Source: a virus
Lineage: Duplodnaviria > Caudoviricetes
Reading direction: 5' to 3' (one strand)
Length of the DNA: 64,000 nucleotides
IMG/VR virus record: IMGVR_UViG_3300037762_000282
Span: 4,850 to 68,849 of that record
Part shown: one piece after another, positions 1 to 64,000 of the stretch
How positions within the stretch are numbered: the first letter of the stretch is position 1
Layout: every line of letters starts with the position of its first letter
Program-made: the position numbers and the translations under genes
The notes under the pieces: generated by a model
What the model was told of the DNA's origin: nothing
Database searches by the model: none
The model's input: only the letters and a program-made list of their open reading frames with translations

Positions 1-1
1 C

Positions 2-280
2 GACACCGCCTGGGCGCTCCTGGTGAACCCAGTCAAAAACAACACCACCATGCAGGCGGGCATCTCGGTCAAGGACAAGCAGGGGAATCGAATGTTCTTC
101 TTCCACCCCGCTTGCCGGCCGCAGGGAGACATCGAGTTCGGCACCCGCGGAACGACCGTCTTCCATCCCCTGACGTTCCCGATCCACGACCCGGTCAAGG
201 ACGGTACGTCCATCTACAACGCAGCCGGCTTCGGTTACCAGCATGCGATGTTCTTCGTGCCGGTCGAGGCGCTGCCGTAG
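2..280 (+). CDS. Major tail (tube) protein, C-terminal fragment (copy 1)
   Basis: Identical in protein to the C-terminus of 61463..62695, and lies directly upstream of TAC and TMP. Confidence 0.8.
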   Translation, partial: DTAWALLVNPVKNNTTMQAGISVKDKQGNRMFFFHPACRPQGDIEFGTRGTTVFHPLTFPIHDPVKDGTSIYNAAGFGYQHAMFFVPVEALP

Positions 281-289
281 GGAGGTCTG

Positions 290-1009
290 ATGAGCAACGA
301 AACCAACGGCGCCGCACGGGCTGTCGAAGACGAGTCCGCGGGCGCCACCATCTCAGTCAACCTGCCGAAGGGTGCGGATGCCAGGGAAGCAGCGCGCCGG
401 GCAGTGAAGGCCGGTGCCGCGCTGGTCCTCGAGAAGGACATCCCCGTTCCCGCCAACGTCGCCGAGCTGTTCCGCATGGAAGAGGAGGGATGGCCGTCGG
501 TGCTGGCCTTCCCCTCCCCCGCTGGACCTGTGGCGTTTCGTCTCCTCATCAGCAACAGCCTGGAAGTCCGGGAGGCGATGCAGAAGGCCGCCGAGCAGCA
601 CAGCCGCGACTACACCGCCTGGTACGAGCTGCTGAAAGAGAAGCAAAAGCAGATCAACGACGCGAAGGCCGAGTACGACGCCAGCGAGGACAAGGACGAA
701 TCGAACGCACGCACGAAGGCCCTGCTCGAGGAGTCTGTCGAGCTGCTGAAGGACGGACAGCGCATCGCCGAAGGCGACTACGGCCGCGTGTTCGATACCG
801 GCGTCATCACCGGCTGGAAAGAGGAAGAGATCGGCCTACCCTTCAGCCGCGAGAACTTCGTCTCCCTCGCCACCCGCTCCGGCGGTGCCCTGGTGCAGGG
901 TGTCCGCGCCCGCTTCAGACAGCTCGTGCAGCCCAGGTTGGAGGTCCTGGACAGCGAGGGGGAAGCCTCATCGCCCGAGCAGGATGGTACGGCCAGCTCG
1001 GGCGGCTGA
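290..1009 (+). CDS. Tail assembly chaperone (lambda G-like)
   Basis: Sits between tube and tape-measure genes, has a GGAGG RBS, and has a GGGGGAA slippery site near its 3' end. Confidence 0.75.
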   Translation: MSNETNGAARAVEDESAGATISVNLPKGADAREAARRAVKAGAALVLEKDIPVPANVAELFRMEEEGWPSVLAFPSPAGPVAFRLLISNSLEVREAMQKAAEQHSRDYTAWYELLKEKQKQINDAKAEYDASEDKDESNARTKALLEESVELLKDGQRIAEGDYGRVFDTGVITGWKEEEIGLPFSRENFVSLATRSGGALVQGVRARFRQLVQPRLEVLDSEGEASSPEQDGTASSGG

Positions 1010-1311
1010 AGGAAAGCGACCTGGAGACGGAGTACGAGCTATTCCTAGAGGGGGCAACCGATACCCTTTACGGACGGGAGCCTAGCCCACGGCCGATCCT
1101 CTCGTTTCTGGAGGATGAGTTCTGGGATGTTGACCGCGACGTCAACGGCGGACTCTCTCGCATGTGCATCGATCACGCCCTGGCTCAGCGTGCCGAGCGT
1201 TGGCCGGAGTTGGGTCACCCCGCGGCCATGAGGATTTGCCGCAGCATCCTCCGGCAGATGAACATCAAGTACAGGGAAGAGAAGCGGGCCGATGTCGCAG
1301 CTGATCGTTGA
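958..1311 (+). CDS. -1 frameshift extension of the tail assembly chaperone (GT-like)
   Basis: G GGG GAA at 958..964; the -1 frame is open to 1311 and is conserved with synonymous changes in copy 2. Confidence 0.75.
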   Translation, partial: GGSLIARAGWYGQLGRLKESDLETEYELFLEGATDTLYGREPSPRPILSFLEDEFWDVDRDVNGGLSRMCIDHALAQRAERWPELGHPAAMRICRSILRQMNIKYREEKRADVAADR

Positions 1312-4300
1312 AGTCAACGACAAGGACTCCATCAAGCGGGTCGTTGCCGCGCTCAAGGGGCTCGGCGTCACCGGCGATCAGGTCAAGGCCAAGGTCGGCG
1401 GCGTCGGCAAGCCTCTGTCCGACCTTGAGCGGACCGGTGTCCCCGCTGTTGACGGTCTGATCGGAAAGTTCAAGGGCCTCGGTCCGGCAGCGATTGCTGC
1501 GGCGGTTGCGATCGGTGGCGTCGTCCTCGGCATCAAGCTATTCACCGCGGCCGTCTCCGCCGCCAAGCGCGTGCTCGATGAGGGAGTGCGGGCGTGGGCT
1601 CCCTACGAGCAGGGCCTGCGCAACGTCGGCGCCGTCTCTGGCGCAACGCGATCCGAGATCGATCAGCTTTCGGATGCTGCCCTAGCCCTTGCCTCAGCGA
1701 CTCGGTTCTCCCCGTCGCAGGTGACGGAGGGCCTGTACGCGCTGGCGAGCGCGGGGCAGCAAACGCACGAGCAGCTTGCCAGTCTCCCCGCGGTCCTCAA
1801 CTTCGCCGAGGCCGCGCAAGCCGACCTCGGCTTGTCGACGGAACTGGTGACCTCAGCGCTCGCCAACTTCGATCTAGGTGCTTCCGAAAGCGCCCGCATC
1901 GCCGACGTTTACACCGCAGCGATCGGTAGCTCGGCGCTGAACGCCCAGCGGCTCAAGATCGCGATGTCTCAGGCCGGACCGGCTGGCGCCGCACTGGGTC
2001 AGTCGCTTGAGAGCACGACGGCGGCCGTAGCGATCCTCACCACGTCCCTCGGCAACGGCGAGAAGGCCGGCACCGGCTTCCGCGGCATGGCGCTGGCCCT
2101 GATCGACAAGGCGGAGGAACTGGGGGTCGCCGCGGTCGATTCCGCAGGCAACTTCCGCCCGCTGGTGGACATCATCCGCGACGTCGAGGCCGCCGGCATC
2201 CCGACGACCAAGCTCCTCAGCATCATGGGTGCCGAGGCTGGGCCGGCGCTCGCCATTCTGGTGAGGCAGGGCGCCGACGCGCTGGAGACCATGACCGAGC
2301 GGATCCAGTCCACCGGTCAGGCCGCGAAGGTGGCCGGCGAGCAGCTCGACACCCTTCAGGGCGACCTGGACATCCTCGCCAGCAAGCAAGAGGAGTTCTG
2401 GGTTCTGCTCGGGCAGTCGACCACCGAAGGGTCTCGCATCATCACCCAGGCGCAGACGGAGTTCTGGCAGGCTCTGGTCGATACGATCAATGACGGCAGC
2501 GGAGATATCGGCGCTGCTTATGTCGAGATGGCGCGGCTGATCGAGGACGCCATCGGCGTTGCCGTTAAGGCCACGAAGACCCTGGGTCCAGTGTTGGTTG
2601 ATCAGACCTACTCGATCCGCGGCGCACTGGAAGAGCTGAAGTCCGAGGCCCAGGTATTGAAGGTCGCGGCGATCGCCCTGTCCACTCCGCTAATCATGTG
2701 GAGCGATATATTCAAGGCGCTGTTCCCCTCTATCAATCAGTCGGCTGTTGCCTTGACTGGCCTGGCCACTGTGATCCGCATGTTTCCCGGCGGTGACTTT
2801 ATCGTCAACTCCGGAATACGTGCGGCAGCCCTAAAGCTAGAAGCCCAAGCCGCGGCCGAAGCCAAGGAGGCGGCGGCCAAGCTGGATCAGGAGTACAGCG
2901 ATCTGTCCGCGATCGACCTCGGCGACCCGGCGTCGATCGAAAGGATCAACAAGGCGCTGGCCGAGGCTGCTAAGCGAGCGGCAGCCGAGAAGAAGGAGGT
3001 CGAAGATCTACAGCGCGCCGCCGAGTCCCTGGAAAAGCATCGCGAGGAGGCTGCGGCTGCCCACAAGCTGCGAGTAGCCGAGGAGCTGCGCGACAGCAAG
3101 TCGAGGCGCGAGGAGCTGGAAAAGGTAATCGAGCAGCTGGAGCTGGAGCTGAATCTCCGGCGTGCCCTGATAGAAATGGGCGGGTTCCAGGACCTTACGA
3201 AGATTGCTCCAGAGTTCGACCCGTTTGCTATCCCAGAGCACGAGCCGTGGGTTCCCGATGAACTGATCACGGAGGGAGAGGAGATCCAGCGGGAAGCAGC
3301 GCGGGTTGCTGTCGAGTTCGAGTTCCTTCTCGCCCGCGCCTTCGATGATATGTCCGTGGGCGATCTGGCGGGTTCCTTTGCCAGTCTCGGCGAAGCCATC
3401 GGCGTCAAGATGGGCGGGGGTTTGAATGAAGCGTTGGAGGCTGCGCTATCCGCCCTGGGGTCGATGATTGGCAGTGTTTTTGACAGTCTGATCAACGACA
3501 CGGAGATCTCAGCAGAGAGTTGGATCGGCTCCATGGGCACTATCATTGGTTCCATCTGGGGGCCTTATGGTGCGGCGATAGGCGGTGCCCTGGGTGGCGC
3601 TCTCGGCGGGTGGATCGACTCTGGCAGCGCGGATGCCGTCACCGGGCAGACAGAGTTCCAGGTCGGAGGAACGCAGCTCGGAATCAATGCTCTAGAGGGC
3701 AGCGTCAAAGCGATCAATGAGGCGTTCGCCCGGATCGAGGAGCTGGTCTCCGGGACGATCGAGAGCACCGAAAAGATCGAGATCAAGACCCGCGCAAACG
3801 GCGAGGTCTGGCTGCGCATCGGCGAGATCATGAACGTCCAGGTCGACAGCGTGGCGGAAGCGCTCGACCTGGCGACGACGTGGCTGCTCAAGACCGCAGA
3901 GTTCAGCGGCGTTCCCGAGCAGGTGCTTCAAGCGCTGGCGCATACGTCGGCCACCACCATCGAAGAGCTGACCCGCGATCTTGCCTTGGCAATGGATATC
4001 GCCCGGCTCGACATGGGGCCGGTGCGCGCCTTCTTCATGGATCTGTTCGATAAGGTTAGTCGTGAGATCGAGCGAGCCATCGAGTTGGGGATCGACCCCG
4101 ACCCCCTGATCAAGAAAGCCGGCGATGATCTGTTGGAGGCGCTGCGCAACGCGACCACGCCGGAGGAACACCAGCAGCTCGCCGAGGAAATCGCCAACCA
4201 GCGCGCCCAGCTCGAGGCGGCGCTGTCTGCGGCTCAGGCCGAGCTGGTGCGGGTGCAGGGGCTGATCCAGCGCTACCTGGAGGGTACGACCCGCCTGCCC

Positions 4301-5737
4301 CAGGCCGTGATCGACAACTTGATGCGGCAGGCGCAGGACATCGCCGCGCAGATCGCCGGGATCGAGGCGCAGCTCGGCCTGCTGCCGACCGACATCCCGG
4401 CCTTCAGCGGGGGTGGAGGCGGTGGCCGTCGTGGTCGCCGCGAGCAGCAGGAGCGCACTAGAGAGGGTCTGCGCGACCAGGTCGAAGGGCTGGAGCGCGG
4501 CGTGCTCGACCCGTTCGCACAGGAGCTGCTCTCCCTCGGCGACATCATCCCGGACCTGACGGCCGAGCTGAACGACGGAAAGCTGTCGGCCGCCGAGTAC
4601 GCCGACCTTCTCGCCCGCGCCACCGCCGCCGTCGACGCCATGGGTCAGGCGCTGGTCGACGACCTGATCGACCGCATCGATGCTCTGGCGCCGTCGGCCG
4701 GGGCGCTGACTGACTCGCTGGCCTCGATCGATGACCAGGTCGCTGCCCTCGCCGCCGAACTGGCGATGCTGGGCGAGGCCGGGCTGATGAGCGCGGACGC
4801 CATTGCCGAGGCGAGCGCGACGCTGGAGGCAAACGCAGAGGCCGCCCGCTTCGCACAAGTCGAGCAGCGCGCGCAGGACGTCCTGTTGCAAGCCCTGACC
4901 TTCCTCGGCCGGGAGGAGGAGGTCGCCCGGCTCCGCTTCCAAATCGACCAGGCGGGCCTGCTGGTCGCCATCGCCGAGCTGGAGCTGGCGCAGGAGAAGT
5001 ACGGGCTGGAGCTGGCGATCTTCGACCAGCTCGGCGGGCTCGCGGCGGAGATCGCGGCGCTGGAGTTCGATCCAAACCTGCTGAGCCAGCCATCGCCGTC
5101 CCCGCCGCCGGCCTTCAACCGTCTCGACTCCGCCGCCAGCGATGCCGCGCGGGCACTGGAAGAGATGGAGCGCCGCCTCGAGCGGGCCAACGAGTCGCTG
5201 CGCGACCTGGTGGACGACCTGTCCCTCGGAGAGGTGGGCGCCGCGGTCTCCCCGCAGCAGGCCCTAGCATTTGCCGAGGCGCGCTATCGCGACACGCTGG
5301 CCCGGGCTCAGGCCGGAGACATCGAAGCCCGGGAAGCGCTGTCGGGGGTGGCCCGCGACTTCCTTGACGTCCTGGGCGACTACTCGCCTGAGCTACTGGC
5401 CCTGGAATCGCCGCGCATCCTCGCCGAGATCCAGCGACTTCTCGGGCTCGGCAGCGCACCGCCCTCGGCCTTGGCGCCCAGCCGCGTGCTCGACGGTGGC
5501 AACCGCTTCGGCGGTGGGCCGGCGGCCGGGGCGGCCGCGACGGCACCAGTGATCGCCGGCCAGCAGCCGGCGGCCGGCCTGGTGGACCTCGGCATCGTCG
5601 CCTCGGCTCAGCTCCACACCCAGCGCGCCATCAAGACCAGCATCGACAACCTCGCCGAACAGCAGCGCCGCGCGATCGACCAGAACGCCCGCTTCCTCGC
5701 CGAGGCACATGCCGAGTACGGAGCCAGAGCATCATGA
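1292..5737 (+). CDS. Tape measure protein (TP901-type core), 1481 aa
   Basis: Long Ala/Gly/Leu-rich helical ORF with a TP901-like segment (RFSPSQVTEGLYALASAGQ...LNFAEAAQADLG), in the expected position after TAC. Confidence 0.92.
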   Translation: MSQLIVEVNDKDSIKRVVAALKGLGVTGDQVKAKVGGVGKPLSDLERTGVPAVDGLIGKFKGLGPAAIAAAVAIGGVVLGIKLFTAAVSAAKRVLDEGVRAWAPYEQGLRNVGAVSGATRSEIDQLSDAALALASATRFSPSQVTEGLYALASAGQQTHEQLASLPAVLNFAEAAQADLGLSTELVTSALANFDLGASESARIADVYTAAIGSSALNAQRLKIAMSQAGPAGAALGQSLESTTAAVAILTTSLGNGEKAGTGFRGMALALIDKAEELGVAAVDSAGNFRPLVDIIRDVEAAGIPTTKLLSIMGAEAGPALAILVRQGADALETMTERIQSTGQAAKVAGEQLDTLQGDLDILASKQEEFWVLLGQSTTEGSRIITQAQTEFWQALVDTINDGSGDIGAAYVEMARLIEDAIGVAVKATKTLGPVLVDQTYSIRGALEELKSEAQVLKVAAIALSTPLIMWSDIFKALFPSINQSAVALTGLATVIRMFPGGDFIVNSGIRAAALKLEAQAAAEAKEAAAKLDQEYSDLSAIDLGDPASIERINKALAEAAKRAAAEKKEVEDLQRAAESLEKHREEAAAAHKLRVAEELRDSKSRREELEKVIEQLELELNLRRALIEMGGFQDLTKIAPEFDPFAIPEHEPWVPDELITEGEEIQREAARVAVEFEFLLARAFDDMSVGDLAGSFASLGEAIGVKMGGGLNEALEAALSALGSMIGSVFDSLINDTEISAESWIGSMGTIIGSIWGPYGAAIGGALGGALGGWIDSGSADAVTGQTEFQVGGTQLGINALEGSVKAINEAFARIEELVSGTIESTEKIEIKTRANGEVWLRIGEIMNVQVDSVAEALDLATTWLLKTAEFSGVPEQVLQALAHTSATTIEELTRDLALAMDIARLDMGPVRAFFMDLFDKVSREIERAIELGIDPDPLIKKAGDDLLEALRNATTPEEHQQLAEEIANQRAQLEAALSAAQAELVRVQGLIQRYLEGTTRLPQAVIDNLMRQAQDIAAQIAGIEAQLGLLPTDIPAFSGGGGGGRRGRREQQERTREGLRDQVEGLERGVLDPFAQELLSLGDIIPDLTAELNDGKLSAAEYADLLARATAAVDAMGQALVDDLIDRIDALAPSAGALTDSLASIDDQVAALAAELAMLGEAGLMSADAIAEASATLEANAEAARFAQVEQRAQDVLLQALTFLGREEEVARLRFQIDQAGLLVAIAELELAQEKYGLELAIFDQLGGLAAEIAALEFDPNLLSQPSPSPPPAFNRLDSAASDAARALEEMERRLERANESLRDLVDDLSLGEVGAAVSPQQALAFAEARYRDTLARAQAGDIEAREALSGVARDFLDVLGDYSPELLALESPRILAEIQRLLGLGSAPPSALAPSRVLDGGNRFGGGPAAGAAATAPVIAGQQPAAGLVDLGIVASAQLHTQRAIKTSIDNLAEQQRRAIDQNARFLAEAHAEYGARAS

Positions 5738-7995
5738 TCGGCGCCGGCATCGCCGAGGTCCCCTACGCCGGCGGGGCGGGAGACCTCGATCCGTTCTCGG
5801 TCGCCGATCCGCTCCCGGGGCTACTGCAGGATCCATCCGTTCCGCGTATCTACCTGTTCCGTTCGGGCGCTTCGGCGGTCGACGTCGATCCGCTCGACGT
5901 CGCAAGCGAGTCGGTGTTCACCGACGGCAAGCAATTCGAGTCGGCGCTGCCGTCGCCCTACTCGTTCGGCGTGGCGTTGCAGGCGCCGGAGTTCGCAGGA
6001 CTGGCCCGCACCAGGCCCTCGAACGTTGTAGTCAAGAACCCCGGCGGTCAGTACGACGCTCATGCCGGGATCGAATGGCTGGGCGCTTCCGCCGAGATCT
6101 ACCTCGGACCGCGGGGAGCGCGTCAACAGCAAGACTTCGCCCGCTTCACCCGCATCCTGAACGGGGTGAGCAAGGAAGTCGTTTTCGACCCCGACACCAT
6201 CACCGTCATCCTGCGCGATCAGGCGTTCGCCATGGAGCAGCGGTTCGCCGAAGAGCTGTTCATGGGGACGGGGGCGTGCCTGCGCTTCGATGCCAGCGGC
6301 GATTGGGTGGACTACGGCGACGCCCTGGACAAGGGGTCCGGCGACTCGTTCACCGCGGAGATCCTGGTGCGGATGACGAGCACCGGGGGCTTCAAGGCGC
6401 TGATGGGTAAGCGATCCGGAGGTTCGCCAAACGCAGGCTGGCTGTGCTTCACCGATACCGCTAACTCGATCCGCTTCCAGGTCTCGGACGGGGTGAACGG
6501 CGTCAGTACCGAATTCTCGGACGCCGACCTTTGGAACGGCAAGTGGCATCGTGTCACGATGGTGGTCGACCGCTCCCTGCAGGTAATACGGGCCTACGCC
6601 GACGGTGAACTCCGTGCGACCTCTACCTCCATCGCGGGCGTCGGCTCGCTCGCCAACGCCGTGCCGTTGCGGGTGGGCGCGCGGGGCGACGACTTGACCG
6701 TAATGGACGGAGACCTCGACGACTTCCGAATGTGGGGAGCCGTTCGCGGGCAGATCGCCATCGCAGACGACGCCTTCGGCGAGCTTGAGGGTTCGGAGGG
6801 TGGTCTCGACCTCTACAGCAAGTACAACGAGGGCTCCGGGGGCTCAGCGCTCGATTCCAGCGGCAACGGGCTCACCGGCACGATCACCGGCGCGACGTGG
6901 ATCGGATCGCTTGAGGGCGATGCCGCAACCGCCGGGCGAGTGAAGCCGGACGCCTACGGACTGCGTCGACAGGTCGGCCCTGTCCTGGTCGATCCGCAGC
7001 GCGGCATCTGGCAGGTCCACACCCGGTCCTGCGAGGCGATCGACGCCACTAGAGTCAACGGTGACGACTTCACCTTGGGCGCCGACGTCGCCGATATCTT
7101 CTCGGCGGTTCCCTCGGCCGGCACGTACAACGTAGCGCGGACCGCGGTCGGCACCTACATCCGCATGAACGTCAGCGGAACCGAGCACGAGGGGCGGATC
7201 ACCTGCGACGTTCGCGGCGACAACTCAGGCACCTTGGGCTATCAGGACACGGTGTCCGGCATCGGGCGCAAGATTCTGACCGAGCGGTGCGGTTTCGACG
7301 GGCTCGACGATCTGGTGCTGACGACCTTCAACGCGCTCGAGGCGGCGCAGCCGGCGGTGGTCGGCTACTACTTCGATGAGGAAGCAAGCCGCGCCGAGAT
7401 CCTGCATAGAGTCATGGCGGGCGCGATGTGCTGGGCGGTGATGAACCGCGCCTCCGCTTGGGAGGTGGGACGCATCGGCGATCCCGACGGTCTGACTCCG
7501 ACGGTTACGTTCGACGTCGACAGCGACGCCGTCGAGACACTGCCGTCGACGCCGATCTCCGTGCTGCCTAGAGAGGTGCGGGTCTCGCACCGCCCCTACC
7601 ACCAGACGCTCGATCCTGAACAGGTGGCAACCGGCGTCGACGCCGCAGTGCGTGACGACTTCGGCAAGGACGTCCGGTGGGGATCGCGCCGGGCCTCCAA
7701 CTTCTTCGACCTCCCGGACGACGCCGCCGTTCTGGAGATCCACTCCGCATTCGATACCAAGGCCGACGCCCGCGCTGAGGCGCAGCGCATTCTGGACTGG
7801 CTGGCTCTCAAGCCCCGCCTCTACCCTCTGAGGCTCAAGCAAGGGGCTCTGGCGCACTACGTCGGCACGCTGGCCAGCCTGGTCTGGAGCCGGTACGGCC
7901 TATCGTCCGGCAAGTCCTGCTGGGTGGTAGCCGTGGATGAAACCGGCGGGACGAACGCCGAGGCCGACACCGTCGAGGTAACGCTCTGTGGCTAA
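5734..7995 (+). CDS. Tail tip/hub protein with a LamG/concanavalin-like domain
   Basis: Follows TMP with an ATGA overlap; LamG-like motifs WHRVTMVVDR, MDGDLDDFRMW, GNGLTGTITGATW. Confidence 0.7.
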   Translation: MIGAGIAEVPYAGGAGDLDPFSVADPLPGLLQDPSVPRIYLFRSGASAVDVDPLDVASESVFTDGKQFESALPSPYSFGVALQAPEFAGLARTRPSNVVVKNPGGQYDAHAGIEWLGASAEIYLGPRGARQQQDFARFTRILNGVSKEVVFDPDTITVILRDQAFAMEQRFAEELFMGTGACLRFDASGDWVDYGDALDKGSGDSFTAEILVRMTSTGGFKALMGKRSGGSPNAGWLCFTDTANSIRFQVSDGVNGVSTEFSDADLWNGKWHRVTMVVDRSLQVIRAYADGELRATSTSIAGVGSLANAVPLRVGARGDDLTVMDGDLDDFRMWGAVRGQIAIADDAFGELEGSEGGLDLYSKYNEGSGGSALDSSGNGLTGTITGATWIGSLEGDAATAGRVKPDAYGLRRQVGPVLVDPQRGIWQVHTRSCEAIDATRVNGDDFTLGADVADIFSAVPSAGTYNVARTAVGTYIRMNVSGTEHEGRITCDVRGDNSGTLGYQDTVSGIGRKILTERCGFDGLDDLVLTTFNALEAAQPAVVGYYFDEEASRAEILHRVMAGAMCWAVMNRASAWEVGRIGDPDGLTPTVTFDVDSDAVETLPSTPISVLPREVRVSHRPYHQTLDPEQVATGVDAAVRDDFGKDVRWGSRRASNFFDLPDDAAVLEIHSAFDTKADARAEAQRILDWLALKPRLYPLRLKQGALAHYVGTLASLVWSRYGLSSGKSCWVVAVDETGGTNAEADTVEVTLCG

Positions 7996-8815
7996 CTCCT
8001 TCGTTCTCTCGCCCCGCGGCAGCGACCCCGCCACCATCTCGGCGAGCGACAACGCCGCCGGGACCTCCGCGACCAATCTACTGCTACCGCGGCCGTCGCA
8101 GCTTTGGCAAAGCCAGGTGGACAACCCGGCGGTGCTGGTCGACCTCGGCAGCGCGAAGTCGGTGGACACCCTCTTACTCGGCTACCTCAACGGGGTGAGC
8201 GGCGACGTCTTCCGCCTCCGCGGCGCCGACACCGAGGCCAACCTGACCGCGGCGCCGACGTACGATTCCGACAACGACCATCCGTCGGGGGTCACGGCGT
8301 GGCCGGCGGGCTCCGATCTATCGGCCTACGATCTCCATCACCGGCATTTCGAGTTGGATGCCACCTACACGCTGCGATGGTGGCGGGTGGACTTCAACTT
8401 CGGTGGTAACCCCGACGGCTTCGTCCGTGCTGGTCGCCTGATCCTTGGCGAGCGGGTGGAACCCGCGCACCCCGTGATCTACCCCGCGGCGCTGACCGCC
8501 ACTGAGGCGGTAGCCGAGACGGTGGACTTCGGAGGCGAGGAGAGTCCCCGGCCGCGCGGCACAAAGCGGGCTGTGGGCGCTACCTTCGCGTGGGCGACGA
8601 AGGCTGAGGCGATCATCTTCTACCGCATGATGCTGTGGCTTGGCTCGCATCACGACGTCGCGATCGTGCTGGACAAGACCGACGACGTCGCCCACATGGA
8701 GGTCACCTACTTGGGCCGGGTCAAAGAACCGCAGATCATCAACGCAACGAGCTTCAACCGCTGGGCGGTGACGTTCGAGGTGTCGGAGCTGGGGCCGATC
8801 CCCATGGCCGACTAG
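7988..8815 (+). CDS. Minor tail protein
   Basis: Position in the tail operon; beta-rich 275 aa ORF. Confidence 0.55.
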   Translation: MANSFVLSPRGSDPATISASDNAAGTSATNLLLPRPSQLWQSQVDNPAVLVDLGSAKSVDTLLLGYLNGVSGDVFRLRGADTEANLTAAPTYDSDNDHPSGVTAWPAGSDLSAYDLHHRHFELDATYTLRWWRVDFNFGGNPDGFVRAGRLILGERVEPAHPVIYPAALTATEAVAETVDFGGEESPRPRGTKRAVGATFAWATKAEAIIFYRMMLWLGSHHDVAIVLDKTDDVAHMEVTYLGRVKEPQIINATSFNRWAVTFEVSELGPIPMAD

Positions 8816-8823
8816 GAGGATAG

Positions 8824-9861
8824 ATGGCGCTACGCTTCCCCGCTCGCACCCGTTCCGCTACTGCCACCGCGGGCTCCGGTACCTACACGCTGACCGAGGC
8901 AACCTCCGACGGCTGGCGCAACCTGACGCAGGCGGTGGCGGACGGCGACCTCGCCAACGGTGACCAGGTGGCCTACTGCGTCGTGGACACCACGGTGGTC
9001 GGAGACGTCGTCCTCGAGATCGGGCTCGGCACCTGGGACAACACGGCAAAGACGCTGACCCGAGACACCGTCCACCAGCCCAACGCTACGGCCGTGAGCT
9101 GGGGCGCCGGCACCCGGGACGTCCTGGTGATCGACCCCGTGATGCTGGCGGTCCTGACGCTGGGCGATCAGACCGTAGCCGGGGTGAAGACCTTCACCTC
9201 CGTGCTCCGTGCTCAGCTCGCCGGGACGCCGTTCGGGGCCGACAGCTCGACACCGCTGGTCGTCCAGAACAGCGGGACCGCGGGCGCGACTTGCCGGGCA
9301 GCGATCATCGCCGGAAACACCGGGGTGTCCGACCTCGACTTCGGCGACACGGACAATCAGTACGCAGCCCGGATCTTCTTCACGCACTCGACGGAGGTGC
9401 TGTCGTTCCTGACGGCGGGATCGGTGCGGGCATCGCTCAGCTCGGCGGGGCTGAAGGATGCGGCGGGAAACCCCTACATCGCGCTGCCGGGCGGCGGGGT
9501 TACTGCGATGGTCTTCCGGCAGGCCGCGGCGCCGACCGGGTGGACGAAGAGCACGGCCGACAACGACTCCTGCCTCCGCGTCGTGAGCGGCACGCCTGGG
9601 GCGAGCGGGGGGTCGCGAGCGATCAGCGCCACGGTGGTCGGCGGAACGGCTATCAGCCTTAGCCAGACCCCGCCGCACACGCACACCGTATTTCACACCG
9701 AGGCGGCGGTGGACAGCGGGGCGGGGATCGTTACGGGCCGAGTCTTGGCGACCGCGGGGGGCGGGGCCGACCAGCAGACCGAGTCATCCGGCTCTGGCAG
9801 CTCCCACGACCACGCGCTCGCGCTCAAGTACGTTGACTGCCTGGTCGCAACAAAAAACTAG
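8824..9861 (+). CDS. Tail fibre / receptor-binding protein
   Basis: N-terminal TATAGSGTYTL adaptor-like motif; C-terminal FRQAAAPTGWTK..HTH collar-like motif; strong RBS. Confidence 0.7.
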   Translation: MALRFPARTRSATATAGSGTYTLTEATSDGWRNLTQAVADGDLANGDQVAYCVVDTTVVGDVVLEIGLGTWDNTAKTLTRDTVHQPNATAVSWGAGTRDVLVIDPVMLAVLTLGDQTVAGVKTFTSVLRAQLAGTPFGADSSTPLVVQNSGTAGATCRAAIIAGNTGVSDLDFGDTDNQYAARIFFTHSTEVLSFLTAGSVRASLSSAGLKDAAGNPYIALPGGGVTAMVFRQAAAPTGWTKSTADNDSCLRVVSGTPGASGGSRAISATVVGGTAISLSQTPPHTHTVFHTEAAVDSGAGIVTGRVLATAGGGADQQTESSGSGSSHDHALALKYVDCLVATKN

Positions 9862-9873
9862 GAGGGGTAGAGC

Positions 9874-10314
9874 ATGAGTGATTCACCGGACCGCTTCCGA
9901 ATGTGCCGGGCTTGCCCGAACCGGCACCAGGCAGATCTCGCCGAGGCCGTGGGCGAGGGAGCGCTCGCAGAGCGCATCCGCGCGGCAGGGTGCGGGTGGT
10001 GGCAGGAGGGGATTCCGAGCGTCGACCCTCAGCTCGGCTTCATGGCGTCGCCCACCTGGACGGGGTGCTTCGCGCCGCTGATCCCGACGTACCTGATCGC
10101 GCTCTCCCGGGATGCAGCGCACTCGGCGGCGGCGTTCAACGTAGCCCGCGACCGGGTGCTCGAGCTGGCCGCCAGTAACGGGGGAGCGCGAGCCCTGCAT
10201 GAGTTGGCGCTCGTGGGACTCGCCACCGTGGCGGGCAGCAAGGCGGTCGAGGCCAGTGAGCCGTCCCTGGCGATTGGTGACGGCTCACCGGGAGCGGCAG
10301 GCGGCGGCGACTAG
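9874..10314 (+). CDS. Hypothetical protein with Cys motifs (possible fibre accessory)
   Basis: RBS AGGAGG; CxxC motif; follows the fibre gene. Confidence 0.5.
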   Translation: MSDSPDRFRMCRACPNRHQADLAEAVGEGALAERIRAAGCGWWQEGIPSVDPQLGFMASPTWTGCFAPLIPTYLIALSRDAAHSAAAFNVARDRVLELAASNGGARALHELALVGLATVAGSKAVEASEPSLAIGDGSPGAAGGGD

Positions 10315-10637
10315 GAGCTGCCGCACGGGATCGACGTGCAGGCCACGACTTCCACGCCCTCGGCCCACCGGTAGAAGCTGCCGTCGGGGAGGATCACGGC
10401 GAGACCGTGAACCAGGACGCAGTCGCCGACCTTGATTTCCAGCGCCTCCGCTGACTCGTTGACCACGAACGGAACGGCGCTCACCGTGACGGAGCGGAAG
10501 TAACTGCCGTCCCCCGCGGGGACGATGACCACCTCGGCGACGGGGCCGGCGAGAGTGAACATCGGCAGGCCTTGCTCGCCGGCGGCGACCGGGGCGGCCA
10601 TCAGGATCAGCAGCAGAGCAACGATGGTGGTACGCAT
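10311..10637 (-). CDS. Small secreted protein (OB-fold-like), opposite strand
   Basis: Signal peptide MRTTIVALLLILMAAPVAAG and RBS GAGGGAG. Confidence 0.6.
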   Translation of the reverse strand: MRTTIVALLLILMAAPVAAGEQGLPMFTLAGPVAEVVIVPAGDGSYFRSVTVSAVPFVVNESAEALEIKVGDCVLVHGLAVILPDGSFYRWAEGVEVVACTSIPCGSS

Positions 10638-10770
10638 AGCGATCTCCCTCAGTCAGAACTCCCGCCCGGCCGCCCGCAAGCGGTTGTCGAGGCCGCTGCG
10701 CGCGAGCGACCGGGCGGGAGAGGTTGTTGGGTTGGGCATCGCAGCGGCCTCGACAACCCGAGTGTAGACC

Positions 10771-11958
10771 ATGCGCATCCGCGAGTCAAGGTCCGCGCTG
10801 AAATCCCGTAACGGCCCGAGTGGGGCCGCCGCTCTGCGAGGATGGACGACCGTGAGAATTGCTGCCGCGGTAGCGCTGCTCCTACTCGTTTCCGGCTCGG
10901 CCTCCGGGCAGCTCGGCGGTCGCCATCCCCCGCGCCGGACGATCGCTGGCGGCTTCGGCGCCTGCGAGGCCAGCGGAGGCATCGGCCCGCGGCTCCAGGT
11001 CGCCACGGACGGGCTCACCGCCACGGACTGCACTGCCGGCGAGGGCGTCACCGCGGCGCTGTGCTGGTGCGACGGCTCGGCCTGGGTGCCCCTGCTATCG
11101 GCCGGTGGCGACGTCTCGAGCGTCTTCACCCGCACCGGTGCGGTCGTGGCCGAGGCCGGCGACTACGACGCCGCCCTGATCAACTACACCCCCGCCGACG
11201 GCACGGACTGGACCGACCCCGACCCGACCACGGTGGAGCAAGCCGGGGACGACCTCGCCGCCCGCGTGACCGATGACGAGGCGGCGCTCAGCTCGCACGC
11301 CGGCAACACCGACGCTCACCACGCCCGCGACCACGCCGCCGCGCACGCCCTCGGAGGGTTGGACGCGCTGACCGTCACCACGCTGGCGAGCCCCTGCACC
11401 GATGCCCAAGTCCTCGGCGGGACGGCGGCGGGGACGGGGGTGGAGTGCCAGGCGGCGGGGGGCGGGGTTGGCGGCTCTACCGGGGCGACCGACAACGCCC
11501 TGCTGCTCGCCGACGGGACCGGGGGGGCGCTTCTGAAGTCCGCGGGGGCGGACCTGGTGTTCTCCGACACCGCGAATCGCCTGATGTGCACCGGAGATGT
11601 CTCCAACCCACCCCGAATTCAGCTCAATAGATCAAGCGCCGGTGCGGGCCTCAAGAAGTGGGAGATCTACAACGAGGGAGGCTCGTCAGCAGCCTTGCTC
11701 GTGTTCGGCCTCCTGAACGACGCCGAGACGGCCTGGACGCGGCAAAACATGCTCCGCCTCCGCGTCGACGGCACCGGCGACTACCTCGACCTCGGAAGCA
11801 ATTCAACGGGGCCGACCCGGCTGCGGCGCGGCTGCCAGAACACGGCGCCGACGACCTGCGCCATCGGCGACGACTACTCAGATTGCAGTGGAGCGCTCTG
11901 CTTCTGTTCGGTGACGAACACCTGGGAACAGGTCAACGCCGTAGGGAGTTGCGTATGA
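10771..11958 (+). CDS. Secreted or virion-associated protein; start may be GTG 10852
   Basis: Signal-like VRIAAAVALLLLVSGSASGQ; tail-fibre-like segments (VSSVFTRTGAVVA, GATDNALLLADGTGG). Confidence 0.55.
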   Translation: MRIRESRSALKSRNGPSGAAALRGWTTVRIAAAVALLLLVSGSASGQLGGRHPPRRTIAGGFGACEASGGIGPRLQVATDGLTATDCTAGEGVTAALCWCDGSAWVPLLSAGGDVSSVFTRTGAVVAEAGDYDAALINYTPADGTDWTDPDPTTVEQAGDDLAARVTDDEAALSSHAGNTDAHHARDHAAAHALGGLDALTVTTLASPCTDAQVLGGTAAGTGVECQAAGGGVGGSTGATDNALLLADGTGGALLKSAGADLVFSDTANRLMCTGDVSNPPRIQLNRSSAGAGLKKWEIYNEGGSSAALLVFGLLNDAETAWTRQNMLRLRVDGTGDYLDLGSNSTGPTRLRRGCQNTAPTTCAIGDDYSDCSGALCFCSVTNTWEQVNAVGSCV

Positions 11959-13067
11959 ATCGTCGCCTCGCCTTCGCTTGGTGGTGGGGAATGGCCTGCT
12001 TGCTAGCGATTCCGGCCGCTGCTCAGGCGCCGCTCGAACTCGATCACGGCGAGCAGATCTCGATCTCTTGCGCCCCCGCTCCACCGGCCTGTCCGCCGAG
12101 TTGCGGCGACGGCACCTGCGACGCGGCCGAGCGGTGCACCTGTACCCCGGACTGCGGGATGCCGCCGATGATCGAGACCGCGTGCGCCGACGGGATCGAC
12201 GATGACTGCGACACGCTGACCGACTGCGCCGACGGCGACTGCTCGGCAGATCCGGCGTGCGCGCCCTCGAGCGGCCCGCCGGCCGCCGGGCTCGTCTTCC
12301 GCCACGACTACCGGAACGGGCACGCCGTCGAGCCTGGCGTCTTCCCGGTCGAGACGATCTGCATGGGTTGCGCGCCGGCCGGGAAAGAAGTCCATCACCT
12401 CCTCGGCAACGAACCCGGAGACCCGCTGCGCGAAGCGACCGAGGTGGATCCCCGCTGGTGGCCGACGATCGAGGCCGACGGGATCCGCTTCGACGGCGAC
12501 GATCAGCTCCTGTTCCAGCGATGCACTTCGCTCGATCCGCTCATCTGCGAGTACCAGGACTGGCGGATGACGGCCGACGATGCGTGGGCGGTCTACTTCG
12601 TCGGCGAGTTCGGCTCGGCCGGCTACTTCCTCGGCTACCCGAACGAGCCCGGCGTCGAGTACAGCTACATCAACATCCAAGAGTCCGGCGGCTGGAAGAT
12701 CCGCATCGAGGCCGGGCTCAAGATGGATCTCGGCCACACGCCGTTCGACACGCGGCTCGCCCTGGTGATCGAGAGACAGGCCGACAGAACGCTCAAATTC
12801 TGGAAGCGCCTGCCGTGCGGGGGCTGGATCGACGGCTCGATCGGTGCGGTAGCGCAGGCCGGGAAGCGCCCCGGGTTCGGCTGCTGGTCGTGCTACTTCG
12901 CGAACGAGACCAAGCCTCCCCCGGACGACTTGTCACCCGGGATGTTCACCCGCTTCCGCGATGGGGGCGGCTATCAGATCGCCTTCGACGTGACTTCCCG
13001 CGCCGGGCTGTTCGCTCACCTCGACGCCGAGCACGGCCCCTGGATCGACGCGGGGTGCGGTGGCTGA
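11955..13067 (+). CDS. Secreted cysteine-rich protein
   Basis: ATG 11955 with signal peptide; Cys repeats CGDGTCDAAERC and CADGIDDDCDTLTDCADGDC. Confidence 0.65.
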   Translation: MNRRLAFAWWWGMACLLAIPAAAQAPLELDHGEQISISCAPAPPACPPSCGDGTCDAAERCTCTPDCGMPPMIETACADGIDDDCDTLTDCADGDCSADPACAPSSGPPAAGLVFRHDYRNGHAVEPGVFPVETICMGCAPAGKEVHHLLGNEPGDPLREATEVDPRWWPTIEADGIRFDGDDQLLFQRCTSLDPLICEYQDWRMTADDAWAVYFVGEFGSAGYFLGYPNEPGVEYSYINIQESGGWKIRIEAGLKMDLGHTPFDTRLALVIERQADRTLKFWKRLPCGGWIDGSIGAVAQAGKRPGFGCWSCYFANETKPPPDDLSPGMFTRFRDGGGYQIAFDVTSRAGLFAHLDAEHGPWIDAGCGG

Positions 13068-13221
13068 CCTGAGCGCTGCGAGCCCGTGCTGAAATCCAAT
13101 AAACCCTCGTGCTCCCCAACAGATCTGCCACTATTCCGGGGTCATGCGTCTCTCCTCCATCGGCGGGCCGCTCCTGTACCCTCCGGGGGCGGCCCGCACT
13201 CTTTTCAGGTAGGCTAGGGGC

Positions 13222-13524
13222 GTGGATCCCTCGGTCATCGCCGCGCTATCCGGCGCCCCGGCGTCGCTGGTGCTGGCCTACTTCATCATCGCGCAGCAGC
13301 GCGATCGAAAGATGGAGCGCCGCGACTATCTTCGTTCGATGGCGGCCGACCGCCACGCGATCGAGGGACTCAGCATCACGATCCAGCGCCAAAGCGCCCT
13401 GTTGCTCACGGCGGTGGAGTACATCGCCCCCGGGCGAGGGGAGGCCATTCAGAGGCGCGTGACCGAGCTATTCCAGCAGCCAACCGCCCCGCCGTACGAC
13501 CATGAGCAAGGGGAGGATTCGTAG
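13222..13524 (+). CDS. Small membrane protein, holin-like
   Basis: N-terminal TM segment; first of several overlapping small membrane ORFs. Confidence 0.4.
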   Translation: MDPSVIAALSGAPASLVLAYFIIAQQRDRKMERRDYLRSMAADRHAIEGLSITIQRQSALLLTAVEYIAPGRGEAIQRRVTELFQQPTAPPYDHEQGEDS

Positions 13525-13820
13525 TGCGCCCTCGCCCGCGATGGTTCGACGTCGCGGTATGCCTGATTCTTATAGTCGGTGCTGCATGCCTTTACTTCGC
13601 CGTACGGGGATTGCAGAAGGAAAACCAGGGGCTGCGCAATGATCTCGCACAGGCGAATCAGCAGCTCCGCGTCGAGATCACGGCCGAGCTACGGGAGTGT
13701 CAGCGCGTGATCTCCGAACACCGCAACGAGGAACGGGACCGCTTCTACGAAGGCAAGGTCCTGATCCAATTGGACGGCGCCCGTACCCGCGACGCTGTCA
13801 AGGAGAATCCGCGGCCATGA
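13524..13820 (+). CDS. Membrane-anchored coiled-coil protein (spanin/holin-like)
   Basis: N-terminal TM helix followed by a coiled coil. Confidence 0.35.
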   Translation: MRPRPRWFDVAVCLILIVGAACLYFAVRGLQKENQGLRNDLAQANQQLRVEITAELRECQRVISEHRNEERDRFYEGKVLIQLDGARTRDAVKENPRP

Positions 13821-14026
13821 ACAAGCTGGCGTCCGCCGTCGCGTCCTACACCCCGCAGCTTCCGATCTCCGGCGAGGTGGCAGCCGAGATTCACGCCCTG
13901 GTCGACGCGACTCTGCACAAGCTCGCCGAGCAGGTCGATCAGAAGCTCCAATCCCTCGGCGCTGCGGCCGAAGGGTCGGAAGAGGAGCGGGTGATCATCA
14001 TCACCTCGCCGCCGCCGCCGCCGTAG
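13817..14026 (+). CDS. Hypothetical protein
   Basis: RBS AAGGAG; ATG overlaps the upstream stop. Confidence 0.45.
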   Translation: MNKLASAVASYTPQLPISGEVAAEIHALVDATLHKLAEQVDQKLQSLGAAAEGSEEERVIIITSPPPPP

Positions 14027-14038
14027 CGCTGGTGACCC

Positions 14039-14440
14039 GTGCCTGAGATCCTCGAGCGCCTCCGCGCGCTCACCGACGACCTGCCGAACCCCGGCCTGCT
14101 GTCCCAGGTGGTCGAGTCCCTCCCGGACGCGCTGCTCGTGGTAGCCGCGGACGGTAGCGTGGTCTTGTTCAACCGACAGGCCGAGATGATGTTCGGGTAC
14201 CACCGATCGGAGGTGCTCGGGCGGTCCGTCGATGCCCTGGTGCCGGAAGCCCTGCGAGAGCGCCACGCCGAGCACCGGGAGGGCTTCTCGACGAATCCGA
14301 CGCCGCGGCAGGTAGGGGCGGGGATGATGCTCTCCGGTCGTCACAAGGACGGCACGGAGTTCCCGGTCGAGATCGGTCTCTCGCCAATCCCGACGGCGGA
14401 CGGGCTGTACGTCTCGGCGGTGATCAGGAAGCTGCCATGA
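14039..14440 (+). CDS. Stand-alone PAS-domain protein
   Basis: PAS S-box signature VESLPDALLVV..DG..VLFNRQAEMMFGY..SEVLGR..GRHKDGTEFPVEIGLSP. Confidence 0.85.
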   Translation: MPEILERLRALTDDLPNPGLLSQVVESLPDALLVVAADGSVVLFNRQAEMMFGYHRSEVLGRSVDALVPEALRERHAEHREGFSTNPTPRQVGAGMMLSGRHKDGTEFPVEIGLSPIPTADGLYVSAVIRKLP

Positions 14441-14673
14441 GCGAAGGCCTGGAGGGGTGGGGCGAGTACAAGCGGCTGATCCTGCAAGAGCTGGAGCGGC
14501 TCTCGAAGGAGGTCGCGCTCTTGAACATCAAGCTCGACAACTTCCGCTCTGACGAAATCGCCGGCATCAAGGTGGAGGTCGCGATGCTGAAGGTCAAGGC
14601 TGGCGTGTGGGGCGCGATCTGCGGGGCGATTCCGGCAGTACTGGCGGCTATCGCCTGGTATCTGAGCCAGTAG
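14437..14673 (+). CDS. Coiled-coil protein with C-terminal TM helix (XhlA/holin-like)
   Basis: C-terminal GVWGAICGAIPAVLAAIAWYL; ATGA overlap with the PAS gene. Confidence 0.5.
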   Translation: MSEGLEGWGEYKRLILQELERLSKEVALLNIKLDNFRSDEIAGIKVEVAMLKVKAGVWGAICGAIPAVLAAIAWYLSQ

Positions 14674-14700
14674 AGGGGTCGGCGGTGGTAGAATCGCCGC

Positions 14701-14773
14701 CGTACCGTGGCGCAGCGGTCAGCGCGCCTGGCTCATACCCAGGAGGTCGCGGGTTCAAATCCCGCCGGTGCAA
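14701..14773 (+). tRNA. tRNA with CAT anticodon (Met, initiator-like C1.A72 mismatch; Ile2 not excluded)
   Basis: Cloverleaf: CGTACCG/CGGTGCA acceptor, CCTGG-CTCATAC-CCAGG anticodon arm, GCGGG-TTCAAAT-CCCGC T arm; no encoded CCA. Confidence 0.85.
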
Positions 14774-14776
14774 TGA

Positions 14777-14852
14777 GCCCCCGTAGCTCAGCAGGATAGA
14801 GAGGCGCCTCCTACGCGCAAGGTCGCCGGTTCGAATCCGGCCGGGGGCTCCA
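14777..14852 (+). tRNA. tRNA-Arg(CCT)
   Basis: GCCCCCG/CGGGGGC acceptor, loop CTCCTAC, GCCGG-TTCGAAT-CCGGC T arm, encoded CCA; one mismatch each in the D and anticodon stems. Confidence 0.8.
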
Positions 14853-15143
14853 AGAGAGACGAGACGGTATCCATGCCCACCCGCGAGCCGAGATCATGCC
14901 CCCGCTGCGCCCCTACCTGCTGCGCGTCGACTACCGCTTCGGCGCACTCGACGATCCCGACGCCCGGGCTCGTGTCGCCGGCGTAGTCGAGCAGGCCCTC
15001 CGCGGCATCGGCGTCCGCGACAGCGAGACGGCGGTCAAGCTGCAGCACCTCCGGGAGGGGGCGACTCCGCGGCGGGTGGTGCTGGCCACCGACTGAAATC
15101 CAGTAACCCCCACAAGCGGCAGCCATGCGCTTACAGTGGCCGC

Positions 15144-15374
15144 ATGAGCCGCCTCCCCCGCACCCTAAAGGCGCCGTGCCCGCGTTGCAACGGGCGGGGC
15201 GAGCTTGAGCGCGTAGACGGCGCAAGCCTTCGCGAGATCCGCGAAGACGCCTATCTGGGCCTGAGGGAGTTCGCCGAGCGCATCGGGCTCTCGGCGGCCT
15301 ACGTGTCGGACGTGGAACTCGGCAGGCGCCGGGCGACCGAGAAGATCGTCGAGCAGTACAGGAGGATCGCTTGA
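15144..15374 (+). CDS. XRE-family HTH protein with an N-terminal CxxC
   Basis: LREIREDAYLGLREFAERIGLSAAYVSDVELGRR; a TACAGT -10-like hexamer 6 nt upstream of the ATG suggests a leaderless mRNA. Confidence 0.8.
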   Translation: MSRLPRTLKAPCPRCNGRGELERVDGASLREIREDAYLGLREFAERIGLSAAYVSDVELGRRRATEKIVEQYRRIA

Positions 15375-15826
15375 TGAGCGTGCTGAAGCCGGCGGGCGAA
15401 GCGCCGCCCGCGCCCGGGGTGTACCTCCTCTACAAGGGCGGGCACCTGGTCTACGTCGGCCAGACCAAGAACCTGCGCCGCCGCCTGGTGGATCTGGATC
15501 ATCGGAAGGCGGATCAGTTCTATCTGCTGCCGGTTGATGATCGCAAAGAGGTGGAGGCCGCGCTGTTGTCCGCCCTCGATCCTGTTGGCAACGACCGCGG
15601 GTGCCCCAACCCCGCGGAGTTTAGGGTCTACGACGGCCACCGTAAGTGGGGCTGTCGCCTCAACATGCGCATTTCCCCGGATCTTGCTGCGGACCTGCAC
15701 CGGCTCGCGGCCAAGGACGGGCGGCGCCTGAGCGATCAGGTGCGCTGGATCCTCCGGGGTGCAGTCGAGCGCAGCGAGCCCGGCGGACGGCACTCCCGCC
15801 GGGCCGCTGCGGGGAGGGAATCCTGA
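15371..15826 (+). CDS. GIY-YIG-like domain fused to an Arc/ribbon-helix-helix domain
   Basis: PGVYLLYKGGHLVYVGQTKNLRRRL at the N-terminus; RLNMRISPDLAADLHRLAAKDGRRLSDQVRWIL at the C-terminus. Confidence 0.7.
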   Translation: MMSVLKPAGEAPPAPGVYLLYKGGHLVYVGQTKNLRRRLVDLDHRKADQFYLLPVDDRKEVEAALLSALDPVGNDRGCPNPAEFRVYDGHRKWGCRLNMRISPDLAADLHRLAAKDGRRLSDQVRWILRGAVERSEPGGRHSRRAAAGRES

Positions 15827-16197
15827 TGATCGAAGCTCTCTATCAACACGCCCACATCGTCTACGGCTCATGGGATGACGACCTCGGTCAGCCAGAGTCA
15901 GCCATCGGCGTCTCCGTCGACAACGGCGGCGTGGTCATCCTGCAGCAGGAGGGCCGCGCCCTCAACATCCAGCCGCGCGACGTGCCCGAGCTGTGCAAGG
16001 CCCTGCGCGCGGTGGTCAAGGCGGCGACCGAGTGATGGACCGTCGCACTGCGGGGAGGAAGCGATGATCTACCTGCCGGTGGCTGTGCTCGCGATAGCCC
16101 TGGTGCTGATCGGAGCCGGCGCGCTCATGACGACGCGCACACTCAGGCGGCGGATCGAGGTTCTCGAGGCGACCCTCCGCCAGAACGGGATCTACCT

Positions 16198-16824
16198 ATG
16201 ACCGACCGCCGCGACCTCGACAACCGCGCCTTCGTCGGCCGGGTACAGCGCTGGCTCGGCGTCCGCCCCGATGAATGGGCGGGGAGCGAGACGGCGGCGG
16301 CGTGGGTGGTGCGGACGGGGGATCACGCCCCCGACGGTTGGCCGGCTCCTGACGAGCGCTCACTTCGCGACTTCTACGGCGACCCAGGAGACGAGCGTAA
16401 CCTCGTCTCGATCTCCCTCCCCTACCCGATGGTCCTCGCCTGGGATGGCGACCCGTCGACGCCGGCCTTCGATGCCGTGACCGTCCGCTCGACGCGCTGC
16501 CACCACAAGGTTGCCGAGTCGCTGCGCGAGTGCCTCGCAGCGATCCTCGCCCACTACGGGAGCATCAGGGCGGTGCAGGAAGCTCGGATGCACCTGCTCG
16601 GCGGCGTGTTCAATCAGCGCCGGCAGCGCGGCGGGTCGGCCTGGTCGCTCCATGCCTGGGGTGCGGCGATCGACATTGACCCGGAGCAGAACGGGTTCCG
16701 CACCCCGTGGCCCGCGGTGGCGACGATGCCGGAGGCGGTGATCGAGATCTTCGAGGCGAGGGGATGGAAGAGCGGGGCGCGGGCGTGGGGGCGGGACGCG
16801 ATGCACTTCCAGGGGACACGCTGA
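16198..16824 (+). CDS. Endolysin, M15-family peptidase
   Basis: FNQRRQRGGSAWSLHAWGAAIDIDP and DAMHFQ Zn-peptidase motifs. Confidence 0.85.
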   Translation: MTDRRDLDNRAFVGRVQRWLGVRPDEWAGSETAAAWVVRTGDHAPDGWPAPDERSLRDFYGDPGDERNLVSISLPYPMVLAWDGDPSTPAFDAVTVRSTRCHHKVAESLRECLAAILAHYGSIRAVQEARMHLLGGVFNQRRQRGGSAWSLHAWGAAIDIDPEQNGFRTPWPAVATMPEAVIEIFEARGWKSGARAWGRDAMHFQGTR

Positions 16825-17954
16825 TGCCCTGGATCATACGCCGCCGGCCCGCCTACTCCGACGTTGTCGCCGAGCACCGCGCATCGGGCGTGCGGCTCAC
16901 GCTCGGGCATAAGACGGAGTGCCTGTGCGAGGACTGCCTCACCGTGCCGTCCGCTGACCGGCGAGCGGTCGAGAGCTGGCTGCGCGCACTACCGGATCCG
17001 CCGGCAAGCTTAGTCAACCACCTGGCCGAGCGCCGGGAAACCTCATGACACGCCGCCCTCCCCTCCCGCTCGCTGGTCGCGTCGCCCGGGACGTGATGGG
17101 GTGGCAGCTCGCTGGGGTCCCGCCGGGCTGGGACCCGCTCGCCAAACCCGGCGACCTCATGGACGTGATCGGGGCGATGCGCGAGCGCCGCTACGACTGC
17201 GAGATCACCATAGAGACGTGGGGGCCGGCGGTGACATTCACCCGCGGCGCGGACGATCGGGGCTTCCGCCGCGAGCCGTCTGTCCGCGGCGACTGGCGCG
17301 GCGCTCTCGCCAAAGCGGTCTGCCGGGCGGCACTGGAGGCGGTGAAGTCGTGACCTACACCCTCCGCCTCTACCGCTTCGACACCGGCTCCGAGTACTGG
17401 TCGCGCGAGTGCAGGAGCGGCGCTGCCGCGAAGCGGTGGGCGAAGGAGTGGCATCGATCGATAACCGACGCGACCTTCCCGCCGCCGGAGCTGCTGGCCC
17501 GGATCGAGAACTCTTTCAGTGCGGTGATCTACCACGCCGAGCTTCGGCGGGCGGGCTGGCGGCTGCGGTGGAAGCTGGGCGGCGGGGCGTTGCCGCGGGA
17601 GCCTCGCCCATGACCGGCTGGGGCGTCCGCGACCCGGAGGGGCGGCCGCTGCCGGTGGCGAGCGGCGGCTCGCCTGCACCCGGATGGGGGCCGACTGGTC
17701 GACCCTGGAGAGCGAGGGCTACCGCGTGGTGAGGATGGAGCTGAGGGAGGTGGGGCTGTGATCGAGATCCCGGAATTCTTGCTGTGGCTCCTGCTGGCGC
17801 TCGTAGCCTGGCTGGGCTACCTCGCCGGGGGCAACCGCGGACTTCGCGATGCGCGACAGGGCGGAGTCTGGTACCCGGCGCAACCCACGGAGCGGCCGAG
17901 CGGTCCGCCGCCTGTGCCGCCGCCTACGCCGACCGGGGCGCGGAGGGCGAGCCG

Positions 17955-18692
17955 GTGAAACTGACTAGCGAACAGATCGAAGCGGCCATCCTGGACTTTG
18001 ACGCAAAGAAGGTGGCCACGCACATGGAGCGGGTCCGCTGGATCTGGGTGTTCGCGGGGGAGGGACCGCGGGTCCCGCGAGTCCCCGAGATCCTCGACGA
18101 GGCGCGCCGGCTGCTTCGCTCGCTGGAGTGGAGTGGCGGCGCGGAAGGCGTATCCGACATCGCGTGCGGTGGCCTTCGGGCGTCGTTGATGCGTGATCGC
18201 AACGGGGAGCCCTGCGCCGCGCGAATCGGGTTCGAGATCGCCGACGGAAGAGTTTGGTGGAAGGCCGCTCGGAGGGCGCGCGCCAAGGCCGGCATCTCCG
18301 CCATCCTGCTCGCCCTCGCCTCGCCGCTCGCCGCTCAGGAGCCCGAGCCCCCGGCGCCCGAGCCCGGCCTCTACGCCGCCGCCCTCTGTACCCAGCGGGA
18401 GGGAGAGGACGATCCCTCAGCCCGCTGCGACCTCGGCGTCGCGGTTCCGCTCTACCACCGGGTCCGCCCGGAGACTCGCCGCGGCTGGGCCGTGGTCGGC
18501 TTCCTCGGCGGGGGCGGAGCTGGCGAAGGGGAAGGCCTTGGCATCGCCGGTGTCGGCGCCTCGTGGCTGTTCCCGGTGGGCGAGCGGCAGGGCGGGCTGG
18601 GGGTCGGCTGGGCGATCGAGTGGGGCGGCGAGGGGATCGACGTTGCGGATGGTCGGCTGACGGTGGGGTTTACGATCGGAGGGCGGCGATGA
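17955..18692 (+). CDS. Two-part protein: cytoplasmic N-domain, internal signal-like segment, beta-rich C-domain
   Basis: GTG start after RBS GGAGGG; internal AGISAILLALASPLAAQE. Confidence 0.5.
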   Translation: MKLTSEQIEAAILDFDAKKVATHMERVRWIWVFAGEGPRVPRVPEILDEARRLLRSLEWSGGAEGVSDIACGGLRASLMRDRNGEPCAARIGFEIADGRVWWKAARRARAKAGISAILLALASPLAAQEPEPPAPEPGLYAAALCTQREGEDDPSARCDLGVAVPLYHRVRPETRRGWAVVGFLGGGGAGEGEGLGIAGVGASWLFPVGERQGGLGVGWAIEWGGEGIDVADGRLTVGFTIGGRR

Positions 18693-20253
18693 ACACGCTT
18701 GACTACACCATCAAGACCAATCGGGAGAATTTCCTCGACCCCTACAAGGTCGTCGACCGACAGACCGGAGAGCTGCTGGGATTCGTCGCGCGCCGCCGCA
18801 AGAAATGGCGTGCGATGACTCCCGATCGAGACGTTATCGGGGACTTCTACCGACGAGACGAGGCAGCGGACCAAGTATCTGAGGCGGCGCGCCGGGCGTC
18901 CACGGAGGCGGCCGATGTCGAATAGCAAGCCATCCATCCCCGTCCTCGCCGCAGACTACGCCGAGCTGGCCAAGAGCATCGCCTACCTGGCTCTGCGCGC
19001 CGAGCGCCGCGGGGCGTACTCGACCGCCGAGAAGCTGGTCGAGGCGATCCCCTCGCTGATCTACAACCTCGGAGAGCGAGCCGCTGCCGAGTTGGTCGAT
19101 GTGCAGATGGAGCTGTCGAAAGCTCTGGCGGAGGTGCCCGATGGGGAGTAGCGCTCTACCCGTGATCGGCCGCGGGTCCACCGGCGATCAGGTGCTCGAC
19201 CTTCCCGCGCTCGTGCGCGCCATCGCCTCGCAGGATCGCATCGCCTGGGATCGACTCCAGTGGCAAGCGCTCACCACGAGACGCGACCCAGAAGACCTGG
19301 TCGCCGACATGGTGATCCGGGGGATGAGCGGCGCGGCGATGGCCGAAGGCGACAGCCCGCCGTTATTCGAGCGGTGCGGAAGCGAGCTGCGGATCACGTT
19401 GCGCGCGGAGGTGCCCGATGGGTAGTAGGAAGCATCCGGCCCCGCCGCCGAGGGATCACGGACGTAGCTTCGCTCACGAGAACCCGCCGCCGGCGAGCGC
19501 TCCGCCAATCGGACACCGCCCCGAGCAGCCGACGAAGAAGCCGAGCGGTCCCCCACCCGACCCACCCCCGACGCCGAGTGGCCGCGTTCACCTCGGTGCG
19601 CATGCCGGCCTGCCGGAGATCTCGGTGAGCGTGAGGCCGCCGCCAGCGAAGCCGCCGAAGGTGGTGGAGCCGCCCGTGTCGCGCGACTTCGTCTTCGCCT
19701 GCCCCGCCTGTGGACACCCCGGAGCGCAGACGGTCGAGTCCGATGTGGATATCCACGCCGGCGCCTCCTACACCTGCGATCGGTGCGGGGCGGACGTGCA
19801 CTTCGAAGCGTTGACGCGGGCGGAGTACCTTGCGCTCGCCAAGCCGCCGATGCGCGCCCGCTTCTCTTGCCCTCACCACCCCGACGTTGACGCCGAGCGC
19901 ATGTGGGGCTGCCCGGACTGCCTCGTGGAACTGCGGCGGGAGAACGGGCGGCTTCGCGCCGAGGGTGCCCGCGACTGGACGTACTGCTGCGACGCGCTAC
20001 CCGACGCGCACCAGCAGTGCGAGGTCGCGGGCGTCCTGGTGCACGAGTCGGGGGAGCTGTTGCAGTACAGGGGCCTGGCGATGTTTCGCCCCGACCTGTG
20101 CGACCGGTGGTTCGACCCGAGCGGCGAGGTCTACGTCTACGCCTGGCGTCTTCCCGTGGTTGACCCGCCACCCCTCCGCCCCGCCGATCGCGACTTCCTG
20201 ATCGCCGCCGGGGTGCCGGCGGAGTGGTTGACCGAACCGAAAGGAGAGACTTG

Positions 20254-20730
20254 ATGGACAAGCCGACCCCTCCCGAGAACATCAACATCCGCGGCCCCGG
20301 CTGCTGCATCCTGCTGGCCCTTGCCCTGGCTGGGGCGCTGCTGGCCACCGGCTGCGCCCTCGATGCATCGCTCGAGACGAAGACCGCCGAAGCCGCCGAG
20401 CGCTACGCCGACCTCTGCGGCCATTACGGGGGCGAGATCGACGCCGACGGCTGGTGCCGCGGCGCCCGGCCGACGGTGCTGCCCGCCCGGTGCTTGATCG
20501 AGATCGCGCCGGGCGAGGGCCAGCCGATCTACCTCGACCTCACCGAAGGCGGGGAGGCATCGGAACCGATCGACATCGGCGACACGTCCGCCGTGGTGCG
20601 AGTGATGCAGCCCTACGGTGGGCGACCGGCGACCGTCTCCGGCCGGCAGGAGGAAGGGCCGCCGCGGCCGACCCCTGAGGACCCGCCAGGCACCGGTCCC
20701 GGGACCTCCGATGAGGAGCCCTCGCCGTGA
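20254..20730 (+). CDS. Lipoprotein
   Basis: RBS AAGGAG; hydrophobic segment ending in a LATGC lipobox. Confidence 0.65.
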   Translation: MDKPTPPENINIRGPGCCILLALALAGALLATGCALDASLETKTAEAAERYADLCGHYGGEIDADGWCRGARPTVLPARCLIEIAPGEGQPIYLDLTEGGEASEPIDIGDTSAVVRVMQPYGGRPATVSGRQEEGPPRPTPEDPPGTGPGTSDEEPSP

Positions 20731-21513
20731 CCGTCGAGGCGATGGTCGAGATCCGTCCCCGCCGCGGCCTGCCCGAGAGGGTGTGGCTCACTGAGGGAGG
20801 GGCGCCGAAGCAGGCGCTCAGCGGGACTGCCGAGGTGCGCATCCTCGGCGAGGGAGGGGAAGCTCCTGCCGGCTCGCCCGCGCTACTGGCCGCCCTTGAG
20901 GTCGAGCGGCTGCGGGCGGCGCTGCGCCGGGCGTGGACCATGTTGGCCCGCGACGCCAACGGTGCCTGCTCGGTGCTCGTGCCGTACGGCAACGGGTCAA
21001 CGATCCCGTGTGGCGATGCGCCGATCGCCCCGCACGACCCGGACTGCCCCTTCGCTGTTCTGGCCGACCCACCGCCAGACCTCGGCCCGCTCCGCGAGCT
21101 GGTGGCGGCGACCGTGGGGTTTGCTGGTGCGTCGGAGGACGGGACTCAAGGACCCATTGGGCGCGCCCGCGATGCCCTGCTCGCCGCCTATCCCTGCCTC
21201 GGAGAGGAGTGAGCCCGTGAAACCGATCCACTTTCCAGAAGCCAACTCGACCCTGCTCGGCGGCCCGGCGGCTCGCTACGTCACGGCCTTCGACGTAGGC
21301 GACCTGCCGGTGCATCGGTCCGGGGGCAAGGTCATCTCGTGCTGGAAGGCTGTTCACCTCCGCGAGCGGCTGCGCATCCTGTTCACCGGTCGCGTCTGGC
21401 TGTGGGTGGCGACGCCCACGACTCACGCGCCTGTCTACGTGGGCGGGGACTTTCCGTTTGAGCGACAGGCCGATTCCGGTTCACTGAACGAGATTCCCGC
21501 AGAGGAGTGACCC

Positions 21514-22887
21514 ATGGAAACCGCAACCCCCTACCTGCTGCTCTCCGCCCTACTCGCCGCAGTCGGCGGTCCGCTGCTCACTCAGGCCGGCAAGGAGTGG
21601 CGCTGGGTCGATCGCTGGTCGACCGCCATCAACGCCGTTCTGGGCCAGCTCTGCGCCGTGATCGTCTGGGCGGTGTGGGGCGATGGAGACCGGGCGATGC
21701 TGGGCAATCTTCTGATCGTCGCGGCGGGCGGGTCCACCGCGGGCGGAGTTGGCTACACGGCGATCAAGCGGGCCGGGCAGGCGGTCCGTGGCAAGCGGCA
21801 GGATCGCGACGCTCAGACCCTCAGCGAGATGCGGAGGATGACGAGGCACCCGAAGCGGCAGTGGCCCAAGCCGCCGCCGGGCGGTACTCCGGGGCTGGTG
21901 CTGGCGGTCCTGCTGCTCGCCGGTCCCGCCGCGGCGCAGTCGGCGCTCGAGACCAACCCCTGCGCCTTCTTCCCCGGCGACTCGACCGCGGAGTGCGACG
22001 CCTTCGGGCGCGCGGAGGAAGTGGGCCTTGAGGCCGCCGAGACCTACCCCGTCGCCACTCCCGGCATGAGCACCTGGTGGTGCTCGGACCGGATCTGCTC
22101 CGGGGCGGGAACATCGCGGATCAGCCGCGCGGTGCCTCAGTCGCCTCCGGACCCTTGGGCGGGCGGCGGGCGCTTCACCCCGACCAGCCAGATGAGCCTC
22201 GCCGCATGGCGCGCTCGCTACAGCTACCCGTTCACCGTCGCCGGCTCCTACGTGGGCGCCTGGTGCGGGCAGCACGGCGTCTGCGACGCGATCCTCGCCG
22301 AGTGGCTGTCCCGCTTCGGCTCGCGGCCATGGACCTCCGGCGGCGCGTGTCTCGAGCCCGGCGACCTCGGCCGGGCGGCGTGCGACGCGATTCACACGGG
22401 CGGCGCGACGCTGGGATGCACGATGCTGCCCTGTGGGGTGGTGAGCTGCCCGTCGAGCCCTCGGACGTGCTCGGTCACGGGCGGGTGTGGCGCGGGCTGG
22501 CGCTGCACACCGCTGGTGGAGCTGCCGACCTCAGAGCGCCCCGGAGCGACGGCCAATGGGCTGGTCGTCAAGGTAGTGGCCACCACCGGGACGGGGTGCA
22601 GCTTCTTCGACGTCACCAGGGCGCGCCTCTACGTGCCGCATCGCCCAGCGTGCTTCGCGGGCCTGCCGGCCACCTGCCGGACGGTGGCGAGCCTGCGTCC
22701 GGAGTGCTGGTCTCCGCCCGATCCCCCGCCCCCCGTCTGCGGCGATGGCACCTGCGAGCCGGGCGAGGCGTGCCCGGCGGACTGTGCCCCGGCGCCCGAT
22801 CCGACGTGCCCCACTTGCCCACCGGTGGATCCCGTAGCAGAGGCCCTACTCGAGGCGGTGCGGGCGGTGCCGGGGGTGTGCCCGTGA
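21514..22887 (+). CDS. Holin-like N-terminal membrane domain fused to a Cys-rich exported domain
   Basis: Three TM segments, then LVLAVLLLAGPAAAQ, then a domain with many Cys including CGDGTCEPGEACPADC. Confidence 0.6.
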   Translation: METATPYLLLSALLAAVGGPLLTQAGKEWRWVDRWSTAINAVLGQLCAVIVWAVWGDGDRAMLGNLLIVAAGGSTAGGVGYTAIKRAGQAVRGKRQDRDAQTLSEMRRMTRHPKRQWPKPPPGGTPGLVLAVLLLAGPAAAQSALETNPCAFFPGDSTAECDAFGRAEEVGLEAAETYPVATPGMSTWWCSDRICSGAGTSRISRAVPQSPPDPWAGGGRFTPTSQMSLAAWRARYSYPFTVAGSYVGAWCGQHGVCDAILAEWLSRFGSRPWTSGGACLEPGDLGRAACDAIHTGGATLGCTMLPCGVVSCPSSPRTCSVTGGCGAGWRCTPLVELPTSERPGATANGLVVKVVATTGTGCSFFDVTRARLYVPHRPACFAGLPATCRTVASLRPECWSPPDPPPPVCGDGTCEPGEACPADCAPAPDPTCPTCPPVDPVAEALLEAVRAVPGVCP

Positions 22888-24369
22888 CCGCCTCCACCCT
22901 ACCGGCGAAGGAGGTCCGCTGATGGAGCCCATCAGAGTCGGCCCGCCGCGCTGCAAGAGCTGCGGCGGCCTGATCGACAGCTACGCCCTATCTCCCCGCG
23001 GCTGGTGCGAGGAGTGCGAGCAGCGAGAGCCTGCCCCCGCCCCGCCCGAGCACTGGCGGGAGGCGGTGGAGCGGGCGCTGCCGTGCACCAGGGAGTCGTA
23101 CTGCGGCAGTCTCGCCAAGGCGGCTCACATCAGCAGTTGCGCGGCATCGCTACGCCCAGCAGTCCTCTGCGCCCTCGCCAGCGTCGATCTGGCCGCAGCG
23201 GCGAGCGAGCTGCGGCTGCGGGCGGCGCTGGAAAGCAGAGCGGTTGGAGTGCTGACTCGGATGGATGGAGACCGGGTCGGCTGGCGATCCTACAAATGCA
23301 GCCTCTGCGGCGGGACCTGGGAGAACGACGAGGGTCCAGGTCACGACTCCGCGTGCCCCCTCGCCGCCCCGCCATCCCCCGCAGCGGAGGCGCTGGCCGA
23401 GCTGCTGGCCCTGCCGGGGCGGTGGGCAAGCACCCCCCTGGAGCTTGAGTACCCCGACAGTTACGAGGCGGGGGTCGTCAGCGGCATGGAAAGTTGCGCC
23501 CGCGAGCTGCGCGTCGCCCTCGCCAAGCTCGGAGGGACCACCTGATGGGCCTCGACCGCACGGTCCACTTCCGCCCCGCCGAGGGGCCGACCGCCACAGA
23601 GCTTCGCGCCGTCTGCGAGGACTACTTCGACGCCGGCGCCGAGCTGAGCGCGAAGAGCGGCACGATCATCGCCGTCCTGCCGGGCCGCAACTCCTACGCT
23701 CTGCGGCGCCACGGCCGGGCGACCAAGGCGCAGCGGGGATTCTGGCAGGAGGTCCGCGACGGCGACCCCCGGGAGCGGTGGATCGAAGTCTGGCGCGACG
23801 GGCGGAAGTCGGTCAGCGTCACGACCCGCCAGCACGATGAGTTCACCGATGCGCTCGCCGATCGACTGGCGGAGGTGATCGCCCACGGCTGGGCGGGAAG
23901 GATAGAGAGCGATGGCTGAGCGTATCCTGCGAAGCGCGGCGATCGCCGCCGCGAGTAAGAAGCTGCCCATCAGGAGTGATCGGGAGCTGAACGAGACCTT
24001 GGAATGGGCCGCCGACAGCCTTGGCGAGGCGTACCGAATCGGCGCCGAAGAGGCTCAAGGCGTGATCATCGGGCGGCTGAGAAAGCTACCCGCAAAGGCG
24101 CCGTGAGCAAGGCCGCGTTCAAGCGCAACCTAGCCCGGCGAAGCGGTCGCCCCGCGCTACCGCCCCGCCGGTCGCCTGACCCGCCGGAACCCACTGATCA
24201 GCAGCTAGCCCGGTTCGCGGCAGTCGTGACGCACGGCACCGCCGTCTCGGCCGAGGACTGCCGGCGGGCCGAGCTGGTGCTGCGGATCCCGTTCGTCCGC
24301 GCCCGGTGGCTACGCGCCCATCGGGAGTTCCAGGAGCGCATGACCGAGCGCTGAGGAGAGGACTACCTG

Positions 24370-25545
24370 ATGGCTAAAGTGCTGATGGATGACTCGATTA
24401 TTCGCTGGCTCCACCGCGGCACCCCTCTGGATGCCGCCGCCATGGCTCAGGCCGCCAAGCACGACGGCGGATTGCAGGGCGAGGGGGAGACCAACCTGCA
24501 ACACCTCCGGCTCGCGAGCAACTTGATCGCCGGCATCCGCGTGTCCCTGGTTGTCGCCAAGCTGCTGGCTTTCTACGACCGCAACCGCCGGGGTCACCGC
24601 GGGGAATCCGAGGGGCTGAGCGTTGGCTACGGACACCTTCAGCGGGTGGCAGCTCTGGCGGTGATGCTGTGGGCGCGGCAAAACAACTACGAGCTGCTCC
24701 GGGTTGCCGCTGCCGAGTTCCTTCTGCAGGACCTCACCATCTGCGCCCTCTGCTGCTCGGATGCTCGCCCCCGCGTGATCATGCCGTGCGGGCGGGCGCT
24801 CCTACCGCGAGACTCCGACGGTTGGACCGCCGCCGGCGCGGTCAACATAGAGACCGACTACGCCGTCGCCGCGGCCTCCGGAATGGAGTGGCAGCGGCAG
24901 CCAGGCACCGGCCCGCAGTGGATGGAGACGATGGCCGACTACCGGGCCGTGGTCGACCGCGACGCACCGGGCCTGTTCAGCGCGGCCGAGCAGATCGCCC
25001 TCCGCTCCTGGATCGTCGAGGGGGCGCAGTCGCCCGCGCTGGCGAGCTTGATCGAGCCGATCCGCGTGCTACAGGGCTTGCACGTGCTGCGCGGACGGGG
25101 GCACGTGGCGTGGATGGAGGGGATCCGCAGCTACGGTGCAGGGAAGAACCGGACACAGCCCCTGGTCCGCTCGATCGGTGGCGAGGATCGGTTCATCGTC
25201 ACCAAGCCCCCGGCCGGTGCCGTGCGCATCGCCCCGGGCTCCTGGTCCGTGGGCGGCGCGGGTACGTCGCTCGGGACGGCCAACGTCGCAGGCGCGGACG
25301 ATGACTGGACCGAGATCATCATCGACCTCGACGGCGGGCGGATCGTCGGCGAGACGGCCGAGCCCCCGGCGCCTCCGGTCAAGCCGCCGCCCCTCCCGCC
25401 GCCGGGCGATCCCGCGCTGCGCCTCGTGCGCGAGCGACTCGCCGATCTGCGCGCCACCTGGGATCGACAGCGAGACGGGGAGGCGAAGGCGACGGATACG
25501 GAGCGGACACTGAGGGGGGTCGAGGCGGCGGTCGGTCAGCTCTGA
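24370..25545 (+). CDS. Hypothetical protein, 391 aa
   Basis: Strong RBS GAGGAGAGG; phage-like codon usage; no family recognised. Confidence 0.7.
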   Translation: MAKVLMDDSIIRWLHRGTPLDAAAMAQAAKHDGGLQGEGETNLQHLRLASNLIAGIRVSLVVAKLLAFYDRNRRGHRGESEGLSVGYGHLQRVAALAVMLWARQNNYELLRVAAAEFLLQDLTICALCCSDARPRVIMPCGRALLPRDSDGWTAAGAVNIETDYAVAAASGMEWQRQPGTGPQWMETMADYRAVVDRDAPGLFSAAEQIALRSWIVEGAQSPALASLIEPIRVLQGLHVLRGRGHVAWMEGIRSYGAGKNRTQPLVRSIGGEDRFIVTKPPAGAVRIAPGSWSVGGAGTSLGTANVAGADDDWTEIIIDLDGGRIVGETAEPPAPPVKPPPLPPPGDPALRLVRERLADLRATWDRQRDGEAKATDTERTLRGVEAAVGQL

Positions 25546-25550
25546 GGGAT

Positions 25551-25579
25551 CCCGCCGCCCGCGGCTACCGGCGGCGGGG
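25551..25579. terminator. GC hairpin between convergent gene blocks
   Basis: CCCGCCGCC...GGCGGCGGG inverted repeat just after the 25545 stop; no U-tract, so the call is tentative. Confidence 0.35.
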
Positions 25580-25996
25580 GTGTGGGGTCAGTACCAGCGC
25601 GACGCGGCGCGATCCTCGGCCACCGCCCGGCGGTTCTCCGCCACGGCGGCCTCGTGGGCAGCCGCCAGCTCGGCCTCGACGATCGGAAACTCCGGCAGCT
25701 CTCGCGCCGCCCCGGTCGGTCGCCACGCTCGCGGCGATCCGATGCCCCCGTGCTCGTAGCCCCACCCGGCGCCCTGGTCGCCTCATCCTCGCCGAGCAGG
25801 GGGTCGGTCAGGGAGTCGAAGACGATGCGTCCGGGGCTCTTTGCCACGCGGTCGACGGCGCAGATGAGCGCCTCCACCGCCGACGTCTGCTCGACCCGCC
25901 GGAGAGCGCGCGCCGCAGCGATCCAGTCGGCGGGGGCGACCCAGGAGAGGCCGGTGGATCCGGGCTGGAAGGCGTGGCCTCCGGTGGTGAGCGTGC

Positions 25997-26335
25997 TCAC
26001 GACGCACTCTCGGCGCGCTCGACACGCCATCTGATGTCTGCCTCGGAGTCTTCGAGCCACTCCGCTTGCAGGGTGCCCTGGCGCGCCGGACCACTCGGCC
26101 GCAGATCGTGGTCGATCAGACCGCGCCCGCCGCGGGCGAAGCCCTCGGCGTAGCGGAGATAGGCGATGACGTGGTCGCGTGCGCCGGCTGCGTCGGCGTC
26201 GTCGCTGTCGTCGCGCGGGTAGATCAGAGATCCTCCGCCGACGTGCTCGAGGTCGGCGGCGTTGATCGGCCCGCCCGTGCGGGAGAGCAGGGCGGGCAGG
26301 AGCGCCCAGAGGATGTCGATGCGGTGGTCTTTCAT
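25997..26335 (-). CDS. Hypothetical protein
   Basis: RBS AAGGAGG. Confidence 0.6.
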   Translation of the reverse strand: MKDHRIDILWALLPALLSRTGGPINAADLEHVGGGSLIYPRDDSDDADAAGARDHVIAYLRYAEGFARGGRGLIDHDLRPSGPARQGTLQAEWLEDSEADIRWRVERAESAS

Positions 26336-26440
26336 CTGTCCTCCTTCCGGGGATCAGCCCCGGTCAGGTGTCGGTAGGCCGGTCCATCCGTCCCCCCGCC
26401 GCTGCGCCCCTACCGCGAGAGACGCAGCCACTGGGGTCGG

Positions 26441-26725
26441 TCATGCCAGCCGTACGCGCCGCGTCGGCGTGTACGAGAGCGCAACTCGGTCCGAGGGGAG
26501 GTACCGCCCCCTCCCGTCGAGTAGGGCCGCCAGATACTCGGCATCCCATCCGGCCTGTTGGCCGGCCTCCCAGGTCTGCCAGCGGGCGTTGCCCCGCATG
26601 CGGCGGTCCGTCTTCAGGCGGCTGGTGTACTTCTCGACTCCCCTCCTCTGGAGGGGATCGAGGGGCTGAACCGCCAGGGCGGTCTCGGCGCGCTGGACCA
26701 GGGCGGTCAGGGTGGTCTCGGTCAT
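26441..26725 (-). CDS. Hypothetical protein
   Basis: RBS GAGGAG. Confidence 0.6.
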   Translation of the reverse strand: MTETTLTALVQRAETALAVQPLDPLQRRGVEKYTSRLKTDRRMRGNARWQTWEAGQQAGWDAEYLAALLDGRGRYLPSDRVALSYTPTRRVRLA

Positions 26726-26754
26726 GGCCTATCTCCTCTCGTCTCCCGGCCGGG

Positions 26755-27300
26755 TCAGTCCGGCCGGCAATCCCCCGTGGGGTCCGCTACCAGGATATCG
26801 GTCATCAGCGCCCGCAGCTCGTGGGTTCGCTCCACAGCCAGGGCTACGAGCTGCTCTGCCACACTCTCCGGGATCGGGTACTCCCCGCCCTCCCACCGCG
26901 TGATGGTCCGCGGGTGGACAGGGGGCTTGAGCGCTGCCGCCAGCGCGGTGCGCCAGCCGTGCTCGCCGTAGAGCAGGCGGCCGGCGCGGGCGAGGTCGGC
27001 GGGGGTCATCGCGTTGCGCTCGTCTGCCCGCGCCGACGCTGCCGCCGGTCTCGCTGCTTCGCGCCTGAGTCGGAAAATCTCCTTGTCGGCTTCTGTGTGG
27101 CACCGCCGACAGAGCCACCGCACATCGAGGGGCCTTTCGTAGTCGTCGTGGTGCGCTTCCGGCACGCACGGAGCCTGACACTCCGAGCACTCGCCAGGGC
27201 GCGCGAGGTGCCCGGACTGAGTCGCCGCAAACACCCGGCTGCGCGCGCGCTGATGCACTAGATGCTGGCCGTGGCTCAGGCGGTGAGGGAATGAACTCAT
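26755..27300 (-). CDS. HNH-like Zn domain fused to an HTH domain
   Basis: CSECQ..EAHHDDYERPLDVRWLCRRCH, then MTPADLARAGRLLYGEHGWRTALAAAL..PRTITRW. Confidence 0.7.
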   Translation of the reverse strand: MSSFPHRLSHGQHLVHQRARSRVFAATQSGHLARPGECSECQAPCVPEAHHDDYERPLDVRWLCRRCHTEADKEIFRLRREAARPAAASARADERNAMTPADLARAGRLLYGEHGWRTALAAALKPPVHPRTITRWEGGEYPIPESVAEQLVALAVERTHELRALMTDILVADPTGDCRPD

Positions 27301-27542
27301 TCAGACGCTCCGATCGTTTCCAGCTCCGCCAGCTCGCTGCGCCGCTCGGTCGCCAGCTCTCGAATCGCGTCACCCACCCACCCCGGCACCGGCCGAGTCC
27401 CGGTCGCCCAGCGGCGTACGAGGCGGTCGTCGATCCCGGCCCGCTCAGCTCCGGGCCGACGGAGCACCCGAGCGAGGGGGCGCTGCCAGTCGGACCGGCC
27501 GAGCAGCAGGCGGGCGGCGGTAGCGAGTTGGTCGGGTGTCAT
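27297..27542 (-). CDS. HTH DNA-binding protein (paralog of the adjacent HTH domain)
   Basis: MTPDQLATAARLLLGRSDWQRPLARVL..DRLVRRWATG. Confidence 0.7.
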   Translation of the reverse strand: MTPDQLATAARLLLGRSDWQRPLARVLRRPGAERAGIDDRLVRRWATGTRPVPGWVGDAIRELATERRSELAELETIGASE

Positions 27543-27594
27543 CTGATCGCTCCGCGTGCCGCCGGGACCCGCGCCCCGGCGAGCGGCGCAGCGG

Positions 27595-27852
27595 TCAGCG
27601 ACTCGGGTCCTCGATGTAGTCCTCGGCGTCCTCGCACAGCCACCGCAGATCCCAACCGCTACCGCCCCAAAGACGCTCCGCGGCGTCGAGAGCGGCGGTG
27701 ATCGTCGCGATGCCCTCGGTCTGGCCGTCGTACTCGCGCTCTCCGTCGCGCGGGTCGTAGACGACCAGCCGGCCGTCCTCCATGCTCACTACGCCGCGCA
27801 CCGGACCTTGGCTGTCGGGGGTATCCAGCAGGATCGTCGCTATGGGTCGCAT
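27595..27852 (-). CDS. Hypothetical protein, first gene after a sigma70-type promoter
   Basis: ATG 27852 with RBS GAGAGGGAG. Confidence 0.6.
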   Translation of the reverse strand: MRPIATILLDTPDSQGPVRGVVSMEDGRLVVYDPRDGEREYDGQTEGIATITAALDAAERLWGGSGWDLRWLCEDAEDYIEDPSR

Positions 27853-27909
27853 CGGGGTTCTCCCTCTCGGTTCCGGGGGGCTTGATCGCCTCTCCCTGTC
27901 TCTGAGGTC

Positions 27910-27938
27910 ATTGTCCCCTAAGTCGCGGGACATGTCAA
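27910..27938 (-). promoter_or_regulatory. Sigma70-like promoter with an overlapping palindromic operator
   Basis: TTGACA-N17-GACAAT on the minus strand; TGTCCC-N9-GGGACA inverted repeat at 27912..27932. Confidence 0.6.
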
Positions 27939-28090
27939 GGGGTAGATCACACTTTAGCCAACCCGCAAAGAGGACGGGTGCCGCACGCACGGGATCGCGG
28001 ACGGACTCCGGGGATCGCCTGCTGGGGCGTCGGGTCCGCCCCTGTCGGCTACCGGGCGCCGCGAGCGCTTCGGCGGCATCCCGCCCTCAG

Positions 28091-28657
28091 TCAGAGAGGA
28101 CACGGGTGGCCCTCGGTTTGTTGGCTCGCCCGGACCACCGCGATCTTGACCCGTCCCGGCTCGCCCTGGGCGGCGATCAGTTTCTCCGCCGATACCCTCC
28201 AGACCTGCGAGTCGTCCACCCACAGCACACCCGTGCCCGCGTCCTTGACCGCCTTGACGATGTTGTCGAGGTCTCCCCGCTTGAGGTGCGGGCGGAGCGG
28301 ACGGGGCTCGCGCTTCCTCTCCTCGGAGCGAGGGCAGCGGTAGAGGGCGACCACGATCAGCTCGACCGCCTCGCTGGCCGGAACCAGCGGGACAGCGAGG
28401 CCCTGCCGCTCCAGTTCCGCCAGCATCAACACCTGGGCCCGGCCCTTCCAGTCGCGGGACTTCCGGGGGTCGCGCACGGCGATGCCTTCCCGGCCGTCCC
28501 TGGAGCGCCAGCGGGCGGCTTTGCCGCGACCCTGGGGGACGGGATCGCCGGGGATCTTGACCTCGAAGGCCGCCTCCATCTGCGTCACGCGGCCGCCTCC
28601 TCTCCGTAGCACTCCGGCAGTCGAGCCCGGATCAAAAAGAGTGGACCCTTCCGCCAC
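28091..28657 (-). CDS. rusA: RusA-family Holliday junction resolvase
   Basis: IPGDPVPQGR..RGDLDNIVKAVKDA..GVLWVDDSQV. Confidence 0.88.
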   Translation of the reverse strand: MAEGSTLFDPGSTAGVLRRGGGRVTQMEAAFEVKIPGDPVPQGRGKAARWRSRDGREGIAVRDPRKSRDWKGRAQVLMLAELERQGLAVPLVPASEAVELIVVALYRCPRSEERKREPRPLRPHLKRGDLDNIVKAVKDAGTGVLWVDDSQVWRVSAEKLIAAQGEPGRVKIAVVRASQQTEGHPCPL

Positions 28658-29016
28658 GCGGTGACGAACGGATCAGGCGTCAGCCCGTTGTGCCCCGGCC
28701 TCATCCGCCGGCAACCTCTCTCCAGATAGCCGGTCACCAGGGTCTCGGCGTAGGAGCGCTGCCGCGTGACGTGGACCTCCTGTCCCCGGTGCTTGCACCG
28801 CAGCAGCTCCCAGGCCGTCTTCGCGCACAAGGCATCGCAGTAGACCTTGCGGGGGTCGTTGCTAGCGAAGGACCGGCCGCAGAACCGACAGGAGCGGCGG
28901 TTGGCCTCGGCCGTCCGGTCGCGCTTTCGACGCCACCACCAGATGCTGTAACACGCGTAGCACAGACCGCGCGCTCGATAGGGGCGGTCGGGGTGGCAAG
29001 AGGCGGGGCGGGTCAC
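28585..29016 (-). CDS. Cys-rich Zn-binding hypothetical protein
   Basis: CHPDRPYRARGLCYACY and CRFCG..YCDALC motifs. Confidence 0.5.
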   Translation of the reverse strand: MTRPASCHPDRPYRARGLCYACYSIWWWRRKRDRTAEANRRSCRFCGRSFASNDPRKVYCDALCAKTAWELLRCKHRGQEVHVTRQRSYAETLVTGYLERGCRRMRPGHNGLTPDPFVTAWRKGPLFLIRARLPECYGEEAAA

Positions 29017-29630
29017 GAGGCGGCCCCCAAATCAAGCACTCCCTGAGCCATCCTCTTCGCGGCGATCTCGCAGTAGCGCTCTTCGATCTCGATCCCGATC
29101 GCCTTGCGGCCGAGGTCCTTGGCGGCGCGGAGCGTTGTGCCGGAGCCCATGAATGGGTCGAGGATCAGTCCCTCGGTTTCCAGGTACAGGATCGTCCAGC
29201 GCATCACCGACAGAGGCTTCTGGGTTGGGTGCCCGACGCGCTCGCCGTTGGTTGCCGAGATAGAGCATTCCAGGTGGCGCGCGTTGGCGCTCCGGCTGGT
29301 CCAGCACAGCTCAACCGTGCCCATCGACGGAGGGGCGTCAGGCTTGATCCAGCACAGCCACCCGCGAGACCGCGGAAGCGCGAAGTGGTTTCCTCCCCAA
29401 ACCGCCGCCGCGGCGAAGCGCTCCGCCAGCGATGCCACGCCCCCGGCCGGGGCGCTATCCCACGACTCGGGGGTCATCCCGGATCGACGTTGCCACTTCG
29501 TTGGCTGAGCGGCAAAGCCGATGCCGAACGGCGGATCGGTCACCAGCACTCGCGCCTCGGCGACCGGCAGGACCTCCCGGCAGTCCCCGTGGTAGATCGT
29601 GACCGCCTCGTCCTGGTAGTAGGGGCTCAT
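29013..29630 (-). CDS. Amino-DNA methyltransferase (N6A/N4C, beta class)
   Basis: TDPPFG, HPTQKP, LDPFMGSGTT and GIEIEERYC motifs. Confidence 0.92.
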   Translation of the reverse strand: MSPYYQDEAVTIYHGDCREVLPVAEARVLVTDPPFGIGFAAQPTKWQRRSGMTPESWDSAPAGGVASLAERFAAAAVWGGNHFALPRSRGWLCWIKPDAPPSMGTVELCWTSRSANARHLECSISATNGERVGHPTQKPLSVMRWTILYLETEGLILDPFMGSGTTLRAAKDLGRKAIGIEIEERYCEIAAKRMAQGVLDLGAAS

Positions 29631-31243
29631 CCCGCCACCCCGACAGCCCAGACCAGCTCGACCTCGCCGAACGAAACGATCCGCCCTCCCCGCACCACCT
29701 GCACCGTGACCACGGACCGGTCACAACCCGAGCAGGTTGTGTCCAGACCCGGGCCACGGAGCGACAGGTGCACATCGTCCACCCGCCACTTCGGAGACGC
29801 CTCGAACCTGCCGCTCCTACCCTTCGGCTGCTGCCCGGTCGCCGCGATCGTGACGTCCACCCGCTCGACGATCGACCGCAGAATCCGCCACCTCGCCGCC
29901 GCCACGACCGGCTCTTCCAGGGCTGCCGCCGCCGCGTCGAGCGCCCGGTCCAGAGCCCCGCTGCGCGCCGCCTCCATCCGCCGGCGGGCCGAGCGGATCG
30001 TCTCCTCGAGGCGCTTGACCTGCCGGGCCGCCACCTCCCGTTGCTCGGCGAACTCCCCGCGGTCGATCTCGCCGTCCGCTCTCATCGCTACCAGGCGGGC
30101 GAGCCGGGCGACCAACTTGCCGCGCCGCCGCTCCATCGCCTCGATCTCGGCCGCCGGGTCGACCACAGCGCCGGCGCGAGAACGCTCGACCAACTTCCGC
30201 ACCGCGGCCGGGTGGCGCAGCAGCTCGGCGAAGCCGCGCCAGGTCAGGTCGTCCACAGCCTGCCGCCGCACCCAGGCGCCGCTGCCATCCCGGGGCCGGT
30301 AGTAGGAGCCGCCGTGGCTGCGGTCGATCACGACCCTCCTGCCGTCGACCCAGAGCAAGCCGGTCAGCATGCCGGGGAGGCCGGTCGAGGAGCCGCCGCG
30401 GTGGGCGCTCGCGGCCTCCCAAGTCGCGGCGTCGATCAGCGGCTCGTGTGCTCCCTCGACCACGATGGCGTCCGGGTGGCTGGGGTCGAAGTGGAAGGCT
30501 CCGCGGTCGCCGTCGCGCCGCCACGCCCCGTTGACGACCGTGCCGAGGTACGCGGGGTTGGCGAGCACGCGGACGACCGCCGTCTTGCACCACTGCACGC
30601 CGCGAGAGGAGGGGATGCCCTCGGCGTTCAGGCGCTCGGCGATGGCGCGCTGGCCGACTCCAGAAGCCGCCCACCGGAAGATGCGGCGCACGACACCAGC
30701 TTCCTCGGCCACCACCTGTAGCGTGCCGCGGAGCGGATCCCCCGCCGGCGGATTGCTGTATCCGTAGGGAGCTGCGCCCCCGGTGACCTTGCCCTGACGG
30801 GCCTTCTCTCGCTTGCCCCGCTTGACCCGCTCCTTGAAGCGACGAACCTCGGCCGCGTCGACCAGCGAGACGATGCCGAAGGCGAGCCCGTCGGAGGCGT
30901 CGCCCAAGTCCCGGCGCGTGCTGTCCACCCAGACCGCGATCTCCCGCTCGCGCAGCTCCCGCATGAGCAGCGCGACTTCCAGCTCGTCTCCGCGGGTCAG
31001 GCGAGATTGCTCGATACACCAAACGGCGTTCGCCCCGCCGTCGCGGATCGCGTCGAGCACCTGCTGCAGTACGTGGCGCTCGCGGGCTGCGGCCGTGGCG
31101 GACTCAGTGCCCCGGAACTCGGCGACGGTCTGCCAGCCATGGCGTTCGGCCAGCTCGTGGTAGCGGCGGCGCTGGGCGTCGAGCGAGGCACCGCGCTCCT
31201 CTTGCCGATCGGTCGAGACACGGTAGAGGGCTACTACTCGCAC
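29627..31243 (-). CDS. Large serine recombinase (probable integrase)
   Basis: GTG 31243 with RBS GGAGAGG; MRVVALYRVSTDRQ catalytic Ser motif, SRLTR, GAAPYGY recombinase domain and coiled coil. Confidence 0.9.
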   Translation of the reverse strand: MRVVALYRVSTDRQEERGASLDAQRRRYHELAERHGWQTVAEFRGTESATAAARERHVLQQVLDAIRDGGANAVWCIEQSRLTRGDELEVALLMRELREREIAVWVDSTRRDLGDASDGLAFGIVSLVDAAEVRRFKERVKRGKREKARQGKVTGGAAPYGYSNPPAGDPLRGTLQVVAEEAGVVRRIFRWAASGVGQRAIAERLNAEGIPSSRGVQWCKTAVVRVLANPAYLGTVVNGAWRRDGDRGAFHFDPSHPDAIVVEGAHEPLIDAATWEAASAHRGGSSTGLPGMLTGLLWVDGRRVVIDRSHGGSYYRPRDGSGAWVRRQAVDDLTWRGFAELLRHPAAVRKLVERSRAGAVVDPAAEIEAMERRRGKLVARLARLVAMRADGEIDRGEFAEQREVAARQVKRLEETIRSARRRMEAARSGALDRALDAAAAALEEPVVAAARWRILRSIVERVDVTIAATGQQPKGRSGRFEASPKWRVDDVHLSLRGPGLDTTCSGCDRSVVTVQVVRGGRIVSFGEVELVWAVGVAG

Positions 31244-32837
31244 GACCCTCTCCCGACCGCAGCCTCGACGGCGCGAACGAAGTCCACCAACTCCGGAGCA
31301 CCCGTCGGCCTGCGAAGAACGGTCAGGGCGTCTTCGGGGCCGAGGTTGTACGCAGCGCACGCTGCCAGTACTAGGCGGGCGTAGGGGCGATGCTCCGGCC
31401 TCATGCTCCGCAGGAAGCCGAGCACCCGGGACGGCGGCCAATAGGTCCGCTTCGACACCTCAGCAGCGTAGCGCTGCTCGCGGGCAGAGAGGTCGGGTCG
31501 GACCTCGTTGCCGCGCGACATGCGGGCGCGGGCGGCCTCAGCTTCGAGGCTCGCGGCGAGGGAGGGGGCGACTACTCGCACTCGGGATCTCCGAGACATG
31601 GGTAGGCGGCGAGCAGGGCGTCGCGGGCGCGCCCGATAGGTCCCTGGGTCCCGTCCGCCGACGTACCAGCAAATCCCGCGGTCGCCGCCACCAGCTCGCG
31701 CAGCGGGGAGAGGTCTGGCGGCGGGGCGGCGAGGGCGGCGCGCAGATCCGCGACCGTATCCACGCATGCCGCAGGGTCTGAGGAGGCGTCTTCGATCACT
31801 TCCCGTAGCCGCTCGACCTCCAGCCGGGCGGCCAGCAGCTCGGCGTCCTCGGTCGCCGCCTCCCGCTCGATCTCTCGGGACGTTCTCAGCATGGCGGTCT
31901 CCCGGCTCCGGCCCGTGCCTCTCGGTCCGCGGCCACTTCAAGCCAGACCCTCTCCCCGTGGCCCTCCTCCCATTCCACCTCGGCGGCCAGCCCTGGGTCG
32001 CGGGCGCACGCTTCTTCGTAGACGGCGGCGAACGCCGCGCTGAACTCCCGCAGGGCGGCGACAGCCCGCTCGCCGATCTCCCTGATCTCGCCGGGCGTCA
32101 GCATGGCGCCTCCACCCACTCCCGCAGCTCGTCGAGCAGCCGCAGCCGCACGAAGTCCAGGGCCTCCGCCTCGCTCAGGCCGCACTCGGTCAGCGAGGTT
32201 ACCTCGGCGCGAAGCTCAGCCAAGAGCTGCGCCCGGTGCTCTTCGGGGTGCTCGGCAGCCCACCGTAGCCGTTCGAGCGCAAGCTCGCCCCGTACGGCGA
32301 GGGCCTTGTCGATCAGCGAGATCGCGAGCCAAATGCCGATGCAGATCAGAATCGCTTCCATCGTCAGATCCTCACGTGGCAGTACACGCCGATTACGGCC
32401 CACTGGTGGGGCTTGCCGCTCAAGAGCGCCACCTCGGTCATCTTCACCTCGATGGAGTCCGGGGTGAACCCGGTGTCGTCCCGGAAGGACCGCACGGCGG
32501 CCGAGGCCGCGTCGGCGATCTCGTTTTCCATGCGGAGCCTTCTCTTGCGCAACTCGTCAAAGCTATCCGGCGTCATCGCGCCCTCCTCTCCTGAAGTCCT
32601 GAGGCGATCTCCTCAACCGCCTCGACAGTCCACCGCTCCACCAACGCCCGGGCTCCTGCTACGTCGCCCCGATCGAGCGCCGCTAGCACCGCCCCCCGCA
32701 CCCTGACCGACGCCTCCCTGCGCTCCTCAGCGACGGCGAGCAGGGTGTCGGCGAGGGCGCCGTAGTCGGCCTCGTCAGGCGTCGAGAACTGGGCTACTCG
32801 GGCCATAGGCTACCCCGATCCTCCTCGCGACGCACAG

Positions 32838-33830
32838 TCACGCATGGCGGGGCTCCGGGAACTCCTTGCGCGCCCACAGGCGGTCGGGGATGTGCCCCTG
32901 AGCGCCCGGCCGCGGTCCCGAGTCCTGTTTCACGAAGAGGGCAACCCCTGCCTCTCGTGTCTGCTGGTCGACGCTTTCGACCCAGGCGACGTCCATGGGG
33001 CGATGCCCGGCGCCGGTCTCGCCGCCGATGATGATCTGGTCGATTCCCCTACGAGCCGACCCGCGGAACGGGCCGCGCCAGCGGTCGGCGGCCTTGCGCT
33101 TCGCGGTGTCTGGCACGTAGCAACCGATCGCTCCTCGTTCGCCGCCGAAGTAGGCGGGTCCAAGCGCTGGTTCGTAGCTGATAAACCGTACCGCCGCCGG
33201 GCAGCGCAGCAGGTGCGGGATGCGCTCGTCTGCGGTCTCCTGGTTCTCGACGCTGGTGCCGAGTTCGACGTTTGGGAGCGGCCACTCCCACAGCAGGCCA
33301 GCGGGCCACGAGATCCCGAGCTTCTGCATCGCGTCGATGCAAGTCAGGATAGCGCTTCTGCCAAGCTGCGAAGCGGCCCACTCGAACCACTCCGCTGCCC
33401 GGCCCGGGCGCTTCGTTAGGATCAAGTGAGTGTGTTCCCGGCTCGCCCACATCACCCCGAACATCGCCGCGATCTGCTCGAAACTCAGTGTCTCGTGGAA
33501 CAGGTCGCTCATGGAGTTGACGAAGTAGGTTGTGGGGCGCTTCCGTCGCAGCGGCTCGCTCAACTTGTCCGGGATGAGGATCGCCTTCCCGCTCCACCGC
33601 GGCAGGGCCTTGCCGTCGCGCCACTTGACCGCCTCCATGTAGGCGCGCTGGGTCGGCGTACGCTCGGCCTCCGGGCGTGCCACGGCGGCGTTGGCAATCC
33701 GGGCGGCCATCACCTCGGCGTAGCAGTGCAGGCAACCGGGGCTGACGCGGTTGCAGCCGACCACCGGGTTCCAGGTCGCGCCGATCGTGCCGGGCCTGTG
33801 GGTCCACTCGATCGAGGTTTCCTGGCTCAA
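32838..33830 (-). CDS. DUF5131 / phage Gp37-Gp68 family (radical-SAM-like)
   Basis: TSIEWT..TWNPVVGCNRVSPGCLHCYAE, FVNSMSDLFHE, LGTSVENQ..RF.SYEPALG; TTG start 33830. Confidence 0.88.
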   Translation of the reverse strand: MSQETSIEWTHRPGTIGATWNPVVGCNRVSPGCLHCYAEVMAARIANAAVARPEAERTPTQRAYMEAVKWRDGKALPRWSGKAILIPDKLSEPLRRKRPTTYFVNSMSDLFHETLSFEQIAAMFGVMWASREHTHLILTKRPGRAAEWFEWAASQLGRSAILTCIDAMQKLGISWPAGLLWEWPLPNVELGTSVENQETADERIPHLLRCPAAVRFISYEPALGPAYFGGERGAIGCYVPDTAKRKAADRWRGPFRGSARRGIDQIIIGGETGAGHRPMDVAWVESVDQQTREAGVALFVKQDSGPRPGAQGHIPDRLWARKEFPEPRHA

Positions 33831-34687
33831 GCCGCCCTCCGATCGTCGATCCGGAACCGTTCGCGTAGCCCCTCGATCGCGCTCTCCGGGATCGCGTGAA
33901 ACAGCTCGATCAGCCCTTCCTCCGCGACGTCCCCGGCGAACCAATCCTCGAGGAACGCGACCGCCGGGTGCTTGTCTTCTCGCAGCAAGGCCTTCGCTCT
34001 TCCCCACGGCCGGCGGATCGAATCGCCCTGCGCCTTGTGCGAGCGGAGGGCCTCGATCACCATCCCCGTCGACGTCAGATCGCCGGCGTCAAGCCGCGCG
34101 GCAAGCGCCTCGATCTGGCTGTTCGGCAGGCCGCGCAGCAGCCGGGCGTTCGCCTCGGCGATCACCTCCAGTTGCACGAGCCTCAGGACCGAATCCGGAA
34201 GCTCGAGCATCGACAGGAGCTGTGAGCCACGAGTCGGCGAGACTCGCAGACGGGCGCAGGCGTCGCCGTGCGAGTAGCCGTAGACGTCGATCAGCTTCCG
34301 CAAGGCGCAGCCCTTGTCGTAGGTGGTGAACGAGCGGCCGAGGTTTTCATCGAGGTTCGCCTCGATTGCGCTCTTGGTGTTGAGCGTTCGGAGCGTCGCC
34401 CGCAGTGGGATTGGCGCGAGCAGTCCCCAGCGCTCGGGCTCGCGATTGATCATCTTGATGGCGGCGACTCTGCGATAGCCGGCGGCCAGCCACGTCCGGT
34501 TGTCGTGGCCGCGGTAGACCACGACCGGCTGAAGCTGGCCGCGGTCGGCGATCAGGCGTGCCAGCGACTCGACAGACTCGTCAGTCACGGGTGCCCGGAG
34601 GTTGTCGCCGAGCACGATCCGGTCGATCTCTTCCGGGGGGAACCTGACGCCGTCGTCTCGCTTGGCGCCGTCGAGGCGAACGGGCAT
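33827..34687 (-). CDS. ParB/RepB/Spo0J-like protein
   Basis: NLR..VESLARLIADRGQLQPVVV..LAAGYRRVAA..ENL, followed by an HTH. Confidence 0.82.
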   Translation of the reverse strand: MPVRLDGAKRDDGVRFPPEEIDRIVLGDNLRAPVTDESVESLARLIADRGQLQPVVVYRGHDNRTWLAAGYRRVAAIKMINREPERWGLLAPIPLRATLRTLNTKSAIEANLDENLGRSFTTYDKGCALRKLIDVYGYSHGDACARLRVSPTRGSQLLSMLELPDSVLRLVQLEVIAEANARLLRGLPNSQIEALAARLDAGDLTSTGMVIEALRSHKAQGDSIRRPWGRAKALLREDKHPAVAFLEDWFAGDVAEEGLIELFHAIPESAIEGLRERFRIDDRRAA

Positions 34688-35131
34688 CAGGCCACCCCCC
34701 GGCGAGGCATCGGCAGTACGTCACCCGGCTTCGGCTCCGGCACGGTCGCCTTCGGCAGGCTTGGCCCGACCGGCTCTCGGCAGTCCGCCATTCCCGAGCA
34801 CTTCGGCATCCGCCCGCCGGCCCACTTCGCCAGCGGCGGCGGATCGTTGCGCTGCTGCCACCGAGACCGCAGCGTCGGCCAGAGCGCGATCAGTGCGGCG
34901 AGGGCGAATCCCCCGGCGGCGCTGGAGATGTATCCGAACATCAGCGATCCTCCTTCCTCTTCGTCATCCCACGCCGGTATCTCGGGCATGGTTCGAAGGC
35001 TCTGTCCAGTTGCGGGTTCTCCGGGCTTTGATCGTTCCGCCGGTAGTGCCAGCCCTGCCTCCCGTAGGTCAGGGGCGGGTTCAGGTGCGGACAACCGCAC
35101 GAGGACTCGCGCTCGAGGCGGGAGGCGGCGG

Positions 35132-36271
35132 TCACGCCGCAGCCTCCGCTCTCCCGGCCACGATCCGGACCGTGCCGCCGACCGCAGCGGCGATCCGCTC
35201 CAGGTAGGTGACCTCGACGGTGTAGGCGAAGGGCTCGCTCGGAGCCACCAGCGCAAGGTCGTGCTCGCCCTCGGCCTCGACTGCGGCGAGCGGCCGAATG
35301 AACGTCTCCCACTCCTCCGGATCGACCTCGGCGCGCAGGACCTCGACGGCCGCGCCCCACCGCTCGCGCTCCGCCCCGTTCGCCGGCCGGTAGGTGTCTC
35401 GAGGCGGGGCCGGCGGCGGGATCGCGCGGTCGCCCGGGGCCTGAAGCTCGCGCAGTTCGGCCCACGCCGACTCGACCGCCGAAGCGCAGTAGCGGAGCGA
35501 GTTCACCGGCCCGCGGTCGCCACGCTCGCGGCGGCGCTCGAACACGCCGGCGATCTCGGCGAGCACCAGGTCGAGCGGGACGCCGGCGGTGTGCCAGCCG
35601 CGGGCTGCTTGGTAGTCCGGTGGCGCGAGCAGACACCCGGAGCCGCGGAGACGGAGGAACGTCTCCTCGATCGCGTGGAAGTAGGCCATCTCCTCCGACT
35701 CAGCAGCAGCAGCCGGGACCCCTCCTGCGCGCGCTTCCCCTACCTCTGCTGCTGCTGCTTCTGATGGGCTAGATCCTTCTCCGGAAAGGGAACAGGAAGA
35801 GGAACAGGATATTGTTCGCTTCCCGTTCGCTTCTCGTTCGTTTTCGTTCAACGTCCGTTCAACGTCCGTTGAACAGTCGTTCGAAGGTTTCGCCTTACGG
35901 CGGCGGGACTTTCCAGAGGCTATCCCGGCGATACGCGCCTGCTTGCGGGACGCGCGCTGCTTTTTCAGCCACGATTCCCGCTCAGAAGCGAGTCGCGGAT
36001 TGACCAACCGTTCGCCGTCGTTGGCGTGTCGTTCGAAGCACCCGCTCAGCGCCGGCCACACCTCCCTCTCGAACTGCTCGGGGGTGTGCGCGCGGGCTCC
36101 GTCGTTGACGATCACGGCGAGCTTGCGCGGTTCCGCCGGCACGCTCCCCTCTTCCCACTGGTGGGAGAGGAGGCGGAGGTAGGCAGCGACCTGTTCGCCG
36201 TTCATCATCTTGACGTTCTCGTCGCCCCAGAACGCTCTGGGGTCGAAAAGGAATGGCCCCGATAGGCTCAC
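35132..36271 (-). CDS. Replication initiator-like protein (DUF1376/YdaU N-domain plus DnaA-N-like C-domain)
   Basis: FLFDPRAFWGDENVKMMNGEQVAAYLRLLSHQW; C-terminal WGAAVEVLRAEVDPEEWETFIRPL..LALVAPSEPF. Confidence 0.7.
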   Translation of the reverse strand: MSLSGPFLFDPRAFWGDENVKMMNGEQVAAYLRLLSHQWEEGSVPAEPRKLAVIVNDGARAHTPEQFEREVWPALSGCFERHANDGERLVNPRLASERESWLKKQRASRKQARIAGIASGKSRRRKAKPSNDCSTDVERTLNENEREANGKRTISCSSSCSLSGEGSSPSEAAAAEVGEARAGGVPAAAAESEEMAYFHAIEETFLRLRGSGCLLAPPDYQAARGWHTAGVPLDLVLAEIAGVFERRRERGDRGPVNSLRYCASAVESAWAELRELQAPGDRAIPPPAPPRDTYRPANGAERERWGAAVEVLRAEVDPEEWETFIRPLAAVEAEGEHDLALVAPSEPFAYTVEVTYLERIAAAVGGTVRIVAGRAEAAA

Positions 36272-36816
36272 GCCGTGCGGTCCCTCCGCCAGGTCTCCAT
36301 CGCCTCGTGTAGGTCGAGCACCCGCCCAACCTCGTGCGCCCCATCCCACCTGATCAGCCAGGCCACTACATCCCCCGGAGTCCCGAGGTAGATCGACTTC
36401 GGTATCGACACCGGCGCCGAGCGCAGCATCGGGTAGCGCAGCTCGGGCGGGATGGCTACGAGCCGCCGCGCCAGGTCCTCGGCCGAGCACGCGGTCTGCG
36501 GTCGATCGGCGACAGCGGCCAGCATCGCGGCCACCGCGGCGAGGTCGATGCCGTGGTCGGCCTGGAAGGTCAGGATGCCCCGGTCGTGCTGCTCCCGGTG
36601 GAGGCGTCTCGAGAGGGGCACCAGGTCGCGCCACGCGCCGCCGGCGCCTGTGCTGCACACGTGGGCCGGGTCGGAGGGCGGCAGCGCGCCAGAGACGCAG
36701 CAGCGCAGCGCCTTGACCCTCTCGCCGTGCGGCCCGAACTGCTGGGCGCGCAGCTTCTCCCGGCGGTCGGGGTTGGACCGGCGGAGGCGGGAGGGGCGGA
36801 GGGTCGAGAACGGCAT
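36268..36816 (-). CDS. DUF968-like / HNH-related protein
   Basis: CCVSG..SDPAHV..GAGG..DLVPLSRRLHREQH. Confidence 0.6.
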   Translation of the reverse strand: MPFSTLRPSRLRRSNPDRREKLRAQQFGPHGERVKALRCCVSGALPPSDPAHVCSTGAGGAWRDLVPLSRRLHREQHDRGILTFQADHGIDLAAVAAMLAAVADRPQTACSAEDLARRLVAIPPELRYPMLRSAPVSIPKSIYLGTPGDVVAWLIRWDGAHEVGRVLDLHEAMETWRRDRTA

Positions 36817-37022
36817 CAGGCGCCCTCCGCCTCTGGCGCGTACTCGTGGTCCCAGGGCTTCGAGCCCGGTGGACACCCGAAGGCCGGACCGTGCAGGGAT
36901 ACGTGCGGCCCCTCGCCGCAGATGGTGCACTTGGGCAGACAGTTGCACAGTGAAGTTCTCGCGTGGCGATGGCCGCGCACGTCGAGGCGCGGGCACTCAT
37001 CCAGGTCAACGGCGCCGGGCAT

Positions 37023-37526
37023 CTAGTCCACGACCTCCCCGTCGATCACTTCCTCCGGCGCCGGCGGCAGGCCCAGGAGGTTCCGCGGCATCTTCCCGGC
37101 CTCCAGTGCCGCCCGGAGCCTCGGCAGTGCGTAGGCGGCGACTGTGTGCCCGGATGGGAGCACCAGGTGGGCGAGAAACTCTTCCTCGAAGGTCGATATC
37201 TCGGCCTCGACCGCCTCGAGCTTCGCCTTGACGACCAGGGCGAGGGCGCGCCAGCGCTGGCGGCAAGCCTGCTCCCACGCGGCATGCGCGGCTTCAGCCG
37301 CCCGGCGCAGCCCCTTCGCGGGCGTCCGCGTGAACTCGGCGTCGTCCTTGGGCGGCAGCGGCACCTCGAAACGGACGCACCAGCGCTGGAATCGAAACTG
37401 CACGATGGCGCGTTCGGCCTCGGTCCAGTAGCCGAAAGCATCGGCGCCGTAGCGCCCGAGGATGGTCTCGATCTCGGCGCGGGACCTCTCGACGGAGACG
37501 GACGTGGCGGCGGCGTAGCGGCTCAT
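37023..37526 (-). CDS. Conserved phage hypothetical protein
   Basis: MSRYAAATSVSVERSRAEIE..QRWRALALVVKAKLEAVE..TFEEEFLAH. Confidence 0.65.
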   Translation of the reverse strand: MSRYAAATSVSVERSRAEIETILGRYGADAFGYWTEAERAIVQFRFQRWCVRFEVPLPPKDDAEFTRTPAKGLRRAAEAAHAAWEQACRQRWRALALVVKAKLEAVEAEISTFEEEFLAHLVLPSGHTVAAYALPRLRAALEAGKMPRNLLGLPPAPEEVIDGEVVD

Positions 37527-39037
37527 AAGCCCTCTCGCGGGGTCTTCCCGTCGTTGAATCCGCCGCCGACGTACCAGTCCCACTCCCACCGCTCGTCAAC
37601 CGCTTCCGTCTTGCCGCGGCTTCCTGGCCGCTCCCGGTAGCTGTAGCAGGCCATGTCGCCGAAGTCCCCGGCGTAGCTCCGCGCCTCGTGGTCGCTCTCG
37701 CAGGCCACGAGCACGAGGGATTCGTCGGGCGGCCCGTTCTGGCCGCAGTCCCCGCAAGCGCGGGCGTCGTAGAGGAGGTAGACGCGGCTCATAAGCCCTC
37801 CCTCGGCGGCAGGCCGGCGCACTCGCGCAGGCGGCGGGCGGCGTGAGCGATCGCAACGCCGACCGTGCCAGCGGCGCACAGCTCTTTGAGCAGCGACGGC
37901 CCCCGCTCTTCCGCGCCGACACCGGCATCGCGCGAGAACTCCTCCAGCTCCTCGATCCGCTCCAGTAGCCCGCCGGCAGGCGCGGGCGCGGCGGCGAGGG
38001 GGCAGTCGCCTGAGTGCAGGGGGAGATCCCCTGGGTGAAGCTCTTCGCCTCGCCAGTTTTCGCAACACCAGCCTCGCATCAGGGACCACCGCAGCCCCGC
38101 CTCCCGCGCCCCCGCAGCGGCCAGCTCGGCCACATGGCGCTCGATCAGATCTGCTGCCGCCGTGAGCAGGCCCTCGCCGCCCATGCTCGCGAGCAGGTGG
38201 CCTCCCTCGATCAGCCCGGCGAGCCGATCGATCGCGGCATCAAGGCGCCCGCGCACAGCCATCACGCACCCCCGCCCGGCGTGCTCGCCGCTTGGATGAC
38301 GTCGGCCAGTCGACCGCGGGCGTCGGCCAGCTCGGCGCGGAGGGTGGAGATCTGGGCGAAGCGTGAGGCGGCGAGGATGCGGGCGTCGTCTCGCTCGGCG
38401 CGGAGGCTCGACGGCTCGTGCGGCGAAGTAGTCGGCACGGCCCAATACCACACCTCGTCGCGCAGCATCACTCCCTCGGCGTGCGGGTGCGGCTTCGCTT
38501 CCGACGGGGCGTATTCCCACCACTCGCGGCTCGCGGTCACGACCGCCGTGCAGCACCCCGGGAAGCAGGCACGCTCCGGAAGTGACCACTTCCACCGGCC
38601 GCTCGATTCGATCCATGTCGGTGGCGGCTCGACTGGAATCAGTGTCCGCCCGCCCGCCGCCGGCTGCGCGGCGCAGTGGTCGAGGGCGACCCGGGCGAGG
38701 GCGTAGAAGTCGGGATCGACGGGCGCGACCCCCGCCTCGTAGCCCTCTCGACAGAGCGCTGCCTCGGCGGGCGGCATGAGCACCCACGGCACCTCCCGCA
38801 GCTTGCGCGCCAGCTCGGCTACCTGTTCGTCCGTGCTCACCCCTTCCCTCCCTTCTTCGCCTTCGCCGCCCGGGTCAGGATCTCGGTTTCAACCACCTCG
38901 ACCCGCAACCGGGTTCCTACCGGCGCCTCCGCCAGCATCCAAGTCAGGCGCTCACGTAACCCGTCGCCGGGAACGTGGTCGACCAGGTCGACGTGCTTGA
39001 CTCCGTCCTCGGAGATTTCCAGTGCTCTTGTCATGGT

Positions 39038-39427
39038 TCACCCATCAATTGAACGTGAGATTTCAGCTTCGGCTCGCACGGCCGCGGCGACCGATTGAAG
39101 CGCTGAGAGCTGCGCTCGCCGCGACCGCACCGCTTCATGGGCAGCCTTGAGCATCGCCTCTGCCTCGTGGGCTGCGCGACGCTCTTTGGAGGTGTGCAGA
39201 TCTACCCACCGCCGCTTGTCATCGACGGTCGGCCGTTCGATGCCTTCGCCGCGCAGTTGATCGACACTCTGAAAGTGCCGGGTTGCTTGTGCGAGCCGGT
39301 AGGCATCCTCGGACTCGGCCCACCGCGTGGCCTGCTTGGCCAGCAGTTCGAGGCCCTTGTCGAGAGACCGGATCAACCGAGTCATCTCGGGGATCAGGTC
39401 CGCAGCGGTGGGTAGATCGGTGTTCAT
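39038..39427 (-). CDS. Coiled-coil hypothetical protein of the recombination module
   Basis: Coupled to the SSB-like and ATPase genes. Confidence 0.5.
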   Translation of the reverse strand: MNTDLPTAADLIPEMTRLIRSLDKGLELLAKQATRWAESEDAYRLAQATRHFQSVDQLRGEGIERPTVDDKRRWVDLHTSKERRAAHEAEAMLKAAHEAVRSRRAQLSALQSVAAAVRAEAEISRSIDG

Positions 39428-39429
39428 GG

Positions 39430-39963
39430 TTAGAACGGAATGTCGTCGTCGTCAGGCACGGGCGAACCGTCGTCGAAAGAGTCCGCGCCGCCGCTGTCGG
39501 CGGGCTCCGGGTCTCCGCCTTGCGAGCGTCCGCGCGAGAGCGCTCCGCCGGGAACCTCGTGCTCGTGGAAGAAGTTCAGCTTGGTGTAGGTCTTTCCGTC
39601 CTGCCCGCTCTCGTGCGCGCAGTTGGCCCACACCTTGAGACCGACGATCCATCGGCCCGCGACGGTTTCGTCTTCCAGGTCGCCAAGGCCGACGTTCGAT
39701 CCGTCCATCTCGCCGAGGTCAACCCCGGCTCGCGCAAGGAAGCGAGCAAGCACCCAGGACGCCTTGTCGCTCAGGGTGAACATGGTGGACGCTTCGGAGC
39801 CTTCTTCGTCCTTGAGGATCACCAGGAGTTGCGGGTCTCCGGCTTTCGACTGGAAGTTGCGCGACTCCGTCCCCCGCATCACCTTGACCGCTTCGTAGCG
39901 GTGCCACCCCTCGGCCGACTTAGGAGGTCCGTCCTGGTCTCGATCAGTCCAGTACCCCATCAC
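39430..39963 (-). CDS. Single-stranded DNA-binding-like protein (DUF669-like)
   Basis: Acidic tail ending DDDIPF; adjacent to the Sak4-like ATPase. Confidence 0.75.
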   Translation of the reverse strand: MMGYWTDRDQDGPPKSAEGWHRYEAVKVMRGTESRNFQSKAGDPQLLVILKDEEGSEASTMFTLSDKASWVLARFLARAGVDLGEMDGSNVGLGDLEDETVAGRWIVGLKVWANCAHESGQDGKTYTKLNFFHEHEVPGGALSRGRSQGGDPEPADSGGADSFDDGSPVPDDDDIPF

Positions 39964-40823
39964 GCCACCTCCTGCTGCGGGCCGCGGAGGTAGACGCGGA
40001 TGAACTCCAGAGCCCTTTCCGCCTTGTCGGCCGGCAGGTCTTCCGGATCGTCGTATCCGGCCATCGCCTTGTCGACCCTCAGGGACTTGATCTCATCGGG
40101 CCTGAGACGGGCGAGCAGGGTGCGAAGCTCTTGCGCCTGCTCAGGGCTCGCGAGCGTGACGCTTTCGACGCCGCGCTCCAGCTTCTCGGCGCCGTACCGC
40201 GCCGCGATCGACTCATAGGACCACGGGAAGGTCTCGCCATCCGGGAAGGCAGCAAGACGGGTCTTCGCGACGAATGCCGAGCGTTGCGGGTTGCCGCGCT
40301 CGCGGTCGAGCTGCAACCACAGGTCGAACGCATAGTCCAGCTTCTTCCAGCCGTCGAAGGTCTTGCCCACGACCTTCATTTCGTCGCCGTACTCGTTCTT
40401 CTCGTGGGCGGTGACGATCACGTTCATGTCGAGGTTCATCAGCAGCCCGAACAGCCGCTTGAACACCTTGCCGGCGTGGGCGTAGTGACGACCCCACTCC
40501 GAACCCTCAACCGCTTCGCCTTCCTCTACCGCCTCTTGCCAGAGCGGCGTTACGGAGTCGATCACGAGGGTGAGGTACGGATGGTCATCGGCGATCAGCG
40601 AGCGTACCTCCCGGATCACTTCGTCCGGGGAAGAAGACTCGAACACGGCGCCCCCGCTCGCTTCGATCAGGTCGCCGTAGTGAACCGATCCTCGCTCCGT
40701 GTCGATCACGTAGGGTTTCGGCATTTTCATTGCGGCCGTCGTCTTGCCGACGCCCGCGGCGCCGGACATCAGGAGCTTGAGTCGTTGGACCCTCTCCTCT
40801 GGTTTTTTCCCTCTCAAGGCCAT
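39960..40823 (-). CDS. AAA_24 / Sak4-like recombination ATPase
   Basis: Walker A GAAGVGKT, IDTERGS, LVIDSVT, VIVTAHEK. Confidence 0.85.
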   Translation of the reverse strand: MALRGKKPEERVQRLKLLMSGAAGVGKTTAAMKMPKPYVIDTERGSVHYGDLIEASGGAVFESSSPDEVIREVRSLIADDHPYLTLVIDSVTPLWQEAVEEGEAVEGSEWGRHYAHAGKVFKRLFGLLMNLDMNVIVTAHEKNEYGDEMKVVGKTFDGWKKLDYAFDLWLQLDRERGNPQRSAFVAKTRLAAFPDGETFPWSYESIAARYGAEKLERGVESVTLASPEQAQELRTLLARLRPDEIKSLRVDKAMAGYDDPEDLPADKAERALEFIRVYLRGPQQEVA

Positions 40824-41694
40824 CTGTCTCTCCTTTTCTGGGCCGTCATGAGGCCCGCTTCATCGTTTCGAGCTGCGCCGAGACAGGCTCGACGCAAACC
40901 GCAAGGATGAAAGCCATTGCTCACAGGAAGTGGTCGGTGCAGGGCGAGTCCTCGCTGTAGTCGTAGCGCTCGCTGTCGTTCTCTGGCCGCGGTGGCTGGC
41001 GTCGTTCGCGGTAGACGTGCTCGCTGCCGCAGACCGGACAGGCGTGCGTCTCGGTGTAGTACCAGCAGCCCTTCCCGCTGCGCCGGTCGGTGGCGCGCTG
41101 CTCAGCCGTGATCGGCATCGCCGCCTCCCCCGGGAGCGGTCAGCGCCGCCTTCGCGGGGAGCCCACAACCCATCTCCGCCGAACATTGGTGCGCCACCGG
41201 CTCAGGAGCCCCGACGAATCGCCCGGGTCCCTCCATCGCCCGCCGGCTTTCTTCATCCGCGGCCTGCTGGTCGGCCTGTTCGCCCGCGACGTCGAGCACG
41301 ATCCGCTCGACCCGGTGGTAGATCGCCAGCAGCCCCCGGCGGTACTCAGCCGGGACGCGGCTCGCGGCGAAGTCGAGAGCGGTCAGCGCCCGCTCGAGAT
41401 CGGTCAGCGGGTTGGTCCCTCCCGGCTCCGGCTCCGCTGCCGCGACAGTCCGTGCCCGGGAGATCAGCGACCCCGCCAGCGAGTGCCGGGTCACCAGATC
41501 GTCGAGGATTCCCTCGGCTCCCGCGATGCTGTTGCTGATGGCGAGGTGCGCGGTGTAGTCGCGCTCGGTTTCCGGCCCGGCCAGCTCGGCCAGCAGGCGA
41601 GCTGCTGCGGATCGGGTGGCGGTGGCGCCGAAGAGATCGGCCCCGAGACGACGCTCGATGGCGGCGAGGTAGGGGGCGCTCGGGCGGTGGCGGG

Positions 41695-42207
41695 TCATGC
41701 GGCCTCCGCGAGCGGTCGCCCGGCGATGCGCGCAGAACGCCACGCCTCGCCCCGCCATGCCCTTGAAACAGTATTTTTTCCGATCCCGTGAAGCCGTGCT
41801 AAAAGGCAACACGATGCCCGCCCGCGCATGAACCGGATGACCTTCACGGCTTCGGGATTGAGCTTGGCGCTCCAGTTCTTTTCTCCGCTCTGACAAGCCC
41901 CCCTCAGGCGCCCCTTGTCGTTCATGTCTCGCATGTTGTCGTCGTGCGTCCCTAGCCAAAGGTGGGCGGGGTTCACACAGCCAGGGTTGTCGCATGTATG
42001 AAGTACCCACAGGCCGGTCGGAACAGGCTCACCCGCGGCCAGCTCCCAGGCTACGCGGTGAGCTTTGAGCGTCGTCTCGCTGCCGCCTCCTACCCAGATT
42101 CGTCCGTAGCCATATAGATCACGGGAAGCCGTCCACGGCCAGCACTCGTCAGGGCTGCGGCGGTTAACCTTTGACCAGAAGCGATCTGCTAGAGTCTTGC
42201 GAGCCAT
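41695..42207 (-). CDS. HNH homing-type endonuclease
   Basis: RFWSKV..ECWPW..GYG..AHRVAWEL..VLHTCDNPGCVNPAHLWLGTHDDNMRDM. Confidence 0.92.
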   Translation of the reverse strand: MARKTLADRFWSKVNRRSPDECWPWTASRDLYGYGRIWVGGGSETTLKAHRVAWELAAGEPVPTGLWVLHTCDNPGCVNPAHLWLGTHDDNMRDMNDKGRLRGACQSGEKNWSAKLNPEAVKVIRFMRGRASCCLLARLHGIGKNTVSRAWRGEAWRSARIAGRPLAEAA

Positions 42208-44678
42208 TTCATCCCTCCTTTCCAGGGGTGGTGGTTAGCGACGCCCGCTCAGGTGCTCGCCTGGCGGGCGCCGTCGTTTGGGGTGGTCGAAGCCCCGATC
42301 TCGCTCGGGGCGGGCGCCTGGTGCCGGGCATACAGGGGAATGACCGACTCGCGAGCGGGAGTCCCATCGTGCCCGGCTGTCCTCGCCGCCAGGATCGGCG
42401 CCAGGAGTTGCTCCCCGCTCGGGTGACCGCTCGGGCACAGGGCCGCGCGCTCATGGCTGCGGAGCGCGGGAGAGCGGATTTCAGGTGGGGTTACGGTTCG
42501 GTGGGTGCGATTCGGGGGCATCGCAGACGCCGAAGCGGTCGCCCAAACGGGGAGCTGGTTCATGCGGCGATCTCCGCGCCGCGCTCGTCTCGGCCGTCAT
42601 CCAGACACCCAAGATCAGGGCTCACCCGGCAGCCCGAGCAGTTGACCTCGGCAGGCGTGCCACGGAAGAGCGACACGTACGAGTCGTGGATCGTGTGCAG
42701 GGGCACGGCGGTCCGCGGCGCATCGTCCCGGGCGATCGCGAGCCCGCAGGCTGTCGAGGTCAGGCCGGCAACGTTCCGCCGGCATCCCTCGTAGCGCGCG
42801 GGGCGGGAGGTGGCGTGCGTGACGCCGTCGCGGGTTCTCGCGATCCAGAGCACGTCAAATTCCCCCTGCGCGCCGGTCGAGGTATGCGCGCCGCAGGGCA
42901 TCACGCTGGCCGCCGGTCAGGGCGCGGTAAGCGTTGAATACCTCGCCGCGGCAGTGCTTCCACGCCCAGGCGTTGCGGATGTCTGGTGGTCGACCGAGCA
43001 GCCAGCAGGCGGCGAGAAAGGCGTTCTGCTGGCCAGACGACCAGAACGCCGGGTCGAACATCTCGGCGAGGCGGTTCGGCACGGGCTCGGGCGGCTGATC
43101 CGGCAGGACGATCTCAGCGGGCATCGCGCACCTCCGCGGCCTGGCGTCGCACCCGCAGCGCCTCGACGCTCAGCAGAGCCGGGCGAACGTCGCGGGTTCT
43201 CGCGATCCAGAGCACGGCTACCGCCCCCTCTTTTCCGCGGCGGCGGTGATCGCCTTGAGCAGACGCTTCCGGGCGCGGGTCGTGGCGGCGTCGGTCAGCA
43301 CGTCGCGGACGGCTAGCCGGTCGATCGCCGCGGCGTCTCTCTGGAAGTGATCGAGGGCACCGCTCTCGACCCGGAGCCCCGCTTCCCGGAGTTGGTCTCG
43401 AAGCGGTGGCGCGAAGACGCCGAAGCGGAGGGATAGCCGATCAGCCATCGGCGGCCTCCCGTCGATCCCTCGGCGCCTCGACGCTCAGCTCGTAGAGCCG
43501 GGCTCCGGGGGCCTCGACGAAACCAGTGCCGCGGCAGATCGAGCAGTCGGGATCGGGAGAGCGGGCGGCGCCGGGCCTGCGCGCCATCACCGGCCCGCCC
43601 GGGGTCGCCAGCTCGATGTCGTACTGCAGGTCGGCTGAGCACGCGCACGGCACCTCGGAGGCGGCCGGATCAGCCGAGCACCAGCAGCAGGGCTCGGCGA
43701 AGGCTGTGAAGGATTCGCACGCCCCGCAGATCACCTTCCCGGCGTCGGCAGCCTCTCGGGCGGCTCGACGGTCGCGCTCCAGGGCCTCCCGCTCGCGCAG
43801 CTCTCGGGCGTTGCGCCGCCCCAACCCCTCTACCGAGCCCCGGGACTGGTCGGCAGCAGGGGTCACGTCTGCCGCGTCCCGCACTCCGAGGCTCGATGCA
43901 GGGGTCGGGGTGGTGTTCATGCACCAACCCCGGGCACGGGCGCCAACAGGCGCCGGGCGGCCCGATCGCCCCACGGGTTGTCGGCGAGGTCGACGATCTC
44001 TTCCTCCCACCCGGGATGCTCGCCACCGGCAAATCGGTAGAGGTAGAAGTCGAGGCGCGGATTGTCACCGACCAGGAAGGGGGACTCAGGTTCGATGCCC
44101 AGGTCGCGACACACCGCGCAGAGTGGGCACCAGTCGTCGTCGTCGCGCAGCCCCTTTGGCGTCAGGCTGAATCGCTGCGCCGTCAGCGGCCACTGCCGCC
44201 AGAACATCGCCTCGGTCAGTTCGGTCGTCATGACGCACTCCGCAGCGCGTCGAGCATCTGGCGCTTCTCACTCTCCAGCACGCCTTCGTCGATCTCGAAG
44301 TAGCTGGCGAGCAGGCTGGTGATCGGCTTGTGGACCGTCCGGAGGTGGTGCCCGTGGTAGCGCGCAAGATGCCATCCCTGCTTTTGCAGCCAGTCCAGGA
44401 ACTCGCCGATCTCCTGGCTCTTGTCGGAGATGGCAGCCAGCTTCTCGTGCTCGGGATAGGCCATCACGCCGCCTCCTTGAGCGCCGCCCGTGCCTCACGC
44501 TGCGGGTGACGCCTCGCCGGCCTCCCCGCGGCTCGCGCTCGCTCGGCTCCGATCACCCGCTCGACCTCGGCGGTTCGCGCCTTCCACCAGCCGGCCTCCG
44601 CCTCCATCGCCCGGGCGGTCCGGTACAGGGGCAGGAGGGCGAGGGCGGCGAGGGCGAGGATGAGGAGCAGGGCGCCCA

Positions 44679-44924
44679 TCACGCCGCCTCCCCGGTGGCC
44701 GATCCGTCCTGGGGGAGTTGGTCGGCGGGGGTCCACCGCCGCGACTCGACGCCGTACAGCATCTCGATCAGCGCGCGGTTGTCGCCGGACGGTCTCTTGA
44801 TCCCCGAGATCCACTCCGAGAGGACGCTCGGCGAGACGCTGAGAGCCTCCGCCATGTCCTTGCGGCGCATGCCCCGCTCTTCGCAGATTCGGGCGAGTGT
44901 CGCGCCCGCCAGTTCGTTCTTCAT
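44679..44924 (-). CDS. Cro-like HTH regulator
   Basis: GMRRKDMAEALSVSPSVLSEWISGIKRP; first gene of the leftward early arm, divergent from the repressor. Confidence 0.8.
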   Translation of the reverse strand: MKNELAGATLARICEERGMRRKDMAEALSVSPSVLSEWISGIKRPSGDNRALIEMLYGVESRRWTPADQLPQDGSATGEAA

Positions 44925-45077
44925 GGGCGAAGTCTCCCACGGCGAACGAACCGTGTCAAGCACTTTCGGCGAGAAAGTCGCAGATAGCGGAGAACTCGCC
45001 TACATTGAGAGAGTTACGGGGTAGGTGCGCATGCACACTTGATTCGCACGCGGCGAACGAGTAGGATCTTCGCCCCA
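44924..45077. promoter_or_regulatory. Divergent lysis/lysogeny switch: two sigma70-like promoters and GGCGA(A/G) operator boxes
   Basis: Leftward TTGACA(44959)-N17-GAGACT; rightward TTGATT(45039)-N17-TAGGAT; GGCGAA-N11-TTCGCC palindrome at 45052..45074. Confidence 0.7.
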
Positions 45078-45535
45078 TGCGAATCGCGGAGCGCATCGGA
45101 CCGGCCCTAGAGCGACTGCGGCGAGAGCGCGGCCTCACCCAGAGCGAGGTCGAGAGGCGGGCTGAGATGACGCCGCGCTCGCTGACGAAGTACGAGCGGC
45201 CACGACGCTCATATTCGTGGTCGTCGATCGAGAAGATCCTCGACGCCCTCGACGCCGACCTCCTGGACCTGTACCAAACCCTGACCGGCGAGCCGCCGTC
45301 CCCTTCGCCGCCTCCGCCGCCCGTCAACGCTGAAGGCGCCGATGAGCCGATCGACAGATTCGCAGTTCGGCTCGCCGTCGAGGCACTGCGAGACCGCGGG
45401 GCCGTAAAGGAGTTGAAAGAAATCGCGATGTCTGGCAAGCTCCCCGATCTACAGCGCGCGGGTGAGACATCGGGGCGGGTAGACAAAGGGACAGCCCCCG
45501 TGCGCGGGAAAGCGGCCCGTGGGAATGGGAGCTAA
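45077..45535 (+). CDS. CI-like XRE repressor (no S24 peptidase domain)
   Basis: LERLRRERGLTQSEVERRAEMTPRSLTKYERP..IEKILDAL. Confidence 0.82.
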   Translation: MRIAERIGPALERLRRERGLTQSEVERRAEMTPRSLTKYERPRRSYSWSSIEKILDALDADLLDLYQTLTGEPPSPSPPPPPVNAEGADEPIDRFAVRLAVEALRDRGAVKELKEIAMSGKLPDLQRAGETSGRVDKGTAPVRGKAARGNGS

Positions 45536-46547
45536 GTTGGATCGCCACCTACCAACCCTTGCTGACCTCAGCATGCTCCCCTCGAGGGCGCGATGCCACC
45601 GCCTCGAGGTCAGCGACGATCTGCGCACGCCGGGCCTGCTGGAGCTGCTGATGGTCGAGGCCCGAGGGCGCGGCCGGCGGGCGATCGGGTGGGCCTACTC
45701 CGCGATCTCCGCCGCCGAGCGGCCGGAGGACCAGGCCCTCGGCTACGCCCTGCTCGGTCAGGCGCTCCGCCGGGAGGCGTGCCTCTCCGCCGCGGCCAGC
45801 GCGTTCGACCGGGCGGCCGACCTGATCCCCGCCGAAGGTGACCCGGACCTCCGCGCCGAAGCGCTCGGCCTGGTCGGCAGGTGGCGTCAGCACCTCCGGG
45901 ACTTCGACGCCGCCGGCGAGCTGCTCCGCGCCGCCCTCGACCTCATGCCGCCGGGCACCGATCGGCACCTGCATCTGCGGATCGCAGAGGCAACGCGGCG
46001 GGGGCAGGCCGGCCAGCCGGGGGCGGCGACGAACGCCCTGGCAACGATCGCCCTGGAACTGCGCGAGCGGAAGGCGGCGGACGAATGGCTCGATCTCGTG
46101 GTCGGGCACAACCTCGCCTCCATGCTCACCCTCGCCGGCGAGCACGATCTCGCCCTCCGGACCCTGATCGAGCTGCGCGCGCTCTACCTCCGGACCGCCG
46201 GCCAGTCCTACGCCTACAAGGCCAACTGGCTCGCCGGCCGGATCGCCCTCGACCTCGGACAGCACGAGGCGGCGGACGCGCAGCTCTCATCCGTCGCTGC
46301 GTCGGCCAACCTCCGCGACCCGATCGACTGCGGCCTACTGGAGCTGGAGCGGGCACACGCTGCACTCGGCTGCGGCCGGTGGGCGGAGGCGGGTCAGCGG
46401 GCAACCCGGGCGGCGGGTCTACTCGGAGGCCTCGGCATCCGCGTCGAGGCGACGGCAGCGGCGATCACGGCAGCGGAGGCGATCCAGGCTGGGCAGGTGC
46501 AGGCGCTGGCTGCGGTGGTCGCCGCGCGGCGGCGGATGGGGGCGTAG
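45519..46547 (+). CDS. Tetratricopeptide-repeat protein, candidate peptide receptor
   Basis: Repeated A/L/G helical TPR-like units (ALGYALLGQAL, GHNLASML, WLAGRIAL); overlaps the repressor stop. Confidence 0.75.
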   Translation: MGMGAKLDRHLPTLADLSMLPSRARCHRLEVSDDLRTPGLLELLMVEARGRGRRAIGWAYSAISAAERPEDQALGYALLGQALRREACLSAAASAFDRAADLIPAEGDPDLRAEALGLVGRWRQHLRDFDAAGELLRAALDLMPPGTDRHLHLRIAEATRRGQAGQPGAATNALATIALELRERKAADEWLDLVVGHNLASMLTLAGEHDLALRTLIELRALYLRTAGQSYAYKANWLAGRIALDLGQHEAADAQLSSVAASANLRDPIDCGLLELERAHAALGCGRWAEAGQRATRAAGLLGGLGIRVEATAAAITAAEAIQAGQVQALAAVVAARRRMGA

Positions 46548-47226
46548 CCCGTGCTAAACTCGCCGTTGATGCTGTCGCCATCGTCCATCCCTTGGCCCGC
46601 GACCTTCGACGGCGTGCCCTACGCCTCCATCGGCGAGCCCTCGATCGAGCAGCGCACGAGGGAGTTGATCGCTGCCAAGGCGCTCAAGCTCGCAACAGAC
46701 TGGATGCGCTCCAACCCAGGACGCGGGACTCCCCGCATCCTGATCGTGTGGCCTGAGCCGTCGGCCGAGCAGAGTGTCGTCCACCTCATAGTCGACGAAC
46801 ACTGCACTGGACACCTAGAATGGGGACCGGAGGTGAGACCATGAGACGGTGGCTGTTCCGCAATCCTTACCGGCGTACCACCCTCAAGGCGCTGGCGGTT
46901 CGGATGCCGCTCCGCTGGTGGCGGTCATGGGCGCGGCTGCTCTGGAAGACGCGCCAGCACCCGCGGCTGCGGCGCGCCGGCTGGATCGCCCACATGTACC
47001 GCCACGCCTACGCGCAGAGCCTGATCGTCGCGGTCGACGCGGCTCGGCGGCTGAGGCGGTTCGGCTCGCGCGAGGAAGCGACACGCGCCCAAGTCCGTTC
47101 CTTCAACGCACGCCTGAGGCTCAACAGCATCGGCGCTCAGGAGCGGATCGCGCAGTTGCAGCAGCAGCTCGCCGAGGTCGGATAGCGGCCGAGCCTGGGG
47201 GCGGTCGGACTCGGCCGCTTCAACCT

Positions 47227-47460
47227 CTAGCCCCCGGGGTCGATCTCCGGCCCCGAGTCCCCCTCCCCTCCCCCGTTGCTCTGCTCCGGCGGAGCGGCCG
47301 GCGCCGGCGGACCGAGCACCGCCCCGACCATCGCCTCCACCCACCCCCGCACCACCTCCACCCAGGATCGCTCCATCCGCTCCTGCTCGAGCGGCGCCGC
47401 GACCGCCGGCACCGCCCCGATCAGTACGACCGCGACTACCAGACAGATGAGCTTGCGCAT
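47227..47460 (-). CDS. Small secreted pre-pro-peptide (77 aa) ending GDSGPEIDPGG
   Basis: RBS AAGGGGGAG; signal MRKLICLVVAVVLIGAVPAVA-A; W-rich amphipathic middle; Pro/Gly linker. Confidence 0.75.
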   Translation of the reverse strand: MRKLICLVVAVVLIGAVPAVAAPLEQERMERSWVEVVRGWVEAMVGAVLGPPAPAAPPEQSNGGGEGDSGPEIDPGG

Positions 47461-47596
47461 GTGCTCCCCCTTCCGAGCTGGCGGCACGGCCGAGATTGGC
47501 CGGGACGCCAGACCCTTCGCCCCCTGAGTGTATCGGCTTATCGAGATGGGAGCATGGGGTTGCGGCCGGCGGGGTGCGGGAGTAGGCTCGGGCGCA

Positions 47597-48043
47597 GTGA
47601 CGAAGACTCAGGGGCGGGCCAAGTCTGCGGGTAGCGGTTGCATAATCGCTGGCGTCTCCGTCGTCGGAGGATGGCTGGTTTTGGTCGCCTTCGTCGTCTT
47701 CGGCGGTGGCGTCTTCAGCGGGGTTGACCGGCGCCAGCCAGCCAGCACCTCTCCGGTAGAGGAGGAGGCCGAGGTGGCCCCGGAGCCTCTGCACAGCAAG
47801 GTGGAGGCGTACGTTTACTGCAAGATGCTGGTGCGCAACAGCCTCAAGGCACCGGCTACGGCCGTCTTCCCTCGGGAGTCCTACACCGATGTGACGGTGG
47901 ACCAGGGGGGAGGTCGGTACTCTGTACGGTCCTACGTAGATGCTGAGAACTCGTTCGGTGCGCTGATCCGAAGCCGGTACGAGTGCACCGTCAAGAGCGT
48001 CGGGAGAAAGCGGTATGAGGTGGTGAACTTGGTGATCGGTTGA
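47597..48043 (+). CDS. Membrane-anchored conserved hypothetical protein
   Basis: TM helix, then LKAPATAVFP..YVDAENSFGALIRSRYEC. Confidence 0.6.
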   Translation: MTKTQGRAKSAGSGCIIAGVSVVGGWLVLVAFVVFGGGVFSGVDRRQPASTSPVEEEAEVAPEPLHSKVEAYVYCKMLVRNSLKAPATAVFPRESYTDVTVDQGGGRYSVRSYVDAENSFGALIRSRYECTVKSVGRKRYEVVNLVIG

Positions 48044-48317
48044 CCCCCGGACACGATTCCCGGCACGACCCCTGCAACGCGCCCGCCCGCGTCTCAAGAT
48101 CTACCTCTCTGAGATCTTCTTCTTCGCTGGTAGGGGTGTAGAGAGAGACTCCTATCAGCACCAGGGCGCGCGAGACCCCTCCGTTCAGGGGATCAGATCT
48201 GATCACCCTCCGGGTCAGCAGCAGCAGCTCCCCGACCTCGCCGGTCGACCCCGGCGCGGCTCAAATGCGTTCACCACCTCAAGGTCCCCGTCTCCTGCTG
48301 GTAGACTGAATGCCGGT

Positions 48318-48611
48318 ATGGCTCGCTCGCCCGCAAAGACTCGCCCTTCTCCCTCTCTTGAGATCCGCTACGTTCCCATCGCGGAGGCTGTGCCGTGGGA
48401 CCGCAACCCCAAGCGCGACGACATCGGCTCCCTGGTGCAATCGATCCAGCGCTACGGCTTTCGCGACGCCCCGATCTTCGACTCCACGCTGGGCGCCATA
48501 GCAGCGGGAAACGGCTTCGGCCTGGAGATCAGCCCGGAGTACGTCGCGGTCATCCTCGAGCGGGCGGAGAAGTTCGGCCTCACGCCGAAGCTGGAGAGCG
48601 GCGATGCCTAA
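48318..48611 (+). pseudogene. Internally deleted ParB-methyltransferase remnant
   Basis: ParB N-terminus (PWDRNPK..QSIQRYGF..AAGNG) joined directly to an MTase C-terminus (FGLEISPEYVAVILER). Confidence 0.65.
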
Positions 48612-49017
48612 GAAGGGTGCCAAGAAGCGCCCCGCGGGTCGTCCCCGCTTCGAGTTCGACATGGGCCTCGTCGAGCGCTTGGCGCAGATCAGTTGCACGG
48701 ACGGCGAGATCGCCGCGGCCTGCGGCTGCTCGGTTGACACCCTCGCTCGGCGCAGGGCTGATGAGCCCGGTTTTGCGGAGACCATAGAAAGGGCTCGCGA
48801 AGCGGGGAAATCCTCGCTTCGCAGGGCGCAGTGGAAGGCGGCCCTCTCCGGGGATCGGACCATGCTGATCTGGCTCGGAAAGCAGCACCTCGGCCAGCAG
48901 GACAAGTCTGCCCACGAGCACTCCGGTCCGGGCGGCGAGCCGATCCAGGTCAAGCGGATCGAGATGGTGATCGTCGATGCCGGCGACGGCGACAGCGGAA
49001 CCAGCGCTCCGGATTGA
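48604..49017 (+). CDS. terS: Terminase small subunit
   Basis: GRPRFEFD..CTDGEIAAACGCSVDTL..SLRRAQWKAA..MLIWLGKQHLGQ; directly upstream of terL. Confidence 0.75.
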   Translation: MPKKGAKKRPAGRPRFEFDMGLVERLAQISCTDGEIAAACGCSVDTLARRRADEPGFAETIERAREAGKSSLRRAQWKAALSGDRTMLIWLGKQHLGQQDKSAHEHSGPGGEPIQVKRIEMVIVDAGDGDSGTSAPD

Positions 49018-50275
49018 GGTCCCGCGCCCTCTCCGCCCGCTGCTCGCGCCGGCGCGGTACAAGGGAGCGCACGGCGGCCGCGGTGGTTGCAAGAGCCACT
49101 TCTACGCCGGCCTCCTGATCGCCCGTGCCATGTCGCAGCCCGGGCTCCGGGCGGTCTGCATCCGGGAAGTGCAGCGCAGCCTCGAGCAGAGCGTCAAGCG
49201 TCTCCTCGAGGACAAGATCGAGGCCCTCGGCGTCGGCGCGCACTTCCGCGTGCTCAACACCCACATCGAGACGCCGGGCGGCGGGATCATCATCTTCCAG
49301 GGGATGCAGAACCACACCGCCGAGAGCATCAAGAGCTTGGAGGGCTACGACCTCGCTTGGGTCGAGGAGGCGCAGGCCCTCAGTCAGCGATCGCTCGACC
49401 TGCTGCGCCCCACGATCCGCAAGGAGGGGAGCGAGCTGTGGTTCTCGTGGAACCCCCGGAGTGCCAGCGATCCGGTAGACGCCTTCCTGCGCGGGGAGAA
49501 TCCGCCGCCTGCGTCGGTGGTCGTCAAGACGAGCTGGCGAGACAACCCGTGGCTCCCCGATGAGCTGCGGGCGGAGCTGGAATGGGATCGCCGTCGGGAC
49601 CCTGCCAAGTATGCGCACGTCTGGGACGGCGAGTACCTCCAGAGGACCGAGGCCCTGGTCTTCCGCAACTGGGAGGCCAAGGAGTTCGACACACCCGCCG
49701 ATGCCCGCTTCTACTTCGGCGGCGACTGGGGGTTCTCGGTCGACCCCGCCGTGCTCGTGCGCTGCTGGATCGACGGCCGCAAGCTCTACATCGACGGCGA
49801 AGCCTACGCGGTGGGCTGCGAGATCGACTACCTGCCGTTCCTCTTCGGGGGCTGCGAGGACGGGGAGTTGCAGACGCTCTGCGCCGACGCCTGGAAGGCG
49901 ATCCCTCGAAACTACCAGGCGTGGCGCGGGATCGAGGGTGCCCGGAAGTGGCCGATCATCGCCGACTCACAGCGGCCCGATACCATCAGCTATCTCAAGC
50001 GGCACGGCTTCCCGAAGATCGAGCCGGCGACCAAGGGGGCGGGGAGTGTCGAGGAGGGGGTCGAGTGGCTCCAGAGCTACGACGTCGTCGTTCATCCCCG
50101 ATGCCGGCACACGATTGACGAGCTGTCGACCTACAGCTACAAGACCGACCGGCTCACCGATGAGGTGCTGCCCGTGCTCGAGGACAGTCGGAACCACGTC
50201 ATCGACTCGGTGCGGTATGCGGTCGAGAAGGTGCGGCGCGGTCGCCTACCGAGCGGGACCTGCCAATTGCGCTAG
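48977..50275 (+). CDS. terL: Terminase large subunit, PBSX/SPP1-type (headful)
   Basis: GGRGGCKSH Walker A, CIREVQRS, IKSLEG, WVEEA, FSWNP, DWGFSVDP, NHVIDSVRYA. Confidence 0.95.
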   Translation: MPATATAEPALRIEVPRPLRPLLAPARYKGAHGGRGGCKSHFYAGLLIARAMSQPGLRAVCIREVQRSLEQSVKRLLEDKIEALGVGAHFRVLNTHIETPGGGIIIFQGMQNHTAESIKSLEGYDLAWVEEAQALSQRSLDLLRPTIRKEGSELWFSWNPRSASDPVDAFLRGENPPPASVVVKTSWRDNPWLPDELRAELEWDRRRDPAKYAHVWDGEYLQRTEALVFRNWEAKEFDTPADARFYFGGDWGFSVDPAVLVRCWIDGRKLYIDGEAYAVGCEIDYLPFLFGGCEDGELQTLCADAWKAIPRNYQAWRGIEGARKWPIIADSQRPDTISYLKRHGFPKIEPATKGAGSVEEGVEWLQSYDVVVHPRCRHTIDELSTYSYKTDRLTDEVLPVLEDSRNHVIDSVRYAVEKVRRGRLPSGTCQLR

Positions 50276-50286
50276 AGTGAGAACCC

Positions 50287-58255: not shown

Positions 58256-59347
58256 CTATCCCTCGGAGTCTCTGGTCAGGTATGAGGTCGCAATCAGCAG
58301 CAGGTGAGCCTCATCGGCGCGGCTGAGCTTCGCCCGCCACCGCTCAACGGTGATCGAGCCGTTCTCCTCATCACGAACCCCAACGATAAACACGCGGTCC
58401 CAAGTGGTCTCGCCGGAGACGATCTCGGCCAGGAGCTGCTCTAGACAGTCGCGGACGGTCCAGTCTTGAGAATCCCTGGAGCGCATCGCCTTGCCGGCGC
58501 CGAAGTTCACAGGCTTCACCGCTCGTCCTGCCTTCGCTGGAAGTACTCGTGCCCGAGCTTTTCTCGAACAATCTTCGCCCTCTCGCCCTCCGGCACGCCT
58601 TGGGCCGCGAGCGATGCGTGTTCCAGGCTTCTCGCCGCCAGCTCAGGGTTCGCCCTCTCGCTTCCCGGCTCGATCGGCGCGAAGTACGACCAAGCACTCC
58701 GACGGTCCGCGTCGGCACAGGCTCGCAGGCAGTCCTTGCAGCCGACGACGTACTCCCCGCGTTCGTCTACTCGGACCGTCAGGGCATAGCTCCCGCACGA
58801 CGGGCAGCAGCCCTCCTGGTCCAACGGGGAGAACGGGGCACGCGGGAGATTGAGGTCAAGCTTCATCGCGCTTTCTCCTTCGCCGGCTCGGATTGCGTGG
58901 AGTCCACCACGAGGTCGACCGCGTAGGTCGCGCCGCAGTTGTGGCACGGAACCCCGCTCCAACTGGCGGTAGCCGCGCCGTGCACGGGCGCCGTGCCGAC
59001 GAATACAACCTTGGCGCCGCAACCGGGGCACCGAAAGGACCCTGATACCGGAATGTCGCCGCCGCCAGGACCAGTCGGCACGGACCGTAACCCGCCGCCG
59101 TCTGGATCTGGGGATTCTCGGAAAAGTGGCTCTTTGACGTATCCCGCGACCTTCATCTGGCCCTCTCCTTCGCCCGCTCGATCGCCGCCACCGCGTCCTC
59201 CCGCCTGATCCGGTACTCCCGCAGCGGCCTGGTAGCCGGTACCTCGCCGACCTCGATCAGCGCGTAGACGGTCCGCTTGCCGACGCCGAGTGTGCGGGCG
59301 AGCTGGCCGGCGGTCACGAACTCAACGCCTTCGGGCAACGCGGTCAT
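58256..59347 (-). other. Minus-strand moron cassette of four small genes (58256..58519, 58516..58866, 58863..59156, 59153..59347 excisionase-like HTH)
   Basis: ATGA-coupled ORFs; CxxC Zn-ribbon motifs; HTH_17 motif FVTAGQLARTLGVGKRTVYALIEVGEVPA; TAGAAT 6 nt before ATG 59347. Confidence 0.7.
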
Positions 59348-59779
59348 GCCGTGATTCTAGACGCGTTCGTCCCGTTCGGCGAGTTTACCGCATTTGTGCA
59401 TCCCGGGGTTTTCCTCTCCTCCCTGCCGCGCTACAACCCCCGGCAGGGGATGAACATCAACGCTCAATCTTGCGGGTCAGGGTCGCGCGGGGTGGTCTCC
59501 ATCCCTCGGCTGCCTTTCTCGCCCGCCGAGCTGGGGAGAGACCGCGCGCCCCGCCGGCCCCGCGAGGTGTTTATGCGGTGGATCGGGTTCAGCTCTACGT
59601 ACCGTCGGCTTACCCAGTGGCGCCGAGTGCTGTGCAAGCGAGGCGCATCGGTGATGCGGGCCAGAGGGCGACGCACTTACGGCAAACCCGGATGGCCGGT
59701 CTTCCGGAAGTGCGCCAGTCGAGCCAAGGGAAAGCCGCAGACCGTCGCGGAATGACGCCAAGAGGATGAGCAAGATTAG

Positions 59780-59944
59780 ATGGCGCAGACAACCGTCACG
59801 CTGAAGGTTTCAGAGTTCCCCGGGGTGATCGCCGGGCTACGGCGCGCCATCGCCGAACGCCTCCGCTCCGAAGCTGATGGAGAGCCCGAGTTTGTGGCCT
59901 CCAAGCTGCGGAAGATTGCCGCCGACTTCGAGGCCGGGCAGTGA
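59780..59944 (+). CDS. Small inserted ORF (54 aa)
   Basis: MAQTTVTLKVSEFPGVIAGLRR..., flanked by an 11-bp direct repeat TGAGCAAGATT. Confidence 0.5.
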   Translation: MAQTTVTLKVSEFPGVIAGLRRAIAERLRSEADGEPEFVASKLRKIAADFEAGQ

Positions 59945-60399
59945 GCAAGATTGCAGACGAGCTGATCGCCGAGGTCACGAAGCAGTATCTCGACTTCCGG
60001 GGCGGGCGGGTCGCTGCCACCTTCCTCGACGTCGCCAACTCTCTAGCCCCCGTCAAAGAGGGTGCACTCAAGGCCGGGATTCAGGCGTTCAGCGGCTCGC
60101 CGCCCGAGGCGTTCGACACGCCGGAAGAGGCGCCCGCTCGAGACACCCGCGCCGGTACGCCGGCCCCCGCAGCAGCGAAAGCCGCAGCGCTCAAGTTGTC
60201 GCACGAGGCCGGTCTCGAGAAGACCTACGGATTCGCCTCGGCCGCCAGCTACAGCTCCTATCAGGCCGAGGGGACGGCGACCATCACGGCCCGCCCCTAC
60301 TGGCAGGCGGCGCTCGCAGCGGCCGGGACAGTGACGGCAGGACCCTCGGCGCCGTCAGGCGGCGGACGGCAGCGCGACTCGCGCGGGAGGTTCCTGTGA
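59941..60399 (+). CDS. Tail completion protein (HK97 gp10-like)
   Basis: LAPVKEGALKAGI..YSSY..GTATITARPYW. Confidence 0.7.
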   Translation: MSKIADELIAEVTKQYLDFRGGRVAATFLDVANSLAPVKEGALKAGIQAFSGSPPEAFDTPEEAPARDTRAGTPAPAAAKAAALKLSHEAGLEKTYGFASAASYSSYQAEGTATITARPYWQAALAAAGTVTAGPSAPSGGGRQRDSRGRFL

Positions 60400-61199
60400 G
60401 CCTCTACCACGAGGCCGTGCTCGACCTCCGCGCCCTGGCTACGGCGGTGATCCCGCTGCCGGCCGATCGCATCGACTGGTCGGCCTTCGGCGCCGTCGGC
60501 ATCGACAAGCCAGGGCCGTCGATCCTGAATCCAGCGGATGGCGTGTGGGCGCGCGTGGTGCTGGCGGGCGAGGCGCCGAGCGGCGAGGGCGGTTGGAGCT
60601 GGGCCGAGAAGATCGGGACGATCGTGATCGAGCTGCGCTCGGAGTCGCCGGCCGATCAGGACCTCAGCGGGCTGGCCGTCATGGCCGGCGAGATCGAGAG
60701 CGATTTGAAGCGCACCGAGGTGGGCACGATCGGATTCGAGTCGGCGTGGACCGTCAGCGTCGATACCCAGCAGTCCCGCCAGCAGCTCAACGTCCTCGCC
60801 ATCTATCGCCGCATCGAGTACGACGCGGAGACCAACACCAGGGAGCCGCTGGCAGTGAACTACACCATCCCCGGCCACAGCTTCACGGCGATGCAACTGG
60901 TCCGACCAACCGGAGCCGGAACCTTCGCGTTGGCGCTGGCCGACGATCCCGCCAACTGCGCCCAAGCGCTGATTGTTTCGGTAGTCGGCGACCGCGTCTC
61001 CATGCGCCACCGCGGGCCGGTGCGGATCACCCACGGGCTCGGCGATGGGACTGGCCTAAACAACAACGTCTACGCGTCTCAGGCGGTGGCCGGCGCTCCG
61101 ACCGTCACCACCCCCGGAGCCGGCGTAGCGCAGCGCGTTGGCGTGATCGTCTCGACCACCGAACTGCTCCTCACGTTCGATCAACCCGAAGTCCAGTAG
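60396..61199 (+). CDS. Tail terminator with an extra C-terminal decoration-like domain
   Basis: GTG 60396; terminator-like N-half, then HSFTAMQLVRP..VYASQAVAGA..QRVGVIVSTTELL. Confidence 0.6.
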   Translation: MSLYHEAVLDLRALATAVIPLPADRIDWSAFGAVGIDKPGPSILNPADGVWARVVLAGEAPSGEGGWSWAEKIGTIVIELRSESPADQDLSGLAVMAGEIESDLKRTEVGTIGFESAWTVSVDTQQSRQQLNVLAIYRRIEYDAETNTREPLAVNYTIPGHSFTAMQLVRPTGAGTFALALADDPANCAQALIVSVVGDRVSMRHRGPVRITHGLGDGTGLNNNVYASQAVAGAPTVTTPGAGVAQRVGVIVSTTELLLTFDQPEVQ

Positions 61200-61208
61200 G
61201 AGACCACC

Positions 61209-61463
61209 ATGCCCGAGATCGTTCTGTTCAACAGCCACCCCGGGGCGCTCCGCCTCGAGTGTGACCTCCCCGAGCTGAGGCGCATCGACGCGCTGATCGT
61301 TCGGGGCGACAAGAAAGGACCGCACACCCGCTCCGAGGTGGCGGAGGCCGAGCACCTCGCCAAGCACCCCGCCTGGCTCAAGGACGCCGAGCGCGCCGCC
61401 AAGCCCGCGGTGACCGAGCAGGTGAAGCCCGCCAAGAAGGCGGAGAAAGAGGGTAACCGCTGA
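61209..61463 (+). CDS. Hypothetical protein
   Basis: RBS AGGAG; precedes the tube gene. Confidence 0.55.
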   Translation: MPEIVLFNSHPGALRLECDLPELRRIDALIVRGDKKGPHTRSEVAEAEHLAKHPAWLKDAERAAKPAVTEQVKPAKKAEKEGNR

Positions 61464-62695
61464 TGCGCTCCGAGCACACCACCATCGGGGTCGCGACCGA
61501 GTCCGCCTACGGAACGTGGCCCACCGCCGACAAGCAGCTCCTGCTGGTCAAGGACGCCACCCCGACGTACGACCGCAACTATCAGGCGCCGGCGTTCTGG
61601 AGTGGAGACGCCAACTCCTACCCGTCGGAGTTCCTGGACGAGGGCGGAAATCTGTCCCTGCCATCCGACCTCGTCTACGAGAACTACCTCCCCCTCTACG
61701 AATCGCTTATGGGCGCGGCTCGCGGCGCTGCGAAGTCGGAGGTCGACGTCGACATCGACGCCACCTCCGGCGTGCTCGCCACAGCGGGAGCGGCAGACTT
61801 CTCTGGGTTCCAGGTCGGGGACATGCTGTTTCTCGACGGCGCCGGCATCGCGCCGAACGTCGCCGAGTGGTACGGCCCGGTGTTGACGAAGAGCGCTACC
61901 GCCCTGACGCTGGCGACCGGCACGACGCAGCTCGCAGACTTCGCGGCCGGCGGTCAGGTGCGCATCCGTTCGCGCCGTCTGATCCCGGGCAACACCGACA
62001 TCTCGCTCGCCTGGGAGATGCAGCTCCTACGGCTCACCAACCGATTCATCATCGGCGAGGGCTACGGCGTCGGACAGATCGAGTGGAACATCCAGAAGGG
62101 CAACTTCCTGGGCGAGGTGGCTACCCTCATGGGGCAGGAGTTCAGCCCCGCCGCCGCGACCGCTGCAACCGGCACGATCGCCGCCAAGACCACCGATCCG
62201 ATGCGCCCCGCTCAGGGTGGTGTCGGTCGGATCTATCTCGCGGACGGCACTGTCGCGATGGGCGCTCCGCTCGCATCGACCATCGTGGTGAGCGAGTACG
62301 CCCAGCGGTGGACACACAACCAGGAGGGCATCAAGGGCCTCCCCACCGACGGCCCGCAGGCGCTCGACCGCGGCAACTGGGATGGCAGTCAGTTCACGGC
62401 CCGGGTGCGCCTCGACGACACCGCCTGGGCGCTCCTGGTGAACCCCGTCAAGAACAACACCACCATGCAGGCGGGCATCTCGGTCAAGGACAAGCAGGGG
62501 AATCGGATGTTCTTCTTCCACCCCGCTTGCCGGCCGCAGGGTGACATCGAGTTCGGCACCCGCGGCACGACCGTCTTCCATCCCCTGACGTTCCCGATCC
62601 ACGACCCGGTCAAGGACGGTACGTCGATCTACAACGCCGCCGGCTTCGGTTACCAACACGCCATGTTCTTCGTGCCGGTCGAGGCGCTGCCGTAA
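61463..62695 (+). CDS. Major tail (tube) protein
   Basis: MRSEHTTIGVATESAYGT tube-like N-terminus; upstream of TAC/TMP. Confidence 0.8.
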   Translation: MRSEHTTIGVATESAYGTWPTADKQLLLVKDATPTYDRNYQAPAFWSGDANSYPSEFLDEGGNLSLPSDLVYENYLPLYESLMGAARGAAKSEVDVDIDATSGVLATAGAADFSGFQVGDMLFLDGAGIAPNVAEWYGPVLTKSATALTLATGTTQLADFAAGGQVRIRSRRLIPGNTDISLAWEMQLLRLTNRFIIGEGYGVGQIEWNIQKGNFLGEVATLMGQEFSPAAATAATGTIAAKTTDPMRPAQGGVGRIYLADGTVAMGAPLASTIVVSEYAQRWTHNQEGIKGLPTDGPQALDRGNWDGSQFTARVRLDDTAWALLVNPVKNNTTMQAGISVKDKQGNRMFFFHPACRPQGDIEFGTRGTTVFHPLTFPIHDPVKDGTSIYNAAGFGYQHAMFFVPVEALP

Positions 62696-63402
62696 TGAGC
62701 ACAGAAACCAACGGCGCTCCAGCGACTGCCCAGGGAGCGACCATCACGGTCAACCTGCCGAAGGGTGCGGATGCGAGGGAAGCGGCGCGCCGGGCAGTGA
62801 AGGCCGGCGCCGCGCTGGTCCTCGAGAAGGACATCCCCGTTCCCGCTAACGTCGCCGAGCTGTTCCGCATGGAAGAGGAGGGATGGCCGTCGGTGCTGGC
62901 CTTCCCCTCCCCCGCTGGCCCGGTCGCGTTTCGCCTTCTGATCAGCAACAGCCTGGAAGTCCGAGAGGAGATGCAGAAGGCCGCCGAGCAGCACAGCCGC
63001 GACTACACCGCCTGGTACGAGTCGCTGAAAGAGAAGCAAAAGCAGATCAACGACGCGAAGGCCGAGTACGACGCCAGCGAGGACAAGGACGAATCGAACG
63101 CTCGGGTCAAGGCCCTGCTCGAGGAGTCGGTCGAGCTGCTGAAGGACGGCCAGCGCATCGCCGAGGCCGACTACGGCCGCGTCTTCGACACTGGCGTCAT
63201 CACCGGATGGAAAGAGGAAGAGATCGGCCTGCCCTTCAACCGCGAGAGCTTCATCTCCCTCGCCACCCGCTCCGGCGGTGCCCTGGTGCAGGGCGTGCGC
63301 GCCCGCTTCAGACAGCTCGTGCAGCCCAGGTTGGAGGTCCTGGACAGCGAGGGGGAAGCCTCATCGCCCGAGCAGGATGGTACGGCCAGCTCGGGCGGCT
63401 GA
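62695..63402 (+). CDS. Tail assembly chaperone (copy 2)
   Basis: Near-identical to 290..1009; slippery GGGGGAA at 63351..63357, with the -1 frame open to 63704. Confidence 0.75.
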   Translation: MSTETNGAPATAQGATITVNLPKGADAREAARRAVKAGAALVLEKDIPVPANVAELFRMEEEGWPSVLAFPSPAGPVAFRLLISNSLEVREEMQKAAEQHSRDYTAWYESLKEKQKQINDAKAEYDASEDKDESNARVKALLEESVELLKDGQRIAEADYGRVFDTGVITGWKEEEIGLPFNRESFISLATRSGGALVQGVRARFRQLVQPRLEVLDSEGEASSPEQDGTASSGG

Positions 63403-63684
63403 AGGAAAGCGACCTGGAGACCGAGTATCAACTTTTCATCGAGGGCGAACCAGGCACTCTCTACGGTCGGGAGCCGAGTCCGCGGCCGATCCTCTCGTTT
63501 CTCGAGGATGAGTTCTGGGATGTTGACCGCGACGTCAACGGTGGACTCTCCCGCATGTGCATCGATCATGCCCTGGCTCAGCGTGCCGAGCGCTGGCCGG
63601 AGTTGGGTCACCCCGCGGCGATGAGGATCTGCCGCGGCATCCTCCGGCAGATGAACATCAAGTACAGGGAAGAGAAGCGGGCCG

Positions 63685-64000
63685 ATGGCGCAGCTAATCG
63701 TTGAGGTCAACGACAAGGACTCGATCAAGCGGGTCGTAGCCGCGCTCAAGGGTCTTGGCGTCACCGGCGATCAGGTCAAGGCCAAGGTCGGCGGCGTTGG
63801 AAAGCCTCTGTCCGACCTTGAGCGGACCGGCGTCCCCGCCGTCGACGGTCTGATCGGAAAGTTCAAGGGCCTCGGTCCGGCAGCGATCGCGGCGGGGGTG
63901 GCGATCGGCGGCGTCGTCCTCGGCATCAAGCTATTCACCGCGGCCGTCTCCGCCGCCAAGCGCGTGCTCGATGAGGGAGTGCGGGCGTGGGCTCCCTACG
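63685..64000 (+). CDS. Tape measure protein 5' end (copy 2, truncated by the window)
   Basis: MAQLIVEVNDKDSIKRVV matches 1292 onward. Confidence 0.9.
   Translation, partial: MAQLIVEVNDKDSIKRVVAALKGLGVTGDQVKAKVGGVGKPLSDLERTGVPAVDGLIGKFKGLGPAAIAAGVAIGGVVLGIKLFTAAVSAAKRVLDEGVRAWAPY

Follow-up and report, generated by a model that had tools for sequence, protein, structure and literature searches.

Introduction

In the papers found, peptide quorum sensing through cytoplasmic TPR receptors and phage-to-phage arbitrium signalling are placed in Bacillota and their mobile elements, and HTH-TPR systems of the RRNPP type are reported from Bacillota only (PMC10075063, PMC9765709, PMC12700828). No published description of a module combining an XRE repressor, a TPR protein and a peptide ending in DPxG was found in the literature. 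Here, we describe such a module in a 64-kb stretch of viral DNA (the window, by which we mean the whole stretch analysed), where an earlier note had proposed an arbitrium-like communication system at the lysis–lysogeny switch.

The arbitrium system of SPbeta-like Bacillus phages (AimR-AimP-AimX) and the present module are both phage-borne and located in a lysis–lysogeny control region, and both pair a cytoplasmic helical-repeat receptor with a signal-peptide-bearing pro-peptide that ends in a partly conserved short motif. The mature arbitrium peptide is the C-terminal 6 aa. The two differ in several respects: the putative receptor described here carries no HTH, and its partner gene encodes a separate CI-like XRE repressor; in every locus the peptide gene converges on the TPR gene, whereas aimP immediately follows aimR in the same orientation; GPxxDPxG takes the place of the xxxxGG/A motif; and the host is probably an acidobacterium instead of a member of Bacillota. 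No AimX-like target was identified here, AimR gave no sequence or profile match to the TPR protein and no AimR chain was among the fold matches listed for it. The likeness claimed by the earlier note is partial, borne out by the phage immunity position, the TPR fold and the exported-type pro-peptide, and not by AimR/AimP homology or gene order.

Rap-Phr pairs, including the Rap proteins of phages phi3T and Phi105, also involve a stand-alone TPR receptor that lacks a DNA-binding domain and acts on a separate regulator (putatively so in our case), together with an exported pro-peptide (here with a predicted Sec signal) that has a pheromone-like C-terminus. However, phr lies directly downstream of rap and is co-directional with it, in contrast to the convergent gene described here, and Rap has an N-terminal three-helix bundle and a response regulator as its partner rather than an XRE repressor. 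NprR-NprX, PlcR-PapR and Rgg-SHP share the logic of an XRE-type HTH coupled to TPRs, and fused XRE-TPR relatives exist in the present family, but HTH and TPR are separate overlapping genes in our module and no significant sequence relationship to these regulators was found. Some SHP genes are convergent with rgg.

Organization of the locus

The three genes of the module sit at the positions first given for them, and coordinates and annotation confirm the overlap of the XRE gene with the 342-aa TPR gene and the convergent 77-aa signal-peptide gene about 0.7 kb further on (Table 1). The module adjoins the divergent Cro-like and XRE genes that mark the lysis–lysogeny control region. According to PHROG and Pfam annotation of the window, early genes lie leftward of the module, in an operon beginning with the Cro-like gene (94 aa from GTG, possibly 81 aa from ATG at 44924), and the terminase lies rightward. 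A serine integrase is encoded on the same contig (29627-31441) and the GC content of the window is ~69%. The window represents a temperate soil phage with a probable acidobacterial host.

Table 1. Features of the module and its surroundings (positions in the window).
Feature	Position	Strand	Size	Evidence and remarks
Cro-like HTH gene	44679..44963	-		HTH_3 E 8e-9; PHROG repressor/regulator families; GC3 0.86
Divergent control region, candidate operators	44964..45076	.		Inverted repeats
XRE-family repressor	45077..45535	+	152 aa	HTH_31 E 1.2e-10; PHROG transcriptional repressor/regulator families
Stand-alone TPR-fold protein, putative sensor partner of the repressor	45519..46547	+	342 aa	AF2 18-helix superhelix
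ORF, function not assigned by families	46551-46844	+	97 aa	Inserted between TPR and peptide genes
ORF, function not assigned by families	46820-47185	+	121 aa	Inserted between TPR and peptide genes
GC-rich hairpin between convergent genes	47186..47219	.		dG -26.2 kcal/mol, z -1.8 (modest)
Pre-peptide gene	47227..47460	-	77 aa	Convergent; stop 680 nt past TPR stop
Membrane-anchored protein (phrog_13160)	47528..48043	+		phrog_13160 E 4.6e-19; divergent from peptide gene

A 17-nt inverted repeat (45041-45057 / 45069-45085) spans the XRE start and a second, related repeat (44912-44951) spans the alternative Cro start, with both starts lying within CTTCGCCC(C)ATG. These repeats may be the operators of the divergent switch. 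The candidate half-site was not enriched across the 64-kb window, and a sigma-70 promoter scan gave nothing useful near the module. The arrangement of divergent HTH repressor genes flanking a candidate operator region is that of the lambda-type CI/Cro switch, from which it differs in that the XRE protein lacks a C-terminal S24 (LexA-like) self-cleaving/oligomerization domain, none being detected by Pfam. In the AF2 model, the HTH (residues 1-72) is followed by a Pro-rich linker, two low-confidence helices and a disordered tail (pLDDT >90 for residues 1-70 and <60 beyond), and no C-terminal oligomerization domain folded with confidence was seen after residue 72.

Counted from its GTG start, the TPR gene shares 17 nt with the end of the XRE gene (11 nt from the ATG at 45525), an overlap which suggests that the two genes are translationally coupled. 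We favour the 342-aa form over the 324-aa database call because the N-terminal 18 residues align with homologs. The two ORFs that follow had no family matches in Pfam, PHROG, NCBIfam or PADLOC and are not part of the conserved module; the hairpin beyond them may serve as a bidirectional terminator. The membrane-anchored protein encoded past the peptide gene has 27% identity (E 3e-12) to the product of the gene at the same post-module position in L011. This gene is syntenic in an acidobacterial prophage and its membership of the module is uncertain.

The TPR protein and its family

AF2 predicts a TPR superhelix for the 342-aa protein with a pLDDT of 85 and a pTM of 0.79. The absence of a signal peptide or transmembrane segment indicates a cytoplasmic location, and neither Pfam nor the model reveals an HTH. 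Matches in Pfam were limited to generic TPR families below threshold and NCBIfam gave nothing; no PADLOC defence-system family, nor any other known family, matched either the TPR protein or the peptide. At the protein level, the C-terminal ~40 residues hardly vary, even among relatives with 45% overall identity.

The top fold match is APPBP2, a receptor for C-terminal degrons (Z 24.2), and other high matches, among generic TPRs, include peptide-bound Rap of phage Phi105 (8rte; Z 21.5, r.m.s.d. 3.5 over 275 aa), NprR-NprX (Z 19.8) and PlcR-PapR (Z 19.0); a further Rap structure (4gyo) gave a TM score of 0.64. By fold search, the likeness to RRNPP receptors is no greater than that to generic TPR proteins, and in a PDB profile search RapJ (2e-4), RapH (8e-3) and a Bacillus TPR regulator (0.03) all ranked below designed and generic TPRs. 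A cytoplasmic TPR superhelix (in the model) and an adjacent small gene (15/15 loci) for a pro-peptide of the predicted-export type are features shared with RRNPP systems; occurrence in Bacillota is not.

An HMM of the TPR domain retrieved 211 representatives at E <1e-10. One Acidobacteriota MAG contains 14 paralogs (E 1e-40 to 1e-135), an example of the multiple copies that some members of this phylum carry. Acidobacteriota MAGs contain the nearest cellular relatives, and the nearest protein-atlas clusters are mostly from this phylum. The system lies outside Bacillota, and the pointer of the earlier note to Thermoanaerobaculia (Acidobacteriota) is borne out at the level of phylum only. Host assignment through TerL failed, giving alphaproteobacterial prophages as the best named hits (64-69%) and closer metagenome contigs (80%); the terminase gene was also the sole match when the DNA was compared with deposited phages. 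Five TPR-rich Acidobacteriota genomes gave no match to the capsid-region protein and no spanins, which would mark a diderm host, were recognized by eye beside the M15 endolysin.

Within the family the domain is also fused to XRE (HTH_31), AraC or anti-sigma zinc-finger heads. The existence of HTH_31-TPR and AraC-TPR fusions argues that HTH and TPR work together. The split XRE protein has no sequence similarity to the N-terminus of the one fused XRE-TPR relative compared. The division of HTH and TPR between two genes, pointed out earlier for this locus, is real and conserved across homologous loci. Acidobacterial cassettes share with the module both the TPR domain family (HMM E 1e-17 to 1e-27) and small neighbouring ORFs ending in DPxG. 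For zinc-finger anti-sigma-headed paralogs in one Acidobacteriota genome, these ORFs adjoin the TPR gene upstream on the same strand, whereas in our module the TPR protein stands alone, is linked to a phage repressor and has a convergent peptide gene.

The peptide precursor

The ATG of the peptide gene is preceded by a strong Shine–Dalgarno-like purine run. By direct reading, the product begins with a predicted Sec-type signal (basic n-region, hydrophobic core and A-x-A), continues with a Trp-rich amphipathic helix and a Pro/Gly/acidic linker, and ends in GDSGPEIDPGG, of which GPEIDPGG is the C-terminal motif. In the same direct reading, no anchor-like segment is left after signal cleavage, which speaks against retention in the membrane, an outcome that the earlier note had set against its proposal. 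We also considered that the C-terminus might be a VPEID-CTERM-type sorting signal and dropped this idea, as no transmembrane segment or basic tail follows the motif.

The motif, G-P-x-x-D-P-x-G-COOH, occupies a fixed C-terminal position, and several precursors bear 2-7 copies of an xxDPxG unit. Tandem pheromone propeptides are known in RRNPPA systems (PMC11343458). A classical cleavable signal peptide was read directly in 11 of the 15 module precursors, and four relatives (L011, L013, L054 and L026) have leaderless peptides of 30-38 aa with no Sec signal. With these four, a purely extracellular route is not assured and the step common to the whole family may be intracellular. Conservation of the Trp-rich helix, which is kept in all forms, equals that of the C-terminal motif. 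The helix has no role in a peptide-signalling model and counts against it.

The leaderless forms, which retain both the helix and the C-terminal motif, and the conservation of the helix throughout favour an intracellular partner switch with no cell-to-cell signal, as does the identity of the top fold match. Inside the cell, the C-terminus or the Trp-rich helix of the small protein would be bound by the TPR protein, the repressor would be set by how much TPR is free relative to bound, and export would do no more than remove an inhibitor. The free C-terminus of an intact protein is a common ligand of TPR grooves, and in the type III secretion system of Shigella the TPR chaperone IpgC co-activates MxiE once secreted clients have departed. 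In IpgC-MxiE and the carboxylate-clamp proteins Hop, PEX5 and APPBP2, as here, a TPR would recognize the extreme C-terminus of a partner or a secreted client and signal to a transcription factor; they differ in showing no homology to our protein beyond the TPR fold, and a secretion apparatus is absent here, the client being a predicted Sec substrate. The precursors with a cleavable signal would, however, be quickly parted from a cytoplasmic TPR protein, and tandem short repeats suit released peptides better. We regard such a switch as rather unlikely. Leaderless communication peptides are known in Firmicutes (PMC10518010), so that signalling is compatible with the lack of a leader.

Conservation of the three-gene linkage

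Linkage was assessed in 15 distinct examined loci that encode a stand-alone TPR protein of this subfamily. At least eight of these lie in phage immunity regions and three on Acidobacteriota MAG contigs. In every one, the TPR gene is immediately preceded by an XRE gene and followed by a convergent small ORF; the linkage of TPR and peptide among homologs, on which the earlier proposal had been staked, thus holds in 15/15 loci. In 13 loci the XRE gene runs into the start of the TPR gene; in L051 and L020 a gap of ~110-150 nt separates the two. Of the 15 small ORFs, 14 end in DPxG and the other in a Cys-bracketed DPLG (DPLGAC). The small ORF abuts the TPR stop except in the lineage of the window, where genes amounting to 0.7-1.1 kb are inserted. 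Although the inserted DNA is wholly different between the window, L003 and L007, the peptide gene is retained; it is conserved in L002, L003, L007 and L005. L005 and the acidobacterial loci have no inserted genes. The trio of XRE, TPR and DPxG peptide is a real, conserved module.

It could be supposed that the TPR protein is a co-repressor or anti-repressor for a host cue unrelated to the peptide, with the small ORF hitch-hiking or non-functional. This is highly improbable, as the trio recurs in 15/15 loci at TPR identities of 25-30% and the small gene has the marks of a functional one. Its GC by codon position (0.81/0.51/0.91) is typical of coding genes in the window, and synonymous codon differences exceed non-synonymous ones between close relatives (for example, 10 versus 2), which points to purifying selection. 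Frames ending in DP.G number 13 among 945 open frames in 14 loci (the peptide of L020 was seen separately), compared with 0-1 in each of 11 control permutations, and in the 64-kb window the peptide frame is the only one.

Alternatively, the small protein could be an exported effector (of the lysogenic-conversion, exclusion, bacteriocin-like or RiPP-like kind) that is regulated by, or rendered harmless through, XRE and TPR without being a TPR ligand. The convergent arrangement would permit control by transcriptional interference, there is a resemblance to leader–core organization in the Gly/Pro/Asp-rich C-terminus and the conserved helix, and the adjoining membrane protein gene is syntenic in a distant prophage. 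Yet no conserved maturase, transporter or immunity gene was found around the 15 loci, and the same peptide type accompanies TPRs with three output heads in differing gene orders, making the TPR domain the constant partner. The C-terminal octamer, moreover, follows the TPR clade (Mantel r 0.46, p 0.003), a correlation that could stem from co-descent alone. In L005, the precursor body is closer to that of L055 (61%) than to that of the window (51%), whereas its octamer follows the window clade (7/8 versus 4/8), as does its TPR protein (45% versus 29%). On this evidence we consider an effector role quite improbable.

The C-terminal motif hardly changes between TPRs that share 45-63% identity, which implies little allelic diversification of the arbitrium type within this phage clade and tells against the signalling model. 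A scan of genome contigs gave no matches with the phage-clade alignment and, with that of the Acidobacteriota subfamily, only a MAG locus that was known beforehand, and scans of metagenome contigs and, with alignment A4, of viral contigs gave none.

Functional implications

These observations lead us to propose that the three genes form an immunity module through which a temperate phage responds to a peptide. An arbitrium-like function is plausible, although our judgement from comparative sequence data stops slightly short of even. The XRE protein would be the CI-like repressor of a divergent CI/Cro-type switch, and the co-translated stand-alone TPR protein would supply the sensor or assembly function that fused HTH-TPR regulators hold in one chain. 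The product of the convergent small gene would be exported by Sec as a pro-peptide, processed outside the cell to release the putative ligand, G-P-x-x-D-P-x-G-COOH, and then re-imported. Binding of this peptide may cause the TPR protein, through putative contact with the XRE protein, to raise or lower the activity of the repressor, thereby tilting the choice between lysis and lysogeny in response to how abundant related phages or lysogens are. It counts against this model that, as the host is presumed to be diderm, the peptide would need to cross the outer membrane twice.

We put forward, with somewhat more doubt than confidence, that temperate phages of diderm soil Acidobacteriota possess a communication system independent of RRNPP and arbitrium in origin, in which the TPR protein reads an exported GPxxDPxG peptide and controls a separate CI-like repressor. 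If true, peptide quorum sensing and phage decisions of the arbitrium type would not be limited to Gram-positive bacteria. Sensing of the peptide would carry the principle into a major soil phylum that is difficult to culture and has an outer membrane, and would reveal a new architecture, with the sensor detached from a CI-like repressor. It would also provide a compact, sequence-defined set of ligands and receptors, with natural variants at the two positions preceding D-P and the position following it, that would allow work in vitro without culture of the host. Even if its action is intracellular, the trio represents a conserved and unannotated means of controlling a phage repressor.

Switch region

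The window makes up the bulk of a 68.8-kb IMG/VR viral contig (G+C ~69%), in which terminase genes, an M15-type endolysin and a large serine integrase identify the phage as temperate. Structural genes leave the window at its right end and resume at its left end (1-25000 and 48600-64000), so that the contig looks circularly permuted. Leftward early genes meet rightward late genes at 44.7-48.0 kb, where the earlier note had described a repressor gene coupled to a TPR gene and a convergent gene for a small exported peptide. The three genes are indeed found there, and G+C by codon position marks all the genes of the switch region as coding, so this observation was correct. Two small unrelated ORFs sit between the TPR ORF and a GC-rich hairpin.

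Features of the switch region of the phage (window coordinates)
Feature	Position	Strand	Remarks
Cro-like HTH gene	44679-44963	-	divergent from the XRE-family gene
XRE-family gene	45077-45535	+	HTH_31, E 1.2e-10
TPR ORF, 342 aa	45519-46547	+	start overlaps XRE stop
GC-rich hairpin	47186-47219		between two small ORFs and the convergent peptide ORF
Peptide ORF, 77 aa	47227-47460	-	convergent; strong ribosome-binding site, Sec-type signal peptide, C-terminus GDSGPEIDPGG
Membrane-anchored phrog_13160 protein	47528-48043		divergent from peptide gene, ~67 nt between starts

A gene 27% identical to that of the phrog_13160 protein occupies the matching position in L011, an Acidobacteriota MAG prophage with a copy of the module. 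Further right, the match of a 97-aa ORF (48318-48611) to phage DNA methyltransferases (phrog_498, phrog_620) is confined to their ParB-like N-terminal part; the ORF may be a truncated remnant, since a full N6_N4 methyltransferase of 441 aa occupies the corresponding place in the related phage-like locus L007.

XRE and TPR proteins

In the predicted structure of the XRE protein, residues 1-72 form a confident HTH of five helices, from which a Pro-rich linker leads to two helices of low confidence and a disordered tail. No S24 self-cleavage domain was found in the protein by Pfam or in the predicted structure, nor did the latter contain a C-terminal oligomerization domain with a confident fold. 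The 342-aa protein gave only sub-threshold Pfam TPR matches, and its AF2 model is an 18-helix TPR superhelix (pLDDT 85, pTM 0.79). Fold searches with this model returned generic TPR proteins (LGN, consensus TPRs), the top VIA match being APPBP2, a C-terminal-degron receptor (Z 24.2). Peptide-loaded RRNPP receptors score in the same range [Phi105 phage Rap with peptide (Z 21.5, rmsd 3.5, 275 residues), NprR-NprX (Z 19.8) and PlcR-PapR (Z 19.0), with phi3T Rap and RapJ at TM ~0.6], and the modelled fold is thus compatible with a peptide receptor without being diagnostic of one. In a profile search of PDB sequences, RapJ (E 2e-4) ranked below designed TPRs. Neither the TPR protein nor the peptide is covered by a family in Pfam, NCBIfam, PHROG or PADLOC.

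Conservation of the three genes

With just three clusters in 5.8 billion proteins, close TPR relatives are very rare, and all of them lie on phage-like contigs. Each is preceded by an XRE gene and followed by a convergent signal-peptide ORF, which ends in GPEIDPGG in L002, L003 and L007 and in GPEIDPNG in L005, where the TPR protein is 45% identical. The window, L003 and L007 have unrelated DNA between the TPR gene and the peptide gene, and L005 has none, with a 4-nt overlap of its two genes; as the peptide gene is kept throughout, the pairing survives rearrangement. Codon differences in the peptide gene among close relatives are more often synonymous than non-synonymous.

An HMM search of 1.8 billion representatives yielded 211 proteins at E below 1e-10, including a subgroup of stand-alone proteins of ~356-390 aa with 25-30% identity over the full length. 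The examined members of this subgroup, one more from a genome and the window lineage gave 15 distinct loci. Linkage of TPR and peptide genes among homologs, on which the earlier note had made its proposal depend, holds in all 15: an HTH_31 gene lies directly upstream of the TPR gene, overlapping its start in 13 loci and separated from it by ~110-150 nt in L051 and L020, and a small convergent ORF lies downstream, abutting or overlapping the TPR stop everywhere except in the window lineage. Over 14 of these loci, 13 of 945 open frames end in DP.G, against 0-1 for each permuted control motif (n=11); in the whole window of 64 kb there is a single such frame. Several of the small DPxG ORFs are absent from existing gene calls. 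That the small ORF is a mere hitch-hiker is very unlikely.

Peptide precursors and proposed mechanism

On direct reading, four elements follow one another in fixed order in 11 of the 15 module precursors: a basic n-region with hydrophobic core and A-x-A site; an amphipathic, Trp-rich helix with Gly at its end; a Pro/Gly/acidic linker of variable length; and a terminal G/N-P-x-x-D-P-x-G, variable in the two residues preceding D-P and in that between P and G.

C-termini of the peptide precursors (last eight residues, except L056)
Locus	C-terminus
Window, L003, L007	GPEIDPGG
L005	GPEIDPNG
L011	NPGADPDG
L013	NPGADPNG
L015	GPENDPNG
L016	GPTTDPDG
L020	RGNMDPNG
L051	RGSSDPDG
L052	GPSADPDG
L053	GPAGDPDG
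L054	GPVADPDG
L055	GSGSDPDG
L056	Cys-bracketed variant, ends DPLGAC

We tentatively read the trio as a peptide-responsive immunity module, at somewhat below even probability. The XRE protein would be a CI-like repressor, and the TPR protein, made together with it, would supply a sensor and assembly function; the pro-peptide would be exported to give a C-terminal ligand, which would re-enter the cytoplasm and alter the action of the TPR protein on XRE. The reality of the genes, the TPR fold, the linkage, the phage setting and the phylum of relatives are what the analysis shows; all binding and transport steps, and the direction of the effect, are what we infer. The peptide might instead be an independent exported effector that is merely regulated by XRE and TPR, which we consider unlikely. 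Leaderless precursors of only 30-38 aa (L011, L013 and L054 in the module; L026 beside a longer paralog) start directly at the Trp-rich or hydrophobic helix without a Sec signal, again on direct reading. Their existence and the conservation of the Trp-rich helix favour the main rival to an exported ligand, an intracellular TPR-peptide partner switch of the IpgC-MxiE kind, a possibility that we rate clearly below the peptide-responsive immunity module.

Two further arrangements were seen. At L056 (2501-5094), a single XRE gene is followed by a tandem pair of TPR paralogs, and the C-terminus of the convergent peptide is a Cys-bracketed loop (C-x6-DPLG-x-C) rather than a free DPxG. In L011, two small divergent ORFs lie ~3 kb beyond the module copy (7692-8237), one of 78 aa in which a signal peptide is accompanied by five GP(H/F)ID(P/L)xG units in tandem and one of 81 aa with about seven xxDPNG-like units; both look like poly-peptide precursors of the DPxG family, and no receptor for them was seen within the locus.

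Co-inheritance and mosaicism

With one locus taken per close clade, identity between octamers rises with identity between the TPR proteins (Mantel r 0.46, p 0.003), a correlation that co-descent alone could explain. L005 is more telling: its precursor body is 61% identical to that of L055 versus 51% to the window, whereas its octamer matches the window at 7/8 positions versus 4/8 for L055, and its TPR protein likewise sides with the window (45% identical, versus 29% to L055).

The TPR gene of the window clade is a mosaic with a boundary near codon 270. DNA identity to the window over the first ~270 codons is 95% in L003 and 62% in L007; over the last ~75 codons, and over the peptide gene, it is ~88% in all window-clade comparisons. 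Against L003 and L007, window segments 46330-46547 and 47227-47460 (TPR 3' end and peptide gene) share one history. In L005, 24 of the last 30 TPR residues are identical despite 17 synonymous changes, which indicates that the constraint on this end acts on the protein. Between the window (44679-45300) and L003 (4208-4800) there are strong differences in the Cro-like gene and in the HTH part of XRE, with XRE tail, TPR and peptide kept in modules that are otherwise 96%-related; the two phages thus appear to be heteroimmune with the sensor/peptide unit in common.

Wider family and probable host

Most of the remote TPR relatives are ~440-460 aa long and have an anti-sigma-type zinc-finger (zf-HC2) head; in others the same TPR domain is joined to an XRE-HTH or AraC-HTH head. 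By the Rosetta-stone rule, the fused XRE-TPR forms argue that the split proteins act together. The Acidobacteriota-labelled MAG MFD05747.bin.2.183 (6.2 Mb) encodes 14 TPR-domain paralogs (loci L019-L026; E 1e-40 to 1e-135), most of them with longer open frames that have anti-sigma zinc-finger heads. A DPxG ORF is present within 1.5 kb of some paralogs only; at three zinc-finger paralogs a DPxG-terminal ORF lies immediately upstream on the same strand, one with three tandem copies of the DPxG unit. The DPxG peptides thus have the TPR domain as their constant partner, with output heads and gene orders that differ from case to case.

At least eight of the 15 loci are phage immunity regions, with a divergent Cro-like gene, a series of small early genes, and neighbours of the ERF, HNH, terminase, PAPS reductase or PHROG-only type; others have a chromosomal look. 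Three loci are on contigs of Acidobacteriota-labelled MAGs (GCA_039028635.1 and MFD05747.bin.2.183), and language-model neighbours of the TPR protein and peptide, as leads only, fall mostly in Acidobacteriota clusters. Together with the paralogs, these suggest that the host is probably an acidobacterium; terminase and capsid searches gave no confirmation. A TPR match at E 1e-20 or better occurs in 12 of 301 sampled Acidobacteriota genomes, so the family is limited to some lineages.

Comparison with known systems

In the literature found, RRNPP systems are treated as a feature of Bacillota (PMC10075063, PMC9765709, PMC12700828). Our literature searches found no paper joining RRNPP with Acidobacteria and nothing relevant on Acidobacteriota peptide signalling. 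Nearest in logic are Rap-Phr, with a stand-alone TPR protein that acts on a separate regulator, and arbitrium, which is phage-borne and at the lysogeny switch. None of the tests applied here places the module in either: it gives no specific profile match and differs in gene order, motif and phylum. The trio is real, conserved and unannotated, three genes that form a module at the lysis-lysogeny switch of a phage and, outside Bacillota, a new variation on the theme of peptide and TPR receptor; that it works as a communication system is plausible.
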